Positions 1 through 64,000 of a stretch of 64,000 nt of DNA are shown here, piece after piece. The DNA comes from Nitrospirota bacterium. Lineage in GTDB: Bacteria; Nitrospirota; UBA9217. The position numbers were made by a program, and so were the translations under genes. The DNA lies in contig CAVVOB010000024.1 in assembly GCA_963749655.1 (NCBI GenBank), positions 1 to 64,000 on the forward strand, in the 5' to 3' direction. Within the stretch, counting starts at the first letter, position 1, and each line of letters begins with the position of its first letter. The notes under the pieces are model-generated. The model saw only the letters and a program-made list of their open reading frames with translations, did no database searches and was not told where the DNA came from.

Positions 1-284
1 TCGCCGTCGTACAGGCCCATGACGCCTTCGATCACGGCAATGTCGGCGTCCGTTGCATGGCGCGTGAAACATTCGAGAACATACTCACTGCCGCACATCC
101 ACTGGTCGAGGTTCCTCGAAGGCCGGTCTGCGACGAGTCGGTGAAGGCCGGCGTCGATGAAATCGGGGCCGGTCTTGAAGGGCTGCACCTTGAAACCCTT
201 TTTCCCGAACGCAGCCATGAGTCCCAGCGTCACTGTTGTTTTGCCGCACCCGCTGTGGGTGCCTGCGATCACGAGGCCGCGCAT
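1..284 (-). CDS. cbiA: Cobyrinate a,c-diamide synthase, 5' part (runs off window edge)
   Basis: Manual translation [23 protein letters not shown]...[13 protein letters not shown]...NLD...[11 protein letters not shown]; overlaps the cobD stop. Confidence 0.93.
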
Positions 285-1330
285 AGGGCTCCCATTTCCG
301 CGAGCAGTCTTGCGTTCTCGACAGGACCGCGCACTGCGACACGGAGATACGTACTGTCCAGTCCGTTGAACGAGGAACAGTCTCGCAGGAGTATCCCTTT
401 CCTCCGCAGGCGGGGCAAGGCCTCCGGTGCACGCTCGGTCCGGAGCAGGATATAATTTGCCGCAGGAGGAAGATGATCGATGCCCAGGGAACGAAATCCC
501 TGCGAGAGGAGCTCTTTCCCTTCCTGAATGATCTTCATGCTCTGCGCCTGAAATTCCCGGTCGTCTATTGCCGTTGTCGCGGCCAGCTGCGCCAGCGTGT
601 TGACGGTCCAGGGTTCCTTCTGTTTCCGCACGCTCTCAATCAGGTGTTTCGGCAGGACCGCATATCCGATCCGCAGACCCGAGAGCGCGTAGAATTTGGT
701 GAGCGACCTCAGCACGATCAGACAGGAGTTCCCGGCCACTTCCCGGACCACCGAGTGCTCCGGAGAAAAATCTATGAACGCCTCATCCACGATGAGGCAA
801 CAGGAATGCTTTTTCGCGGCTTTCACGATGGCAATGACCGACTCGCGGTCCAGGACCGTTCCGGTGGGATTGTTCGGGTTGCACAGGAACGCCAGATCGC
901 ATCCCGCCATGGCTTCGTCGAACCCGGCAGGATCTATTGCGAAGCCCTTCTCCCGGTGCAAAGGGAACGGGACACACTGTGTTCCCTCACGCATGCGGCA
1001 TGCCCGCTCGTACTCGGAAAAAGTCGGAACCGGGATCAGCACACGTCGGGGAGCGAGCGCCCGCACCAGAAGATAGATCAGTTCCGTGCTGCCGTTGCCG
1101 CAGAGAACCGATTGCGGATCGATATCAATATGCCCCGCAAGAAGGCGCGCAAGGCGGTCGGCAAAAGGATCGGGATAATGAACCAGCAGCGGGATCCCGT
1201 CCTTTATCGCCGCGACAACGGAAGCAGGCATGCCGAGAGGGTTGATGGAAGCGCTGAAATCGATGATCTCGTTGACCGGGATGCCTGTTTCCTCGGACGC
1301 GCTGTAAACGTCTCCGCCGTGTTCCCTCAT
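269..1330 (-). CDS. cobD: Threonine-phosphate decarboxylase
   Basis: HGG N-terminus, [40 protein letters not shown]; cob operon context. Confidence 0.92.
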
Positions 1331-2327
1331 AGGAGCCCCCGTACAGCGGCAACGCCGGCGGCCACACCTGCCGCGACCGCCGATGACAGCGCCACGAGGA
1401 CCAGCGCCCTCTGCGCTGCGGCGAGATAGTCCGTCCCTGCTTCCTGACCGATGAAGGGTTTGGCGCTCACCATCCCGCCGTAGGACGAAGGCCCGCCCAG
1501 ACGAACACCGAGCGCTCCCGCCATCGCAGCCTCGGACACTCCGCTGTTCGGGCTCGGGTGCTTCCTGCCGTCGCGCACCATGATCAGGAACGCGCTGCGC
1601 GCCGCATCGAGGGCTCCCCTGCTGTTCTGCGTCAGCGTGTACAGAAATGCCGAAGCAACGATGATGAGCCCTGACAACCGTGCCGGAACAAAGTTAGCCG
1701 CATCGTCCAGCCGCGCGGCAGCCCAACCGAAGTGGCGGTATCGGTCATTCTTATACCCGACCATGGAATCAAGCGTATTGACCGCCTTGTAAGCCAGCGC
1801 GAGCGGTAGACCGCCGATAGCGAGGTAGAGGAGCGGCGCAACCACTCCGTCGGACAGGTTCTCTGCGAGAGTTTCGATCGTGGCCTTGAGCACTCCCTGC
1901 TCGGACAGTTCCGCAGTGTCCCTGCCGACAATCATGCTTACGTGCTGTCGTCCCCCCTTGAGGTCTCCGTCTCTGACCGCAGCGATCACCCGGTGCGCGG
2001 AGCGGAGCAGTTCGCGTGACGCGATTGTTGTGGAAATAAAATATATCAGCGCCGCGGATCCAAGTCCTGCTGCAGCCGGATGAACCAGACCGCTCAAAAG
2101 CTCAGCAGTGAATGCTCCCGCGAGATAGGTCGATCCCACAATGCCGAATACGAGAACAACACCTGCCAGCCGTTCGCCTTCCGGAGAAGAACAGAGCCGC
2201 CGCAAAGCGCGTTCACCGGTGCTGATGGCCCTCCCGATAAGCCTGACCGGATGGGGCAGCCAGGCCGGATCGCCGATGAGCAGATCGACCATGAATGCCA
2301 GAAGCACCTGTGTAGCGCTGACCATGG

Positions 2328-2331
<4 letters not shown>
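1327..2331 (-). CDS. cbiB: Adenosylcobinamide-phosphate synthase
   Basis: GDPAWLPHPV, ETLAENLSDGVVAP, YKAVNTLDSMVGY, SPNSG motifs. Confidence 0.95.
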
Positions 2332-3885
<1,554 letters not shown>

Positions 3886-3896
3886 TGATTCCTTCC

Positions 3897-3933
3897 GCTC
3901 CCTGCGGAAGCAAAGATCACTTCCGCAGGGAGC
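3897..3933. other. Intercistronic 14-bp perfect hairpin between cobT and cbiP
   Basis: GCTCCCTGCGGAAG-N9-CTTCCGCAGGGAGC; no U tract, abuts the cbiP SD. Confidence 0.6.
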
Positions 3934-3969
3934 CGAGGGAAAACATCCTGCACCATTAGTACTGTGCAA

Positions 3970-5085
3970 TCAGTCCTGGGACTTTTCTGAAACTCCGGCC
4001 TCGCCGAAGGTGGCCATCTCGCGATAGATCTTGACGCCCGCCTCGATCATCTGCATCGCAAGCGCTGCGCCCGTTCCCTCTCCCAGCCGCAGGGAAAAAT
4101 CAAGGATCGGTGCGAGTCCCATCTTCCCCAGCATGGACCGCTGGCCCTGCTCGACGGAGAAATGGGCGGCAAACAGATAATCGACGACAGCCGGTTCGAT
4201 CTCGCAGGCGATCATCGCCCCGGCCGTCGAGATGAATCCATCGACGACAACGGGGACCCGTTCAGCAGCCGCGCCGAGGATAAGACCTGCAATGCCGCCT
4301 ATCTCGGCGCCGCCCACCTTGGCCAGGACGTCGATGGGGTCCTTCGGATCAGGGCGGTTCACGGCTATGCTCTCTTCAATGATCGCGATCTTCCGAAGCA
4401 GCGACTCATCGTTGATCCCCGTACCCCTGCCGGTAACATTCTTCACCGGCGTGTTCGTAAGCACTGCCGCGATAGCGCTCGACGGCGTCGTGTTGCCGAT
4501 CCCCATGTCGCCGGTGCCGAAGAGGGACGCCCCTTTTTTCGCATGATCCCGGGCGAGGTCGATCCCTACCTGCAGGCACTGCTCCGCCTCCTGCCTGGTC
4601 ATCGCCGGTCCTGTATGCATGTTTCTTGTGCCGCGGACGACCTTCCGGGACACGAGACCGGGTACTGCTCCGAAATCGTGGTCCACGCCGATATCGACGA
4701 CCACGACCTCGGCGCCCGCGTGACGCGCCAGGACATTGATCCCCGCCCCGCCGCGCAGAAAATTGAAGACCATCTGCGGTGTGACCTCTTTGGGATAGGC
4801 CGACACACCGTCGGCGGTGACGCCGTGGTCTCCCGCAAAGGTGAAGATCATCTTCCGGTCGATCGACGGCATGGTCTCTCCGGTGATCGCGACGATTCTG
4901 CGGGCGAACTCTTCAAGACGTCCGAGACTGCCCTGCGGTTTTGTAAGATTGTCCAGCCGTTTCTGCGCAATATCATAGAGAGATTTCTGGACAGGAGTTA
5001 TCAGGCTGCGGATGCCCTCTATCCCTGTAGCTGTCTTTCCATTGATTGTATCGACTGAAGGTTTCTTCCCTTGAGTTGTTTTCAT
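3970..5085 (-). CDS. cobT: Nicotinate-nucleotide--dimethylbenzimidazole phosphoribosyltransferase
   Basis: [37 protein letters not shown]; start taken at MKTTQ (see finding on the upstream in-frame ATG). Confidence 0.95.
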
Positions 5086-5278
5086 CTGTTTTTTCCTCTT
5101 TCCGATTTTGAAGTAAGCGATGACCCTGCAGTGTGCGGCAGGAAGCTTCCCGATCCGGCCCGGAGACCGATCGACGATATGCCCTGTTTTTAAAGAAGGC
5201 ACCCAATTCCCGGAACAATAAAACGACTACAGACTAATACTGGACCTGATCATTTCATACTCCTTCCGCGAAAAAGAT

Positions 5279-5419
5279 GGGATAAGACGTCTCCTGGCTG
5301 AGGGCACCCTACTTGCCGGCCTTCCCGTTCCCTTGAGGACGGTGGCATGCTCGGCGTTCGTTCCCATCACAGTTGCGCGTCAGCAGGGGAATTGCACCCC
5401 TTTCCGTTTTCTTACCCCC
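5279..5419 (-). ncRNA. Cobalamin riboswitch 2 (translational type, covariant core)
   Basis: AAACGGAA-AGGGGTGCAATTCCCCT-GCTGACGCGCAACTGT...GCCACCG...CGGGAAGGC...AGCCAGGAGACGTC; a downstream hairpin holds the SD AAGGAG. Confidence 0.85.
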
Positions 5420-5460
5420 CGCACTTCCAGGCCCTGCGGGCCGCAAAAACAATGCGTTCA

Positions 5461-5497
5461 AAATAAAAAACCCCAGCTTCCGGAGGAAGACTGGGGA
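5461..5497 (-). terminator. Intrinsic terminator, expression platform of riboswitch 1
   Basis: CCCCAGTCTTCC-TCC-GGAAGCTGGGG followed by TTTTTTATTT. Confidence 0.85.
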
Positions 5498-5552
5498 TTA
5501 ACAAAACTCAATTAACCCACACATAATCTTAACGCCGAAGACTGTGCGAGAA

Positions 5553-5720
5553 CACATCCGGCAGGTCTTCTGGCTCTCCCACCTCTATCAGCCTTCCCAG
5601 CCCAGTTTTGCGCGGCCAGTGGCGTTATTTCGATAGAGGCTTTGGCCCCCTTTAGAGGGGCAGGATTACAGCGGCGGGTCCGCTCCCGATTCTCACGGGA
5701 TTCCCTTGCCTGGATGTTTT
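5553..5720 (-). ncRNA. Cobalamin riboswitch 1 (transcriptional type)
   Basis: AAGGGAATCCCGTGAGAATCGGGAGCGGACCCGCCGCTGT...GCCACTGG...CTGGGAAGGC...GAGCCAGAAGACCTGCC B12-box. Confidence 0.93.
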
Positions 5721-5735
5721 GCGTATGTAACGGTC

Positions 5736-5764
5736 GTTATAACACACTTGCCCTGCACAGTCAA
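5736..5764 (-). promoter_or_regulatory. sigma70-type promoter of the cob leader
   Basis: TTGACT-N17-TATAAC just upstream of riboswitch 1. Confidence 0.7.
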
Positions 5765-5967
5765 GAAGAGAGACTGTCGGTGTCGAACGAACTGCAGCGA
5801 CATTAACCTGACCCTGCGTTGTCGTGAACATATCGTCGCCGGAAAGTGCCCCGGGTATTCCCGACAATGGCGGTATGGGTTAAGCGGACCCGATCCCGGC
5901 CCATTATGAAACAAGTCGGCCGAAGTCACTGGCGAGCCAAAAGACGCCGATAAAGGCATTTTTTCAC

Positions 5968-5996
5968 TTGCATGAACCCTGGTCTTATGGTATCTT
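5968..5996 (+). promoter_or_regulatory. sigma70-type promoter of rpmB
   Basis: TTGCAT-N17-TATCTT with extended TG. Confidence 0.55.
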
Positions 5997-6044
5997 TACG
6001 GCTGCTTTGCTTTAATATTATCGTAATCTCAGGAGGGTTTTACT

Positions 6045-6239
6045 GTGGCAGGTACATGTCAAATCTGCGGAAAAGGCAAGCTCAGCGGCAACAAAGTGAG
6101 CCATTCGAACAACAAAACCAAGAAAATGTCCAAACCGAATCTGCAGCCCGTGAAAGCGGTCGGACCCCACGGGGCGCATGTCCGGATGCATGTTTGCACG
6201 CGCTGTATCCGTTCGGGCAAGGTCAAGAAAATCAGCTAA
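6045..6239 (+). CDS. rpmB: 50S ribosomal protein L28 (Cys-containing, Zn-binding type)
   Basis: CQICGK...[11 protein letters not shown]...PNLQ...[11 protein letters not shown]; SD AGGAGG, GTG start. Confidence 0.96.
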
Positions 6240-6262
6240 CGTCTCTATGTCGCGGAACAAAC

Positions 6263-6297
6263 CATCCCCGCTGGTCAAACCAGTGGGGATTTTTTAT
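6263..6297 (+). terminator. Intrinsic terminator after rpmB
   Basis: ATCCCCGCTGGT-CAA-ACCAGTGGGGAT followed by TTTTTATT. Confidence 0.85.
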
Positions 6298-6451
6298 TCC
6301 CCCTCCGCCTCCTTCGCGCAGAACTTCCCTCTTAACGGCTCCGGAGAAGCATATTCATACAATACCGGCCTCGTCCGCACATTCTGTAAAGGGGCATGAA
6401 TGATGCAGGATTCAACGCTTAATACACCAAATTTCAGACTATAGCAATGTA

Positions 6452-6498
6452 TCAAATTATAATTTGAAGTTGACACGTCCGTTACACTGTACTATTAT
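6452..6498 (+). promoter_or_regulatory. 16-bp perfect palindrome abutting a sigma70-type promoter for the beta-propeller gene
   Basis: TCAAATTATAATTTGA (6452-6467), TTGACA (6470-6475)-N17-TATTAT (6493-6498). Confidence 0.65.
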
Positions 6499-6679
6499 TC
6501 CGATACTAATAATAAAAAAGAGTTTTATTCAGTTCTCATCAGTTGCGGTTTCTGCTTATCATCGAAGAACAAAAAAAGGAGGTGGAGGAAAAAACAAAAC
6601 TTCTGATGAATCCGAATTCGAAACAACCTGTTTTACCTGAGCACCTGGGTGCTCGGCAATACACAAAGGGGAGGAACTA

Positions 6680-7765
6680 ATGAAAAAGATTGTTTTAATC
6701 AGCTTGGTAGTCGTAACTGTTTTCGGACTCTTCCTTGGCATGTCGTTCAGAGCATCAGTTGATGCGGCAGATGTGCAGGTTATCACCGCAAAAGTAGCGC
6801 CGGCTGCAAAAATACCCACCTTTAACGCTACAGCATACATCGCCGGCCACGGCGGACACCTGGCAATCATCGATATGAAAACCGAGAAGGCCCCGACCGA
6901 TGTAGAGAAGGACCGTATCGTTCTTTCCGAAGCCGGATCCGAGATGGAAGGCAAGATCGCCGGCATGAGCTTTGAGGAAGTGAAGAAGTCCGGCGGATCG
7001 CACGGCCAGGAACTCGTGACGGACAAAGGCAAAAAATTCCTCGTAGCCGGAACACTGGCAGGTAACGTTTACAAGATCGACCTCGCGACCATGAAAAAGG
7101 AAGGCCCCTTTAAAGTCGGCGAGAAGTTCTGCGGCGCCATCACCGGTCCTGACGGCAATATCTACTTCGAAGATATGGCGGACGGTCATGTTTATATATG
7201 GGATGCCAAGACCCTCAAGACGGTGGACAAGATGCCGGTCGGCAAGGCAGTCTGCGGCATTCAGTGGACCAAGAACGGCAAAAAAGCCTACATTTCCGAT
7301 ATGCCCATGGGCATCGTTTATGTGTATGACTGGACAACGAAAAAGGAAGTCAAACAGATCGGCAGCCCCGAGATGACGTTCCTCCACCAGATCAGGATGA
7401 CGCCTGACGGCAAAGAGCTCTGGGTCAGCGCACCGAACGAATTCGATCCGGGTCTCAAACCGGGCACTCACAAGAGCCAGGTCATTGTGATCGATACCAA
7501 AACAGACGCGATCTCGAAGCGCATCATCCTTCCGGACGACGTGAGACCGCATGATTTCGCATTCACCAAGGACGGGAAATATGCATTCCTCTCTTCACGG
7601 ACCTATGGAGACGACAGCACCCTGAACATCATGGACCTCAAGAACTACGACCTCGTGGGCAAAGTGTCGGCATGCGCCGGCTGCCACAAGGCTGCTGGTG
7701 TTGAAGTCAAGATCGACAAGGGCTCACCGCTTCTCTGCGGTATCACGATCGATTGGCATAAATAG
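6680..7765 (+). CDS. Exported YVTN/YncE-like beta-propeller with His/Cys at blade starts and a C-terminal CxxCH
   Basis: Signal peptide; blade repeats (TPDG/TKDG...VYxxD); SHG, FCG, VCG, LHQ, PHD, LCG; CAGCH; SD GGGGAGG. Confidence 0.8.
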   Translation: MKKIVLISLVVVTVFGLFLGMSFRASVDAADVQVITAKVAPAAKIPTFNATAYIAGHGGHLAIIDMKTEKAPTDVEKDRIVLSEAGSEMEGKIAGMSFEEVKKSGGSHGQELVTDKGKKFLVAGTLAGNVYKIDLATMKKEGPFKVGEKFCGAITGPDGNIYFEDMADGHVYIWDAKTLKTVDKMPVGKAVCGIQWTKNGKKAYISDMPMGIVYVYDWTTKKEVKQIGSPEMTFLHQIRMTPDGKELWVSAPNEFDPGLKPGTHKSQVIVIDTKTDAISKRIILPDDVRPHDFAFTKDGKYAFLSSRTYGDDSTLNIMDLKNYDLVGKVSACAGCHKAAGVEVKIDKGSPLLCGITIDWHK

Positions 7766-7780
7766 TCTGGTTCTTTTCTA

Positions 7781-7814
7781 CGGGGGGCGGGCTTACCGCC
7801 TCCCCCGTTTTTTT
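7781..7814 (+). terminator. Intrinsic terminator after the beta-propeller gene
   Basis: CGGGGGGCGG-GCTTA-CCGCCTCCCCCG followed by a T run. Confidence 0.85.
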
Positions 7815-7823
7815 GACTTACTA

Positions 7824-7853
7824 TTTACTTAGACTCCCCTCTTCTGGTATAAT
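7824..7853 (+). promoter_or_regulatory. Promoter for the ABC/NosL operon
   Basis: TTTACT-N18-TATAAT with extended TGG. Confidence 0.55.
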
Positions 7854-7893
7854 TCCTCAATAAATCCACTCTGAAGGAAAACCGTTTGCTCCT

Positions 7894-9091
7894 ATGAATA
7901 TTCCCTATGTTGCCCTGAGAAACCTCAAGAGAAAACTTACGAGAACATGGCTTTTATTTGCCATCGTGGCAGTGGTGTCCTGCACGCTGTTCTCGGCAAC
8001 GCTCTTCCTGAAGAGCATCAACAACGCACTCAAGATCGGCACCTACCGCCTCGGGGCCGATATTCTGGTGGTCCCTGAAAGCGCCGAAACCAAAGCGAAA
8101 TCAGCCCTGCTGTCGGGAGAGCCTACCCAGTTTCTGATGGATCGCTCCATCCTCGACCGGGTCAGAGCCGTCGAATGGGTGAAAAGCGCTACTCCGCAAT
8201 TGTTCGTAAAACCCACGAGTTTCACCTGCTGCTTCAATGTGGACGTGTTCCTGATCGCCTTTGATCCGGAAACCGATTTTACCGTAAAACCGTGGCTCGA
8301 AAAGAACCTCAACAGGAAACTCGAACTCGGCGAAATCATCACCGGCAGGTCCGTGCCCGTCATTGCTGGTGACAAAATTCCCTTTTTCGGCACGACCTTC
8401 ACCGTCGCCGGGACCATGGAACCAACGGGCATGGATTTCTTCGATCGGGCCGTTTTCATGAGCCTTGACTCTGCCTATAAGATGGCGGAGGATTCCCGGA
8501 AAAAAGCCCTCCAGTCGATCGATATCGGAAGGGACAAGATATCAACCGTTCTCGTTCAGGTGAGGGATGACATTTCCCCCGACCGCGTCGCTATCAGAGA
8601 TCGAGCATGATATCAGCGGAGTCAAAGCCCTGGTCTCAGACACGATCATTAATACTGTACGAAAACAGCTTTCCGGCCTCATCAAAGCCATACTTCTCAT
8701 CAGCATCATATTATGGTTCATCGTTCTTCTCATCATGGCCTTTGCGTTCTATATGATCGTGAACGAGCGGCGGCGGGAAATCGGACTGCTGCGCGCCATC
8801 GGCGCCAACAAGGGGCATATAGCTTCGATTATTCTCTTCGAGGCGACCATGCTTTCCCTCGCCGGCGGGGCCATCGGCACGCTGCTCGGCTATGCCATTC
8901 TGTTCAGCTTTAAGAATCTCATCCTCCATTATCTCAAGCTTCCGTATCTTTTTCCCGATGCCGTACAACTGTTTTGGATCACCGCGGGCGCCCTTTTCTT
9001 TTCTCTCGTGACCGGGTTACTTGCTGCAGTGCTCCCGTCGCTTGCTGTGCTGAAAGTTGAACCTTACGAAGCCATAAGGAGCGCTGAATGA
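7894..9091 (+). CDS. MacB/FtsX-type ABC permease with extracytoplasmic CC motif (apparent frameshift ~8597)
   Basis: RLGADILVVP, FTCCFNVD, FDPETDFT; second frame VNERRREIGLLRAIGA plus TM helices. Confidence 0.85.
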
Positions 9092-9684
9092 AACTAATCA
9101 TTGCCGCAACAATGGCAGCATTCATGCTTGCCGGATGCAGTAAGGAACAAAAGGCGGAAGTCCCTGCTCCCGCATCGGAAGGAAAAAATATCTTTGAAGA
9201 AGTCAAAGAGCAAACCGTAAAAAATCCGCAGGACGCTGCAGCCTGGTATCATCTCGCAGACTTGTATGAACGATCGCAACAGTACCGCGAAGAAATCGAT
9301 GCGCTGAACAAGGTCATCTCGATCACGCCCGCGAACGGCAACGCCTATGTCAAGCTGGGGAATGCCTGCAACCGGCTCACCCTGTACCCGGAAGCGGTAA
9401 AAAACTACAAAGCTGCGGTCAAGTATTTCCCGAAAAATCCGGTACTCTACAATAACCTTGCCGTATCCTACGGAAAGCTCGGCAAGACCGATGAAGAAAT
9501 AGCATCCCTTGAACAGGCAATTTCCCTGCGGCCGCGGTATTCAACCGCCCGTTTCAACCTCGGTATGGCCATGCTTAAAAAAGGAAGGACCGAGCTCGCC
9601 AGGAAACAATATCGGGAACTCCTAAAATTCGATGAAGGCGTCGCCCAATCTCTCAACAAGGAAATCAACGCAAAAAGGAGATGA
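9088..9684 (+). CDS. TPR-repeat lipoprotein
   Basis: Lipobox MLAGC; TPR units AWYHLA, AYVKLG, LYNNLA, ARFNLG. Confidence 0.85.
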   Translation: MKLIIAATMAAFMLAGCSKEQKAEVPAPASEGKNIFEEVKEQTVKNPQDAAAWYHLADLYERSQQYREEIDALNKVISITPANGNAYVKLGNACNRLTLYPEAVKNYKAAVKYFPKNPVLYNNLAVSYGKLGKTDEEIASLEQAISLRPRYSTARFNLGMAMLKKGRTELARKQYRELLKFDEGVAQSLNKEINAKRR

Positions 9685-10094
9685 CAATGAACAGAACCGC
9701 ACGTTTCCTGCTGACCCTTTCACTAGTGATCATGATATCATTTCCCCTCTTTGCCCTGGCTGAAAACCCGCGGTGCGCGGAATGCGGCATGATGGTTGAC
9801 ATGCAGTCCAGATTTGCCGCTAGAATAGCTCAGGAAGGTTCAACTCTCTCCTTTTGTGATATCGGCGACCTGCTCTCCTACCTGAAACGTAAAGGCCCGC
9901 AGCAGCCCGGTGCGGAGGTCCAGGACTACATCAGCGGAAAATGGATGGACGCCCGCAAGGCTCTGTACGTCCAGGCGGAAAAGAAATTCAGGACGCCTAT
10001 GGGTTGGGGTGTAGCCGCCTTTGAGGACAGAACCAAGGCGCTGGAAAATGGCGCTGCAATGGATTTTGACGCAATGATAAAGGCACTGAAATGA
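9681..10094 (+). CDS. nosL: NosL-family copper chaperone
   Basis: CAECGM, FCDIGDL, WMDARKALYV, TPMGWGVAAF; signal peptide. Confidence 0.88.
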   Translation: MTMNRTARFLLTLSLVIMISFPLFALAENPRCAECGMMVDMQSRFAARIAQEGSTLSFCDIGDLLSYLKRKGPQQPGAEVQDYISGKWMDARKALYVQAEKKFRTPMGWGVAAFEDRTKALENGAAMDFDAMIKALK

Positions 10095-10498
10095 CAAAGC
10101 TTGTTGCCCTGACGGCGCTGGTAAGCGGCCTTCTGTTGATCACCGTACCGCGGTACATCCTGCCTGCCTGCGAATACGAAGGATACTCCCCCATGCACTG
10201 TTCGGATACCGCCCGTGCGGAATATATCGCAGGAGCTGTTCTCATAATCATCAGTGGAGCCGCTTTTGTTTTCAGGGAAAAACGCATGCCTCAGCTGATT
10301 AGCGCCGTGGCTGCCTGCGTCGTTTACGGTATTGCCTTCTGGCTCCCGGATAAGTTCGGCTACTGTCACAGCACGCGGATGCCCTGCAACTACGGCATGG
10401 TGCCGGGCGTCAGGTTCATCGCGGTTGCCGGCACGCTGCTTATGGGCGGCGCCATCATCGGGTTGTGGAAAACATCGGGAAAGAAAGGAACTGCATGA
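10091..10498 (+). CDS. Small Cys-containing membrane protein (DUF4418-like)
   Basis: Four hydrophobic segments with PAC...PMHC...GYC...MPC pattern. Confidence 0.65.
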   Translation: MTKLVALTALVSGLLLITVPRYILPACEYEGYSPMHCSDTARAEYIAGAVLIIISGAAFVFREKRMPQLISAVAACVVYGIAFWLPDKFGYCHSTRMPCNYGMVPGVRFIAVAGTLLMGGAIIGLWKTSGKKGTA

Positions 10499-11157
10499 TA
10501 GAATTACGAGGGCTTTCAAAATCCTATCCCTTATCGGGAACAAGCATAAAGGCCGTGCACCCGGTCGATTTGACCATCAAGCAGGGTGAATTCATTTCGA
10601 TCGTCGGGCATTCAGGAAGCGGAAAAAGTACGCTTCTCAGCCTTATCGGCGGCATTGCGCGGCCTGATACAGGAACAGTAAGCGTCAACGGCTCCGATAT
10701 CTGGCATTACAACGACAGGACTTTGTCCAAACTCAGGAACGAGCTGTACGGGTTCGTGTATCAGTTTTCAAGTCTTATTCCTACCCTTTCCGCCACGGAG
10801 AATGTTCTTCTCCCGACCGTATTTGGAGGCTCCAAAACGCATGGCGACGCGGTTCAGTTGTTGCAGCTGGTGGGGCTTGGAGACAAAAAGGACCGTTACC
10901 CGTCGGAATTGAGCGGCGGTGAACAGCAGCGGGTAGCCATTGCGAGGGCATTCATTAACGCCCCCCAGATCATCCTGGCCGATGAGCCCACCGGTGATCT
11001 CGATGAGGAAACAGAAGCCGAAATTATGTCGTTTTTTGAAAAGATCAACAAAGAAAAAAACGTCACCATGATCATGGTAACCCACAGTTCCGACCTGGCC
11101 CTTCGCGCCGCGCGAAGGCTCCGCATGAAACAGGGTGTCCTGGCAGAGTTGAACTGA
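10495..11157 (+). CDS. LolD/MacB-type ABC ATP-binding protein
   Basis: GHSGSGKST, LSGGEQQRVAIARA, ADEPTGDLD. Confidence 0.93.
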   Translation: MIELRGLSKSYPLSGTSIKAVHPVDLTIKQGEFISIVGHSGSGKSTLLSLIGGIARPDTGTVSVNGSDIWHYNDRTLSKLRNELYGFVYQFSSLIPTLSATENVLLPTVFGGSKTHGDAVQLLQLVGLGDKKDRYPSELSGGEQQRVAIARAFINAPQIILADEPTGDLDEETEAEIMSFFEKINKEKNVTMIMVTHSSDLALRAARRLRMKQGVLAELN

Positions 11158-11194
11158 CCGGTCCGACACACATTGTCCCGACGTCCCCATTTAC

Positions 11195-11233
11195 AAAAAA
11201 AGCGACGACCTCTTCAGGCCGTCGCTTTTTTTT
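11195..11233. terminator. Bidirectional terminator between the ABC operon and the cytochrome bc operon
   Basis: A7-GCGACGACC...GGCCGTCGC-T8. Confidence 0.85.
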
Positions 11234-11235
11234 AA

Positions 11236-11958
11236 TCACCTATGACCGTGCTGCCTATTTTTTTTCTTATCTCCGTAGAGATAATCATACTCCGCCGGAT
11301 GGTGGTGTTTGAGCTGTTCGACCGACATTTTCCCGGTGAGCCACATCCAGTTCATGGGGAACACTTCGGGCCGCAGATGCTCGTTGTAAAAATGGAAAAT
11401 GAGGATGAACACGATAGCCAGAAGCGCCTCATCACTGTGCATGGCGAACAGAACGTCCCATACCCACTGAAGCGACCAGGCAGGGAAAAGCGGAGAGATC
11501 GTCACCGGAAAGGCAAGAAAGAACCCCGACGCTCCGATGATGAACATGCCCCAATACACTGCCCAGTAGTCGAATTTCTGCATGTAGTTGAACTTGCCGA
11601 AATAGGGTTTCTCCTTCCGGAAGCCGAAGAAAAACATGAAATTATGGAATGCATCTACCACATCCTTGGGCGTGGGTACCAGGCTGAATCTGAACCCCCC
11701 CTTGCGCGCCTGATTGACGAGGTAAAACTGATGGTAGATGAAATCAAGGAGCATGGTGATGCCTGCCGCGCGGTGGATGAGACCGGCCATCTTGGCGCCG
11801 CCCCAGAAACTGATCCAGGCGCTCGCCGGGTCCTGGTATGCGTACTTGAGGCCCCATCCGGTGAAAGACAGCAGTAAAAAAGTCGTAAACATTATGACAT
11901 GCTGAATTCTTGCCGAAAGGTCGAACCTTTCGATCTCGTTCGGAATATTGTTATTCAT
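11236..11958 (-). CDS. Di-heme cytochrome b subunit (FdnI/HyaC type; CbcB-like)
   Basis: RIQH, IHRAAG, QKFDYWAVYWG, HSDEALLA, FHFYNEH. Confidence 0.88.
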   Translation of the reverse strand: MNNNIPNEIERFDLSARIQHVIMFTTFLLLSFTGWGLKYAYQDPASAWISFWGGAKMAGLIHRAAGITMLLDFIYHQFYLVNQARKGGFRFSLVPTPKDVVDAFHNFMFFFGFRKEKPYFGKFNYMQKFDYWAVYWGMFIIGASGFFLAFPVTISPLFPAWSLQWVWDVLFAMHSDEALLAIVFILIFHFYNEHLRPEVFPMNWMWLTGKMSVEQLKHHHPAEYDYLYGDKKKNRQHGHR

Positions 11959-12847
11959 GCTTGTCTCCTTTTCGGAACAGACGATCGCGAATATCCGCGA
12001 AGATATCCAGAAGAACATGGACGCAGATGAAAAGAAACACGCTCATCGTAAGTACGATCAACGCGAGCTCGGTAAAGTGCGCTATGGGATGGAGCGGCTT
12101 GTGCGTGATCGCGGCCACAAACTTGTCCGTGGCCCCCGGATGACATTTTGCGCACGTTTTCTTTTTGTTTTCGCCGTTCACCGGTGATGTGGGATCTTCA
12201 ACTCTCTTAATATCATGAGATCCGTGGCAACTGGCGCAGGAAGGAGCTCCGCTGTGGCCGACCTTCAATTTTCTGCCGTGAAAACTCTCAAGATAGCGTT
12301 CCACGACCATGGGTGAGAAGCCGTATTTTTCCGCCAGGTGTTTTTCCTCATGGCATTTGCCGCAGGCCTGAACAACGTTAAAATGATTTACCGCGGAGTC
12401 CTTGCTTGTTTTCGGCTGGATGTAATGCGGCGTTCCGTGGCAGCTGGTGCAGACCGGTCCGTCCTCTGATTTCTTGACAAGAACGTTCTGACCGTGAACA
12501 CTTGTCTTGTAGGCCTCGTACGTATCGGCATGGCACTGGATACAGGCAGCCTGTGCTATAGGATCGATCTTACTCTTTGAAGAGAGAGCTGCGGCCAGAT
12601 CCTGGGTCGCTTTGTCAGCCTTGCCTGACAAGCCTTCGTGCTGCGCTCCTTTCAATACCATGTGGCACATCACACAATCAAACGACCCATGAACGGACTT
12701 CGTGTATTTCTCCTCGTTCACATTGACGGAGCCTTCCATGGATCCGTGACAGCCAAGACACGTTGCTGCATTGGGCGCTGCTTTCGCTGCCGGAACCAGA
12801 ACGAGGACGAACATCAACAGCGATACTGTGGTGAGCCAATTCCTCAT
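11951..12847 (-). CDS. Heptaheme cytochrome c with C-terminal TM anchor (CbcA-like)
   Basis: Seven CxxCH (CLGCH, CVMCH, CIQCH, CTSCH, CGKCH, CASCH, CAKCH), signal peptide, C-terminal hydrophobic helix. Confidence 0.9.
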   Translation of the reverse strand: MRNWLTTVSLLMFVLVLVPAAKAAPNAATCLGCHGSMEGSVNVNEEKYTKSVHGSFDCVMCHMVLKGAQHEGLSGKADKATQDLAAALSSKSKIDPIAQAACIQCHADTYEAYKTSVHGQNVLVKKSEDGPVCTSCHGTPHYIQPKTSKDSAVNHFNVVQACGKCHEEKHLAEKYGFSPMVVERYLESFHGRKLKVGHSGAPSCASCHGSHDIKRVEDPTSPVNGENKKKTCAKCHPGATDKFVAAITHKPLHPIAHFTELALIVLTMSVFLFICVHVLLDIFADIRDRLFRKGDKHE

Positions 12848-13068
12848 ACGTTCTCCTTTCACTCCATAATTAATAATCATTTTTCACAAAGACAATGGAC
12901 TTTTCATTTGCTGTTATGAGGGGGGAATATGTTGCGAGAACGAGAATAAGGAAAGAAGTATCAAATGGATCCCCCGATTCCATTTTTCTTCCGGCATTCC
13001 TGGAATTTCTCCAGTCTCATGACTTCAAAAGAACTCGTTGATTATATGTTAATCCGGTGCACATATAG

Positions 13069-13101
13069 TGCACGTATCGTGCCAATGCCAACTAGTTGAT
13101 T
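13069..13101 (-). promoter_or_regulatory. sigma54-type promoter with adjacent IHF-consensus site
   Basis: TGGCACGATACGTGCA (GG-N10-GC, 13069-13084); AATCAACTAGTTG matches WATCAANNNNTTR (13089-13101). Confidence 0.7.
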
Positions 13102-13159
13102 TATTGATAAAAAGGGCAGACACCTTTTTCGCAATAATGAGAAATGGACATGAATTCTG

Positions 13160-13938
13160 TCATTCTTGCAAAGAGACACTGTTTGATCTCAATCCTTCCG
13201 CATATTCGACTCTGACCAGGTAGAGGCCCTGCGGCGGAGCTGTCCTGCCGGCTTTGGTCCGGTCCCGCAATTCGAGGATTCTTTTGACATCCTGCGCATT
13301 GAACCAGCCGAGGCCGACTTCTACAAGCGTTCCCGTTATGTTCCGGACCATGTACCGCAAGAAAGCATCTGCTTCGAGCGACACTTCTATAAAATCGTCC
13401 TTCTCTATAATGGCCGCTGAAGTGATGGTCCGAACCGATGTCCGAGCCGTGCATCCGGCGCCCCGAAAGGAGCTGAAGTCATATCTACCTATCAGATATT
13501 CAGCGGCATTCCTCATATGAGCCACGTTGAGCGGCACATTGATATGCCACGCATACCGCCTGTACAGGGCTGTCGGGGTACGTCTGCACAGTATTCGATA
13601 TACGTAGGTCTTCCTCTCGGCGCTGTAGCGGGCATGAAAATCCGCAGGAACCTCATCGGAGGTGAGCACCCTGATATCGTCGGGCAGCAAACGATTTAAT
13701 GCCGGCGCCCAGGCGCGCGCGGGATCCCGGAGGTTGTTTGAAAATGAGCAACCTGTCCCAGCGCATGCACACCTGCATCCGTTCTTCCGGAGGCATGGGT
13801 TTTTACCTCCTCGCGGGCCAGGTTTTTCACTGCTTCCTCGAGTGTATCCTGGATTGTCGGCATGCCGCTGCCGATTTGCGATTGCCAGCCGTGATAATTG
13901 GCGCCGTCGTACTCCAGGACCAGTTTGATTGTTTGCAT
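13160..13938 (-). CDS. truA: tRNA pseudouridine(38-40) synthase (apparent frameshift ~13720)
   Basis: EYDGANYHGWQ, SGRTDAGVHALGQV; then FHARYSA, FLRYMVRNITG, TAPPQGLYL. Confidence 0.93.
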
Positions 13939-14014
13939 GAAACGATTCAGTGCCGGCCTCCGCACAGTATGCTGAACGGAGCATCCGGAAGGGCGACGCA
14001 CAGGCGCCTCCCGC

Positions 14015-14716
14015 TTACTCCCCCAAATATGCCTTCTTGATGCCCGGTTCCTTCTCGAGCTTAGCCGATTCCCCCTGCATCACGATCCTTCCGGTTTCCA
14101 TGACATACGCGCGATGGGCAAGGCGAAGCGCAGCTTTTGCATTCTGCTCTACCAGAAGGATCGTAGTTCCCTGTTCGTTGATCTCCTTGATGATCTTGAA
14201 AATCCTGCTCACAATGATCGGCGCCAGGCCGAGAGAGGGTTCATCAAGAAGCAGCAACGTCGGCCGCGACATGAGCGCCCTGCCTATGGCCAGCATCTGC
14301 TGCTCTCCCCCTGAGAGGGTGCCGCCGAGCTGCCCTCTTCTTTCCGCAAGCGCAGGAAACATGGCGAGGACGAGCCGCAGGCCGTCTTCAAGGTCCTGAC
14401 GGCGCAGGGTAAAGGCGCCCATTTCGAGATTTTCCTGAACCGTCATCCGGGGGAAGATACGCCTTCCCTCGGGTACCTGGGATATCCCGAGCCGGACGAT
14501 CTCGTGTACAGGCCGGCCGGAAAGCCGCAATTCACGGTGCACGATGGTTCCTGATTTGAGGGGCGCGACCCCGGAAACCGCCATCAACGTCGTGGATTTG
14601 CCCGCGCCGTTCGCTCCGATCAGTGCAACGATCTCGCCCTGTTTGACCGACAGACTGATTCCCTTGAGGGCATCAATCCGTCCATAGGACACGGCCACAT
14701 CCCGGAGTTCAAGCAT
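14015..14716 (-). CDS. livF: Branched-chain amino acid ABC ATPase
   Basis: GANGAGKST, VPEGRRIF, LSGGEQQMLAIGRALM, DEPSLGLAP. Confidence 0.93.
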   Translation of the reverse strand: MLELRDVAVSYGRIDALKGISLSVKQGEIVALIGANGAGKSTTLMAVSGVAPLKSGTIVHRELRLSGRPVHEIVRLGISQVPEGRRIFPRMTVQENLEMGAFTLRRQDLEDGLRLVLAMFPALAERRGQLGGTLSGGEQQMLAIGRALMSRPTLLLLDEPSLGLAPIIVSRIFKIIKEINEQGTTILLVEQNAKAALRLAHRAYVMETGRIVMQGESAKLEKEPGIKKAYLGE

Positions 14717-15479
14717 GCATGCTCTCCTTGCCGAGATATGCCTCGATCACCGCCTGATTGTTCTGTACGTCCCGCGGCAAACCCTCCGCAATCTTGACCC
14801 CGTGATCCAGAACCAGAACACGATCCGATATGCCCATAACGACATTCATGTCATGTTCGATCAGCAGGATAGCCACTCCGTTGTCGCGGATCTTCCGGAT
14901 GAGCGCCATCAGGTCCTGTGTCTCCTGGGGATTCATTCCTGCGGCGGGCTCATCGAGGAGCAGCAGATGGGGCTCAGTCCCGAGCGACCGTGCAATTTCC
15001 AGGCGACGTTGGTCTCCATAGGAAAGATTGGCCGCACGGACGTCCTGCTTGTCCTCAAGCCCTACGAACTTGAGAATATCCAGAGCTCGGTATCCGGTGT
15101 CCCGCTCTTCCCGTTTTACCCGGGCTGTCCGCAGCAATGCGCCGAAAACGCCTGCGTTCGTCCTGCAATGGGCAGCCACCATGACGTTTTCCAGGCACGT
15201 CATTCCTCCGAAGAGCCGGATATTCTGGAACGTGCGGGCGATGCCCATGGCCGTAATATCGTGCGGCGCCGTCCCGGTAATATCGCGGTCATGAAACAGG
15301 ATGGATCCCTGCGTGGGTCTGTACATGCCGGTAATACAGTTGAAAAACGTGGTTTTGCCGGCTCCGTTCGGGCCGATAATACTCATGATCCGCTCGCGCT
15401 CCACGCGCATGTCGATGCCGTCGAGCGCCCGCAGCCCGCCGAAATACATGGTTATATTTTTCGTTTCCAGAAGAAGCAT
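14709..15479 (-). CDS. livG: Branched-chain amino acid ABC ATPase
   Basis: GPNGAGKTT, ARTFQNIRLF, LSYGDQRRLEIAR, DEPAAGMNP. Confidence 0.93.
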   Translation of the reverse strand: MLLLETKNITMYFGGLRALDGIDMRVERERIMSIIGPNGAGKTTFFNCITGMYRPTQGSILFHDRDITGTAPHDITAMGIARTFQNIRLFGGMTCLENVMVAAHCRTNAGVFGALLRTARVKREERDTGYRALDILKFVGLEDKQDVRAANLSYGDQRRLEIARSLGTEPHLLLLDEPAAGMNPQETQDLMALIRKIRDNGVAILLIEHDMNVVMGISDRVLVLDHGVKIAEGLPRDVQNNQAVIEAYLGKESMHA

Positions 15480-15483
15480 GTAA

Positions 15484-16650
15484 TTAGACAGTTGACTGAG
15501 TGCCGGTTCCCGGAGCACCCAGCAGGCCCTGGGGCCGAAAAATCATCATGAGGACCAGCGCCATGCCGAATGCCAGCATGCGATAATCCTGAAAGTCACG
15601 GAATGCTTCCGGGAGGGTTATCAGCAGAAAGGCCCCCAGAATGATGCCGGGAATGCTCCCCATGCCGCCGAGAACGACCATACAGAGAATGAGGACCGAA
15701 TCAAAAAACGTGAAGCTTTCCGGAGATACAAAGGCCATCTTTGCAGCGAAAAAAACCCCGGTCAGGCCCGCCCAGAAGGAACCGATGACGAAGGCCAGCA
15801 ATTTCAGTCGAAACGTATTGATTCCCATTGCCTCGGCAGCGGTCTCGTCCTCCCGGACTGCAAGCCAGGCCCTGCCGATCCGGGAATTCATCAGGCGGTG
15901 CATGACGAAAACGGTCGCGACGGCAATGGCGAGAATAAGATAATAGAAATCCGGCGTCGTGTTTAGAACATAGCCGACCAGCACCGGCCTCCCTATCCTT
16001 GGGATTCCGTTCGGACCCCCGGTCATGCTGTCCCAGTTGTTCAGCACAATGCGGGTTATTTCTCCGAGGCCAAGAGTCACGATCGCGAAATAATCGCCAC
16101 GAAGGCGCAGGGTCGCTGCTCCCACGATAAGGGCAAACAAGGATGCGGCGAGAGCCCCGGCTGCAAGGCCTGGCCAGAAGGGAAGCCCGTAGGACGTAGA
16201 AAAAATACCGTAAGTATACGCTCCGACTGCGTAAAAGGCGACGTATCCGAGATTGAGGAGTCCGGCCTGGCCGACGACGATGTTCAGTCCCAGCGCTAAA
16301 ACAATATACATGCACGTGAGCGTCATGATGTCGAGATAGTAGTCATTCAGAAACAAAGGAAGCAGTACCAGCACCCCGAGGATCATAGCGAGACCGGCGC
16401 CCGACAGAAGAAACGAAGAAGCGGCGGCGCGATAAGAGGACAGACCGGTGAGCTTTTCCTGATATTTCGTGATGCTGCCTTGCACGAAGGTTCCGTGGGC
16501 AAGCTTCCAGAGAACAACCGCAAGAACGGTTGCAGCCACAATGCGAAATGCGTTCGCAGGACCGGTCAACGGCAGCGCAAGCATACCCGCATAGATTGGA
16601 AGCAGCAGGGTCTTGGAATATTTTTTCAATGTCATGCGAACAGATTCCAT
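15484..16650 (-). CDS. livM: Branched-chain amino acid ABC permease
   Basis: LGLNIVVGQAGLLNLGY, LRLRGDYFAIVTLG, MVVLGGMGSIPG. Confidence 0.92.
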   Translation of the reverse strand: MESVRMTLKKYSKTLLLPIYAGMLALPLTGPANAFRIVAATVLAVVLWKLAHGTFVQGSITKYQEKLTGLSSYRAAASSFLLSGAGLAMILGVLVLLPLFLNDYYLDIMTLTCMYIVLALGLNIVVGQAGLLNLGYVAFYAVGAYTYGIFSTSYGLPFWPGLAAGALAASLFALIVGAATLRLRGDYFAIVTLGLGEITRIVLNNWDSMTGGPNGIPRIGRPVLVGYVLNTTPDFYYLILAIAVATVFVMHRLMNSRIGRAWLAVREDETAAEAMGINTFRLKLLAFVIGSFWAGLTGVFFAAKMAFVSPESFTFFDSVLILCMVVLGGMGSIPGIILGAFLLITLPEAFRDFQDYRMLAFGMALVLMMIFRPQGLLGAPGTGTQSTV

Positions 16651-16686
16651 GGCAGGAAGCGATTATCTCATAAAACTCGACATAAT

Positions 16687-17970
16687 TCAAGGAGCTGTGA
16701 GCCTGATATTCGGCCAGACGGATTGACTGCAGGGACGGGGGGATGAAGGGTCCGAGACTATTTTTTGGTGAAAGAATCCGGTTATGGAGCTTACGATATG
16801 TCGTGCAATTTCCAGTTTCGGCAGCGTCGGCAGGTCCTGCTTCGCACCTTTACGGTCTATGATCGATACTGCATTGGTATCGGTTCCAAATCCCGATCCC
16901 TCCTTGCGCAGATCATTCACGACGATCAGGTCAAGGTTCTTGGCATGCAGCTTTTTAAGGGCGTTCTGATCGATATCATCCGTTTCCGCGGCGAACCCGA
17001 CAAGCAGCGGCTTGTCATCCGCCCTGCCCAGCTCCTGGAGAATATCGGCGGTCCGCTCGAGCTCCAAAACCGTTGAAGCCTGATCTTTCTTTATTTTAAG
17101 ATCCGACCGCGTCTGCGGTTTGAAGTCTGACACCGCGGCCGCCATGATGACGACGTCGCTGCCGGCGGCCTCCCGAACGACCGCTTCGTGCATATCCTTT
17201 GCACTGACCACAGGAACCAGTCTGACTCCCGAAGGGGGCGCAAGGTGCGTCGGTCCGCAGATCAGCACGACATCGGCTCCCCGCTCCCGTGCCGCCTCGG
17301 CAAGTGCAAACCCCATCTTGCCGGTGGAAGGATTGCTGATGAACCGCACTGCATCGATATACTCCCGCGTCGGGCCTGCAGTTACGAGTACGGTCCGGCC
17401 GGCCAGATCTTTGGGGAAAAAGAGCGCAGAGACTTCCCGGAGGATGGCCTCCGTGTCGGCGAGCCTGCCCGGTCCGCTCACACCACAGGCTAGCGCTCCG
17501 CACCCGGGCTCCACGAATCTGGCCCCCAGACCCCTGAGGATATTCATATTACGCTGAAGCACGGGATTTGCGTACATCCGGTCATTCATCGCAGGAGCGA
17601 TGACGAGGGGACAGGCGGCCGCCATAAGCGCCGAGGTCAGCGAGTCATCGGCAATGCCCGAGGCCAGTTTGCCGATGATGTTCGCCGTCGCAGGAGCAAC
17701 GAGAGCGGCATCCAGGTCGCGGGATATTTCGATATGACCAATGGCGGTCTGATCGTGAACGAGAAATTCATCTTCCAGCACCGGAAAGCCTGAGAGCGTT
17801 TCGAAGGTGAGGCGGGAAACAAAGCGCGCAGCATGCTTCGTCATCGCGACATGGACTTCCGCGCCGCGTTCCGCGAGCCTTCGCAGGATGTCCGCGGCCT
17901 TATAAGCGGCGATGCTGCCGGAGACTCCGAGAAGAATTTTCTTCCCAGACAAGGTGTTGAACTTTTCCAC
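16687..17970 (-). CDS. coaBC: Bifunctional phosphopantothenoylcysteine decarboxylase/ligase
   Basis: GVSGSIAAYKA, APATAN, PAMN, TAGPTREYIDAVRFISNPSTGKMG, GFAAET. Confidence 0.96.
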   Translation of the reverse strand: MEKFNTLSGKKILLGVSGSIAAYKAADILRRLAERGAEVHVAMTKHAARFVSRLTFETLSGFPVLEDEFLVHDQTAIGHIEISRDLDAALVAPATANIIGKLASGIADDSLTSALMAAACPLVIAPAMNDRMYANPVLQRNMNILRGLGARFVEPGCGALACGVSGPGRLADTEAILREVSALFFPKDLAGRTVLVTAGPTREYIDAVRFISNPSTGKMGFALAEAARERGADVVLICGPTHLAPPSGVRLVPVVSAKDMHEAVVREAAGSDVVIMAAAVSDFKPQTRSDLKIKKDQASTVLELERTADILQELGRADDKPLLVGFAAETDDIDQNALKKLHAKNLDLIVVNDLRKEGSGFGTDTNAVSIIDRKGAKQDLPTLPKLEIARHIVSSITGFFHQKIVSDPSSPRPCSQSVWPNIRLTAP

Positions 17971-17975
17971 AGCCG

Positions 17976-18428
17976 TTATTCCTCGGGAGCTTCCTCGGAG
18001 CTTTCCTCGGCATCAGCCTCTGCGGGCTCCTCGCCTGCTTCGACATCGGTGGATCCTTCTTCGCCGGCCTCCCCTTCGCCTTCCGTTTCATCCTGCGATT
18101 CGGACAGATAGGCGCTGAGCTCCTTGCGGATTTCCTCTTCCTTGGCAGAAAGCTGCTCTTCGAGCTTTGCCCGTTCTTCCTGTTTGCGGAACTCCTCTTT
18201 CGCCTTTTTTGCCTCTTCGCCCACTAAGATTTTGAAGCTGTGGGCTACGGCCTCTTCCAGTGCGATAGTGGTGTCCTTGATGGATTTCGAGGATACCTAC
18301 ATCGGCGCTCCGGCAGACAGCTGCCGGACGCGCTGTGCCGCGATGTGGACCAGGCGAAACTTCGTGTCCGAAATGGCATCATCCATTTCGATGGGGAGAG
18401 AAATCATATCTTTTGCTATCTGTTGCAT
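17976..18428 (-). CDS. rpoZ: RNA polymerase omega subunit with long acidic tail; one in-frame TAG at 18297-18299
   Basis: SD AGGAGG; MQQIAKDMISLPIE...KFRLVHIAAQRVRQL...*...TTIALEE...; lies between gmk and coaBC. Confidence 0.88.
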
Positions 18429-18462
18429 TGTGCACCTCCTGATTCGTGTTTTGATCGACGCA

Positions 18463-19080
18463 TTACTGTATTTTCAACATGCTTTCTATCCATACCGTAT
18501 CAACCAGCCGGGTGCGGCATCGTTCGGCAATCACGATCGACCGAAGATCGTGAAGCGCACGGTCGAAATCGCGATTGACGATGATATAATCATACATCGG
18601 GTAATCCCTTATCTCTTCGCGCGCCCGCTGCATCCGTCTTCTGATCTCCTCTTCGTGGTCGGATTTGCGGTTGCGAAGCCGCTCCTCCAGGATCTCGAGA
18701 GACGGCGGCATGATGAAGATGAAAACGCCATTGGCATATTTCCCCTTGATCTGCTTGGCGCCCTGAGTGTCGATGTCGAGGATCACGTCGAGGCCTTTCT
18801 CCGTCATATCGTCGAGCACGCGCCGGGATGTTCCGTAGAGATTTGAATGCACCTCCGCCCATTCGACAAAATCGCCGGCCTGGATCATTTCCTGAAAGCG
18901 TTCCGGGCTTACAAAGTAATAGTCCCGCCCGTCGATCTCTCCCGGTCTCGGTTTGCGCGTTGTGTAGGAAATCGAATGGGTAAGATTTTGCAGGGAGTCC
19001 GTGATGGCCCGGCACAGGCTCGTTTTCCCGGCACCTGACGGCGCTGAAACAACAAAGAGCAGTCCCTGTTTCTTTTTCAC
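18463..19080 (-). CDS. gmk: Guanylate kinase
   Basis: [37 protein letters not shown]. Confidence 0.97.
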
Positions 19081-19328
19081 TGATCACCTCTGCCCTGAAA
19101 TCTCTGCATCAGCGTCTCCACCTGGACCGCGGAAAGGATGATATGGTCGCTGTCGGTGATGATGATAGCCCGCGTCTTCCTTCCCTGGGTGGCATCAATC
19201 AGCATGCTTCTTTCCTTCGCTTCGTCCTTGAGTCTGCGCATGGGCGCGGAGTCCGGCGACAGGACCGCCACAACCTTCGTCGCCATGACCATGTTGCCGT
19301 ACCCGATATTTACGAGATTGTTCAGCAT
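19077..19328 (-). CDS. remA: RemA/DUF370 family protein
   Basis: [10 protein letters not shown]...SAPMRRL...[25 protein letters not shown]. Confidence 0.9.
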
Positions 19329-19332
19329 GAGG

Positions 19333-20208
19333 CTACTCGATATTTTGGACCTGCTCCCGTATCTTTTCCAGTTCAGCCTTGATCTGCACGACATCAAGGA
19401 GATAGCGGCATCCATTGCCTTCGATGCGATCGTGTTCACTTCCCGCCCGATCTCCTGAAGCAGAAAATCGAGCTTTCTGCCTATCCCCTCCCGGGATGAA
19501 TCACTCAGCCACGCTCGGAATTGCGTCATATGGCTGTCCAGACGGGTCAGTTCTTCGGTGACATCCGTCCGTTCGGCGAGGATGGCGATCTCCTGGGCCA
19601 GTCTGACGGGATCAGGCTTCTCGTGCAGCAACTTTTCCAGGGATTCCGTGATCCGCCTGCGTACAGATCGACCGTCGCCGGGGTTTTTACCTTTATGTCG
19701 TCGATCAGCGAATTGATCGTCTCGCTCCGTTCAACGATATCGCGCACCAGTGCGGCACCTTCGTCGCTGCGCATACGGTCAAGTTCATCCAGGGCCTCAT
19801 TCAGAGCTCCGGCCAGTGATCCCCACAAGGCCTCCGGATCTTCTTTGACTCGGTCATGGTCACGATGTCGGGGAACCAAGCCACGAGCGAGAGGTCAACC
19901 TCACCGCCAAGGCCGAACCGACCTTGATGCCTCGGAGCGTCCGACATACTGTTCGGCCAGCGCTTCGTCCACGACAAGCCTGCCTGCTGATTCCTGCGTT
20001 CCGTTCCGTGCTATGAGAACTTCAAAGCGGCCCCGGGAACAACGTTCCTGAATGCTTTTTTTCACGCGCAGGTCCAAGCAGCGAAAGCCCGGGGGGACTT
20101 CACCTGCACGTCGAGATAGCGGTTATTGAGCGAGCGGATCTCGACGGAGAAGTGCAGTCCCGCCTCGATCACTTCCTTCCGCCCGTATCCCGTCATACTG
20201 CGAATCAC
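19333..20208 (-). CDS. yicC: YicC/YloC endoribonuclease (several apparent indels)
   Basis: [46 protein letters not shown] spread over different frames. Confidence 0.88.
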
Positions 20209-20326
20209 TGGTCCATTTCCCTTTCCTCTATCCCTATTCTGCACCGACCTGCGGAATCGCCTACAGAAATTTCGGGCCCCTGCGATGTCCCCTCCCGCAG
20301 TGCCCATCGAACCGTTTCAGAATCGT

Positions 20327-20697
20327 CTAGTGTAACTTTCCCGAATGACCGGCGCGAAATGAAACGTCCTGATATAAGCGCCCCAAAAGAAATGCACCTC
20401 AACGTCCCACACCGTGCTGATTGGTCATTTGCCGGCTTTCGTCATTGCGTCCGAGAACAAAATCATCCTCGTCCAGCGGAAGATCCAGTTCTTTTGCCTC
20501 ATTGGCAAGATCAGTCAGGATTTCCTCGTCCTTGAGCGTCTGGGCAGGCGTGCGTCCTGCGTCATGGCATCTTTCATCCGCTCGGAATCCATCTACATCG
20601 GCACGACCTTGAGAGCGACATGAATAACGACGAACAGCACCAGCAGAAGACATCACCTTAAAACTGATCATCCTTTTTCCCCCTGAAGAACAAACAT
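20327..20697 (-). CDS. DUF4845-like small membrane protein (indels plus in-frame TAG at 20593-20595)
   Basis: Pieced translation: N-terminal TM, KVVPM*MDSERMKDAM, LANEAKELDLPL, WDVEVHFFWG; follows lepB. Confidence 0.5.
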
Positions 20698-20709
20698 GAG
20701 ATCCCCCTA

Positions 20710-21422
20710 TTACTGATCAGCTTCCCGATCCGCTCCCAGCGTACCCAGCGGCCGTTTCCATCCCATGACCAGTAGATGATGAGCGCCCTGCCGAGGATCT
20801 TGTTCTATTTTACAAAACCCCATACCCGGCTGTCCTGGCTGTTGTCGCGGTTGTCGCCCATGACGAACACCGAATCTTTCGGCACCAGGACCGGTCCGAA
20901 ATTTAGTCTCTGTCTGGTCATGCAGATACAGGATATGGTGTTTGACGGATCCCAGTTGTTCGTCAAACAGCATGGGCTTATCGTAATAGGGAGGGCCCGA
21001 TCGCCTGATCCTCTCCGTCATAGGCTCCGAGCTCGGTGACCGGCACCGGTTCGTCATTGATGAACAGCTTTCCCTTCTTGATCTCGATTTTGTCGCCCGG
21101 CAGGCCGACGACCCGTTTGATGAAATTTTTGCTTTCGTTCTCGGGATACTTGAAAGACGATGATCTCTCCCCGTTTCGGCTCCTTCCAGGTAAAGATCCT
21201 GGTGTCCGTGAACGGGATGCGCGGGCCATAGACGAACTTGTTCACCAGCAGGTGGTCGCCGATCGTAAGCGTCGGGATCATGGATCCCGACGGTATCTTG
21301 AAGGCTTCGACCGACAAATTGCCTGATGAACAGGGCAACGACCGCCGCAATGAGGAACGGTTCGACCCATTCTTTATAAAAGGACTTGTTTTTGATTCTC
21401 TGTCCTGCTGTGCTTCTGACAT
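20710..21422 (-). CDS. lepB: Signal peptidase I (multiple apparent indels)
   Basis: [45 protein letters not shown]; downstream of lepA. Confidence 0.9.
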
Positions 21423-21550
21423 CCCGCCTCCTAGCCGTTGCGCACGAACTAAGCGATCACTGCGATTCAATATGATCCAGCTTGACCAAGATCACCGTTC
21501 TCCGGCATGAACTTCGATACTTCCTCGCGCTGCCGATCAAACATGCATCG

Positions 21551-23366
<1,816 letters not shown>

Positions 23367-23459
23367 AATGTATTGAAAAAACGGCTGCACAGGGCGGCCC
23401 GCAACGAATGACCCTCACGAGTTGAGTCCACAACCCTACCCCTGCATTGGATCCGATAA

Positions 23460-24407
23460 TCAAGTCCTTTCTGCTGCGATCTGAAGAGCAACGGCGGCAG
23501 AACCGACCATCCCGGCATCGTCGCCAAGCAGCGATGGCACGATGCGCGTCCGCTTTGCAGGGACTTCAAAAGCGCGACGAGCGACCTCTTCCTGAACGGC
23601 GTCAATAAACAGGGGCCATGCATCCTTTACGCCGCCGCCGATCACGATCATTTCCGGATTAAATATATTGATCAGGTTCGCGATACCGATACCGAGCATC
23701 CGCCCCATTTCTTTCATGACCTCAACAGCGATGACTGACCGTCCCGCGCCGCTTGGTAGACCTGCTCAGCGGTCACGTGTTTCCAGTCGCGTCGGACATC
23801 CGAGCTCCCCGTCGCGGTAGCTCTGCACGATGCCGCGGGCCGACGCGTACATTTCCAGACACCCGGTGTTCCCGCATCCGCACTTTCTTCCGTCGGGGAC
23901 GATCGTCATATGACCTATTTCACCGGCCATACCGTCGGCGCCATGCCAGATCCGTCCATTAAGCACAATGCCGCCGCCGACGCCGGTTCCCAGGGTGAGA
24001 AGAATCATGCTTCCGATTCCCTGTCCCGCTCCGAGCCATTGTTCGCCGAGCGCAGCCGCATTCGCGTCATTTTCAATGACTACCGGGAGATGCAATGCCC
24101 GTTCGAGCTCGTCCCTGAGCGGCAAATTGTTCCAGTCCGGGAAATTCGGCGACTTTACGACGATCCCTTTCTCTCCCAGGATGACGCCCGGTGCTCCAAC
24201 TCCGACTGCATCAACGCTCAAACCTCTCCGCTGTGCGAAGTCCTGCTGTGACTTGATGTTGTTGATAAGCCGAAGTACGACTTTTTTCCACCCGTCAGAC
24301 GCCAGAGTGGCTTCCTTGTGTTTCTCCAGAATCGTTCCATTCGGGCTTAACAGCGCAGTCCTCAGGTTTGTTCCGCCGAGGTCTACGCCTATCACAGCAT
24401 GCCCCAC
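23460..24407 (-). CDS. ROK-family glucokinase (apparent frameshift near 23780)
   Basis: GVDLGGTN, ENDANAAALGE, GEIGH, CGCGNTGCLE, IVIGGGV. Confidence 0.9.
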
Positions 24408-24527
24408 TGCAAGCCTCCTAACTGTCTAAAAACACAGGATATTCCAAAAGATGTTTATATTAACATACAGAAATACAAATGTAAACAATATTGTTGATTT
24501 TTCTAATAAAACGGAACAGAGAGGACA

Positions 24528-24935
24528 TCATAAAAAAAATATGAGATAAACCCAATTAAGAAGGAAAAATACGATAAGACCTATGGCCAGAATCCGCTGC
24601 TCCCTGATTGAGAGGACGATATTGATGCTGACCGCATCCGCCAGCCAAATCATAAGTCGATAAAAAAAGACCATGGATGCAAAAATGACGGCACCGGCCG
24701 TCAACGGATTCATGGCAAACGCTGCGACAAATTCGCCGTTTGCCAGATGCACAAGGGAGCGGGTGGTGCCGCATGTGGGACAGGATATGCCGAAATAGGC
24801 CTTGAAGGAACAGGGCGGGAGCAGATCAAGGATGGGCAAAAAACGACAGGCAATTACTGCAATAATCGCAAGGCCGCCGTAGATCAGGCCGATGTCGATT
24901 TGCCCGTCTTTGTATTTCCGACGTATCACGCGCAT
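24528..24935 (-). CDS. DUF2752-like membrane protein
   Basis: PCSFKAYFGISCPTCGTTRS, AFAMNP. Confidence 0.75.
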   Translation of the reverse strand: MRVIRRKYKDGQIDIGLIYGGLAIIAVIACRFLPILDLLPPCSFKAYFGISCPTCGTTRSLVHLANGEFVAAFAMNPLTAGAVIFASMVFFYRLMIWLADAVSINIVLSIREQRILAIGLIVFFLLNWVYLIFFL

Positions 24936-24949
24936 GCAACGGCGTCCGA

Positions 24950-25708
24950 TCAGCGGTACATTTGCATCATGGTGCCGAAAGAGGCCGCGACAGTGCCCAG
25001 AAAAAGTGCAACTGCCAACAGAAGCATGCCGCAAGACAGAAAAAAGGGAAGAAATACGGCAAAAACGGCCTTCCCTGCGGGAATTTCATGAGCTTCTTTC
25101 AAACCGATGGTAGCAAGAATCATGGTTGAAAGCACCATGAGCGGCGTTCCGCACAAAGGGAGGATCAGAAGGATAAAAGGCGATACGCTGTAGCTGACAA
25201 CGCGAAAGGTCGCTTCGAAACCCGCTCTGGCACCGCGGACCAGGAACAGAAACAGATGCAGCATGCCTGACATGACGAACAAACAAAAAATAAAAAAGAA
25301 CGGAGTCAGAACTGCAAAAAGAGAAGAGCCGGTCGTCCGTAATAAACCCCCGGATCCGCCATGCATCTCGGTAATCATGGCACTCCGGAACGAATCATGA
25401 AATAATGCGTCCCAGAAATACAGGAACATCAGCCCTGTCATGCCGATGATCAACGAATACATTAATGGATCACTCAGCCCTCCCGTGACAGGCATCCGTC
25501 TGAAAAAGGCGGTTGGAGAGAACAACAATCCTTTCACCGTGCTGAGTAAACCGTTCATAAAGCCGACAGTCTCACGGTCTTCCCAGGGCGTCGCCGTCCT
25601 GCCCGGAGACTGAACCCCGGCTGCGTTGCCCGCAACGAGACGTGATCCGCAGTGCTGGCAGAAAACCTGGCTTTCGGCGACTTCATTTCCACATTGGGGA
25701 CAAAACAT
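24950..25708 (-). CDS. Zinc-ribbon plus Yip1-like membrane protein
   Basis: FCPQCG...FCQHCG, PWEDR, FEATFRVVSYS, several TM helices. Confidence 0.8.
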   Translation of the reverse strand: MFCPQCGNEVAESQVFCQHCGSRLVAGNAAGVQSPGRTATPWEDRETVGFMNGLLSTVKGLLFSPTAFFRRMPVTGGLSDPLMYSLIIGMTGLMFLYFWDALFHDSFRSAMITEMHGGSGGLLRTTGSSLFAVLTPFFFIFCLFVMSGMLHLFLFLVRGARAGFEATFRVVSYSVSPFILLILPLCGTPLMVLSTMILATIGLKEAHEIPAGKAVFAVFLPFFLSCGMLLLAVALFLGTVAASFGTMMQMYR

Positions 25709-25970
25709 GACTGCTCCTCGATATTAAAAAAATGCCGCTGTTTGAGCGCCCTGCATCATGGAGCAGGAAATCTCGCCGCACCCGGGTGAGAACAAAAATC
25801 CGCTTTTACTCCAAAATTCAAGAATGATCATGAAAACCGTGTGATTGGGAATCCGCAGGACTGCAGTTCTCCGCTGCAGTCGTGACGGATAGTGTTCACG
25901 GATATCGTCAATCCCGCTCGCGATCCTGCTCCGTCCGGCAATTGAGCACAGGACAAGGCTTTGATTTTTT

Positions 25971-25999
25971 ATACTATACGATGCAGCGATGATTGTCAA
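25971..25999 (-). promoter_or_regulatory. sigma70-type promoter giving a ~255-nt structured leader
   Basis: TTGACA-N17-TAGTAT. Confidence 0.6.
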
Positions 26000-26049
26000 C
26001 TGAACGGAAGATCGGAGAAATCCCGGTCAATAAGGCCGCGAGGTGTCGG

Positions 26050-26541
26050 TCACGGCCTCGCACAGTCGCTCGGATCACCCTTGATTTTTTCGATTGCATG
26101 TGGCAGTGCAGGCAGGATCACGGAGAGATTCTCACGCACTGCCTTTGGGCTCCCGGGAAGATTCACGATCAGGGTGCTCTTTCTGATGCCTGCGACAGCA
26201 CGCGAAATCATGGCATGAGGGGTCTTCTTCAGGCTTTCAGCCCGCATAGCTTCCGCCATACCGGGAAGTTCCCGGTCCAGCACCGCCAGCGTCGCCTCGG
26301 GCGTTACATCGCGGGAGGACACCCCGGTGCCCCCCGTAGTGATGATAAGGTCGACCTCTCCGGCGTCAGCCAGTCGAATCAGCACGTCCTTGATCCGCGC
26401 CGCGTCGTCAGGAAGAATTTCGTAATGGGCAACCGACGCTCCGATGCTTTTGATCATGTCGCTGATCACGAGTCCGCTTTCATCTCTGCGCTCACCTGCA
26501 GCGCCTTTATCGCTCAATGTGATAATTGCAGCTCGTATCAT
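26050..26541 (-). CDS. mog: Molybdopterin adenylyltransferase (MogA/MoaB)
   Basis: ITLSDKG, DESG, TTGGTGVSSRDVTPEAT, NLPGSPKAVRE. Confidence 0.92.
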   Translation of the reverse strand: MIRAAIITLSDKGAAGERRDESGLVISDMIKSIGASVAHYEILPDDAARIKDVLIRLADAGEVDLIITTGGTGVSSRDVTPEATLAVLDRELPGMAEAMRAESLKKTPHAMISRAVAGIRKSTLIVNLPGSPKAVRENLSVILPALPHAIEKIKGDPSDCARP

Positions 26542-26717
26542 GGCAGTGTTAAGAATACCATACCGGCCCGTTCTTGGAAACTTCAGAATCATGACTGCTT
26601 TTTCGGGCTGACAGTAGTCCTCCCTCCTGACTGGGGACGCCTTGCGTCCCGGGCTTCCTTTTGATGTCTATTCGGCCTTATAGAACCTCCAGGGGGCAGG
26701 AGGAATCCTCGGCGCTG

Positions 26718-28100
26718 CTATGAGACGACCCCGCCCACGGTCATTTCCGGGATCCTCAAGGTAGGCTGCGCGTCGCTTACCGGCGCTCCTTGTCCGTCTT
26801 TGCCGCAGGTTCCGATGGAGAATCCCAAATCGGACCCGACCATATCGATCGTCATCAGCACCTGCGGCCCGTTTCCGGTAAGCGTCGCTCCTCGGACCGG
26901 CTCTCCGATGCTCCCGTTCTCGATCAAATATCCCTCGCTCACTTCAAAAACAAAATCTCCGTTTACCGTATTGACCTGGCCGCCGCCCATTTTTTTGACG
27001 TAGAGTCCGCTGTGCGTGGACCGCAGGATATCGTCCGGATTCGCGTACCCGGGCAGAATCATGGTGTTCGACATGCGGGGAATGGGGCGGTGCTTGTAGG
27101 ATTCACGCCTGCCATTGCCGGTGGATTTCCGGCCGTCCTTTAATGCCGTCAACCGGTCGTACATAAATGATCGGAGGACCCCGCGGTCGACAAGTACGGT
27201 GCGTTCCGCATCGGTCCCCTCATCATCGAAACAAAAAGAGCCTCGTTTCCCCTTCAGAGTCGCGTCGTCTACCACCGTTACGAGTGACGAGGCTATTCGC
27301 TCTCCAATCCGGTGAGAATATACGGACAGACCGGACTGGGCCAGGTCGGCTTCGAGCCCATGTCCCACTGCCTCATGGATCATGGTGCCGCCCGCTTCAG
27401 AGGAAAGCACGACCGGCATTCTCCCCGCAGGAGCCTTTCGGGCTTTCAGCATCAGCAGTGCCCGCCGTGCCGCGGTCGCGGCCACCTGTTCAAAAGGATC
27501 GGCATCAAAAAGCTCCATACCGATAATCCCCCCCACGGACTCGTATCCGGTCTGTACACCCTCCTTGTCGGAGACCACGATATGAACAAGAGCGGTAAGG
27601 TACATCCGGTCGTCCTCGGCAAGGAACCCGTCAGAGCTGGCGATCTCGATCTGCTGACGGTTCTCACGGTACACAACGAGAGCCTGACGAACCCGCGGAT
27701 CGAACGAGCGTGCAGCGCTGTTCGCCATGAGCACCATTTCCGCTTTTCGAGCAGTGCCGACGTCTTCGGGGGTCCTTACCACAGGGAGTTCAACGCACGG
27801 TCTCTTTCTGGAAAGATTCATGACCAGCGGTTGGATCTTCCCGGCAGCTGCCTGTCGCACCGCATCTGCCACTTCGAGAAGGGATTCAGTTGTCAGCTCA
27901 TTGGTATAGGCATACGCAGTCCGCTGATCGGTGATCAACCGGACTCCTGCGCCGCATTCTACGCCGGACATGACCTTTTCGATCTTACTGTCCTCGCAGA
28001 CAAGTGAAAGCGGCGCGCTTCTCTCCACGAACACGTCCGCAAACTCGCCGCCGGAGCCTAATGCTTTTTTCAACACTGCTTCATAATCTATTTTCTTCAT
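26718..28100 (-). CDS. tldD: TldD/PmbA family metalloprotease
   Basis: HEAVGHGLEAD, FDDEG, TGNGRRESY, PRMSNT, CGKDGQ. Confidence 0.93.
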   Translation of the reverse strand: MKKIDYEAVLKKALGSGGEFADVFVERSAPLSLVCEDSKIEKVMSGVECGAGVRLITDQRTAYAYTNELTTESLLEVADAVRQAAAGKIQPLVMNLSRKRPCVELPVVRTPEDVGTARKAEMVLMANSAARSFDPRVRQALVVYRENRQQIEIASSDGFLAEDDRMYLTALVHIVVSDKEGVQTGYESVGGIIGMELFDADPFEQVAATAARRALLMLKARKAPAGRMPVVLSSEAGGTMIHEAVGHGLEADLAQSGLSVYSHRIGERIASSLVTVVDDATLKGKRGSFCFDDEGTDAERTVLVDRGVLRSFMYDRLTALKDGRKSTGNGRRESYKHRPIPRMSNTMILPGYANPDDILRSTHSGLYVKKMGGGQVNTVNGDFVFEVSEGYLIENGSIGEPVRGATLTGNGPQVLMTIDMVGSDLGFSIGTCGKDGQGAPVSDAQPTLRIPEMTVGGVVS

Positions 28101-28234
28101 AATTTCACTTTCATCGCCGAACGATGATGGAACCGGCCTTCATGTAAAAATACAACCTTCCGGATCTCAATGCAACTTCATCGTACACGACCCTATGCGC
28201 TTCTTGACGTGTACGATGGCCAACGAATTACAGC

Positions 28235-28263
28235 TTGACAAAAAAACGTTTTCAGGCTACTAT
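28235..28263 (+). promoter_or_regulatory. sigma70-type promoter
   Basis: TTGACA-N17-TACTAT. Confidence 0.65.
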
Positions 28264-28301
28264 TTTTTTACAGAAATAGAAATTATGGGCGACTCGCAAA
28301 A

Positions 28302-28682
28302 ATGACCCCGAAAAAAATCCTCATAGCAGATGACAACGACAATATCAGGGAAGCATTAAGCTACCTCCTGGAAGACGAAGGATACAGTCTTTGGCTTGCC
28401 AAGGACGGCGTGGAAACGCTCGCCAGAGTCAAAGAAGTGAGGCCCGATATCCTCTTCCTTGACATCATGATGCCCGAGATGAACGGATATGATGTATGCC
28501 GTGCGATCAAAGATGATCCGGCCCTGAAAAAAACATACGTCATCATGCTGACCGCTAAAGGGCAGGTTGCCGAACAGGAGCGGGGCCGCGAAGTAGGTGC
28601 CGATGAATACATCGTAAAACCCTTCAGCCCCATGGAGATCCTTGCCAAAATCAAGGCTATCCTTGATTCAGATGTCCACTGA
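28302..28682 (+). CDS. Single-domain response regulator
   Basis: IADD, FLDIMMP, MLTA, VKPF: intact receiver residues. Confidence 0.92.
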   Translation: MTPKKILIADDNDNIREALSYLLEDEGYSLWLAKDGVETLARVKEVRPDILFLDIMMPEMNGYDVCRAIKDDPALKKTYVIMLTAKGQVAEQERGREVGADEYIVKPFSPMEILAKIKAILDSDVH

Positions 28683-28888
28683 TCCGATCGAAGATTTTGT
28701 CTCCCATTACCGTCGCGATTCGCTGATAATGCCCATGCATCACAGCACTATGTCGCTTCTTCGCCGGCCGACAGCTGCGGAAAAACAGGTTCACGCTTCC
28801 TTGCTGCCGGGTTCGATGCAGCCACCTCCGGATCGCCCGACCAGGCAGTCATCCTTGATTTATTTCCCATTTTATATTATAGTTCCCC

Positions 28889-29368
28889 ATGCACAAAAAA
28901 ATAAAAAAACCTGCTGAGCTGTGTCCTCTGCTTGCCATCCTTCGGTCTGCCGGAAAAAAAATCGTGTTTACGAATGGATGCTTCGATATCATTCACACCG
29001 GGCACACCCGATATCTCGCAAAAGCTAGATCCCTGGGAGACGTGCTTGTTGTTGCCGTCAACAGCGATGCATCAGTACGCATGATAAAAGGTGACAAACG
29101 GCCCATCTCTTCTGAAGCAGACCGGATGGAAACCCTGGCCGCCCTCGAGTCAGTCGACTTCGTGACCATTTTCAGCGAACCCGATCCTTATCGGATCATA
29201 TCGGAGCTCCAGCCTGATATTCTCGTTAAGGGTGGAGACTGGCCTGTTGAGAAGATCATCGGCAGGGACATAGTCGAACGGCGTGGCGGAAAGGCGGTGA
29301 ACGTGCCCTACGTCGATGGGGCGTCAACAACAGGCATCATAGAAAAAATCATAAAAGTGTACTGCTGA
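28889..29368 (+). CDS. rfaE2: D-glycero-beta-D-manno-heptose 1-phosphate adenylyltransferase
   Basis: FTNGCFDIIHTGH, NSDASV, LVKGGDW, STTGII. Confidence 0.93.
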   Translation: MHKKIKKPAELCPLLAILRSAGKKIVFTNGCFDIIHTGHTRYLAKARSLGDVLVVAVNSDASVRMIKGDKRPISSEADRMETLAALESVDFVTIFSEPDPYRIISELQPDILVKGGDWPVEKIIGRDIVERRGGKAVNVPYVDGASTTGIIEKIIKVYC

Positions 29369-29402
29369 CCTCAGTTCAATGCCTGCCCGACCCTGTCCAT
29401 GA

Positions 29403-29822
29403 TCACTCCGTCTTTCCCTTGCGTTCTCCCTTTATCCCTCTCCCTTTATTTTCCTGTTTCTCTTTTTCCATCTCGTACAAGGTCTCGTCGTCAAAACCGA
29501 AATAATGGCCAATTTCGTGGGTAACGGTCTCCAGAACGATATCTTCAATTTCCGCTGATGACGCGGCGGCTTCTTCAATGGGACGCTGGTAAATGACGAT
29601 CCTGTCCGGAAGCGCGTTCCCGTAATTCCACTCCCGCTCCGTCAGGGGCACACCCTGGTACAAACCGAAAAGCGTTCCGTCAACGATGCCCATGTCATCG
29701 AGAAGATCCTGCCCGGGCTGTTCCTCGATCTCGATCGAAATATTACGAAGCTTGCTCCTGAATTTTTGCGGAAGGCGCCGGAGAGATTGCTCCACGAGCT
29801 TTTCAAAGGCCGTACGTTGCAT
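29403..29822 (-). CDS. Zincin-like metallopeptidase
   Basis: GLYQGVPLTER, PDRIVIYQRPI, HEIGHYFG. Confidence 0.88.
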   Translation of the reverse strand: MQRTAFEKLVEQSLRRLPQKFRSKLRNISIEIEEQPGQDLLDDMGIVDGTLFGLYQGVPLTEREWNYGNALPDRIVIYQRPIEEAAASSAEIEDIVLETVTHEIGHYFGFDDETLYEMEKEKQENKGRGIKGERKGKTE

Positions 29823-29835
29823 GACAACCCGGGTG

Positions 29836-29873
29836 GGACAAAAGCGCCGGAGGACCCGCAGGTCTTCCGGCGT
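29836..29873 (-). terminator. Terminator-like hairpin after eno
   Basis: ACGCCGGAAGACC-TGCG-GGTCCTCCGGCGC-TTTT. Confidence 0.7.
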
Positions 29874-29885
29874 CTAAGGTTTACG

Positions 29886-31254
<1,369 letters not shown>

Positions 31255-31257
31255 AAT

Positions 31258-32687
31258 TTACTGCCCCAGGATGAACTTCTTCCCTGCTTCCACGAGCTCC
31301 CTGATCTTTTCCTCTGAACCTGATTCGACGTATATCCGTACGACCGGCTCCGTTCCCGAAGCCCGCATCAGCACCCAGCTGTCGTCCTCCAGCATGTACT
31401 TGGTCCCGTCGGCGGTGGTTTTCTTACCCTTGACCCTCAGGCCGCCGAGCTCGTTCAGCGGCTGGCTGAGCCGGTCGCCGACCGCCTTCCGATTCGACTC
31501 GGTCAAGCGGATGTTGACCCGGTCGTTCAGGATCGTTCCGACTTCCCGGTAGAGCCGTTTGAGCATTTCCTTGATGGATTTTTTTTCATGGGCGACCATC
31601 TCGGCGACCAGCAGACAGGCGAGGATGCCGTCTTTCTCGGGAACGTGGTCCTTGATCGTCATCCCGGCGCTCTCTTCGCCGCCGAATATGATCTTGCCCT
31701 GCACGAGCAGGTCGCCGATAAACTTGAAACCCACGCCCGTTTCGTACACCTCGATGCCGTGTTTCTTCGCGACTGCGTCGATCAGGTGCGACGTCGCAAT
31801 GGAACGTGCGGCGCCGCCTTTCCATCCCCGCGTGCGGCACAGGTAATCCAGCATCAGCGCGAGCACCTGGTTGGGGTTGATATAGGTGCCGTCGGCATCC
31901 AGAACGCCGAAACGGTCCGCATCCCCGTCCACGGCAAGACCGATGTCGAATTTGCCCTTTTTCATGACCGTGGAAAGTTCGGCAAGATTCTCCTCGGATG
32001 GTTCAGGCGCATGGCCGCCGAACAACGGATCCCGGTGTCCGTGGATGACCGTGAGCGTACAGCCTCCATCCCGAAGAGCACTGTCGAGATAGTCCCTGCC
32101 CGTTCCGTACAGAAGGTCGACGGCGACCTTGAGCTTCGCCTTGCGGACCAATTCGAGGTCGATCTTTTTCCTCAGATCGTCAAGATAGGCCTTGCGCAGG
32201 TCGGCATCTTCGACCAGCCCCTTGCTCTTTGCTTCGGAAAGCGACAGAACAGCGATCGAATTCTTTTCAAGAAGCGAATTGGCTTTTGTTTCTATGTCTT
32301 TTGTCGTTTCCGGGAGGGCCGGGCCGCCCCAGGCCGGAGAGAATTTGAGACCGTTGTATTCCGGCGGATTGTGGCTGGCCGTGAAGTTGATGCCGCCTGC
32401 GGCCTTTCGCCGGATGATCTCGAAGGATACCGTCGGCGTGGGAACGTCCCGGTTCGAAAGGTAAACGTAGATGCCGTTCGCCGCGAAAACCTTGACAGCC
32501 TCTTCAGCAAAGCGTTCTGACAGGAAACGAGTATCGTACCCGACGATGACACCCTTGTCCTTCAGCCCCTGTGCGATCAGGTGGTCGGCGATGGCCTGCG
32601 TGACGACACGTACCCGCTCATGGTAAAGTCGTCGGCGATCACGCCGCGCCATCCGGAAGTGCCGAATTTTATTTTTTCCATCGCCAT
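31258..32687 (-). CDS. Phosphoglucomutase/phosphomannomutase (apparent frameshift ~32620)
   Basis: IKFGTSGWRG, TASHNP, DGDADRF, GGEESAG, RASGTEP. Confidence 0.92.
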
Positions 32688-32816
32688 GTTGTTCAAAATT
32701 TATCATAAAGAGAAGACCTTTGCAACTTAAAACACTTTTTACGTCATCCGACAGAGTATCAGCCGTCGTAAAAAGATTATTTCCCGATACCTACGTCGAT
32801 TCCCACTCACATGACG

Positions 32817-33296
32817 TCAAATCCGGATGATCTCCGCGTTCAGCTCCTCATCTGCATGGATGATCGCGACTGAATTATAGGGAGCATACCGTTTATCGGT
32901 CGGGCTGCCGGGATTCAACAGGTAAACACCCTCAACCTTGCCCCAGAACGGGGTGTGGGAGTGACCGTAGACGATGAGGTCCACGTCGTTAAATTGCTTT
33001 CTGATCATTTCCTGCTGGATGTCGATCTTGTATTTGCCGTGAATGATGCCGGTGCGGAACCTCCCGAGGGTGAGGACTTTCTTATCGGGCAGGCTGTGAT
33101 GCACCTCGACGTCGTCCATGTTCCCTGCCACGGCTTCCACCGGAGCGATCGCCCGCAATTCATCGAGAACGGAAAGCTCTACGATGTCCCCGCAGTGAAT
33201 GATCAGATCGACATTCTTGAAAATATCGTACAGAACGGACGGCAGCGCCCGGACGGTCGAAGGAATGTGGGTATCGGAAAGAACACCTACTTTCAA
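32817..33296 (-). CDS. YfcE-like metallophosphoesterase
   Basis: SDTH, HCGD, GNMD, HG, GHSH, NPGS. Confidence 0.9.
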   Translation of the reverse strand: MKVGVLSDTHIPSTVRALPSVLYDIFKNVDLIIHCGDIVELSVLDELRAIAPVEAVAGNMDDVEVHHSLPDKKVLTLGRFRTGIIHGKYKIDIQQEMIRKQFNDVDLIVYGHSHTPFWGKVEGVYLLNPGSPTDKRYAPYNSVAIIHADEELNAEIIRI

Positions 33297-33389
33297 AACA
33301 ACTCCTGTTTGGGGTTTTTGCGGGAACGACAGGCATGCTTGGCCAATGAAGCTGAACGCTCCACCGGCATCACAGCGGCAAGCGTCGGT

Positions 33390-34639
33390 CTAGCCGCGAA
33401 GTTTCGCAGGCAACTCCTGGGCCAGGGCGGCAAGAGCGATCGGCACCTGCTCCTTGGTCTGCATGTTCCGGAGCAGCGCCGTACCGTCCTTCATTTCCTG
33501 CTCTCCGATGATGAGGGTGTAAGCAGCGCCGGATTTGTCCGCCTTCTTCATCTGGCTTTTGAGGCTGCTGCCGGCGTAGTCCGTTTCTACGCGGATACCG
33601 GCTGACTTTAAGCTATGGATGAGAGGAAGGGAGAAGGCAACCGCCTCTGCGCCCAGGGAAGCAACGAACAACGCAGGTACGGGATTTTCAGGTTCGTGAG
33701 ATCCATGAGCGAGATCGCCCGCTCAACGCCGAGCGCGAAGCCGATGCCGGGAGTCGCCGGTCCGCCGATCTCCTCAACAAGTCCGTCATACCGGCCTCCG
33801 GCTGCCACGGTGTTCTGTGCGCCCATGTGCCCCATGACCAGCTCGAAGGTGGTTCGGGTATAGTAATCGAGTCCCCGGACGAGTCGAGGATTGACCTCGA
33901 AGGGGATGCCGATTTTTTTCAGCCCCTCTTCCACGGTTTCAAAATGCGACTTGCAGGGTCCGCAGAGATATTCCAGCATGACCGGCGAATCACCGAACTT
34001 ATCGGCATCCACCTTGCAGTCGAGTACGCGCAGCGGATTTGTTTCGTACCGGCGCTGGCAGTCCGCGCACAAGTGGGGCAGTTTTGCGGCAAGATACTTT
34101 TTCAGCGCGTCGCGGTAGGCGCCCCGGCATGCGCTGTCACCCAGCGAATTGATCTGGAGGGTCAGGCCCTTGATGCCGAGCCGCTCGAACAGCGTATGCA
34201 GCATGGCCAGGACCTCGATATCGACGTGAGGATGGTCGATGCCGAGAGCCTCGACGCCGATCTGGTAGAACTGGCGGTAGCGCCCCTTCTGCGGCCGCTC
34301 GTGCCGGAACATGGGCCCCAGATAGTACAGCTTGACCAGCTGACGCTCGGCGTACAGCTTGTGCTCGACGAAGGCGCGCACGACGCCGGCAGTGCCTTCC
34401 GGGCGAAGCGTGATCTTTTTCCCGTCGCGGTCTTCGAACGTATACATCTCCTTCTCGACGATGTCGGTCGAGGCCCCGATGCTGCGGGCAAAGAGCTCGG
34501 TATATTCAAAAACAGGGACCCGGATCTCCGAAAAGCCGTAATCTTCAAACAGCCTGCGCGCCGTGGTCTCGAGGTGGTGCCACGCGGGCATGTCCTCCGG
34601 AAGGATGTCTTTCACTCCTTTGATCGCCTGTATTGCCAT
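33390..34639 (-). CDS. hisS: Histidine--tRNA ligase (apparent frameshift ~33675)
   Basis: [34 protein letters not shown]; anticodon domain in the next frame. Confidence 0.96.
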
Positions 34640-34671
34640 GCATACTCCTTTACCGTCACTTTCGGATTTTA

Positions 34672-35528
34672 TCACGGCTTACGGATCAGCTTCCAGGGCG
34701 ACTTTTTCACCTCGTCCGTAAGCTCCTTCAGGTTCTTGCCCATCTGCTTGATGTTTTCGAGCGTAGCGTCGATGTTCTTCTTGTTGTCGCCGACGAGCTT
34801 GTCCGCTCTTTTCGGTGATCGCCTTCAGGTTCGCCGTGGCCTCCTCGACTTTCTTCAGGATCTCCGGCAGGTTTTTCAGTCCCTGGGCCACCTCCTCCTT
34901 GCTCGAGGTCATGGTCTTCACATTATCAGTCGTCTCCTGGACGTTCCGGACGATCGTCTGAACGGTGCTGGACGTCATGGTCTTGATGCTCGAAGTCGTA
35001 TCCCGGATGTTCTGCACCGTGGTCTTGATGGCGGGATCGCCGAGCATGCGGTCGAGATTGGTTGCGATGTTCTTGAGTTTTCCCACGACTTCCAGCGCCG
35101 CCTTGGTCAGGTCTTCCAGCTTGAAGGACTCCTCGCCGACAAGCACGCCGCCCGGTCCGAGCACAGGCGACTGGGGAGAACCTCCGGTCAGCTCCACATA
35201 TTTTCCGCCGACGAGACCGAGCGCTCTTGATCGCCGCCTTCGTGTCCTTCTTGATCACCGTGTCGCTGAACACGCTCAGCGTGAGCTCGATCTGGTCTCC
35301 CCGTTCCGGCGCCACGCGGATGCCGGACACTTTGCCGATCTTGATGCCCGAATAGCGCACTTGTGCGTTCTTCTCGATGCCGTCGCTGAACTGAAAAAGG
35401 ACCTTCACCTCTTTTTTCTTCTTAAAGAGGCTCTGAATATCGCTCACCGCGAAGACCATGACCGCAAGGATGACGAATGAAACAACGAGAAAAATACCTG
35501 CCCGGATTTCACTGCGACGGTATTCCAT
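34672..35528 (-). CDS. mlaD: MlaD/MCE-domain protein with long helical tail (indels)
   Basis: N-terminal TM, GIEKNAQVRYSGIKIGKV, PWKLIRKP* end. Confidence 0.82.
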
Positions 35529-35570
35529 CGTCTTCCTTCCTCCCCTTCACCGTCGAATGGGTTTTTCCCT

Positions 35571-36364
35571 TCATCGGTCAACCAGCAGATCTTCCCGGAA
35601 GTCCTTGCTCGATGCGTGAAAGGAGATCGGACCGTCAGGACTGCCGGTGATGAACTGCTGGACGAGCGGGTCGCTGCTGTTCCGGATCTCCTGGGGCGTG
35701 CCCTCGGCCAGCACCTTGCCCCTGTACAGAATGACGATCTTGTCGGCGATCCGCATGGCCTCGTCCACTGCATGGGTCACTACGATGCAGGTGATGCCCA
35801 GGAGCCGGTTCAGGTCCGCGATGAGCTTCGTGATGACCGCCGCCATGATCGGGTCGAGGCCGGAGGTCGGCTCGTCGAAGAACACGACTTCAGGATCGAG
35901 TGCCAGCGCCCGGGCCAGCGCCACGCGCTTCTGCATGCCGCCGGAAAGCTGCCCCGGGTAGAGGTCCTCGAAATCACGAAGACCCACGAGCTCCAGCTTC
36001 ATTTTTACCATGATCTTGATGATATTGTCGTCCAGGTCCGTGTGCTCCCTGATCGGCAGCGCAATGTTTTCGCCGACCGTCAGCGAGTTCAGAAGTGCAC
36101 CGTGCTGGAACAGCATCCCGATCTTCTTTCGAAAGGGGTCCAGTTCCCGGCCCTGCAGCTTGGTGATGTCGGTATCCCTGAAAAAGCACTTCTCCGGCTG
36201 TCCGGCTTGAGCGCGCCGATCAGGATCTTGAGGAACGTGCTTTTCCCGCCGCCGCTCGTACCGAAGATATAGGTGATCTTTTTTCGTTCAGCCGCGAAAT
36301 CGATGCCGTTCGAGAACGGCGACGGCTGCCATATGACTTTTTGATGTTCCGTGTTCTTGATCAT
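35571..36364 (-). CDS. mlaF: MlaF-type ABC ATPase (indels)
   Basis: GTSGGGKST, MLFQHGALLNSL, LSGGMQKRVALARA, DEPTSGLDP. Confidence 0.87.
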
Positions 36365-36369
36365 GTCAC

Positions 36370-37159
36370 CTATCCATAGAATGCCGCCGTCATGACCGTA
36401 TCGAGCACGATGATCGCGAGCGTGGACGAAACCACGGAAAGCATCGTCGCCTTTCCCACTTCCTCTGCCCCGCCCTCGACGACAAGTCCGCGATAGCAGC
36501 CGATCATGACGATCACGGACGGCAAAAACCACGGCTTTGAACATGCCCGAATAGACATCCCTGAACAGAAGGACCTCGAGCGTTTCACGCACATAGGTGT
36601 CCGGCCTGATGCCGAGTCGCGTCGAACCGAACAGAAACCCGCCGAACAGCGGCGGTAAAGCTCGCCAAGCAGGGTAAGCGCCGGCAGCGCGATGAGCATA
36701 CCGATAAATCGCTGCACCACAAGGTAGCGGACCGGGTTGATCGCCATGGTCTCGAGCGCGAGGATCTCCTCGGAGACCTTCATGGTCCCTATCCTGGCAG
36801 TAAACGCCGCCCCCACCCTGCCCGCAACGATCACCGCCGTGATCAGCGGGCCTATTTCCCGAAAGATGGCGACCGCGACAAACCCGGGCATGTAGTTTAG
36901 CCGCCGATCTCCTTCAGCTGGAATGAAATGAGCACCGTCAGGGCAATGCCGAGGAGGGCGGCGACAACCAGAACGAGCGGCAGCGACCGGGCGCCGATCT
37001 CGTCCACCTGCTCGAGCAGCCGGCCTGTTTTCGTTTTTTCCGGTCGAAGAGAAGTACTTCCGACTGGACAATCGTTTCACGGAACAGGTAAAAGAGGCTC
37101 GAAAGGTCCTGAAGGAACGTAATAAACGCCCTGCCGATATAACCGAAAAAATTTTTCAC
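36370..37159 (-). CDS. mlaE: MlaE-type ABC permease (indels)
   Basis: REIGPLITAVIVAGRVGAA, GTMKVSEEILALE, GGAEEVGKAT. Confidence 0.87.
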
Positions 37160-37242
37160 TGACGGCTCCGTTCTCCTTACGATGCTTACCCCGGCGGATC
37201 GGGTCAATTTTTCCGTTTCCCATTCCGCACTCCGGACAGCGG

Positions 37243-37587
37243 CTACAATCCTGACACCGCATCATTCACCGATGGGAATATCTCGAACACGCGGCAAGCC
37301 GTGCAAGTTCAAAAACATCCCTGACCGGCGGGCTCAATTCAACAAGACGCAGCCGCATCCCTGTCTTCATACAGTTCTGCATCGCCTCGACCAGCGTTGC
37401 GATGCCCGAGCTGTCCATGTATCGTACCTGCGACAGGTCGATCACGAGCAGCCTTCATGCACGGATGACCCTGCCTGAACACCTGCCCAAACGCTCCGCA
37501 CGTCGGGGGACGAGTTCATGTCCACGTCGCCCTTGACCTTCACCAGAAATCCCGGACTGATCTTTTCTGTGTAATCTCAACTTTCAT
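37243..37587 (-). CDS. STAS anti-anti-sigma factor (RsbV/SpoIIAA-like; indels)
   Basis: VKGDVDMNSSPDVR, IDLSQVRYMDSSGIATLVE, VRDVFELARL. Confidence 0.8.
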
Positions 37588-38012
37588 GCGCTCACGCTGA
37601 GACCTCGTTTCTTCTTCTCGAGAGGGAGAACGCGTTCCCTGCTCGAGGGCCGGTATCGTACTCAACGGTATCAAAGACCGCGCCCATAAAATGCGTGCCT
37701 AGTCCGCCGGGCCGGACATCGTCAAGATCGCGCGGAGCGATCTTCGCAACATCGACCTTCTTGCCGAGTCGATGAGCCGAACGATGAACTGATCCCTACT
37801 GTCCTGTACGGTGATCGCGATGGTCTTTGTCGTATCCCCTGCGTAAGCATACTTAATGATGTTCGAGCAGGCCTCATCGACCGCCAGCACGATCTTTCGT
37901 GCGTTCTTTTTCGCAAAATCCGGCATCCACAGGCGAGCGGATACATGACGCTCCGTACAACATAGAGAAATTTCGGATGGCTCGGCACGGTAAGCGTCAC
38001 CGTCTCCGTCAT
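37584..38012 (-). CDS. Anti-sigma factor Ser kinase (RsbW-like HATPase; indels)
   Basis: LTVPSHPKFL, LAVDEACSNIIKYAY, RPGGLGTHFM. Confidence 0.8.
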
Positions 38013-39297
38013 TGCACCGCTCCAAAACAGACCAGGGTCATATCGTCGTGCTGCGGGCTCAGCGCCGGTAAACCGATTCACGTCCTCCACGATCGCAGCC
38101 TTCATGGCCTCGGGGTCCGCGGGGCTGACCTCGATGAGCGACTCAAACGCTCATAACCCGTACAGTTCTTCCCGGGCATTCATGGCCTCGATGATCCCGT
38201 CAGTATACAGAATGACCGTGTCACCCGGTTCGAGGGAAGCCGATTCCCTGGGTGAAACTGCATGCGGCAAGGATGCCGAGCGGAGCACTGCCTGCCGTGG
38301 GCAGTTTCCTGACCGAGCCATCCGCCTTTTTTATGAGCGGCGGCAAGTGGCCGGCGTTCGCCATGGTGAGGCGTCCCGTCTCTCCATCCAGCTCGATATA
38401 AAGCAGCGTAGCGAACATGCCCCGCCTGCTCCGTTCTGCAAGAAGATCGTTCAGCTTTGTCAGCGCCGCAGCGGGGTCCCCCTCGGTAAAAGCAAGCGTC
38501 CGCAGATCGCTGCCCAGTTTGGCCATATAGAGCGCAGCAGGCACTCCTTTGCCCGATACATCGCCGATCACGATACCCGTACGGCCCCGGTCGAGACGGA
38601 TGAAATCATAAAAATCCCCGCCCACTTCCTGGGCAGGCGTATAGTGGGCGCTGAACTTGTAAGCTCTGCACCTCGGCGCATGCTGCGGCAGAAAGCTTTC
38701 CTGGACCGTGCGGGCGAACTCCATGTCCTTGACGAGCCGCTGCTTCTCCATCAGGCTTTTGTGCATCTTTGGCGTTCTCGATGGCAATGGCGGCCATGCT
38801 GCACAGCGCGATGAACAGCTCAAGATCGTCGTGGTCAAAAGCGTTCCCGTCGAGCCGGTTGATCACCTGTGCAACGCCGGTAATGCGCTCTCCCATTTTG
38901 AGCGGCACCGCGATCATCGATTTCGTCCGGTACCCCGTTGCTTCGTCATGGCCGCGGAAAAACTTTGGGTGAGTATACACGTCCTCGAGCAGAAGAGGCT
39001 TTCCCGTCCTCGGCAACGGTACCGGCGATCCCCTGCCCCATCTTGAGCCGAAATTCCTGCTTCAGCTTCTCCCCAACTTCGCCCAGCGCGACCTGATAGA
39101 CCAGTTCGTTCGTCTTTTCATCGATCAGCATGAGGCTCGAGGCATCGGCATTCATTACCTGCTTGGAAATGGTCATCACGTTCTCAAGGATCTGGTCGAG
39201 ATTGAGCGATGAGCTGATAATTCCGTTCACCTCGATAAGCGTGGAAAGACGGCTGATCTTCAGTTCAAGACGGGCTATTTCGTGGACTATTTTGCAT
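38009..39297 (-). CDS. GAF plus PP2C/SpoIIE phosphatase (RsbU-like; indels)
   Basis: [52 protein letters not shown]. Confidence 0.85.
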
Positions 39298-39412
39298 AGG
39301 TTAAAAATAGCACAAGAAGGAGATGATGGTCAATGGGAAAGTGTGCGGAACTGAGTCGGCTGTCAGGCGTCAGGAGAAAGCGATGACGAGCAGGAAAAGC
39401 CTGCTCATACGT

Positions 39413-40677
39413 TCATCTCTCCCGACTTCCTGGCGCCTGACCCTGTTCAGCCGTCAACCTCCTGATTCTTTCCACCACCGGCGGATGGGAATAGTAGAAG
39501 CCCGCATACCACGGATGAGGGTGCAGATTGGACAGATTCTCTCGCGAAAGTTTCACCAGTGCCGAGGCCATGCTTCCGGATGGCCGGTCAGCTCGGAGGC
39601 AAACCGATCAGCCTCGTTCTCATCTCGCCTCGACAGGGAGCTGAACAGCGGGGTCAGCGGAAACATGGCAAGCGATCCTAAAAAACCGATGATCAGCGGC
39701 CGCGCATAAAAGGATGCCGTGAAAAGGCCAAGCAAGCCCGGCAGACCGTCCCAGTGAAATCAGGTGAAAGGCCGCAAACAACCCGACAAAATGCCATCAC
39801 TTCGGTCAGAACGATGCTTTTCAGAACATGCTGCTTCTTCCAATGTCCTACTTCATGGGCAAGAACCGCCAGGATCTCGTCCTGGGTCATCTGCTCGATC
39901 AAGCGTGTCGAACAACACGATCCGTTTGACCTTGCCGATGCCCGTGAAGTACGCATTGGAATGACGGCTCCGGCGGGAAGCGTCCATCTGAAACACACGG
40001 CTGACCTTGAGTCCGGCCCGCTCCATGAGCTGACGGATTCTGCTTTCCAGTCCTTCCGCTTTGACCGGTTCGATCTTGAAAAATAGCGGCTCAATGACAT
40101 AGGGCGATATAAACATCATAAAAATACCGAAGATCAGGAAAAAAGCCCAGACCCAGAGCCACCACCAGGAGGGACTGAGCCGGATGAGTTCGAGCACTGC
40201 GGCGGCTGCGGCAACGGACAAGATCGTCGAAACGGCAAGTGATTTCAGCAGGTCCGTGAACCACAGCCTCACGGTCATGGTATTGAACCCGAACCGGTTT
40301 TCGACCTTGAAGTTCTTATAAAGACTGAACGGGATATCGAGGATCGCCTCTCCAAAAAGAAGGACGAGAAAGAAAAGAATTCCCCCTCCCAGAAAAGAAG
40401 CGGTGACCGATGATAGCCAGAGGTCGTAGGCCCCCAAAAGGCCTCCGAAAAAGAACAGGGCGACGACTACATTGCCGGTGATCGACTCGATGATGTCGAC
40501 TTTGCTGGTTTCAAAGGTATATTCCGAGATTTTTTTCAGGTGTTCGGGGTCGATCACCCCGGCAAATTCAGGAGGAACGGTTTGGCCGTGCTGTTTTACA
40601 TGGTTCAAGTTCAGAAAAAGAAGCCAGTAGCGGAATGCAAGAATGAGCAGGTAAATTACGATCAGTATTTTAAACAT
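39413..40677 (-). CDS. M48 (Ste24/HtpX-like) membrane metallopeptidase (indels)
   Basis: RFGFN, DASRRSRHSNAYFTGIG, LAHEVGHW, ENEADRFA, YSHPP. Confidence 0.88.
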
Positions 40678-40683
40678 GAGTTC

Positions 40684-40712
40684 ATCTTACCGGCATTTCC
40701 CAGGGGCGTCAA
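40684..40712 (-). promoter_or_regulatory. Promoter for a probably leaderless M48 transcript
   Basis: TTGACG-N17-TAAGAT, 6 nt before the ATG; no SD. Confidence 0.6.
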
Positions 40713-40756
40713 GAAATGGATTGACGGAAGCGGAAAGGAGCCCAGCGCTCTGCGGA

Positions 40757-40996
40757 AAGAAAAAAACAAGGCGTCCCGATGATCATGGATGAGATTTCTC
40801 TCGTCGCTGCGGCATCGGAACGCCTATAGGACTGCACTATTGTTCGCTGGTGTTTTACCTGGTGATGTTCAGTACCCAAGGACCAAGGAGCATCGTGCTG
40901 GTTATCTATTGCGGCCTAATCTTGTTAGGGGGGGAAGAAGTACGCCGCAGTTGTGTCAGCCCCTCGTGTCTTGAGCCTGTCAATAGTGCAATCTCT
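40757..40996 (-). ncRNA. Candidate stand-alone structured ncRNA (~240 nt), family not recognised
   Basis: Promoter TTGACT-N16-TATGCT (41003-41030); 13-bp closing stem 40981-40993/40830-40842; nested internal stems; 3' stem 40813-40825/40769-40781 followed by a U tract. Confidence 0.55.
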
Positions 40997-41067
40997 ATCT
41001 AGAGCATAGCAAGCTACCACGTCAAGTCAATACATCTAAAGTTGTATTTTCTGGAGTTGCACTAAGT

Positions 41068-41751
41068 TTAAGTCATTGAATGTGATAGCAAAGCAATTGC
41101 TTTGGTCCTGCTCTTGACATTCAATTTCCTGTAAACCCGGTACAGATGCGTTTTTACCGTCCGTTCGCTGATACTGTTGCTGTCGGCAATCTCCCTGTTC
41201 GATGCTCCCTGCAAAACCATCGTAAGCACCTCCATTTCCTTGTTCGTCAATGGAGGCAGGCCGGGAATATGCAGTTGAAGCGTCTCGGGCAGCAGCATGG
41301 GATTGGATATCGCCTTTTCCAGAATTCGGCGCTCAGCCCAAATCTCGCCTGAGTGAACTGCGCGGATAGCCTTGATCATTGTTGCCGGCGAGTCTGCTAT
41401 TCTGAAATATCCTCGAATGCCGGCTTTAATATCAGCGATGATGTGCTCGTCAGCCGGATTCGCACTGAACAGATAGATGATCCTCGCCTGCGGCGACTTG
41501 GTCTGAACCGAACGGATGAACCGGGACAACGTGTGCCCTTTCAGAACATCGGGGTTCAAAATCAGGATGTCAAGAGTACCGGACAGTTGCTTTATCGCTG
41601 TTTCCCTTGTGGAAACCGTTGAAATAACGTCGATATCTTCTTCTCTTTTCAATACTGACGTGACCATCTGCGTTTCTGCAGAGTCATTGTCAGCTATCAT
41701 AACTCGGATGGGTAACACGGTAATATCCTCCATTCCTTGTGCAGCACTCAT
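41068..41751 (-). CDS. NarL/LuxR-family regulator with degenerate receiver domain
   Basis: HTH LTNKEMEVL...SNREIA...ISERTVKTHL; receiver has ILILN instead of Asp and GYFRI instead of Lys. Confidence 0.85.
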   Translation of the reverse strand: MSAAQGMEDITVLPIRVMIADNDSAETQMVTSVLKREEDIDVISTVSTRETAIKQLSGTLDILILNPDVLKGHTLSRFIRSVQTKSPQARIIYLFSANPADEHIIADIKAGIRGYFRIADSPATMIKAIRAVHSGEIWAERRILEKAISNPMLLPETLQLHIPGLPPLTNKEMEVLTMVLQGASNREIADSNSISERTVKTHLYRVYRKLNVKSRTKAIALLSHSMT

Positions 41752-41906
41752 TATAATGAGTATGACCTTTATTTATTATCCCTAATACTTATATTCTAAA
41801 AGATGCAACATGCGATGTCAAGCTCAGGACGATTAATTCGGAAAATAAGAGGGATCGTAGCCAGAAAAAGATATCAGGAAGTAATGATAGCACAAGACGA
41901 AGGAAA

Positions 41907-42488
41907 CTACGGAAGTTTTACTCCATATTCAAGCAGCATTTCAGCCAGCAAAGAGATCGGCAGTCCTACCACATTAAAGTAACATCCATCGATCCGTTCT
42001 ACGAGAAGCGCGCCCTTTTCCTGTATGCCATAGGCTCCGGCCTTGTCCAGCGGCTCTCCTGTTTTCACGTACCTGATGATCATATCCTTTGAGAGTCTCC
42101 GGAACCAAACCTTGGTTGTTGCAAGACGGGTCTGTGCTTTACCTGCTGCCGCGTCCATGACCGTCAGGCCGGTCATGACCAGATGCATTTTTCCTGACAG
42201 CTCGGTGAGCATCCGTTCCGCATCTCCTGAGTCCTGCGGCTTGCCGAGGATCGTGTCATCAAGAACCACAATGGTGTCTGCGGCGATGACAATGGCATGT
42301 CCGGCCCTTCCTGCCGCAACACGCGCCTTATCGAGCGCGACGCGCCGGGCATAGTCCCCGGCATTCTCGCCGGGCAGTGTGCGTTCGTCCACGTCAGCCG
42401 GGTCCTGCGTGAAGGTCAGGCCTATCTGGGTGAGGAGGTCCCGGCGACGTGGGGAATTTGATGCAAGGATTATTTTCCGGCTCATCAT
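41907..42488 (-). CDS. maf: Maf nucleotide pyrophosphatase
   Basis: LASNSPRR, ADTIV, GKP, DKAGAYGIQ, NVVGLP. Confidence 0.95.
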   Translation of the reverse strand: MMSRKIILASNSPRRRDLLTQIGLTFTQDPADVDERTLPGENAGDYARRVALDKARVAAGRAGHAIVIAADTIVVLDDTILGKPQDSGDAERMLTELSGKMHLVMTGLTVMDAAAGKAQTRLATTKVWFRRLSKDMIIRYVKTGEPLDKAGAYGIQEKGALLVERIDGCYFNVVGLPISLLAEMLLEYGVKLP

Positions 42489-42666
42489 GCGGGCTGTTCT
42501 TTGCGTAATTTGAAGCTATATTCAGCGAACGGTTTATTTGGCGATATCTTATGATGTTCGACAGGTTTCGTCAAGATTTATCGGGGTCCCCTCGCCTCAA
42601 TTTTCCGAGGGAAGTGAAGCGAGGGGCAAAACAGCAGACATCCGAGCGCAACAGTCCTAAAAGGCA

Positions 42667-43146
42667 TCAGGAACTGATCCGTACCCTCCCGGTGGTTGCG
42701 ATCGTAACTTTGACCGCAGCAACTCCGGCATCATTAAGTATTGAGATCGTCCCGGCATTGGATGTGCCGTTCGTATTCAAGTAGACAGGGTTTACGTTGG
42801 TAGCAACATTCGCGTCGAATGGTTGCCAGTCGCAAACTACAGTACCCCACTCATTGCTTCCGCTTGCGCGATTTCCCCGGGTGATGCGGTACCTCCTGGT
42901 TGTTATTTCGATTTCCACTCTATGCTCCACATTGGATGAGATTGCCTTACTTCGCGTTTCGCGAAGTACATTCATCATCTTCCGGGCAGCTGCTTTGTAT
43001 TCCGCGTTCTTACCCCATGACCCGATATTGACTGCTCCTACAGTGAAAAGGACAGCAATGACAGCCAAAGCAACAATCATCTCGACGAGCGTGATACCGC
43101 GAAAATTCCCAATACCTTGTCCTGAATTCTCCAGTTCCCGTTTCAT
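42667..43146 (-). CDS. FimT/FimU (GspH-like) minor pilin
   Basis: Prepilin motif RG|ITLVEM; C-terminal TGRVR. Confidence 0.8.
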   Translation of the reverse strand: MKRELENSGQGIGNFRGITLVEMIVALAVIAVLFTVGAVNIGSWGKNAEYKAAARKMMNVLRETRSKAISSNVEHRVEIEITTRRYRITRGNRASGSNEWGTVVCDWQPFDANVATNVNPVYLNTNGTSNAGTISILNDAGVAAVKVTIATTGRVRISS

Positions 43147-43491
43147 ACAATCCTCCTTTGTGAAGTACAGAATGCGAATTGATGCTGGTCCATTCTTATC
43201 AAAGGAGGACTATTGTCCGATAACGAAATGCAATCTATTTTGGTTTTACATTATTATTCCTGCATATTTCGGATCTGAGGGGAGTACCTCTGGAAAAAAA
43301 GAAGTATATAAACAACAAGAAGATAGGCTTAATCAACGCAAGAACGAATGGACCTTTTGTGAAGGGATTTTTTGCTGCTTAATCGGTCTGCGGCAGGCAT
43401 GATGAAATAACGAGAGTGAAATAATATCGAACTTGAGCGCAATACGTCCAATCGTTCGAAAATCATTTAACGATAATTTCTGTACGGAACT

Positions 43492-43980
43492 TCAGTGAGG
43501 GCCGTCTACCCGAATCGCACCCGTGGTTTCGACAATTACCGTAAACTTGTTGCCCGCCTCATAATCTTGAATGTTGATCGCTCCCGGAATGCTTGATGCA
43601 CCGTTAGGCGTAAATTGAATTGCTGCTGTCGTTGTCGTGGCAACTGATACAGTCGTATTATACGGAGTCCATTGTGTGATCGTAGCAGAGCTCATCAGCC
43701 CATTGCCGTAAGCACGCCCACCCTTCTGCCAGCCGTATCTCCTGTTGGCTGCATCGAAAAAAACCTGATGCTCCCGATTTTTCGATATTGCCTCGCTCTT
43801 CGCACGTCTCAGCATGGAAACTATGTCCCGCGCGACCTGCCGGTCCTTCATGCTGTTTCGCATCTGGACAAAGGAAGGCACCGCTATGGCGGTGACTATG
43901 GCAATGATTGATACAACAAACAGCATTTCCGGCAGCGTAAGCCCTTTTGCCGAGCGCGACATCATTGCGCTGTAACTCAT
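43492..43980 (-). CDS. FimT/FimU (GspH-like) minor pilin
   Basis: KG|LTLPEM, AVPSF, FTPNG, TGAIR. Confidence 0.82.
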   Translation of the reverse strand: MSYSAMMSRSAKGLTLPEMLFVVSIIAIVTAIAVPSFVQMRNSMKDRQVARDIVSMLRRAKSEAISKNREHQVFFDAANRRYGWQKGGRAYGNGLMSSATITQWTPYNTTVSVATTTTAAIQFTPNGASSIPGAINIQDYEAGNKFTVIVETTGAIRVDGPH

Positions 43981-44876
43981 TTTCCTTCTCCTGTGGGCAT
44001 CTTGATGGTAAGGGTGTACTTCTGTAGAGATTTCATTCCATCCGGGTCCTGCGCGACGATTTGGATATCATGCGCTCCTGCGGATTTTTCGTTCAAGATC
44101 CACGTGATCAGTCCGCTATTCTTGTCTATCGTCATCCCCTCGGGAGCAGCGGCAAGGGAATACCCGATCCGGTCTCCATCGGGGTCCTCAGCCGTCACCT
44201 GGTATTCATAGGTTTCTCCCTGAAAATCCGTCGGAGGTGAGGACGTAATCTGAGGTGGCATATTTGGATAAACCGGATTTTGAGAGACATAAGCCGGCCC
44301 TTCGCCTTCCAAGTCATAAGGTATTATCCGAAGAAGTACGTCGTCACCTTTCATTATTTTCGCACGGGGGAATACCGGAGAATCATCGAAGAGGTCATTG
44401 CCGTTCACGATCCATTGATAGCGGAATTGGACCTCATCTCCGTCCGCGTCGAAAGCAACGGGCTTCATAACGATGTCCTGGCCGTTCTTGGCGGCTTCAA
44501 CGGAAACAACACGTGGCAGACTGTTGGCGATCCTAACCTTGACGGTGCCCTCAGATCCGCCGGCTGTTACAGTCACGGCAATGGTGTCGCCTTTTACAAA
44601 ATTTTCTTTAGCCAGATTTTCCGTCTGCACCCCGTCGAACGGCCGGCCATTCTTTTTCCATTGGTAGGAAACCTGGCCCTGGCCGGAAAAAACCGCCTGC
44701 AGGTCCGACGCTGCCGTAGGTACTTCCGGGATGATTTTTACTCCGAGAGCACCCGACGTTTGTTGCGCGCGGCTGCTCCCGGAAGCGTTGTCCAGGGCGG
44801 AACCGCTTTCTTTCCTGGTGCAGCCAAAGGACAACAGCAGCATACAAAATAATAGAAGAGCTATGTTCTTAATCAT
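43977..44876 (-). CDS. Lipoprotein with tandem Ig/cadherin-like domains (cassette B)
   Basis: Lipobox SFGC; NSLP, DADGD, NMPP, AEDPDGD, PEGMTID..SGLITW. Confidence 0.75.
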   Translation of the reverse strand: MIKNIALLLFCMLLLSFGCTRKESGSALDNASGSSRAQQTSGALGVKIIPEVPTAASDLQAVFSGQGQVSYQWKKNGRPFDGVQTENLAKENFVKGDTIAVTVTAGGSEGTVKVRIANSLPRVVSVEAAKNGQDIVMKPVAFDADGDEVQFRYQWIVNGNDLFDDSPVFPRAKIMKGDDVLLRIIPYDLEGEGPAYVSQNPVYPNMPPQITSSPPTDFQGETYEYQVTAEDPDGDRIGYSLAAAPEGMTIDKNSGLITWILNEKSAGAHDIQIVAQDPDGMKSLQKYTLTIKMPTGEGK

Positions 44877-44947
44877 ATTTTCTGAGCGGCGACAGGGCGC
44901 CTCATGCCTCGTACGTGAAGTCAGCTTTGATATTCCTCTCTCAGATA

Positions 44948-47900
44948 TTACTTTTGCCTCCAGTAGATTTGCTGAGAGGGAAGATACCGTCCCAATCCGG
45001 AATCGAGGCAAGAGATACCTCCGCCGCTCCCGATACACACCCTATCGCCGATCACCACCGGCGAGGACGGGATGCCGGTCCCCACCGAACGTTTCCGGTC
45101 TGTTCTTATAAGCACTGTACTGTCGCCATGTCCGCCCGAACGGGTGTCGCTTTGGTTAATTCCTCCGAAGTTATGAAGAAGATCTCCTGCCCCCCGGGCG
45201 TGGCAAACTGGTTAAACGATAAACTTGATAAATTCGACGACGTGTCGTTCGACGCATCGAAATTCGCGATCGCCATTCCCGAATCCGAGTCCAGCAGATA
45301 AAGTGCCGCCATCCCAAGATTGCCCTGGCAGACGGTCGAGGTGTCCGTAACCGCTGAAATAATCGGCGAATACGTAGTCATCATGAGTTTGCCCTGAACA
45401 AGAGCGGGCGCTGCAAGCACTTTTTCCCCGGGGTAGGCGACGGTCGGACTTCTGTCCTGTCCGTCAAGTCTGATATACCAGCCGTAATAGGTCGTGTCAT
45501 TCGGGTCATCCGCCTGGTTGAGCTTTGTTATCATGTCGTTCACTCCCGACATATCTGTGCTGGTCTGTATCTGATCCGTGGTGACATCGATCAGCTTTCC
45601 TTCGGTTATGAACGACGACTGCCCCTTGTCTATTACTTCATACATTCTGTCGATGACCGCCCGGTTCAGTGGATGTTCCCGGTCGCCGGTGCCGAAAAAC
45701 AGGCGCACTTTGAAATTGTTGTCAACATAACCGACGGGACGGTAAAATATCTTCCGTCCATTGGTCCCGTCCGATCCGGGATTGGAGCTGAATATCTTGG
45801 TCGCCGTCCAGTCACTCGTAGTGGTACTCGAAATATTGAACCGCCAGAGGTTTCCGCCGGTGTCACCTGTATAAATGCGGTCTACATATCCATTTCCGTC
45901 AGTGTCCAGGATAAGCAGTTCACTTGGGATGGAAAAGGATGGTAAACTGAACGTCTTGAGGATAGTCGGAGAGCTGTTCGGCGTAAAGCTCGTGGAGGTT
46001 ATTGTCCCGAGATCCAGGACGTAGAGCGCCCTCCCCTTGTAATTTGCCGAGGAAATAGCGGCTACGGCGTTGGTGCCGGTGCTCGTGACTACATCGTCGT
46101 CCGCTGTTACCAGGAGACCTACACACGATGTCGTCGGAAAGGTCTGGATATTGCCGTACCGGTAGTCTTCATTGCAGTTATCGTAGCCGCCGCCGAAGAA
46201 CACGGCTATTTTATCCGTCGTGCCGGTCTTGACCTTTGCGATCTTCGGTTCACTCCACGTTTCTCCGACGCCCGAATCCGTGGCGCTCGAGAATTTCCAC
46301 ATATAAACCGGTGCTGTCGGTGTCGACACATCGATCGCGTAATAGTAGCCTTGCGACGGTTCGGCGTCGGTCCCGCCGCCCCGCCGCAGTCCAAATACGA
46401 GGATCACCTTGTCGCCGTTGCCCGTGTCGATGTTGCCGTCGCCTCTTTTATTAAACACGTAAGCGGTAACGGTGGTATCGACAAAATAGGTATGAACATT
46501 GCCCGTCAGATACTGGAGCCTGGGAAGAAGGTCAGGAGGGATGAAGGCCCATGCCTCGCTGCCGTCCCAATCGTTGATGGCATGCAGCATGCCGTCGTTC
46601 GTTCCGACAAAAATCATGGTTTTATTCTGGGCGGAATCCGACTCGTTGGCCGTGCTGAACGAATACGTCGCATAACTCACTACAAGAGGCTTCGAATGAA
46701 GCACGTCGCCGAAGATCCATCCCCTTTTTTGCAGGGGCGCGCTGCCGGTGCCCGTGCTGTACACATCAAAGCCGTGGACATAGTTGATGAGCTTCTTTAT
46801 ATCCGTGTCCGTCGAGGTTGTAATGATCTCCCCGGGCAGGCCGAGCAGCGATGCGGTAATATTGCTGATATTCTGCGTGCGGAACAAGTTTGTGTCGTCG
46901 GTCAAGTTGTTTGACGCGGCTATCTTGGAGAATATCAATCTCGGGTTGGTGCCGCTGATATCCGACGTCACTTTGGAAGAGGAATTGACATAGAGATAAA
47001 AATTTCTCGATCGCAGCAACGCTCCCACGCCGCCTGATTTTACATCTCCGCCGTCCGCTATATCGGCCCCCCAGAACGAATGCGCGGAAATGGACGGCGT
47101 ACTTGCGGATCGTATGGAACCGTCAAACTCCTTACTGGACATCACGGCCCCGTCCCGATCGTCACGTTTATCGCTGTCCGAGTCCACGAATGTCGCGAAA
47201 TCACCGTGTCTGTCGACGATGCTCGTTACGGACGTGGTCGGGTCCGTAGACAAGGCGAATTTTTTCAGATTGCCGCTCCAGAATCCGGTGCCTTCCGGTC
47301 TGAAAAAGCCCATAAACACCCTGTTCCCGAGATCGGCCCGGTTTGTGGGGTTGACCGGGACCACCGGCGCCACAAAACTTGAGTTCTCGCTCACGATATT
47401 GGCAATAATTTCGCTGAGGGCGTTGGAAAGGGTGACGGCGTCATTTGCGTTGTACGCTGTGCCGCGGCCGTGCGAACTGTCCGCAGTCGTGTTCAAAAGG
47501 GTCTGCCCTGTGCCGGTGATTCCGAATCCGATCGTGTACGTGCTGACGTTATTTGAGTTTGTGCCGGTCGCTCCCGTCAGCATGTCGTGCTCGTACATCC
47601 ATTTCGCGACACTGGGCAAAGAGTTAGCAGATGGATTGGTACCGATAATATTTGCGATTGCCGTATTGGGGTCTGCTACGTTTGAGCCGTTTGGCTTTTT
47701 GAAATCGTCGGCAGTCGGTTCTCCATCGGACACGAATATGACATAGTTTTTCTGACAGGCGTAGTCGATCGGTGAAGTGTAATGCCCGCCCGTGACGCCG
47801 ATCGTGCTGTCGAAGGCCGGCGCCCCCCCCTGGAAATAGCGCATGGCTTCATAAAGCGTTTCGCCAAGGGGAGTGTACCCCATACTGTCCAGAGTCAACG

Positions 47901-48858
47901 CGGTATCAGCCAGCGCGTCGCGGTTTGTCAAGCCGGTTCCTGCGTCGAAGATAGAATTCATATATTTGATGGTGGTAACATAGGTTGTCGTTATGCTCGA
48001 CGTTGGGACTGAAGCCAGGAATTGTCCGCCCATGGCATCTGCCGCTGATCCTACTGCTCCCATATTCGGATTGCTGGTACAGACGGTGTCAGGATGTAGG
48101 GTTCCGCTCCCCCCTCCCCCGGGGGAACATGAACCCGCCTTTGCGCTAGTACTTGCTTTGTAGTGATAGCTCATAAGGCCGAACTTCACGCCGTTCGTTG
48201 CCTGGACGAGGTTCGCAACGACGTTTTTCGCGATGTCGATCTTTCGCATCGCAACTATCGTGTTGTCATACATCGCATTGATGTAGTTTCCCAGATTGTA
48301 GTTGACCTTGTTATAGCTGTGTCCGTCATCCAGCAACTTTGTGCAGGCGGTTGTCCTACCGCTGGGTAAGGTTACGAAACAGCATGTCCCGTCCGGGTTG
48401 AGCGGAGGCACATTGAGCACTCTCCCGGCAGTCGAGAGAGGTGTGTAGTAAGAGGCCGTCGGATTACCAGGGGAAGTAGTGGACGTAAAGGAACAGGTTG
48501 CCGGAATGGTGCTGAGTGTACCGCTCGGCGTATAGGTGGTATTGGAATTGGAAAGTTGCGATACCAGGTAGACCGAGTTCGTGAAGCAATCCGTGCCGTC
48601 CAGTCCCGTGCCGTCCTTGCAGACATTGTTGATCGGCAGATAGGTTCTGGAGGCCGAATAGGTGCCCACAGATGCCATGCCGTCGCCCATCGAACCCGAT
48701 GTGTCTATGATGATCAAGATATTCGGCTGGAGTACAGCGTCAGACCCCCCGTAAATGGCGGTGTCGCCGAAATACTGGTCAGGAGATGCGGAGGCAGCCA
48801 CGGCATATACGGCCAAGAATAACGCAGCGCCTATCGTTCCAAAAATAAGTTTTCTCAT
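44948..48858 (-). CDS. pilY1: PilY1 adhesin B (vWA plus beta-propeller); frame break at ~45110-45195 before the true C-terminus
   Basis: DTSGS MIDAS, TPLGETL, CQKNYVIFVSDG, GDVLHSKP, GTNDGMLH, GDTGGNLWRF; alternative frame ends GTGIPSSPVV...IYWRQK*. Confidence 0.88.
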
Positions 48859-48888
48859 GAGAACCTCCCTGCCTGCTTTATGTTGACT

Positions 48889-49398
48889 TTACAGTAGCGG
48901 CCTGCACATGCTCAATTCGACCACTTCGCTGCAGTTGTTCGAACCCTGTCCATCGACAACTACAGAGTAAAATTGAACCTGCGCTTTATTCAAATCAACC
49001 TGCATATCCGTAGCCATAGACTTACAGGCATTGGGGTTGAAGTAACCGAGTCCGGTGGCTACAACGGTAAAGACCGCGGTCCCCGTGGGAAATGACACTG
49101 AACTTGAATAGGTCGCCGCGCCTACGCTGTTGCTTGCCAGCGTAATGATCGCCGTGTTGGTCGCATATCCGACTCCGCTTTCGGCCACATAAAATGCATT
49201 CTGGGCGCACCGAAGATTGCCTGCGATTTTCAGATCGGTGTTCGACGTATCAAGGACCCAAAGCCCGAGGATAGTCAAAAGAAAAAGCATGACCATTGTG
49301 AGGATAAGGGCAAACCCGCCATTGTTTCCCGATCTCTGTTGTGGACTATCATCCCGCCTGAGCGCCTGCATCATTCCTTGTCTTTTTCCCGTGTGCAC
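48889..49398 (-). CDS. pilX: PilX-like minor pilin (cassette B; start uncertain)
   Basis: GG|FALILTM (no Glu5), AFYVAESG. Confidence 0.75.
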   Translation of the reverse strand: MHTGKRQGMMQALRRDDSPQQRSGNNGGFALILTMVMLFLLTILGLWVLDTSNTDLKIAGNLRCAQNAFYVAESGVGYATNTAIITLASNSVGAATYSSSVSFPTGTAVFTVVATGLGYFNPNACKSMATDMQVDLNKAQVQFYSVVVDGQGSNNCSEVVELSMCRPLL

Positions 49399-49407
49399 CG
49401 CTGCCCC

Positions 49408-50355
49408 CTATCTGTTTCTTATGCCGAGCACTGTTTGAAGCTGCTTTACCTTTGATTGATTGTTCGACAGACCTCTCGTTTTTATTGTCTGACCTATAAG
49501 CGTGACCCTCACCGCTCGTATGTTGCGATAGTCCGCTGTTGCGGGCGAAGCAGTTTCCGTATTGTTGTCAAGAAGGTAGCTGAACCTCAGATTTGCTATA
49601 TTCTGTGCAATTACATTGGTTGTTCCATTGACGATCCGCATAAGACAGAGCTGCCCGGCCGGACAGGAATCAACCGCAGGGCAGCACGGCGAGTCTTCGT
49701 TCGAACCGAGACAGTATTGAATTGTGCTCGGATAGACCGCACTGCCGGAGGAATCCTTGTCCAATTTGACGATCATATCATAATCCGTCGGAGTGAACGT
49801 AACGCCGCCGCCGGCAGATCCGCTGAGCGTTATACTGGTCGTTGCTCCTGTCGCCACCGTGGCGGTGAACCGGTCGCTGCCGGCCAAGCCCCCTATGGAG
49901 GTTTTGGTCAGAGCAGTTATGAGCGCAGTGATATCACCGCTTTTAAAGCCCCCGACATCATCGACGGTAAAGGTCCCCAATCCTGTCTGCGAAACCGTTA
50001 TTCTACTGACGACATAGGATGCGTTTACGGCTTGCAGCGTCAGGGAGTCGGAAGCGACATCATTCGGCGCGGGCAACGGCTGTGCCGTCCCCACGCTCGA
50101 GGTAGCCAGCGATACAGGCGAAAAAGCGGACCCGGGAAGGAGAAAACCGGCCATTCGAATATCCTTCGTAATACTGTCCATGCCGATCCGCAGATTTTGC
50201 TGTACTTCCACGACTTCGTCTTGTGTATAGGCAGAATGTTGATGCGTCCAGTAGAGAGAATAGACCGCTGTCATTAAAAGACCCAGCATGCCGATAACGA
50301 CAAGGAGCTCGATCAGGCTAAAACCGCCCTGCTTTTGCATAATGCGGTTCTTCAT
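49408..50355 (-). CDS. pilW: PilW-like minor pilin (cassette B)
   Basis: GG|FSLIELL, QQNLRIGMDSITKDIRMAG, IRAVRVTL. Confidence 0.82.
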   Translation of the reverse strand: MKNRIMQKQGGFSLIELLVVIGMLGLLMTAVYSLYWTHQHSAYTQDEVVEVQQNLRIGMDSITKDIRMAGFLLPGSAFSPVSLATSSVGTAQPLPAPNDVASDSLTLQAVNASYVVSRITVSQTGLGTFTVDDVGGFKSGDITALITALTKTSIGGLAGSDRFTATVATGATTSITLSGSAGGGVTFTPTDYDMIVKLDKDSSGSAVYPSTIQYCLGSNEDSPCCPAVDSCPAGQLCLMRIVNGTTNVIAQNIANLRFSYLLDNNTETASPATADYRNIRAVRVTLIGQTIKTRGLSNNQSKVKQLQTVLGIRNR

Positions 50356-50796
50356 TTACTGCACCACCTTGTACATGGTATAGGTCAAAGGCGGCGGCGA
50401 TATTACACTCGGCGATATATAATTTACCGTTACCTGAATTTCCGATGTACCGCTGATGGGCTGATTCGGTGTTATTGAATAGGTCGCGTTGAACGAGCCG
50501 GCGCCATTAACGTTAATTGTGGCCGACGAGGTGACGGGATCCACATATGAGACGTTTGATACTGATGTACGCAAATCAATTGCGCCGGTTGTTACGCCGC
50601 GGGAGACGATATCTTCCATAATCTGCTCCGCAAGCATGCTGCTCACGGAAATTCTGTTGGAGACCGTGTTGGCCTTTAATCCCGTTCCCTGCATGGAGAT
50701 AAGGGCGGTCAATCCGACAGCAAGGATAAAAAAAGCGATGAGCATTTCAATGAGCGTGAAACCTCCGTTGTTTAACATTGCTTTTTCTTTTGCCAT
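50356..50796 (-). CDS. pilV: PilV-like minor pilin (cassette B)
   Basis: GG|FTLIEMLIA, LAEQIME. Confidence 0.8.
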   Translation of the reverse strand: MAKEKAMLNNGGFTLIEMLIAFFILAVGLTALISMQGTGLKANTVSNRISVSSMLAEQIMEDIVSRGVTTGAIDLRTSVSNVSYVDPVTSSATINVNGAGSFNATYSITPNQPISGTSEIQVTVNYISPSVISPPPLTYTMYKVVQ

Positions 50797-50798
50797 AT

Positions 50799-51017
50799 CT
50801 ACCCTCTTCCCAGTGAATGTCCGTGACGGTTTATGGTCCTTCCCCGATGCTCCGAAACCGGTATTGTCTCCGCCATCATCAGATCAAAGTCGTCCCAGAC
50901 ATGGGAACTGCACGCCGGGCAGCGTTCCCACAAGACGATTTCGGGATGCGGTGTAATAACGACGGCGGAGCATTCCGGGCAGATCAATTTCGTCTCTATA
51001 TTCGGTTTGCGGTCCAT
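50799..51017 (-). CDS. Small zinc-ribbon protein, first gene of cassette B
   Basis: CPEC-x14-CPAC; SD GGAG; ends 2 nt before pilV. Confidence 0.6.
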   Translation of the reverse strand: MDRKPNIETKLICPECSAVVITPHPEIVLWERCPACSSHVWDDFDLMMAETIPVSEHRGRTINRHGHSLGRG

Positions 51018-51052
51018 AATGCATTGTCTCCACTTGATTCGAGTAATATGGA

Positions 51053-51098
51053 TGCAACACTCATACCATTGCCATAACTTTATATTTTCAATGGATTA
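51053..51098 (-). promoter_or_regulatory. sigma54-type promoter plus IHF-like site for pilus cassette B
   Basis: TGGTATGAGTGTTGCA (GG-N10-GC, 51053-51068); TTTCAATGGATTA (51086-51098, + strand). Confidence 0.65.
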
Positions 51099-51238
51099 GG
51101 AAATTGCTTACCAGAAAAACAGAGAACCGGGGTCATACGTGTGTAATGAATTACCCATTTTCCCCAAGAGGAAAAATCCCGGTGTGAGTACGATAAAAAC
51201 AGGGACAGTGCCCAGAGAAGGATTACAGGTGAGAACAT

Positions 51239-52143
51239 TTATTGAATGGTAATTTGCAGGCTATAGCGGGCAATGCCGCCGTTTCCGTCATTCACGACGA
51301 TCATTACGTTCTGTTTCCCTTTGAATTCGTTTGGAACATTCCAGGCCAAAAGTCCGGAAGCGGGATCAATGGTCATGCCGGGAGCCGGAGAATCCAGCGA
51401 AAACGTGAGCGTGTCGCCGTCAGGATCGGTTGCCCTGACCTGGTAGGTGTACAGCGATCCCTGGAGCGTGAAATCATCATGCTGCTCGATGAGGGGCGGA
51501 AGGTTCCGCATTTCCCGCCGGACAACCATGGGTTTGCCGTAATCCGTCCCGTCAAAGGGGGTCACGGTCACGATAAAGACATCTCCCCTGCCGATGTGCT
51601 GCTCAATGCTGTTTCCCGTGCCGGCGGGCTCGCCGTTTTTTGACCATTCGTAGCCGAGCGAGACATCATCGCCGTCAACATCAGCTGCGACGACATCCAC
51701 ATGAAGCGTGTCTCCCGGCTTGAAAACATCGGGGAGAAGTGTAACGGATTTTATCTCCGGGGGAGTATTGGCAATGGTAACGGTATTTGACAGGATCTCC
51801 CGGTCTCCGGCAACGGTCTTTACCTGAACGCTGTCGCCCCGTGCAAGATCCCTGCCTGCATACGGTCCCGGTCTACGTCGGGAAGTATTGCCCCGTTCAC
51901 GATCCATTGTACGCGGGCTTTCGTCAGGTCGATACTCCGGGATACGACGTACAACATGCTGTTTTTGGAGGGGTTGGTTGGCGTCAGTTCCAATGCTGCG
52001 GTTCCTGAAGACCGCGACGCGGCGGCGGGACCGCCGCTCATCAACGCCGGGGCGCTTGCGTCCGGTCCCTTATTACAGGAGACCAGCGAGATAATAAGGA
52101 TAAGAACGGTCGCGCTGCTGGCAGTATAAAATGCTCTGGTCAT
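51239..52143 (-). CDS. Lipoprotein with tandem Ig/cadherin-like domains (cassette A; apparent frameshift ~51860)
   Basis: Lipobox LVSC; NTPP, DVDGD, NLPP, ATDPDGD, PGMTID..SGLLAW. Confidence 0.75.
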
Positions 52144-52164
52144 GGCACGATCCTCGCGACCCCA

Positions 52165-52917
52165 TCAATATTGATAGAGGATAGACAGTTTTGCGCGCTC
52201 CGGACTCGCCACCGCCGTATTTTCCGCTTCCACCTCGATCGTATACTGGGAAGGGAAACTCTGGACAGGCAACTCGCCGCCTGAGGACACGACGCCGGTA
52301 TTCGTCAGCGCGTAATCGCCTCCGGTGTTGCCTGCAACGGTATCGGCGATCTTGGCATATACGGTGTAAGATCCCAGCTTGAACCTGAGATCATAGGTGG
52401 CAGTCTGAGCGGCATCGAGAATCAGAGACTGGTTGCAGGGAGCGCTCCAGCCTGTCGTCGACGCCATGATCTTCGTCCGCAGGTCAGTATAAGGCATGCC
52501 TGCCGTGGTCCCGGTGCAGGTCCCCGGAGTGGTAATCGCGGCGTTGAGCCCCTGACTGTTCAGGCTGGCAAGGAAGGTATTCGTATCCGCCGTGTTGCCG
52601 CGAAGCGCAATGATCTGGTACAGGATATCCGCCCCGCCGAAACCGGCCTCCAGCGCAGTCTTATATTGTTTGTGCGAACCCGACATCTGGGTTCCCACGG
52701 TGATCATGTAGATGAGAACGGTCATGACGGCCAGCATGACGGATGAAAACACAAGCACCACCACGAGGGCAACGCCCCTTTCGGGACTGCGCCGCCGGTG
52801 CTTCACGGGAGGACCGTCCTGTGTCGCCTGCCCTCTGCACTCCTGCAGCGCCTGCGTCCGCGCCCCTGCGCGTCCCGCAGCATCGCCCGGATTACGAAAC
52901 AAGCTTCCGCCGATCAT
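52165..52917 (-). CDS. pilX: PilX-like minor pilin (cassette A) with long leader
   Basis: ERG|VALVVVL (no Glu5), ALEAGFGG. Confidence 0.72.
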   Translation of the reverse strand: MIGGSLFRNPGDAAGRAGARTQALQECRGQATQDGPPVKHRRRSPERGVALVVVLVFSSVMLAVMTVLIYMITVGTQMSGSHKQYKTALEAGFGGADILYQIIALRGNTADTNTFLASLNSQGLNAAITTPGTCTGTTAGMPYTDLRTKIMASTTGWSAPCNQSLILDAAQTATYDLRFKLGSYTVYAKIADTVAGNTGGDYALTNTGVVSSGGELPVQSFPSQYTIEVEAENTAVASPERAKLSILYQY

Positions 52918-52924
52918 GTGCGTC

Positions 52925-53995
52925 TCACCTCGCATTCTTCGGACTCACCGCGATCGTATACAGTTTCCATCGGTAATTCACATTTCCGCCGAGATCGAAG
53001 TAACGGCCTCCGCCGATGCTCAGATCGCCGACATACACCGTTGAATCCGGGTATCGGTAGTCCTTATCCTTCTGACCCTCATGGGTCAGAATGTACACTC
53101 GCACTTCCTTCAATTGGCTCCGTATCGTCTGGGCGGTATATCCAGCTGAAATGTCGTCTGTCGGCGTGTCGATGACGCCGTTGCCGTCGGTATCAAGGCG
53201 GAATACAACCTGCATGTCTGCGACGCAGTCGAGAAGGGGGGCTATATTGCTCCTGCTGCCGTTGAGAATGACGGCTTTCATGAGCTCGCCGGTATTCGGC
53301 GCGCAGCGGCGCGGAATGAGGGTGGTGTCCGCGGATCCCTGGATGAAATAGTCCGCCCTGTTGAACGGCATCGGAGGAAGGCTGCTCCCGAAATCATACA
53401 CATAGAGGGGTTGCTGCTGAAGTGCGCCCGGGGTGAAACTCGCGATATTGCTGAAGAGCGTCCGCCACGCCCCTCCTGCCGTCATCAAGGAGCGCCGGTC
53501 GGCGTCGCTTGCACCCGGAGAAAGCACGATCATATAATCGTTGGGATTGGGGTTCTGGGTCGAAACGTCCCACGTCTTGGTTCCGCTGCTGGTCAGATAG
53601 GTCCAGCGCCGGGAAAAATCCTCCCGTGTAATATTGGCCGCTTTGACGACCAGCACGTCGGAGCCGTTGAATCCTGCGCCATTCCCGCTCAAGATGGGAC
53701 GCGGGGGGTTGGTGGCGGCGTCGTCATAGGCCGCTTCGGGCAGCCCGGCGGTCGATTCGGTGTACGTAACGCCAGTCGGAATGACCCACGGCAGGCCGTA
53801 ACCCGCGCTCTCGATGTCCTGACGCAGGATTTCCATTCCCATCATGCCTTCCATGCTCGTTTCGGCGATCTTACTCTGTTGCTTGTACTGGCGCAGCATC
53901 CCCACCATAGTGTCCGACGCCGCCGCAAGGATGATGATGAATATCGCCATCGTGACAAGCAATTCGACCAGGGTAAAACCTCTATTCTTCCGCAA
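52925..53995 (-). CDS. pilW: PilW-like minor pilin (cassette A)
   Basis: RG|FTLVELL, LRQDIESAGYGLP, LLDCVADMQV, NYRWK. Confidence 0.82.
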   Translation of the reverse strand: MRKNRGFTLVELLVTMAIFIIILAAASDTMVGMLRQYKQQSKIAETSMEGMMGMEILRQDIESAGYGLPWVIPTGVTYTESTAGLPEAAYDDAATNPPRPILSGNGAGFNGSDVLVVKAANITREDFSRRWTYLTSSGTKTWDVSTQNPNPNDYMIVLSPGASDADRRSLMTAGGAWRTLFSNIASFTPGALQQQPLYVYDFGSSLPPMPFNRADYFIQGSADTTLIPRRCAPNTGELMKAVILNGSRSNIAPLLDCVADMQVVFRLDTDGNGVIDTPTDDISAGYTAQTIRSQLKEVRVYILTHEGQKDKDYRYPDSTVYVGDLSIGGGRYFDLGGNVNYRWKLYTIAVSPKNAR

Positions 53996-53998
53996 CCG

Positions 53999-54433
53999 TC
54001 ATTGCTGTCTCCTCAGAATGGTCGTTATCCTGTGCTGATTGGGTTGATTCTTGAATGTCCAGACATAGTTCAGGGTCAACTGCTTGGTGTTCGCATCTAT
54101 GTCCACCACCGTCCTCGTGGAGGTATAGGTCACAGGGGCCGATCTGATCATGCTCGTCAAGCCAGGTTCGGCCGAACCGCTCGGGCTGGTGGCAAGAAGG
54201 TCGTTGGCAACGGTCGTTGTGGTGAAGGGTAGATTGCGGAGCTCGCCCATGCGTTGTTCGGCCAGCGATATCGCCTGATCCCGCATGGAGTTCTGGACGT
54301 TCATTCTCGTTGCCAGCAGCGAGGCCTGCATGAGCGCCAGGCACGTGACCATCAGTATCATCAGCGCGATCATGAGTTCCAGCAACGACATGCCTTTTTT
54401 ATTTCGCAACACAGTCCGCTCCTTGCATGGCAC
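53999..54433 (-). CDS. pilV: PilV-like minor pilin (cassette A)
   Basis: KG|MSLLELMIA, AISLAEQRM. Confidence 0.8.
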   Translation of the reverse strand: MPCKERTVLRNKKGMSLLELMIALMILMVTCLALMQASLLATRMNVQNSMRDQAISLAEQRMGELRNLPFTTTTVANDLLATSPSGSAEPGLTSMIRSAPVTYTSTRTVVDIDANTKQLTLNYVWTFKNQPNQHRITTILRRQQ

Positions 54434-54920
54434 CGATGCTTATCCTCGACGGATACACCAGCATGCAGTCATATTCGGGTCCCGATCCCCGCGTATCGAA
54501 AGAAATCGACAAGACGGTCGTGGCCGGCGATGAGGCAATCTGGCCGTTCGTATTCAGGATAAGGGTCCCGCTCCACGAGGATGCATACGCCAGCGGCACC
54601 GCAGCCTGGTGGGCATCGCCCGGTGACGGGTCCAGGGTTTCGTTCAGGTTCGTGTCTTCAATAATTTGATAGTTCGCTGACTGTATCACGCCATAATACA
54701 TGCGTTTTTGCTCCATGGCTTTCAGCCGCGCCTGCATCAGGTCGACCTGCATTTTGCGGATCTGCCCTTCCACACGATACCGGGTCATCCATTGCTGATA
54801 ACTGTATCCGGCGATGGCCATCAGGACCGACAGGATCATCATGACAACGACCAGCTCCATCAGAGTAAATCCCTTATCGGCCGTCAATGCTCTGCGCTCC
54901 CGTGCGTTTTCCATTCCCAT
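54399..54920 (-). CDS. fimU: FimU-like minor pilin (cassette A)
   Basis: KG|FTLMELV, DLMQARLKAM, C-terminal Cys pair. Confidence 0.78.
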   Translation of the reverse strand: MGMENARERRALTADKGFTLMELVVVMMILSVLMAIAGYSYQQWMTRYRVEGQIRKMQVDLMQARLKAMEQKRMYYGVIQSANYQIIEDTNLNETLDPSPGDAHQAAVPLAYASSWSGTLILNTNGQIASSPATTVLSISFDTRGSGPEYDCMLVYPSRISIGAMQGADCVAK

Positions 54921-57900
54921 TACCGCTCCCGCACATGAATGACCCGCTTCGACGGCGACGGGCTGCCCAGAACGGACATCCCCTGCGCTTCCGGGGGCTT
55001 CCCTTCCATGGCAGCCGATTTTCTGCCGCCTGCGTCGGTAAAGGCGCTTGCCAGACTCCGCTGTTCGATGGCGCCGGTGGAAACCTGGATAAGAATGTTG
55101 CCCTGCAGCAGATTGGCGGGCGGACCGCCGGTATTGTATTGAAGAGCCCAGATGAAGCTCTTGCCGCCGAGATTGCACTGATCGGTGTACGGTTTGTAAG
55201 ACGTGAAATACACGATGCCGCGGGTCGACGCCAGCGGGTCCGTGATCACCCGCTCAGCCATGAAGTTGACTGCCGAATCGGGCGAATAGGTGTAAATGCC
55301 CGACAGATCGAGGCTGATATACCAGCCTTTGACCGATGAGCTGTTGGCGCTGCTTGTCGTGGGGACATTGGCAACGTCCGTGACATTCGTGAGGTCGCTG
55401 AGCGTCCTGCTGTCGGTGCATGTATTATGATAGCCCCCGCCGTCGAAACAGGGGTCTTTGACCGCTAAAAGGTACCGTTGACCGTTCGCGTCATCGATGC
55501 CCATCTGTTCCACATAGTAATAGCGACCGGTGCCGAAATAGGTCCAGAGAATATGATTGTCGTTGTCCACCAATTTGCCAACGGCGGTTGTAATGGGGCC
55601 TGCCGCGCCGCTGAAGAACGTATTCCACGACCAGTTGCCGGGGGACGGGTCCTTTTTGGTCAAAAGCCTTAACACCCCGCCGTCCGTCCACGTGCCCAGC
55701 GAAGTGTTCTTCTTCGTAAAGGGAACATAGACGATCTCATCCTGATAGTCCTGGGAGACCTGGTCCACATCAAGGGAACCGTTGGCCAGGGTGCCTGAAT
55801 AAGCGTTCGCAATGCCGGTGTCGATCGTCCGTATGAGGGCTCCTGTTTTGAGATCTAGAATGAACAGTCTCAGGTTCTGATCGGAACGGCCCATGAACTG
55901 GTGGCTGCCGCTGTCGATGGGTCCCGTTGGGCCCGAACCGATGACCACGAACCAGTTGCCGCTCGCTTCCTTGGTCGATGCGCCGGAAATGCTGCCGTTG
56001 ATCCGCACCACCGCTGCTCCGCTCGTTGCGAATCCAAGGGTTTCGTCGGCAAACTCCCACAGGAGCTGCGGATTATCCGCATCGGTCACGTCAAGCGCGA
56101 AATAAGAGGAATAGCCAAGCCCCTTGGAGCTGTCGGCAGGATCGGTCAAGGGCGTATTCACGCAGTCGGTGCCGCTGTCGTTACATACGGACCCTGTTTT
56201 TCTGCACGCGCCGCCGAACCGCATACCGCCGATGAGCACGGTCCTCCAGTGGCTCACGACCCGCTGCGTATTGGAGACGTCGGCCGAGCCGGGAGCGCCG
56301 ATGCTGGCATCGAAGACAATGGGCGTGAGGTCGATGGAATAGAGGTGGCAGTATCCCGGATCAGCCATGTATCTCAGGTAGGGAAGCGCGTTCTTCGGGA
56401 TAAAGGCCCACACTTCCTGGCCGCATGTGGGCACGCCGCTCGTGCTCGCCGTCGATGAGCTGCATACCTGGCCGGTGATCGGGTTCACCAGTCTTGCCAC
56501 GTCAAAGGAGCCCTGGCCGGTCCACTTGAGCTGCAGCTGCCCCAATTTGAAAGCATGCAGCATTCCGTCATTGCCTCCGGTAAAAACCGTCCCCCGCTGC
56601 TTATACGTCGAGGTTGTGAGATAATGCGTTGAGTCTACCGGGTCTTCCAGCTTGGCGTCCTGGCCCGGCATGCCGTAGGTGCTGTCATTATAGGTTTTGT
56701 GATAGGTGTTTAGCGCGGTCCAGGAGGCGATCTTCGGCGTCGAGTTTACGATATCTCCGAGCTTCCACACACGGGCCGTGGTATCGACCGACTCGATCTT
56801 GACGGTCCGCCTGCGGTAGACGCCCCCATCTATTCCGTGCACCCAGTTTATGAGATTTCTCGCCTCCGCTGCTGTGGCGGCCTGCAAGTAGGGCTGCAGG
56901 GTGGAAGTGTTGTCGGAATCTCCGTTCCGCGTGTCCGCGGAAAAGTTGCCGGACAGATAACTCGTACCGGTGACGGAGGTATAGATTTTTCGTTTCGAGA
57001 AATCGGACTGCGTGTTGTTGAAGACGTTCCTTTTCCATAGAAGAGTGCCGGCCTCCCACAGGGTGGACAGGTTTTCAAAATCAATGTCCGGCGACAGCTC
57101 CGTTCCGATGACGCCGTTGCCGGCCGGGTCTTCCCACCGATGGGCCTTCGTGATTCCCGTGGTTTTATCGTAAAAGAGGCTCGTGATGTAGTCTTTATGC
57201 GTCCCGTCCCCCGTTTGAAGATGAAGGATCTTGTCTCCGTCGTCCTCCCGCATGTTGGTTGTCGAGAAGAACGGATCAACATAGTACCAGAGGTTCGACA
57301 GCCTGCCGGTCCATGATATTTTCTCGAACGCGCCGCCCGAGCCGATGGACGAATTCCAGAAGGACCTCCTGGGATAGAAAACCGCCTGGATCAGGTTCGC
57401 ACCGCTGCCCTCGCCCGAGGCAAGCACCGAGGCCGCGGTACCCGAGGCCGCGGCCGCCGCGATCTGGCCGAAAGCCGCATCGAGTTCCTTGTTGAGCAGG
57501 GAAAGGTCGGAAACAGGATAGAAGCTGCCGCCGCCGTTGTAAGCGGTTGCGCTCATCAGGTTGTAGGGATTGCACAGACCGGCCGGGCTCGTGGTGATCA
57601 TCGAGCCGGAGTACACCACGTAGGTGTTGATATATTCGCTCGAATTCGTCGGCGCGGCCGTTGTTGTGGCCGATGTCGAGAGCGTCTTGATGTTCAGGTG
57701 ATTGCCGACCCACGCCAGGGTCGAGAGGCTTCTGCTGCCGCCATAGGACGGGCAGCTGTTGGAGGTATCATAGCCGCTCGCATTCGGATAGGATGACGTA
57801 TACGAAGAATAGAGGGAGGCCAGCGATTCCGATGCGGAATTACGGTCGGCAGTGGACATACCGTCGGTTATGATCATGATGTTGTTCTTCTGGCACCGCA

Positions 57901-60346
57901 TCTGCGACGGGTTCTTATTGGTAACGTAGCCCGCGGGAAGGCCCGAAAAATTAAAGTTCCTGCTGGGCGGCGGCGATGCGGTGTAGTTGGGATCGTTCAA
58001 CCGGGCATAGTAGCCCATGGCATTGTAAAACGCCTCTGCAAAAGGAGTCCACGAGGATGCCTGAATGTTGTCGACGACGCTAATAAGGCCTCCCGTCGTA
58101 TGGCTGCCGACCGAGGCGTCGCAGGTTTCCGAGGGAGGGCAATCGGAGTCGACGGCGCATTCCTGCGACTGCGTGGCCGAACACTTGCCGTTGCCCACAT
58201 AGGACCACAGGGTCTTGCAGGTTTCGCCGGAAGGGCAGTTGGCGTCAGCGGAGCATTGTTTGTCCGTTGACAGGGAGCACATTCCCGGGAAGAAGGCGCC
58301 GTCTGTCTTCGTTAACGACCCGCAGGTATCGCCGCTCGGACAGTCCGCATCGTTATAACAGACCCTCGTACTCATTGCGGAGCAGACCTTGGGACAGGGA
58401 ATCGCGAAGATGCACTTACCGCCCGATGGACAGGCGGCGTCCGCGGTGCAGGACGTGCCGGCGGAATTGGAACAGTACCCGTTCTGATTGCATTCCGTTG
58501 CGGACCCGTTGTTCTGGAACGCCATGGCTCCGAAGCGGATGGAATTCTTATATTTATCGATCAATCCCGTCGGCGGCCACACAGCTTGCGTGGAATCATA
58601 GACCGCCACTTTGAACCCCTTCACTCCGCCGGCGGACGAATAGTCGTTCAGCATCGGCATTCCGCTCACGCCGGACTCCGTTATAAAGCCGGGAATGTTC
58701 TGAACTGCGGTAGGCGCCACGGTCCCTGATTGAGGATCAGTCACCCCTCCCGCACCGCCGATCGCCTGGCAGAAATCCTTGTTCTCCGTGAGGGCGCATG
58801 CATCGTTCCACTGGCCTGTAACGCCGTTATAACACAACCCGAGAAACCCCAGCGTGTTGCCGTCAACCAGCGAGGCGGGATGGGACAAAACGCTGGAACA
58901 GACGGCATCACCGGCATCAGGGTTCGTGATACTGACGGAGCTGATGAGGCTGTAATCCGCGGTGCAGGCATTTTCCAGAGGCTGGAGATTGGAGAGGCCA
59001 TGCCCGTTGTAATACCAGAAACAGTCGTGAATCACCTGGTTCGCGGCGACCAGCGTCTCGCTCGAGGGATTGCAGCCGTTCGTCGACGTGCCTCCGGCCA
59101 GGCAGCACTTGGTGTCGTTCTGGAGTGTGCCGAGATTCGTAGTTGTCACGGTCATCCAGTCGTTCACCGCCGCAGTGCATGCGGCCGCATTATACCTGCC
59201 GCCGTATATCTCGATGAACGTCTGGCCGTATTCCGTGGCCTGGCTTGTAATGCTGGGCATCCAGTTAAGGCTCCCTCCCCTGACGCCGAACGTCAGATCG
59301 AGGCAGGCCCGGCACGGTCTTGATGAATTTTCTTCCTGAACATCCGCGCGATTCCGCGGAAAGGGCGCCCGGCGACGGGCTGTTCGGGTCAGTGCTGTTG
59401 ATATACTTTGCCGCCGGTCAGGAATCTTTTTCTCGATGTCAAACTTGGACATCGTAAGCCAGTTGAGAAAGTTGCCGGTTGCGACGAATTGGTTTAGGCG
59501 GTGACGGCCGGAAGCCGTGTTGATGCACACAAAGGGACTTGTAGATGATGCTCCGCCGTAAGTGCACGACGACGGTATTGCGGCGCCGCCGTCAAATTCG
59601 TCGTACGCACCGCGGGACGAGGAGCACGTCGTCAATCCCTGGAAGGTGCTGTAGCAGTAACTGGTCGTCTGATTAAAATAGCCGTCATACCTGCCGACGC
59701 AGGTCTCGCCTGAGGGACAGTTCGAATCGGTAGTACAGATCGTGGTCCTGGTCGAGGAACAGACCTTCGTATTGTCGTAGGTGTTATCGAAGCAGGTGTG
59801 GCTGACCGTGCATTTGTTATTGCAGATGTCGCCTGTGGTGATAGCGTTGCACGTCGAGTCCTGGGTGCACGATATGGGCGTGTAGGTCACCTGGTTCGTG
59901 GTGATGGTCGCCCTCTTGCATTGGTTCTTATGAGCGCCCTGCGACATGCATTCATCAGTCGATCCGTACTCTGTCGTGCAGTAGAGATCCCCGGCTGCTC
60001 CGGGGGTGCAGGCCGCAGGCGTGGTCGATGAGATAGTTGTGGTCGTCGCGCTCGCCAGACAATAGGCCGTGCCGGAGCATGTCGTTCCGGAATTGCAGGC
60101 CGTGTTCGGACTGTTTGCGCAATAGAGGTGCGACGTATCCGTATAGACCAGATCGGCCATACTGGCAGAGTTGTCGATCATGAGCAGGAGGTTCGGCAGC
60201 AGACTGCCGCCCACATAAGGCGGAGTCACGCAGTAGTCATTCATCTGCGCTGCGCCGGCCGCTTGAAAAGACGAGAGACAGAGCATGATCAGAATTGCCG
60301 GCCCAATGATATTCAGTCTTTTTAAAAAATTTCTGAGGTATAACAT
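54920..60346 (-). CDS. pilY1: Large Cys-rich PilY1 adhesin A (~1800 aa); compensating indels at ~59300-59425
   Basis: Signal peptide, DNSAS MIDAS, WTPFAEA, CQKNNIMIITDG, WKLGDIVNSTP, GGNDGMLHAF, YFGTGRY; SD GGAGG. Confidence 0.88.
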   Translation of the reverse strand: MLYLRNFLKRLNIIGPAILIMLCLSSFQAAGAAQMNDYCVTPPYVGGSLLPNLLLMIDNSASMADLVYTDTSHLYCANSPNTACNSGTTCSGTAYCLASATTTTISSTTPAACTPGAAGDLYCTTEYGSTDECMSQGAHKNQCKRATITTNQVTYTPISCTQDSTCNAITTGDICNNKCTVSHTCFDNTYDNTKVCSSTRTTICTTDSNCPSGETCVGRYDGYFNQTTSYCYSTFQGLTTCSSSRGAYDEFDGGAAIPSSCTYGGASSTSPFVCINTASGRHRLNQFVATGNFLNWLTMSKFDIEKKIPDRRQSISTALTRTARRRAPFPRNRADVQEENSSRPCRACLDLTFGVRGGSLNWMPSITSQATEYGQTFIEIYGGRYNAAACTAAVNDWMTVTTTNLGTLQNDTKCCLAGGTSTNGCNPSSETLVAANQVIHDCFWYYNGHGLSNLQPLENACTADYSLISSVSITNPDAGDAVCSSVLSHPASLVDGNTLGFLGLCYNGVTGQWNDACALTENKDFCQAIGGAGGVTDPQSGTVAPTAVQNIPGFITESGVSGMPMLNDYSSAGGVKGFKVAVYDSTQAVWPPTGLIDKYKNSIRFGAMAFQNNGSATECNQNGYCSNSAGTSCTADAACPSGGKCIFAIPCPKVCSAMSTRVCYNDADCPSGDTCGSLTKTDGAFFPGMCSLSTDKQCSADANCPSGETCKTLWSYVGNGKCSATQSQECAVDSDCPPSETCDASVGSHTTGGLISVVDNIQASSWTPFAEAFYNAMGYYARLNDPNYTASPPPSRNFNFSGLPAGYVTNKNPSQMRCQKNNIMIITDGMSTADRNSASESLASLYSSYTSSYPNASGYDTSNSCPSYGGSRSLSTLAWVGNHLNIKTLSTSATTTAAPTNSSEYINTYVVYSGSMITTSPAGLCNPYNLMSATAYNGGGSFYPVSDLSLLNKELDAAFGQIAAAAASGTAASVLASGEGSGANLIQAVFYPRRSFWNSSIGSGGAFEKISWTGRLSNLWYYVDPFFSTTNMREDDGDKILHLQTGDGTHKDYITSLFYDKTTGITKAHRWEDPAGNGVIGTELSPDIDFENLSTLWEAGTLLWKRNVFNNTQSDFSKRKIYTSVTGTSYLSGNFSADTRNGDSDNTSTLQPYLQAATAAEARNLINWVHGIDGGVYRRRTVKIESVDTTARVWKLGDIVNSTPKIASWTALNTYHKTYNDSTYGMPGQDAKLEDPVDSTHYLTTSTYKQRGTVFTGGNDGMLHAFKLGQLQLKWTGQGSFDVARLVNPITGQVCSSSTASTSGVPTCGQEVWAFIPKNALPYLRYMADPGYCHLYSIDLTPIVFDASIGAPGSADVSNTQRVVSHWRTVLIGGMRFGGACRKTGSVCNDSGTDCVNTPLTDPADSSKGLGYSSYFALDVTDADNPQLLWEFADETLGFATSGAAVVRINGSISGASTKEASGNWFVVIGSGPTGPIDSGSHQFMGRSDQNLRLFILDLKTGALIRTIDTGIANAYSGTLANGSLDVDQVSQDYQDEIVYVPFTKKNTSLGTWTDGGVLRLLTKKDPSPGNWSWNTFFSGAAGPITTAVGKLVDNDNHILWTYFGTGRYYYVEQMGIDDANGQRYLLAVKDPCFDGGGYHNTCTDSRTLSDLTNVTDVANVPTTSSANSSSVKGWYISLDLSGIYTYSPDSAVNFMAERVITDPLASTRGIVYFTSYKPYTDQCNLGGKSFIWALQYNTGGPPANLLQGNILIQVSTGAIEQRSLASAFTDAGGRKSAAMEGKPPEAQGMSVLGSPSPSKRVIHVRER
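58120..59762 (-). repeat. Five Cys-rich peptide repeats C-S-x6-C-x2-D-x2-C-P-x4-C within PilY1 A
   Basis: CSSTRTTICTTDSNCPSGETC; CSNSAGTSCTADAACPSGGKC; CSAMSTRVCYNDADCPSGDTC; CSLSTDKQCSADANCPSGETC; CSATQSQECAVDSDCPPSETC. Confidence 0.85.
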
Positions 60347-60458
60347 AATGTCCTCCAGACGAATCCCTTGGAGACCAAACACGGCTGCTCAAACCAAATC
60401 TTATAATCCGGGACCTGTTTTCTTATAGCTCCAGCGGTGGTCCTCTTCAGTATAGTAG

Positions 60459-60671
60459 TGCATAAAACATGCTTAACAACGGCTACCTTTTTTCAATAGC
60501 TTACAATCTTGCCATCATCACAATCCGTCAGAAAACCGACTAACGTAACGAGTGAGAACACATCTGTAAATTGAATTTGCCCCGGCCAGTTGAATGGAAC
60601 GCCCCTGTTCCTCACTTTTGCAACGCAGAGTAAACATAATGTCTATCGATTTCTGTCAAAAAATGCTGACA
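60459..60671 (-). promoter_or_regulatory. Possible non-canonical sigma54 promoter, IHF-like site and enhancer palindrome for cassette A
   Basis: AAGCATGTTTTATGCA (AG-N10-GC, 60459-60474); TTTCAATAGCTTA (60491-60503); TGTCA-N8-TGACA (60654-60671). Confidence 0.4.
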
Positions 60672-60797
60672 ATATAAGTGTATTCGCTTCTAGTATAGCA
60701 AAAGAAGGATTTTATTGATTCAGTGAGCAAGTACGGGGATTGCGACGACGAAGGTCTTAGATAGGTGTGTACAAGAAAGGACCCGGCATGTAACTCA

Positions 60798-61673
60798 TTA
60801 CATAACGATAATGCCTGCGTATGCAACAACCTGTTTAGTATCGCCGCTTACTTCGCCGGAGTTCGTATATTTTATCAGCTCTGCTTTAGTCGCGCCGAGA
60901 GCCTTGGCTGCTGTAAGCATGGCAACAGCCGGACCATAACCGCACATGGTGATTCCGTGGCTCCTGACCGTCTTGTAGAGACCTGCGGGATCAAGGTTCA
61001 GGATGTCGTGAATGGCTTTGAAATCTTTTGTACGGGCGGAATCCGCGTCCTCGTAGTGGGTCATATCGGAGCTCGCGACGATAAGAACGTCATGAAGCGC
61101 TGATTGAGTTCCTTGAAGTTCAGATTTCAATTCAGCTTTCCGCATGGAGACTTGTCCGGATCTGATCGGGGATTCCACAACGGCCTCCCCTATCGCGCGC
61201 CCGAGTTCCTGGCATGTTTCCAACCGAGTGTCGAGCATCTGGATCGGTACGATCCTGCAATCGGGTTTAAGGTACTGGATAAAGGGCAGTTGCACTTCAA
61301 GGGAATGCTCCCGGAGATGAGCCAGCGTGTCGTCCTGCACGCGGGGAGACCGGGAAAGGATCGAACGGGCCAGGACTTCGTCGATCGACACCGTGCCCAG
61401 GGGAGTTTCCCACTCTCCCGCGGACATCAGCGAAACAGGCGCGCCGAGGCCTGTATGGTTCGGTCCGATGAGAACAATGGTGCCGGGAAGTTCGATGCTT
61501 GAATAGACCGCTCCGGCCACGGAACCTGAATAGATCAGTCCGGCATGGGGTGAAAGGACTGCAATGGCCTGCCTGCGCACGGAAGCAGGATTGATGAAGG
61601 AAGCGACCTGTTTCCTGAGCGCTTCAGGAGAACCTTTATAGAATTGCCCTGCAACTGCCGGATGCCGGAGCAT
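60798..61673 (-). CDS. amrB: AmmeMemoRadiSam system protein B (MEMO1 family)
   Basis: RHPAVAGQFY, PHAGLIYSG, GPNHTG, EHSLEVQLPF, ASSDMTHY, TMCGYGP. Confidence 0.9.
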   Translation of the reverse strand: MLRHPAVAGQFYKGSPEALRKQVASFINPASVRRQAIAVLSPHAGLIYSGSVAGAVYSSIELPGTIVLIGPNHTGLGAPVSLMSAGEWETPLGTVSIDEVLARSILSRSPRVQDDTLAHLREHSLEVQLPFIQYLKPDCRIVPIQMLDTRLETCQELGRAIGEAVVESPIRSGQVSMRKAELKSELQGTQSALHDVLIVASSDMTHYEDADSARTKDFKAIHDILNLDPAGLYKTVRSHGITMCGYGPAVAMLTAAKALGATKAELIKYTNSGEVSGDTKQVVAYAGIIVM

Positions 61674-61849
61674 GACCGCCTCATCAATAAAACTGCAAGG
61701 TCTGAAAGGAACTCACGGACAGCGATAAAATCGGATATTTATGGTTCTTTTCTTTATTATACAACATAGATCATCAAGGAAAGGCGGCTGCGGATAATTT
61801 CATCGGATTTTCCAGCGGTCGATGATGGCCAGGCGGTTCTGCCGGGGGG

Positions 61850-62677
61850 TCAGGCTTCCTTGTTCGATTCCAGGATCTTTTCCGTGGTGCCTTTGGACCG
61901 CCTGTCAGAATACTGCTTCAACACATCAAGAATATGCGGCCTTTGAGAAATGATCTCCCTGAGCTTGTCCTCGGTCACTTCCAGGATTACCGAGTCCTCG
62001 GCGGTCTCGACGGTCGCTGTCCGGGGCTTGCCGGTGAGGAAGGACATCTCACCGAAAAAATCGCCGGACCGCAGAACAGCGAGTTCGACGCGATCGCCCG
62101 ACAGCATGGTCGTAAAAACCTTCACGGACCCGATGGCGATGATATACACCGATTTTCCCGCATCGTTCTGCTCCACAACGCACACCCCGGAAGGAAGGGG
62201 GTGGACGTTCATGACCCCGGTAAAGGCGTTGAATTCCTCTTTTGAAAAACCGGCGAACAAGGGGATCACGCTGCTGCCGGACTGCTTCGGTGCGTCCTGT
62301 TTCACGGCCCCCTGATTCGCGGGTTCCTGTTTCGACGGCTCGGCGCGGTTTTCCTTCACCGCCTTGTTCGAGTGAAGCGCCTCGATGCGCTCCTGCGCCT
62401 GCTTGTTGCCAGGCTCGATCCTCAGGGCGAGCTTGTACTGCGCCAGGGCCTTGACCACCGCCCCCTGTTCCGCGTAGAGGTCGGCGGCGCGGACATACTC
62501 CCGCGACGCCGCGGGTTTCTGGTTCAATTTCTGATAGGCGTCGCCGATCCGCACGCGGATGATGGGATCGGGCTCGAGGCGGAACAGGTTCTCCATGTCT
62601 TCGATGGCCGTTTTCCAGTTGGATTTGGCCAGATGTTTTTGAATGTTTTCCGTCAGCTGCGCTTTCTCTGTCGCCAT
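61850..62677 (-). CDS. TPR plus cyclic nucleotide-binding domain protein (paralog 2)
   Basis: RVRIGDAYQKL helical repeats; FFGEMSFLTGKPRTATV; no HTH. Confidence 0.85.
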   Translation of the reverse strand: MATEKAQLTENIQKHLAKSNWKTAIEDMENLFRLEPDPIIRVRIGDAYQKLNQKPAASREYVRAADLYAEQGAVVKALAQYKLALRIEPGNKQAQERIEALHSNKAVKENRAEPSKQEPANQGAVKQDAPKQSGSSVIPLFAGFSKEEFNAFTGVMNVHPLPSGVCVVEQNDAGKSVYIIAIGSVKVFTTMLSGDRVELAVLRSGDFFGEMSFLTGKPRTATVETAEDSVILEVTEDKLREIISQRPHILDVLKQYSDRRSKGTTEKILESNKEA

Positions 62678-62735
62678 GCAAAGACTCCGATCTGAAGAGA
62701 CACTGCCCCTTCCGTCGTACACGAACGTCCGCTGA

Positions 62736-63517
62736 TCAAATCATCTCCCGTACTTTCTCCAGCGTGCTCTTGACGCGCTCTTCGTGGTACTTCTGCAGCA
62801 CTTCCTTGATGCGCGGCCTTTTGTCGATCATTTCGTTGAGATTGAGCTCGGACACTTCGAGCATGTCCGATTCCTCGATCGCTTCCACGGTCGCGGTCCG
62901 GGGCTTGCCGGTGAGAAAGGCGATCTCGCCGAAGAAGTCGCTGGCCTGGAGGGACGGCAAGCTCCACCCTCTTTCCCATGATCGTCGCAAAAATCCGGAC
63001 AGCTCCGCGGGTCAGGATGAAAACCGATCTGCCTGCGTCGCCTTCCTTGATGATGGTCTTGCCCGCAGGCAAGGTATGGACGATCATGCGCTTGGTGAAG
63101 TCGTTGAACTCTTCCTGCGTGAGGTCGGAGAAGAGCGGGATGACGCTTCGCGTGGGCTGCGGCGCGCCGTCCTCGATCGGCTCGAGCTTCAGCTCGGCAA
63201 CGGTCTTGTTGGAATGGAGCCCCTCTATCTTTCCCTGGGCGTCCTTGCTCGCGGGATCGAGCCGGAGCGCCAGCTTGTACTGCGCCAGGGCCTTGACCAC
63301 GAAACCCTTTTCCGCATACAGGTCGGCGGCGTGAATGTACTCCTTCACGGCCTCGGGCTTCTGGTTCAGCTTCTGGCGCGCATCGCCGATCCGCACCCGG
63401 ACGATCGGGTCCTGATCAATGGCAAAGAGCTTCTCCATTTCCGCTATTGCCGATTTCCAGTCGGCTTTCCGAGATATTTCTGGACATTCTCCTGATCGTT
63501 GCTTTTTCCGATGCCAC
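62736..63517 (-). CDS. TPR plus cyclic nucleotide-binding domain protein (paralog 1; indels)
   Basis: SD GAGGAGG, GTG start; RVRIGDARQKL; FFGEIAFLTGKPRTATV in a second frame. Confidence 0.82.
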
Positions 63518-63638
63518 TGACGACCTCCTCGTGAAGCGTCGCTAGTATACATTAATCGGACTGACACGGTTCGGCGATGAACTTGCAGCACGGTCTGGGG
63601 CAAAACGGCTCTGTACCGAAATGAAGCGTCTGAACCGC

Positions 63639-64000
63639 TTAAAACGATCTTTTTTCCGCGTTCTCGAACCGCGTGAACCTGTTGATGTAGGTCAGATCCA
63701 CCTTGCCGACCGGGCCGTTTCGCTGCTTCCCGATGATGACCTCGGCGACGCCCCTCCTGCCGCACAAACACTCGCCGTCGGGAGGGCATTCGCATTTGTT
63801 GTAGACCTCGTCCCGGTAAATGAACAGGATCACATCGGCGTCCTGCTCGATGGCGCCGGACTCGCGAAGATCGGCGAGCATGGGCCTCTTTTCCTTGCCC
63901 GGGCGGGTCTCCACGGCGCGGTTGAGCTGCGACAGCGCAATGACCGGGATCTTGAGGTCCTTGGCCAGCATCTTGAGCGAACGGGAGATGTTCGATATTT
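63639..64000 (-). CDS. dnaB: Replicative DNA helicase, 3' end (partial)
   Basis: [34 protein letters not shown]. Confidence 0.96.

Follow-up and report, generated by a model that had tools for sequence, protein, structure and literature searches.

NosZ is a periplasmic beta-propeller of seven blades in which the catalytic site is held by residues at the hub, seven of them His, and it carries a CuA cupredoxin domain. L-NosZ, which He et al. are said to have originally described (Nature, 2025), is a protein of about 580 aa that matches both the nos_propeller and the cupredoxin models. The Nos ABC complex adjoins its client and contains NosY together with the beta-helix protein NosD; passages of two sources (PMC13685413, PMC8457098) describe it as a copper-transfer machine and not a pump. 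According to parts of a 2026 review (PMC13685413), clade III N2OR clusters lack nosDFYL and code for an ABC transporter of the MacB type, which may take over the task of NosDFY, and L-NosZ clusters, which come from the same phylum as the locus presented here, have no nosDFYL and are reported to contain MacB-type ABC and b-type cytochrome genes. The type VII ABC systems MacB, LolCDE and FtsEX have in common a LolD-like ATPase and one FtsX-type permease of four helices, the first two of which flank a large periplasmic domain. Thiocyanate dehydrogenase (TcDH) is a periplasmic copper propeller with a multi-ligand site at the hub, an arrangement also proposed for the protein described below.

The window, which is the whole stretch of 64,000 nucleotides that was analyzed, encodes a propeller protein of 361 aa (6680-7765, forward strand, from the ORF list) with an N-terminal hydrophobic signal of the Sec type. 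It belongs to a compact family without described function. At E <= 1e-3 the homologs numbered 975 proteins, the best 120 of these 975 being 75-100% identical, and at 50% clustering only 20 representatives had E <= 1e-30. Nine residues (H60, C151, C192, H236, H291, C332, C335, H336 and C353) were invariant or nearly so in alignments of 22, 11, 32 and 59 sequences, and all nine were retained in five of five distant loci at 30-51% identity. Three of them form a CXXCH motif (C332-x-x-C335-H336), which was invariant in every alignment made and, as a motif, most likely binds a c-type heme. One homolog, P0126, has a monoheme cytochrome c domain inserted at the position of the lid (PF13442, 31.4 bits against a cut-off of 27), and this was counted in favor of a redox role for the propeller.

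The AF2 model of the protein (pLDDT 88.5, pTM 0.86) appears to consist of six four-stranded blades, based on a manual count on the DSSP string. In the model one Cys or His opens each of the six inner strands (C353, H108, C151, C192, H236 and H291, respectively), giving a predicted ring that is accompanied by the pair H57-x-x-H60 and a conserved lid (residues 82-106), while the helix of the CXXCH (helix 333-338, motif 332-336) is placed in the segment that joins blade 6 with the closing strand. Propeller topology would bring the ring residues and the CXXCH together on one face, in a crown whose geometry is taken from the strand order. Cys pairs of this periplasmic crown, e.g. C151 and C192, could form a disulfide. 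The structural matches with the lowest rmsd were six-bladed propellers (1npe, Z 25.1, rmsd 2.8 over 253 residues), and the six-bladed SAKe6 designs matched with an rmsd of 2.6-2.8. TcDH (6g5m) matched with a Z of 19.8 and an rmsd of 3.8 A over 269 residues, a fit no better than that of NosZ and worse than that of the six-bladed propellers. To our knowledge TcDH has no CXXCH, and no link between TcDH and NosL was found in a literature search. The His/Cys crown that an earlier note on this DNA had proposed is real and conserved, down to 30% identity. The likeness it drew to the seven-bladed, all-His CuZ hub of NosZ fails in detail, since six blades, three Cys, three His and a heme-type CXXCH, which had been missed, were found here in a protein without a CuA domain.

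The genes listed in that note were all present, based on the ORF list, Pfam and NCBIfam, with the correction that the permease occupies two frames. This MacB/FtsX-type (type VII) ABC permease extends over 7894-9091 on the forward strand (Pfam, NCBIfam), with MacB_PCD matching 7894-8610 (33.4 bits, cut-off 27) and FtsX matching 8567-9091 (76 bits). The frame is broken in this assembly by one extra base at about 8596-8599, a position to which the reads gave no coverage; in 65 of 67 related loci the gene is one unbroken ORF. It is followed on the same strand by a TPR lipoprotein (9088-9684; ORF list, Pfam, NCBIfam) with the lipobox LAGC, the Cys of which was retained in 65/66 homologs, a NosL-type Cu(I) chaperone (9681-10094; Pfam, 40.9 bits against a cut-off of 24), a DUF4418 membrane protein (10091-10498; 60 bits against 27) and a LolD/MacB-like ABC ATPase (10465-11157; ABC_tran, 118.4 bits). 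The ATPase scored 230.5 bits with LolD TIGR02211, which is under the cut-off of 307.75, and was also under the MacB equivalog cut-off. Conserved residues of DUF4418 are C27, M35, C37, C92, M97 and C99, the four Cys and two Met being present in 17-18 of 19 aligned sequences. NosL is a soluble protein that has a Sec signal but lacks a lipobox, and its ligand set is C32-x-x-C35-G-M37, C59, D63 and M107; the C-x-x-C-x-M, C and M positions were present in 20-21 of 21 sequences. Their counterparts in SdNosL are Cys59, Cys62, Met64, Cys88 and Met145, and every ligand position given for the crystallized Cu(I) chaperone in the pertinent part of PMC8457098 is present in the operon NosL, which agrees with its earlier designation as a Cu(I) chaperone.

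The resemblance to NosDFY-NosL lies in these shared Cu(I) ligand positions and in an ABC complex adjoining its presumed client. The two differ in that the Nos complex is NosY with NosD whereas the window has MacB_PCD plus FtsX of type VII, in that neither the TPR lipoprotein nor DUF4418 has a Nos counterpart, and in that NosL of the window is soluble and optional. The operon has the permease and ATPase plan of MacB, LolCDE and FtsEX, but no membrane-fusion or TolC partner. Unlike the type VII mechanotransducers, its permease has a Cys-Cys pair (C112-C113, 65/65 sequences) and conserved Met residues (M82 in 65/65, M189 and M197 in 64/65) in the periplasmic domain. The clade III precedent of a MacB-type transporter was counted in favor of the reading that the ABC system matures the propeller.

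The neighborhood was surveyed in 67 related propeller loci with at least 4 kb of downstream flank. In 61 of them the propeller is followed by a core consisting of the permease, the TPR lipoprotein and the ATPase, and among 80 propeller loci the only other neighbor family common to more than 17 was NosL (21). In a phylum sample of 201 genomes, of which 38 bear the propeller, a permease ortholog lay within 3.6 kb of it in 36/38 at propeller identities down to 38%, and at one locus (L102) the adjacency persists at 30% identity. Propeller and ABC operon are thus one conserved unit, as had been claimed. Within this unit the propeller is the most conserved gene outside the close kin (median identity over 49 loci 75%, compared with 63 and 55% for the N and C parts of the permease, 45% for the TPR protein and 54% for the ATPase). 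With the TPR protein of the window as query, no homolog was found in four of five distant loci. Six of the 67 copies have no adjacent ABC genes; in the quick tree L058 and the group L047/L048/L054 are each joined to an ABC-linked copy within a starred clade, this copy being for L058 that of its own MAG, and no starred clade of this kind was seen for L087 or L076.

NosL and DUF4418 were found in only 19/67 and 18/67 propeller loci, respectively, and both are therefore optional. NosL was detected anywhere in the genome in 27 of the 38 propeller-bearing genomes, the remaining 11 having no match; because of this, and of its absence from most loci, copper is not secured as the metal. Two relatives (G024 and G111) have a permease-NosL-DUF4418-ATPase operon without propeller and TPR genes, so the ABC/NosL module has, or can have, another job. 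The dedicated Cu/S loading pathway suggested earlier is supported in part, by the tie of the ABC core to the propeller, and weakened by the optional NosL and DUF4418. In the genome of the window (86.6% complete) no nos_propeller, NosD, clade II NosZ or L-NosZ match exceeded the cut-off, and NosL is thus not explained by a nosZ. A COX2-type cupredoxin is encoded on another contig, and a second NosL on contig C19. No L-NosZ was found among 44 genomes of the family to which the window belongs, and no genome in the tables of the 201-genome sample has both an L-NosZ-like match and the propeller; one family (f11) is the only one with an L-NosZ-like match that also has the propeller, in different genomes.

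A promoter-like site upstream of the propeller (TTGACA, 17 nt, TATTAT; 6470-6498, forward strand) has 11/12 matches, and when the window is aligned with 17 syntenic loci, both its -35/-10 region and a block farther upstream prove to be conserved. The conserved 5' leader (6576-6654, forward strand) has an SD-like box AAGGAGGTGGA at 6576-6586 and a 6-bp hairpin (GAGCAC/GUGCUC, 6639-6654), about 25 nt upstream of the real ribosome-binding site, with compensatory changes at three of six pairs in 15 sequences; no Rfam family matched the leader. The gene is followed by a strong terminator-like hairpin (7782-7804, forward strand; nine pairs, eight of them G-C, then a T run) and a promoter-like site of the ABC operon (TTTACT, 18 nt, TG-TATAAT; 7824-7853, forward strand; 10/12 matches). 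Sites resembling the separate signals claimed for the two units were therefore found, but over 6200-13200 such sites were not more numerous than in shuffles (6 against 6.1 and 9 against 8.6).

The convergent operon on the reverse strand encodes a seven-heme cytochrome c (11951-12880; ORF list, Pfam), which has seven CXXCH motifs and a membrane helix at its C terminus, and a cytochrome b of the Ni_hydr_CYTB type (11236-12018, starting probably at 11958; Pfam, NCBIfam). It was the basis for the earlier note's proposal of a terminal oxidoreductase receiving electrons from the quinol pool through these cytochromes. The operon has the architecture of CbcBA of Geobacter, for which parts of a preprint (bioRxiv 10.1101/2021.04.15.440034) give a seven-heme c with a C-terminal helix anchor and a four-helix di-heme b; this is a likeness of architecture, and concerns an operon outside the conserved propeller unit. 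The b-type cytochromes of L-NosZ clusters (passages of PMC13685413, and the L-NosZ loci of this analysis) point the same way. However, cytochrome b and multiheme c genes adjoin the propeller in 17/67 loci, close kin only, and the two operons lie on opposite strands, each with its own signals. In the quick tree (78 rows) one starred clade, window included, contains 16 of the 17 syntenic rows, and these loci also share L28 and truA genes, so the adjacency is inherited gene order. The cytochromes are not part of the conserved unit, their link being local gene order only, and the proposed wiring is very unlikely. A divergent nitrous oxide reductase, i.e. an L-NosZ-like propeller minus the CuA domain, is still harder to credit. 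L-NosZ is the best NCBIfam name for the propeller (NF052460, E 3.4e-13), and clade III NosZ with transporter and cytochrome neighbors is known from Nitrospirota (parts of PMC13477213 and PMC13685413), but the propeller reaches only 48.9 bits with this model, the cut-off of which is 700, and weak matches to it also turned up in 7 of 14 control genomes. In a true L-NosZ from the phylum (581 aa) both a CuA motif of the cupredoxin type and a nos_propeller match are present; its alignment to the propeller scores 35 bits only and is out of register. No permease, TPR or NosL homologs were found in five L-NosZ loci. The blade number and mixed ring also differ from those of NosZ.

Another possibility is a monoheme c-type propeller without copper, in which a ring Cys or His would be the distal ligand, the substrate a sulfur or nitrogen compound, and the ABC/TPR proteins, instead of loading metal, would regulate or dock the propeller in the manner of FtsEX and its hydrolases. 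Heme ligation by His/Cys is typical of sulfur enzymes, e.g. SoxAX, TsdA and DsrJ. The invariant CXXCH, the Sec-type signal, the genomes without NosL and hosts rich in c-type cytochromes, which by record titles are mostly sulfur-cycling Thermodesulfovibrionales, Dissulfurispiraceae and Desulfobulbia, agree with this explanation. It is nevertheless unlikely, as the Cys-Cys and Met of the permease are not easily accounted for unless the cargo is thiophilic, NosL with its full ligand set lies inside the operon in 19 loci, and six ring residues plus H-x-x-H exceed the needs of one heme. The propeller could instead be no enzyme but a periplasmic accessory, binding cargo or buffering metal for a MacB-type exporter, for example in copper/thiol detoxification, comparable to the YVTN propeller of ABC operons in PQQ-dependent catabolism. 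A weak NCBIfam match to the latter (TIGR03866, 42.1 bits against a cut-off of 287), the operons without a propeller, and the location of the second NosL beside CopD, an FtsX-type permease and SCO1 favor such a role. It is rather improbable given the promoter-like site and terminator-like hairpin of the propeller itself, its far greater conservation than the transporter in distant lineages, the domain inserted in P0126, and the invariant CXXCH, which suggests redox chemistry over plain binding.

The preferred reading, held tentatively and at somewhat less than an even chance, is that of a new periplasmic enzyme with heme and/or copper, for which a type VII ABC machine would provide the maturation, by analogy with NosZ and its NosDFYL. 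The propeller would be a Sec-exported six-bladed enzyme with a composite redox site on its top face, made up of the six-strand Cys/His ring, the H57-x-x-H60 hairpin, the conserved acidic lid and the CXXCH, where the crown would bind metal, possibly copper, or heme. The ABC system would pump no solute; ATP would move its periplasmic domain, as in NosDFY, FtsEX and LolCDE, and this domain, with its invariant Cys-Cys and conserved Met, may together with the TPR lipoprotein load or activate the metal site. Where present, NosL and DUF4418 would feed Cu(I) into the relay. Based on the conserved CXXCH and Cys/His ring and the adjacent ABC motor, lipoprotein and copper chaperone, the propeller can probably be regarded as a so far undescribed redox metalloenzyme of the periplasm, equipped with maturation machinery of its own.

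All genes named in the earlier note were confirmed from the ORF list and by Pfam and NCBIfam scans. The gene for the exported beta-propeller of 361 aa (6680-7765, +) is followed on the same strand by an ABC operon encoding the N part (7894-8610; MacB_PCD PF12704, 33.4 bits against a cut-off of 27) and C part (8567-9091; FtsX PF02687, 76 bits against 25.5) of a MacB/FtsX-type permease, a TPR lipoprotein (9088-9684), a NosL-family protein (9681-10094; PF05573, 40.9 bits against a gathering score of 24), a DUF4418 membrane protein (10091-10498; PF14387, 60 bits against a gathering score of 27) and a LolD-like ABC ATPase (10465-11157; ABC_tran, 118.4 bits). Convergent with these, on the minus strand, are genes for a cytochrome c whose translation shows seven CXXCH motifs and, at the C-terminus, a hydrophobic membrane helix (11951-12880), and for a cytochrome b of the Ni_hydr_CYTB type (11236-12018, probable start 11958; 40.4 bits against 30.1). 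Elsewhere in the window two tandem cobalamin riboswitch aptamers (5271-5453 and 5543-5729, -; 75.7 and 71.3 bits against a gathering score of 31.5) were located upstream of cobT-cobQ-cobD-aminotransferase genes (269-5202).

Separate promoter-like sites were found for the propeller gene (6470-6498, +) and for the ABC operon (7824-7853, +), with a strong terminator-like hairpin between them (7782-7804, +), as described previously; across the region such sites are no more numerous than in shuffled sequence. Alignment of the window with 17 syntenic loci showed the propeller gene to have a conserved -35/-10 region. The 5' leader of the propeller mRNA (6576-6654, +) is also conserved, with an SD-like box approximately 100 nt ahead of the start and a 6-bp hairpin showing compensatory changes in three pairs among 15 sequences. 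No Rfam family was matched by this leader at the gathering score, and at E ≤ 1 a single chance match to a snoRNA was returned. A leader peptide was considered and rejected, the upstream ORF not being conserved among loci. Contigs from a soil RNA library are nearly identical to the propeller gene over 6670-6820 (two differences) and 7645-7769 (none); they permit no ranking of expression, and DNA may occur in such libraries.

The reading frame of the permease is broken by one extra base at about 8596-8599 (VAIR | IEHDISG). The permease is a single ORF in 65 of 67 related loci, the other two split cases being MAGs with one record-title prefix in common. Judged by Pfam coverage, three further genes of the window appear shortened: an EF-Tu-type GTPase with the GTP domain only (22473-23390), a ROK protein in which 195 of the profile's 294 positions are covered (23766-24407) and an M48 peptidase represented by its N-terminal part (39853-40677). 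Together with the split permease these suggest indel errors of assembly, and since the permease is intact in nearly all related loci we think that its extra base is an assembly error rather than real. Public reads shared at most 0.07 of words, and four runs that were mapped gave almost no cover over the bin 8493-8653.

The AF2 model of the propeller (pLDDT 88.5, pTM 0.86) has six four-stranded blades by our own count on the DSSP string. Its structural matches of lowest rmsd are six-bladed propellers (2.4-2.9 Å), among them 1npe (Z 25.1, 2.8 Å over 253 residues) and the SAKe6 designs (2.6-2.8 Å). NosZ chains were superimposed less closely (Z 19.3-20.1, 4.0-4.4 Å), and thiocyanate dehydrogenase (6g5m_D; Z 19.8, 3.8 Å, 269 residues) was level with NosZ and below the six-bladed propellers. 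Foldseek against the PDB returned generic propellers only, with TM of about 0.5. A propeller hub resembling that of NosZ, as had been proposed, is therefore not what the model and the structure comparison give: NosZ has seven blades with seven His on CuZ, whereas the present protein has six blades and a set of three Cys and three His.

The His/Cys crown itself was borne out, its ring residues being conserved into distant homologs. Eleven positions are invariant in 22 close homologs (H57, H60, H108, C151, C192, H236, H291, C332, C335, H336 and C353). Among 11 sequences down to 28% identity C192, H236, C332, C335 and H336 are still invariant, and H60, C151, H291 and C353 are each retained by 90% or more. 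These nine residues are present in all five distant loci from other families of the phylum (30-51% identity), H57 and H108 in three of the five. Overlooked earlier was a CXXCH motif, C332-A-G-C335-H336, which is invariant in four alignments and lies in a protein with a signal peptide in its ORF translation; one distant homolog, P0142, has CX3CH instead. The propeller carries a Sec-type signal and therefore any cofactor would be inserted in the periplasm, which is compatible with haem c, copper or zinc and incompatible with Fe-S and molybdenum cofactors assembled in the cytoplasm.

In the model, each of the six inner strands has one of C353, H108, C151, C192, H236 and H291 within its opening three residues, in this order round the ring. 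H57-x-x-H60 lies within a hairpin of blade 1, a segment (82-106, the lid) with the invariant EAGSEMEGK joins blades 1 and 2, and blade 6 is joined to the closing strand by a link whose short helix (333-338) holds the CXXCH. From ordinary propeller topology, rather than from coordinates, we infer that all crown residues and the CXXCH would lie on one face around the central channel. In the homolog P0126 (479 aa) a monohaem cytochrome c domain (residues 123-181; PF13442, 31.4 bits against 27) is inserted exactly at the lid, and this naturally occurring fusion suggests that electrons are passed into the hub site. Another homolog, P0128 (2470 aa), has the propeller module within a giant protein that also carries a NosD-type beta-helix and an S-layer domain. 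The distant homologs P0122, P0124, P0135 and P0147 have a short C-terminal tail closing in Gly-Cys (…PGC, …GCG, …VGC and …LGCM), a tail not present in the window's propeller.

A protein search with 90% clustering gave 975 relatives of the propeller at E ≤ 1e-3, the best 120 of which are at least 75% identical. A 50%-identity search of 1.84 billion representatives gave 20 at E ≤ 1e-30, the remainder being generic YVTN repeat proteins. Database names for the relatives (YncE, BamB, cytochrome D1 domain protein or hypothetical) are uninformative, and the ESM Atlas contained the propeller's own unnamed clusters along with YncE- or lactonase-type names. Against the PDB the propeller profile matched generic propellers only, best an archaeal YVTN surface-layer protein (110.6 bits), with hydrazine synthase beta at 68.1 bits and NosZ at about 33 bits. 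Fused forms of 633-2000 aa were absent at E ≤ 1e-20, which is weak evidence. A literature search (NosL/FtsX, MacB, thiocyanate dehydrogenase and six-bladed CXXCH copper contexts) found no description of the family, the one passage bearing on it being a remark in a review on clade III N2O reductase clusters (PMC13685413). Of 201 genomes sampled from the phylum, 38 have the propeller, and its distribution is patchy even in the window's genus (6/10). Among the sampled genomes made up of one or two contigs, several carry the cassette (G013, G095 and G106). Record titles place most hosts of propeller loci among the sulfur-cycling anaerobes that live in soil, peat and sediment.

Searching species-representative genomes revealed 128 loci encoding a propeller relative. 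The best 80 of these were kept, and in 67 of them the sequence continues for 4 kb or more past the propeller. The expected co-occurrence with maturation genes stood for the permease, TPR and ATPase genes, which lie downstream in 61 of the 67 loci, but did not extend to NosL (19/67) or DUF4418 (18/67). In an all-against-all comparison of neighbouring ORFs no other family was common to more than 17 of the best 80 loci, save NosL in 21. By comparison of coordinates, a permease ortholog lies within 3.6 kb of the propeller in 36 of the 38 phylum genomes, at propeller identities down to 38%; of the exceptions, the propeller match in G127 stops at residue 313 and G054 has no permease with the query used. 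At locus L102 a propeller of 30% identity still has permease and ATPase alongside. Six propeller copies among the 67 loci are without ABC genes. L058, with its own MAG's copy L066, and the group L047/L048/L054 each fall in a starred clade with an ABC-linked copy, while L087 and L076 show no starred pairing with one; the tree is a quick tree of 78 propeller rows, a careful tree search being incomplete. Gene transfer of the propeller, prompted by flat identities, was considered and dropped, the syntenic loci forming one clade on this tree.

The TPR lipoprotein was found in all 61 ABC-linked loci of the close clade and is missing together with the propeller in two genomes, G024 and G111. It was dropped as a strict partner of the propeller, no TPR homolog being found with this query in four of five distant loci. 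The universal unit is propeller, permease and ATPase, to which the TPR protein has been added in the window's clade, with NosL and DUF4418 as an optional feed. The two genomes without propeller and TPR have a permease-NosL-DUF4418-ATPase operon (permease 73-76% identical) at L099:5703-8492 in G024 and at L100:3253-5952 in G111, in the latter with the L28 gene directly abutting the permease. Distant permeases of 44-46% identity (L101:4284-7796 in G022 and L103:4874-7583 in G185) adjoin a YeeE/YedE-like membrane protein and a small exported protein, with no propeller alongside. The ABC part is thus a module able to serve other ends.

The ABC genes are of the type VII (MacB/FtsX) kind, with a MacB periplasmic core, an FtsX C-terminal domain and a separate ATPase; none of the equivalog models for MacB, LolC/E, FtsX or LolD reaches its cut-off on them. 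A vicinal Cys-Cys pair in the periplasmic domain of the permease is present in 65 of 65 sequences, as is M82; M189 and M197 are kept in 64 and M180 in 61. All 21 NosL homologs retain C32-x-x-C35-G-M37 and C59, and 20 retain M107. Crystallography of S. denitrificans NosL shows Cu(I) bound by Cys62, Met64 and Met145 and a structural Zn by Cys59, Cys88 and Asp92 (PMC8457098); by motif comparison, as distinct from structural alignment, this ligand spacing is matched here, with D63 of the window sequence at the position of Asp92. Canonical NosL has a lipobox, whereas the 21 homologs have a Sec-type signal ending A-x-A-like, without the lipobox Cys. In DUF4418 four Cys and two Met are kept in 17-18 of 19 sequences; a literature search on the DUF4418 name found nothing pertinent.

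NosL was matched in 27 of the 38 propeller-bearing genomes and in 33 of the other 163, counts in which kin are not independent. Regarding the earlier proposal of a propeller supplied with copper by a dedicated pathway, the idea of a client with its maturation genes stood; copper is plausible but not general, NosL being confined to a minority of the loci and absent from 11 of the 38 genomes. A second copper cluster on contig C19 of the window's genome (L096:7236-12876) comprises CopD, NosL, an FtsX-type permease and SCO1/SenC. Its NosL, between the CopD and permease genes and with SCO1 nearby, is a stronger match (97.9 bits) than that of the window. Judged from this second cluster, the pairing of NosL and type VII ABC genes seems to be a copper module that recurs. 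Some 20 kb beyond the cluster are two genes for lactonase-type propellers (L097:14420-18001).

We tentatively read the propeller as a periplasmic redox enzyme, at a little short of an even chance, with a haem beside a Cys/His metal pocket that would be loaded or activated by the type VII ABC machine. On this sequence- and model-based reading a c-type haem would be attached at the CXXCH, next to a Cys/His-lined pocket for copper or another thiophilic metal. The ABC machine would act on the site through its Cys-Cys pair, the TPR lipoprotein may be an adaptor between machine and propeller, and NosL and DUF4418 would supply Cu(I) where they are present. A doubtful but possible extension is that the locus represents a second, independently evolved ABC-driven assembly line, whose client would be a six-bladed propeller combining a c-type haem with a Cys/His copper or copper-sulfur site; Cu(I), fed by NosL and DUF4418, would pass with TPR aid through the vicinal Cys-Cys of a MacB-like mechanotransducer. 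The invariant CXXCH and the genomes devoid of NosL are also consistent with a haem-only enzyme having Cys or His as distal ligand and an ABC system that controls and does not metallate; beside a whole ring of conserved Cys and His this is unlikely. A further reading is a non-enzymatic accessory or metal buffer of an exporter, which, with a cytochrome c domain inserted at the lid of one homolog, we consider quite unlikely.

Wiring of the propeller to the neighbouring cytochromes, as the earlier note had it, is highly unlikely. The cytochrome operon does resemble Geobacter CbcBA in architecture, with a seven-haem c having a C-terminal anchor and a di-haem b. Cytochrome b and a multihaem cytochrome adjoin the propeller in just 17 of 67 loci, near-all of one clade: 16 of 17 syntenic rows, the window included, fall in one starred clade of the quick tree. 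These loci also have the L28 and truA genes in common, and on both counts the operon is taken as inherited gene order and not as a conserved partner. A CuA-less N2O reductase can be given hardly any credence. The protein has some match to NF052460, the model of L-NosZ (the clade III lactonase-type nitrous oxide reductase), at 48.9 bits where the cut-off is 700 and confined to residues 113-245, and this model is also weakly positive in 7 of 14 control genomes. NosZ has a C-terminal cupredoxin CuA domain, whereas the 361 aa here end with the propeller and have no cupredoxin or COX2 match in Pfam; neither nos_propeller PF18764 nor PF18793 appeared in the propeller's Pfam scan. Throughout the window's genome (86.6% complete) there was no match to PF18764 or NosD and none above noise to L-NosZ, and the best that TIGR04246 for NosZ gave was 25 bits, to a COX2 gene located on a different contig. 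The reported absence of nosZ and nosD hence holds across the genome at this completeness, and no canonical nosZ was found to account for NosL.

Genuine L-NosZ does occur in the phylum, over the cut-off in 2 of 201 genomes with four more at 534-696 bits, and in none of the 44 genomes of the window's own family. One such protein (581 aa) has a CuA-type motif, is flanked by c- and b-type cytochromes and matches the propeller by BLASTP at 35 bits, out of register; another has nos_propeller and Cupredoxin_1 matches. Homologs of the window's permease, TPR protein and NosL were absent from the five L-NosZ loci compared, of which four lie on short contigs. L105:13852-16263, next to a Nitrospirota L-NosZ and following the gene for a cytochrome b of PetB type, encodes a protein of 803 aa whose propeller is of the Vgb_lyase/SGL type (403 bits). 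A 2026 review states that nosDFYL is missing from clade III clusters, which encode b-type cytochromes together with an ABC transporter of the MacB type as a possible stand-in for NosDFY; how these enzymes are matured is left open there (PMC13685413). A 2026 survey says much the same of the clusters (PMC13477213). A MacB-type ABC system maturing a copper propeller is thus a hypothesis already in print.

The system was rated as a putative metallo-propeller with ABC-driven assembly, which would be of a known kind, the candidate enzyme family being without a described function. To our knowledge, the only ABC-powered assembly of a copper centre that is understood is that of N2O reductase by NosDFYL. 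This locus provides a compact and testable candidate for a second case, pairing a small, very conserved putative client with a type VII ABC motor whose Cys-Cys pair is invariant; some genomes add a bona fide Cu(I) chaperone. If the proposed assembly line is real, the client would be a haem-copper propeller enzyme of a kind not yet described, whose substrate may be a trace compound of sulfur or nitrogen present in anoxic soils and sediments, and the locus may represent a hidden periplasmic redox activity of sulfur-cycling Nitrospirota.
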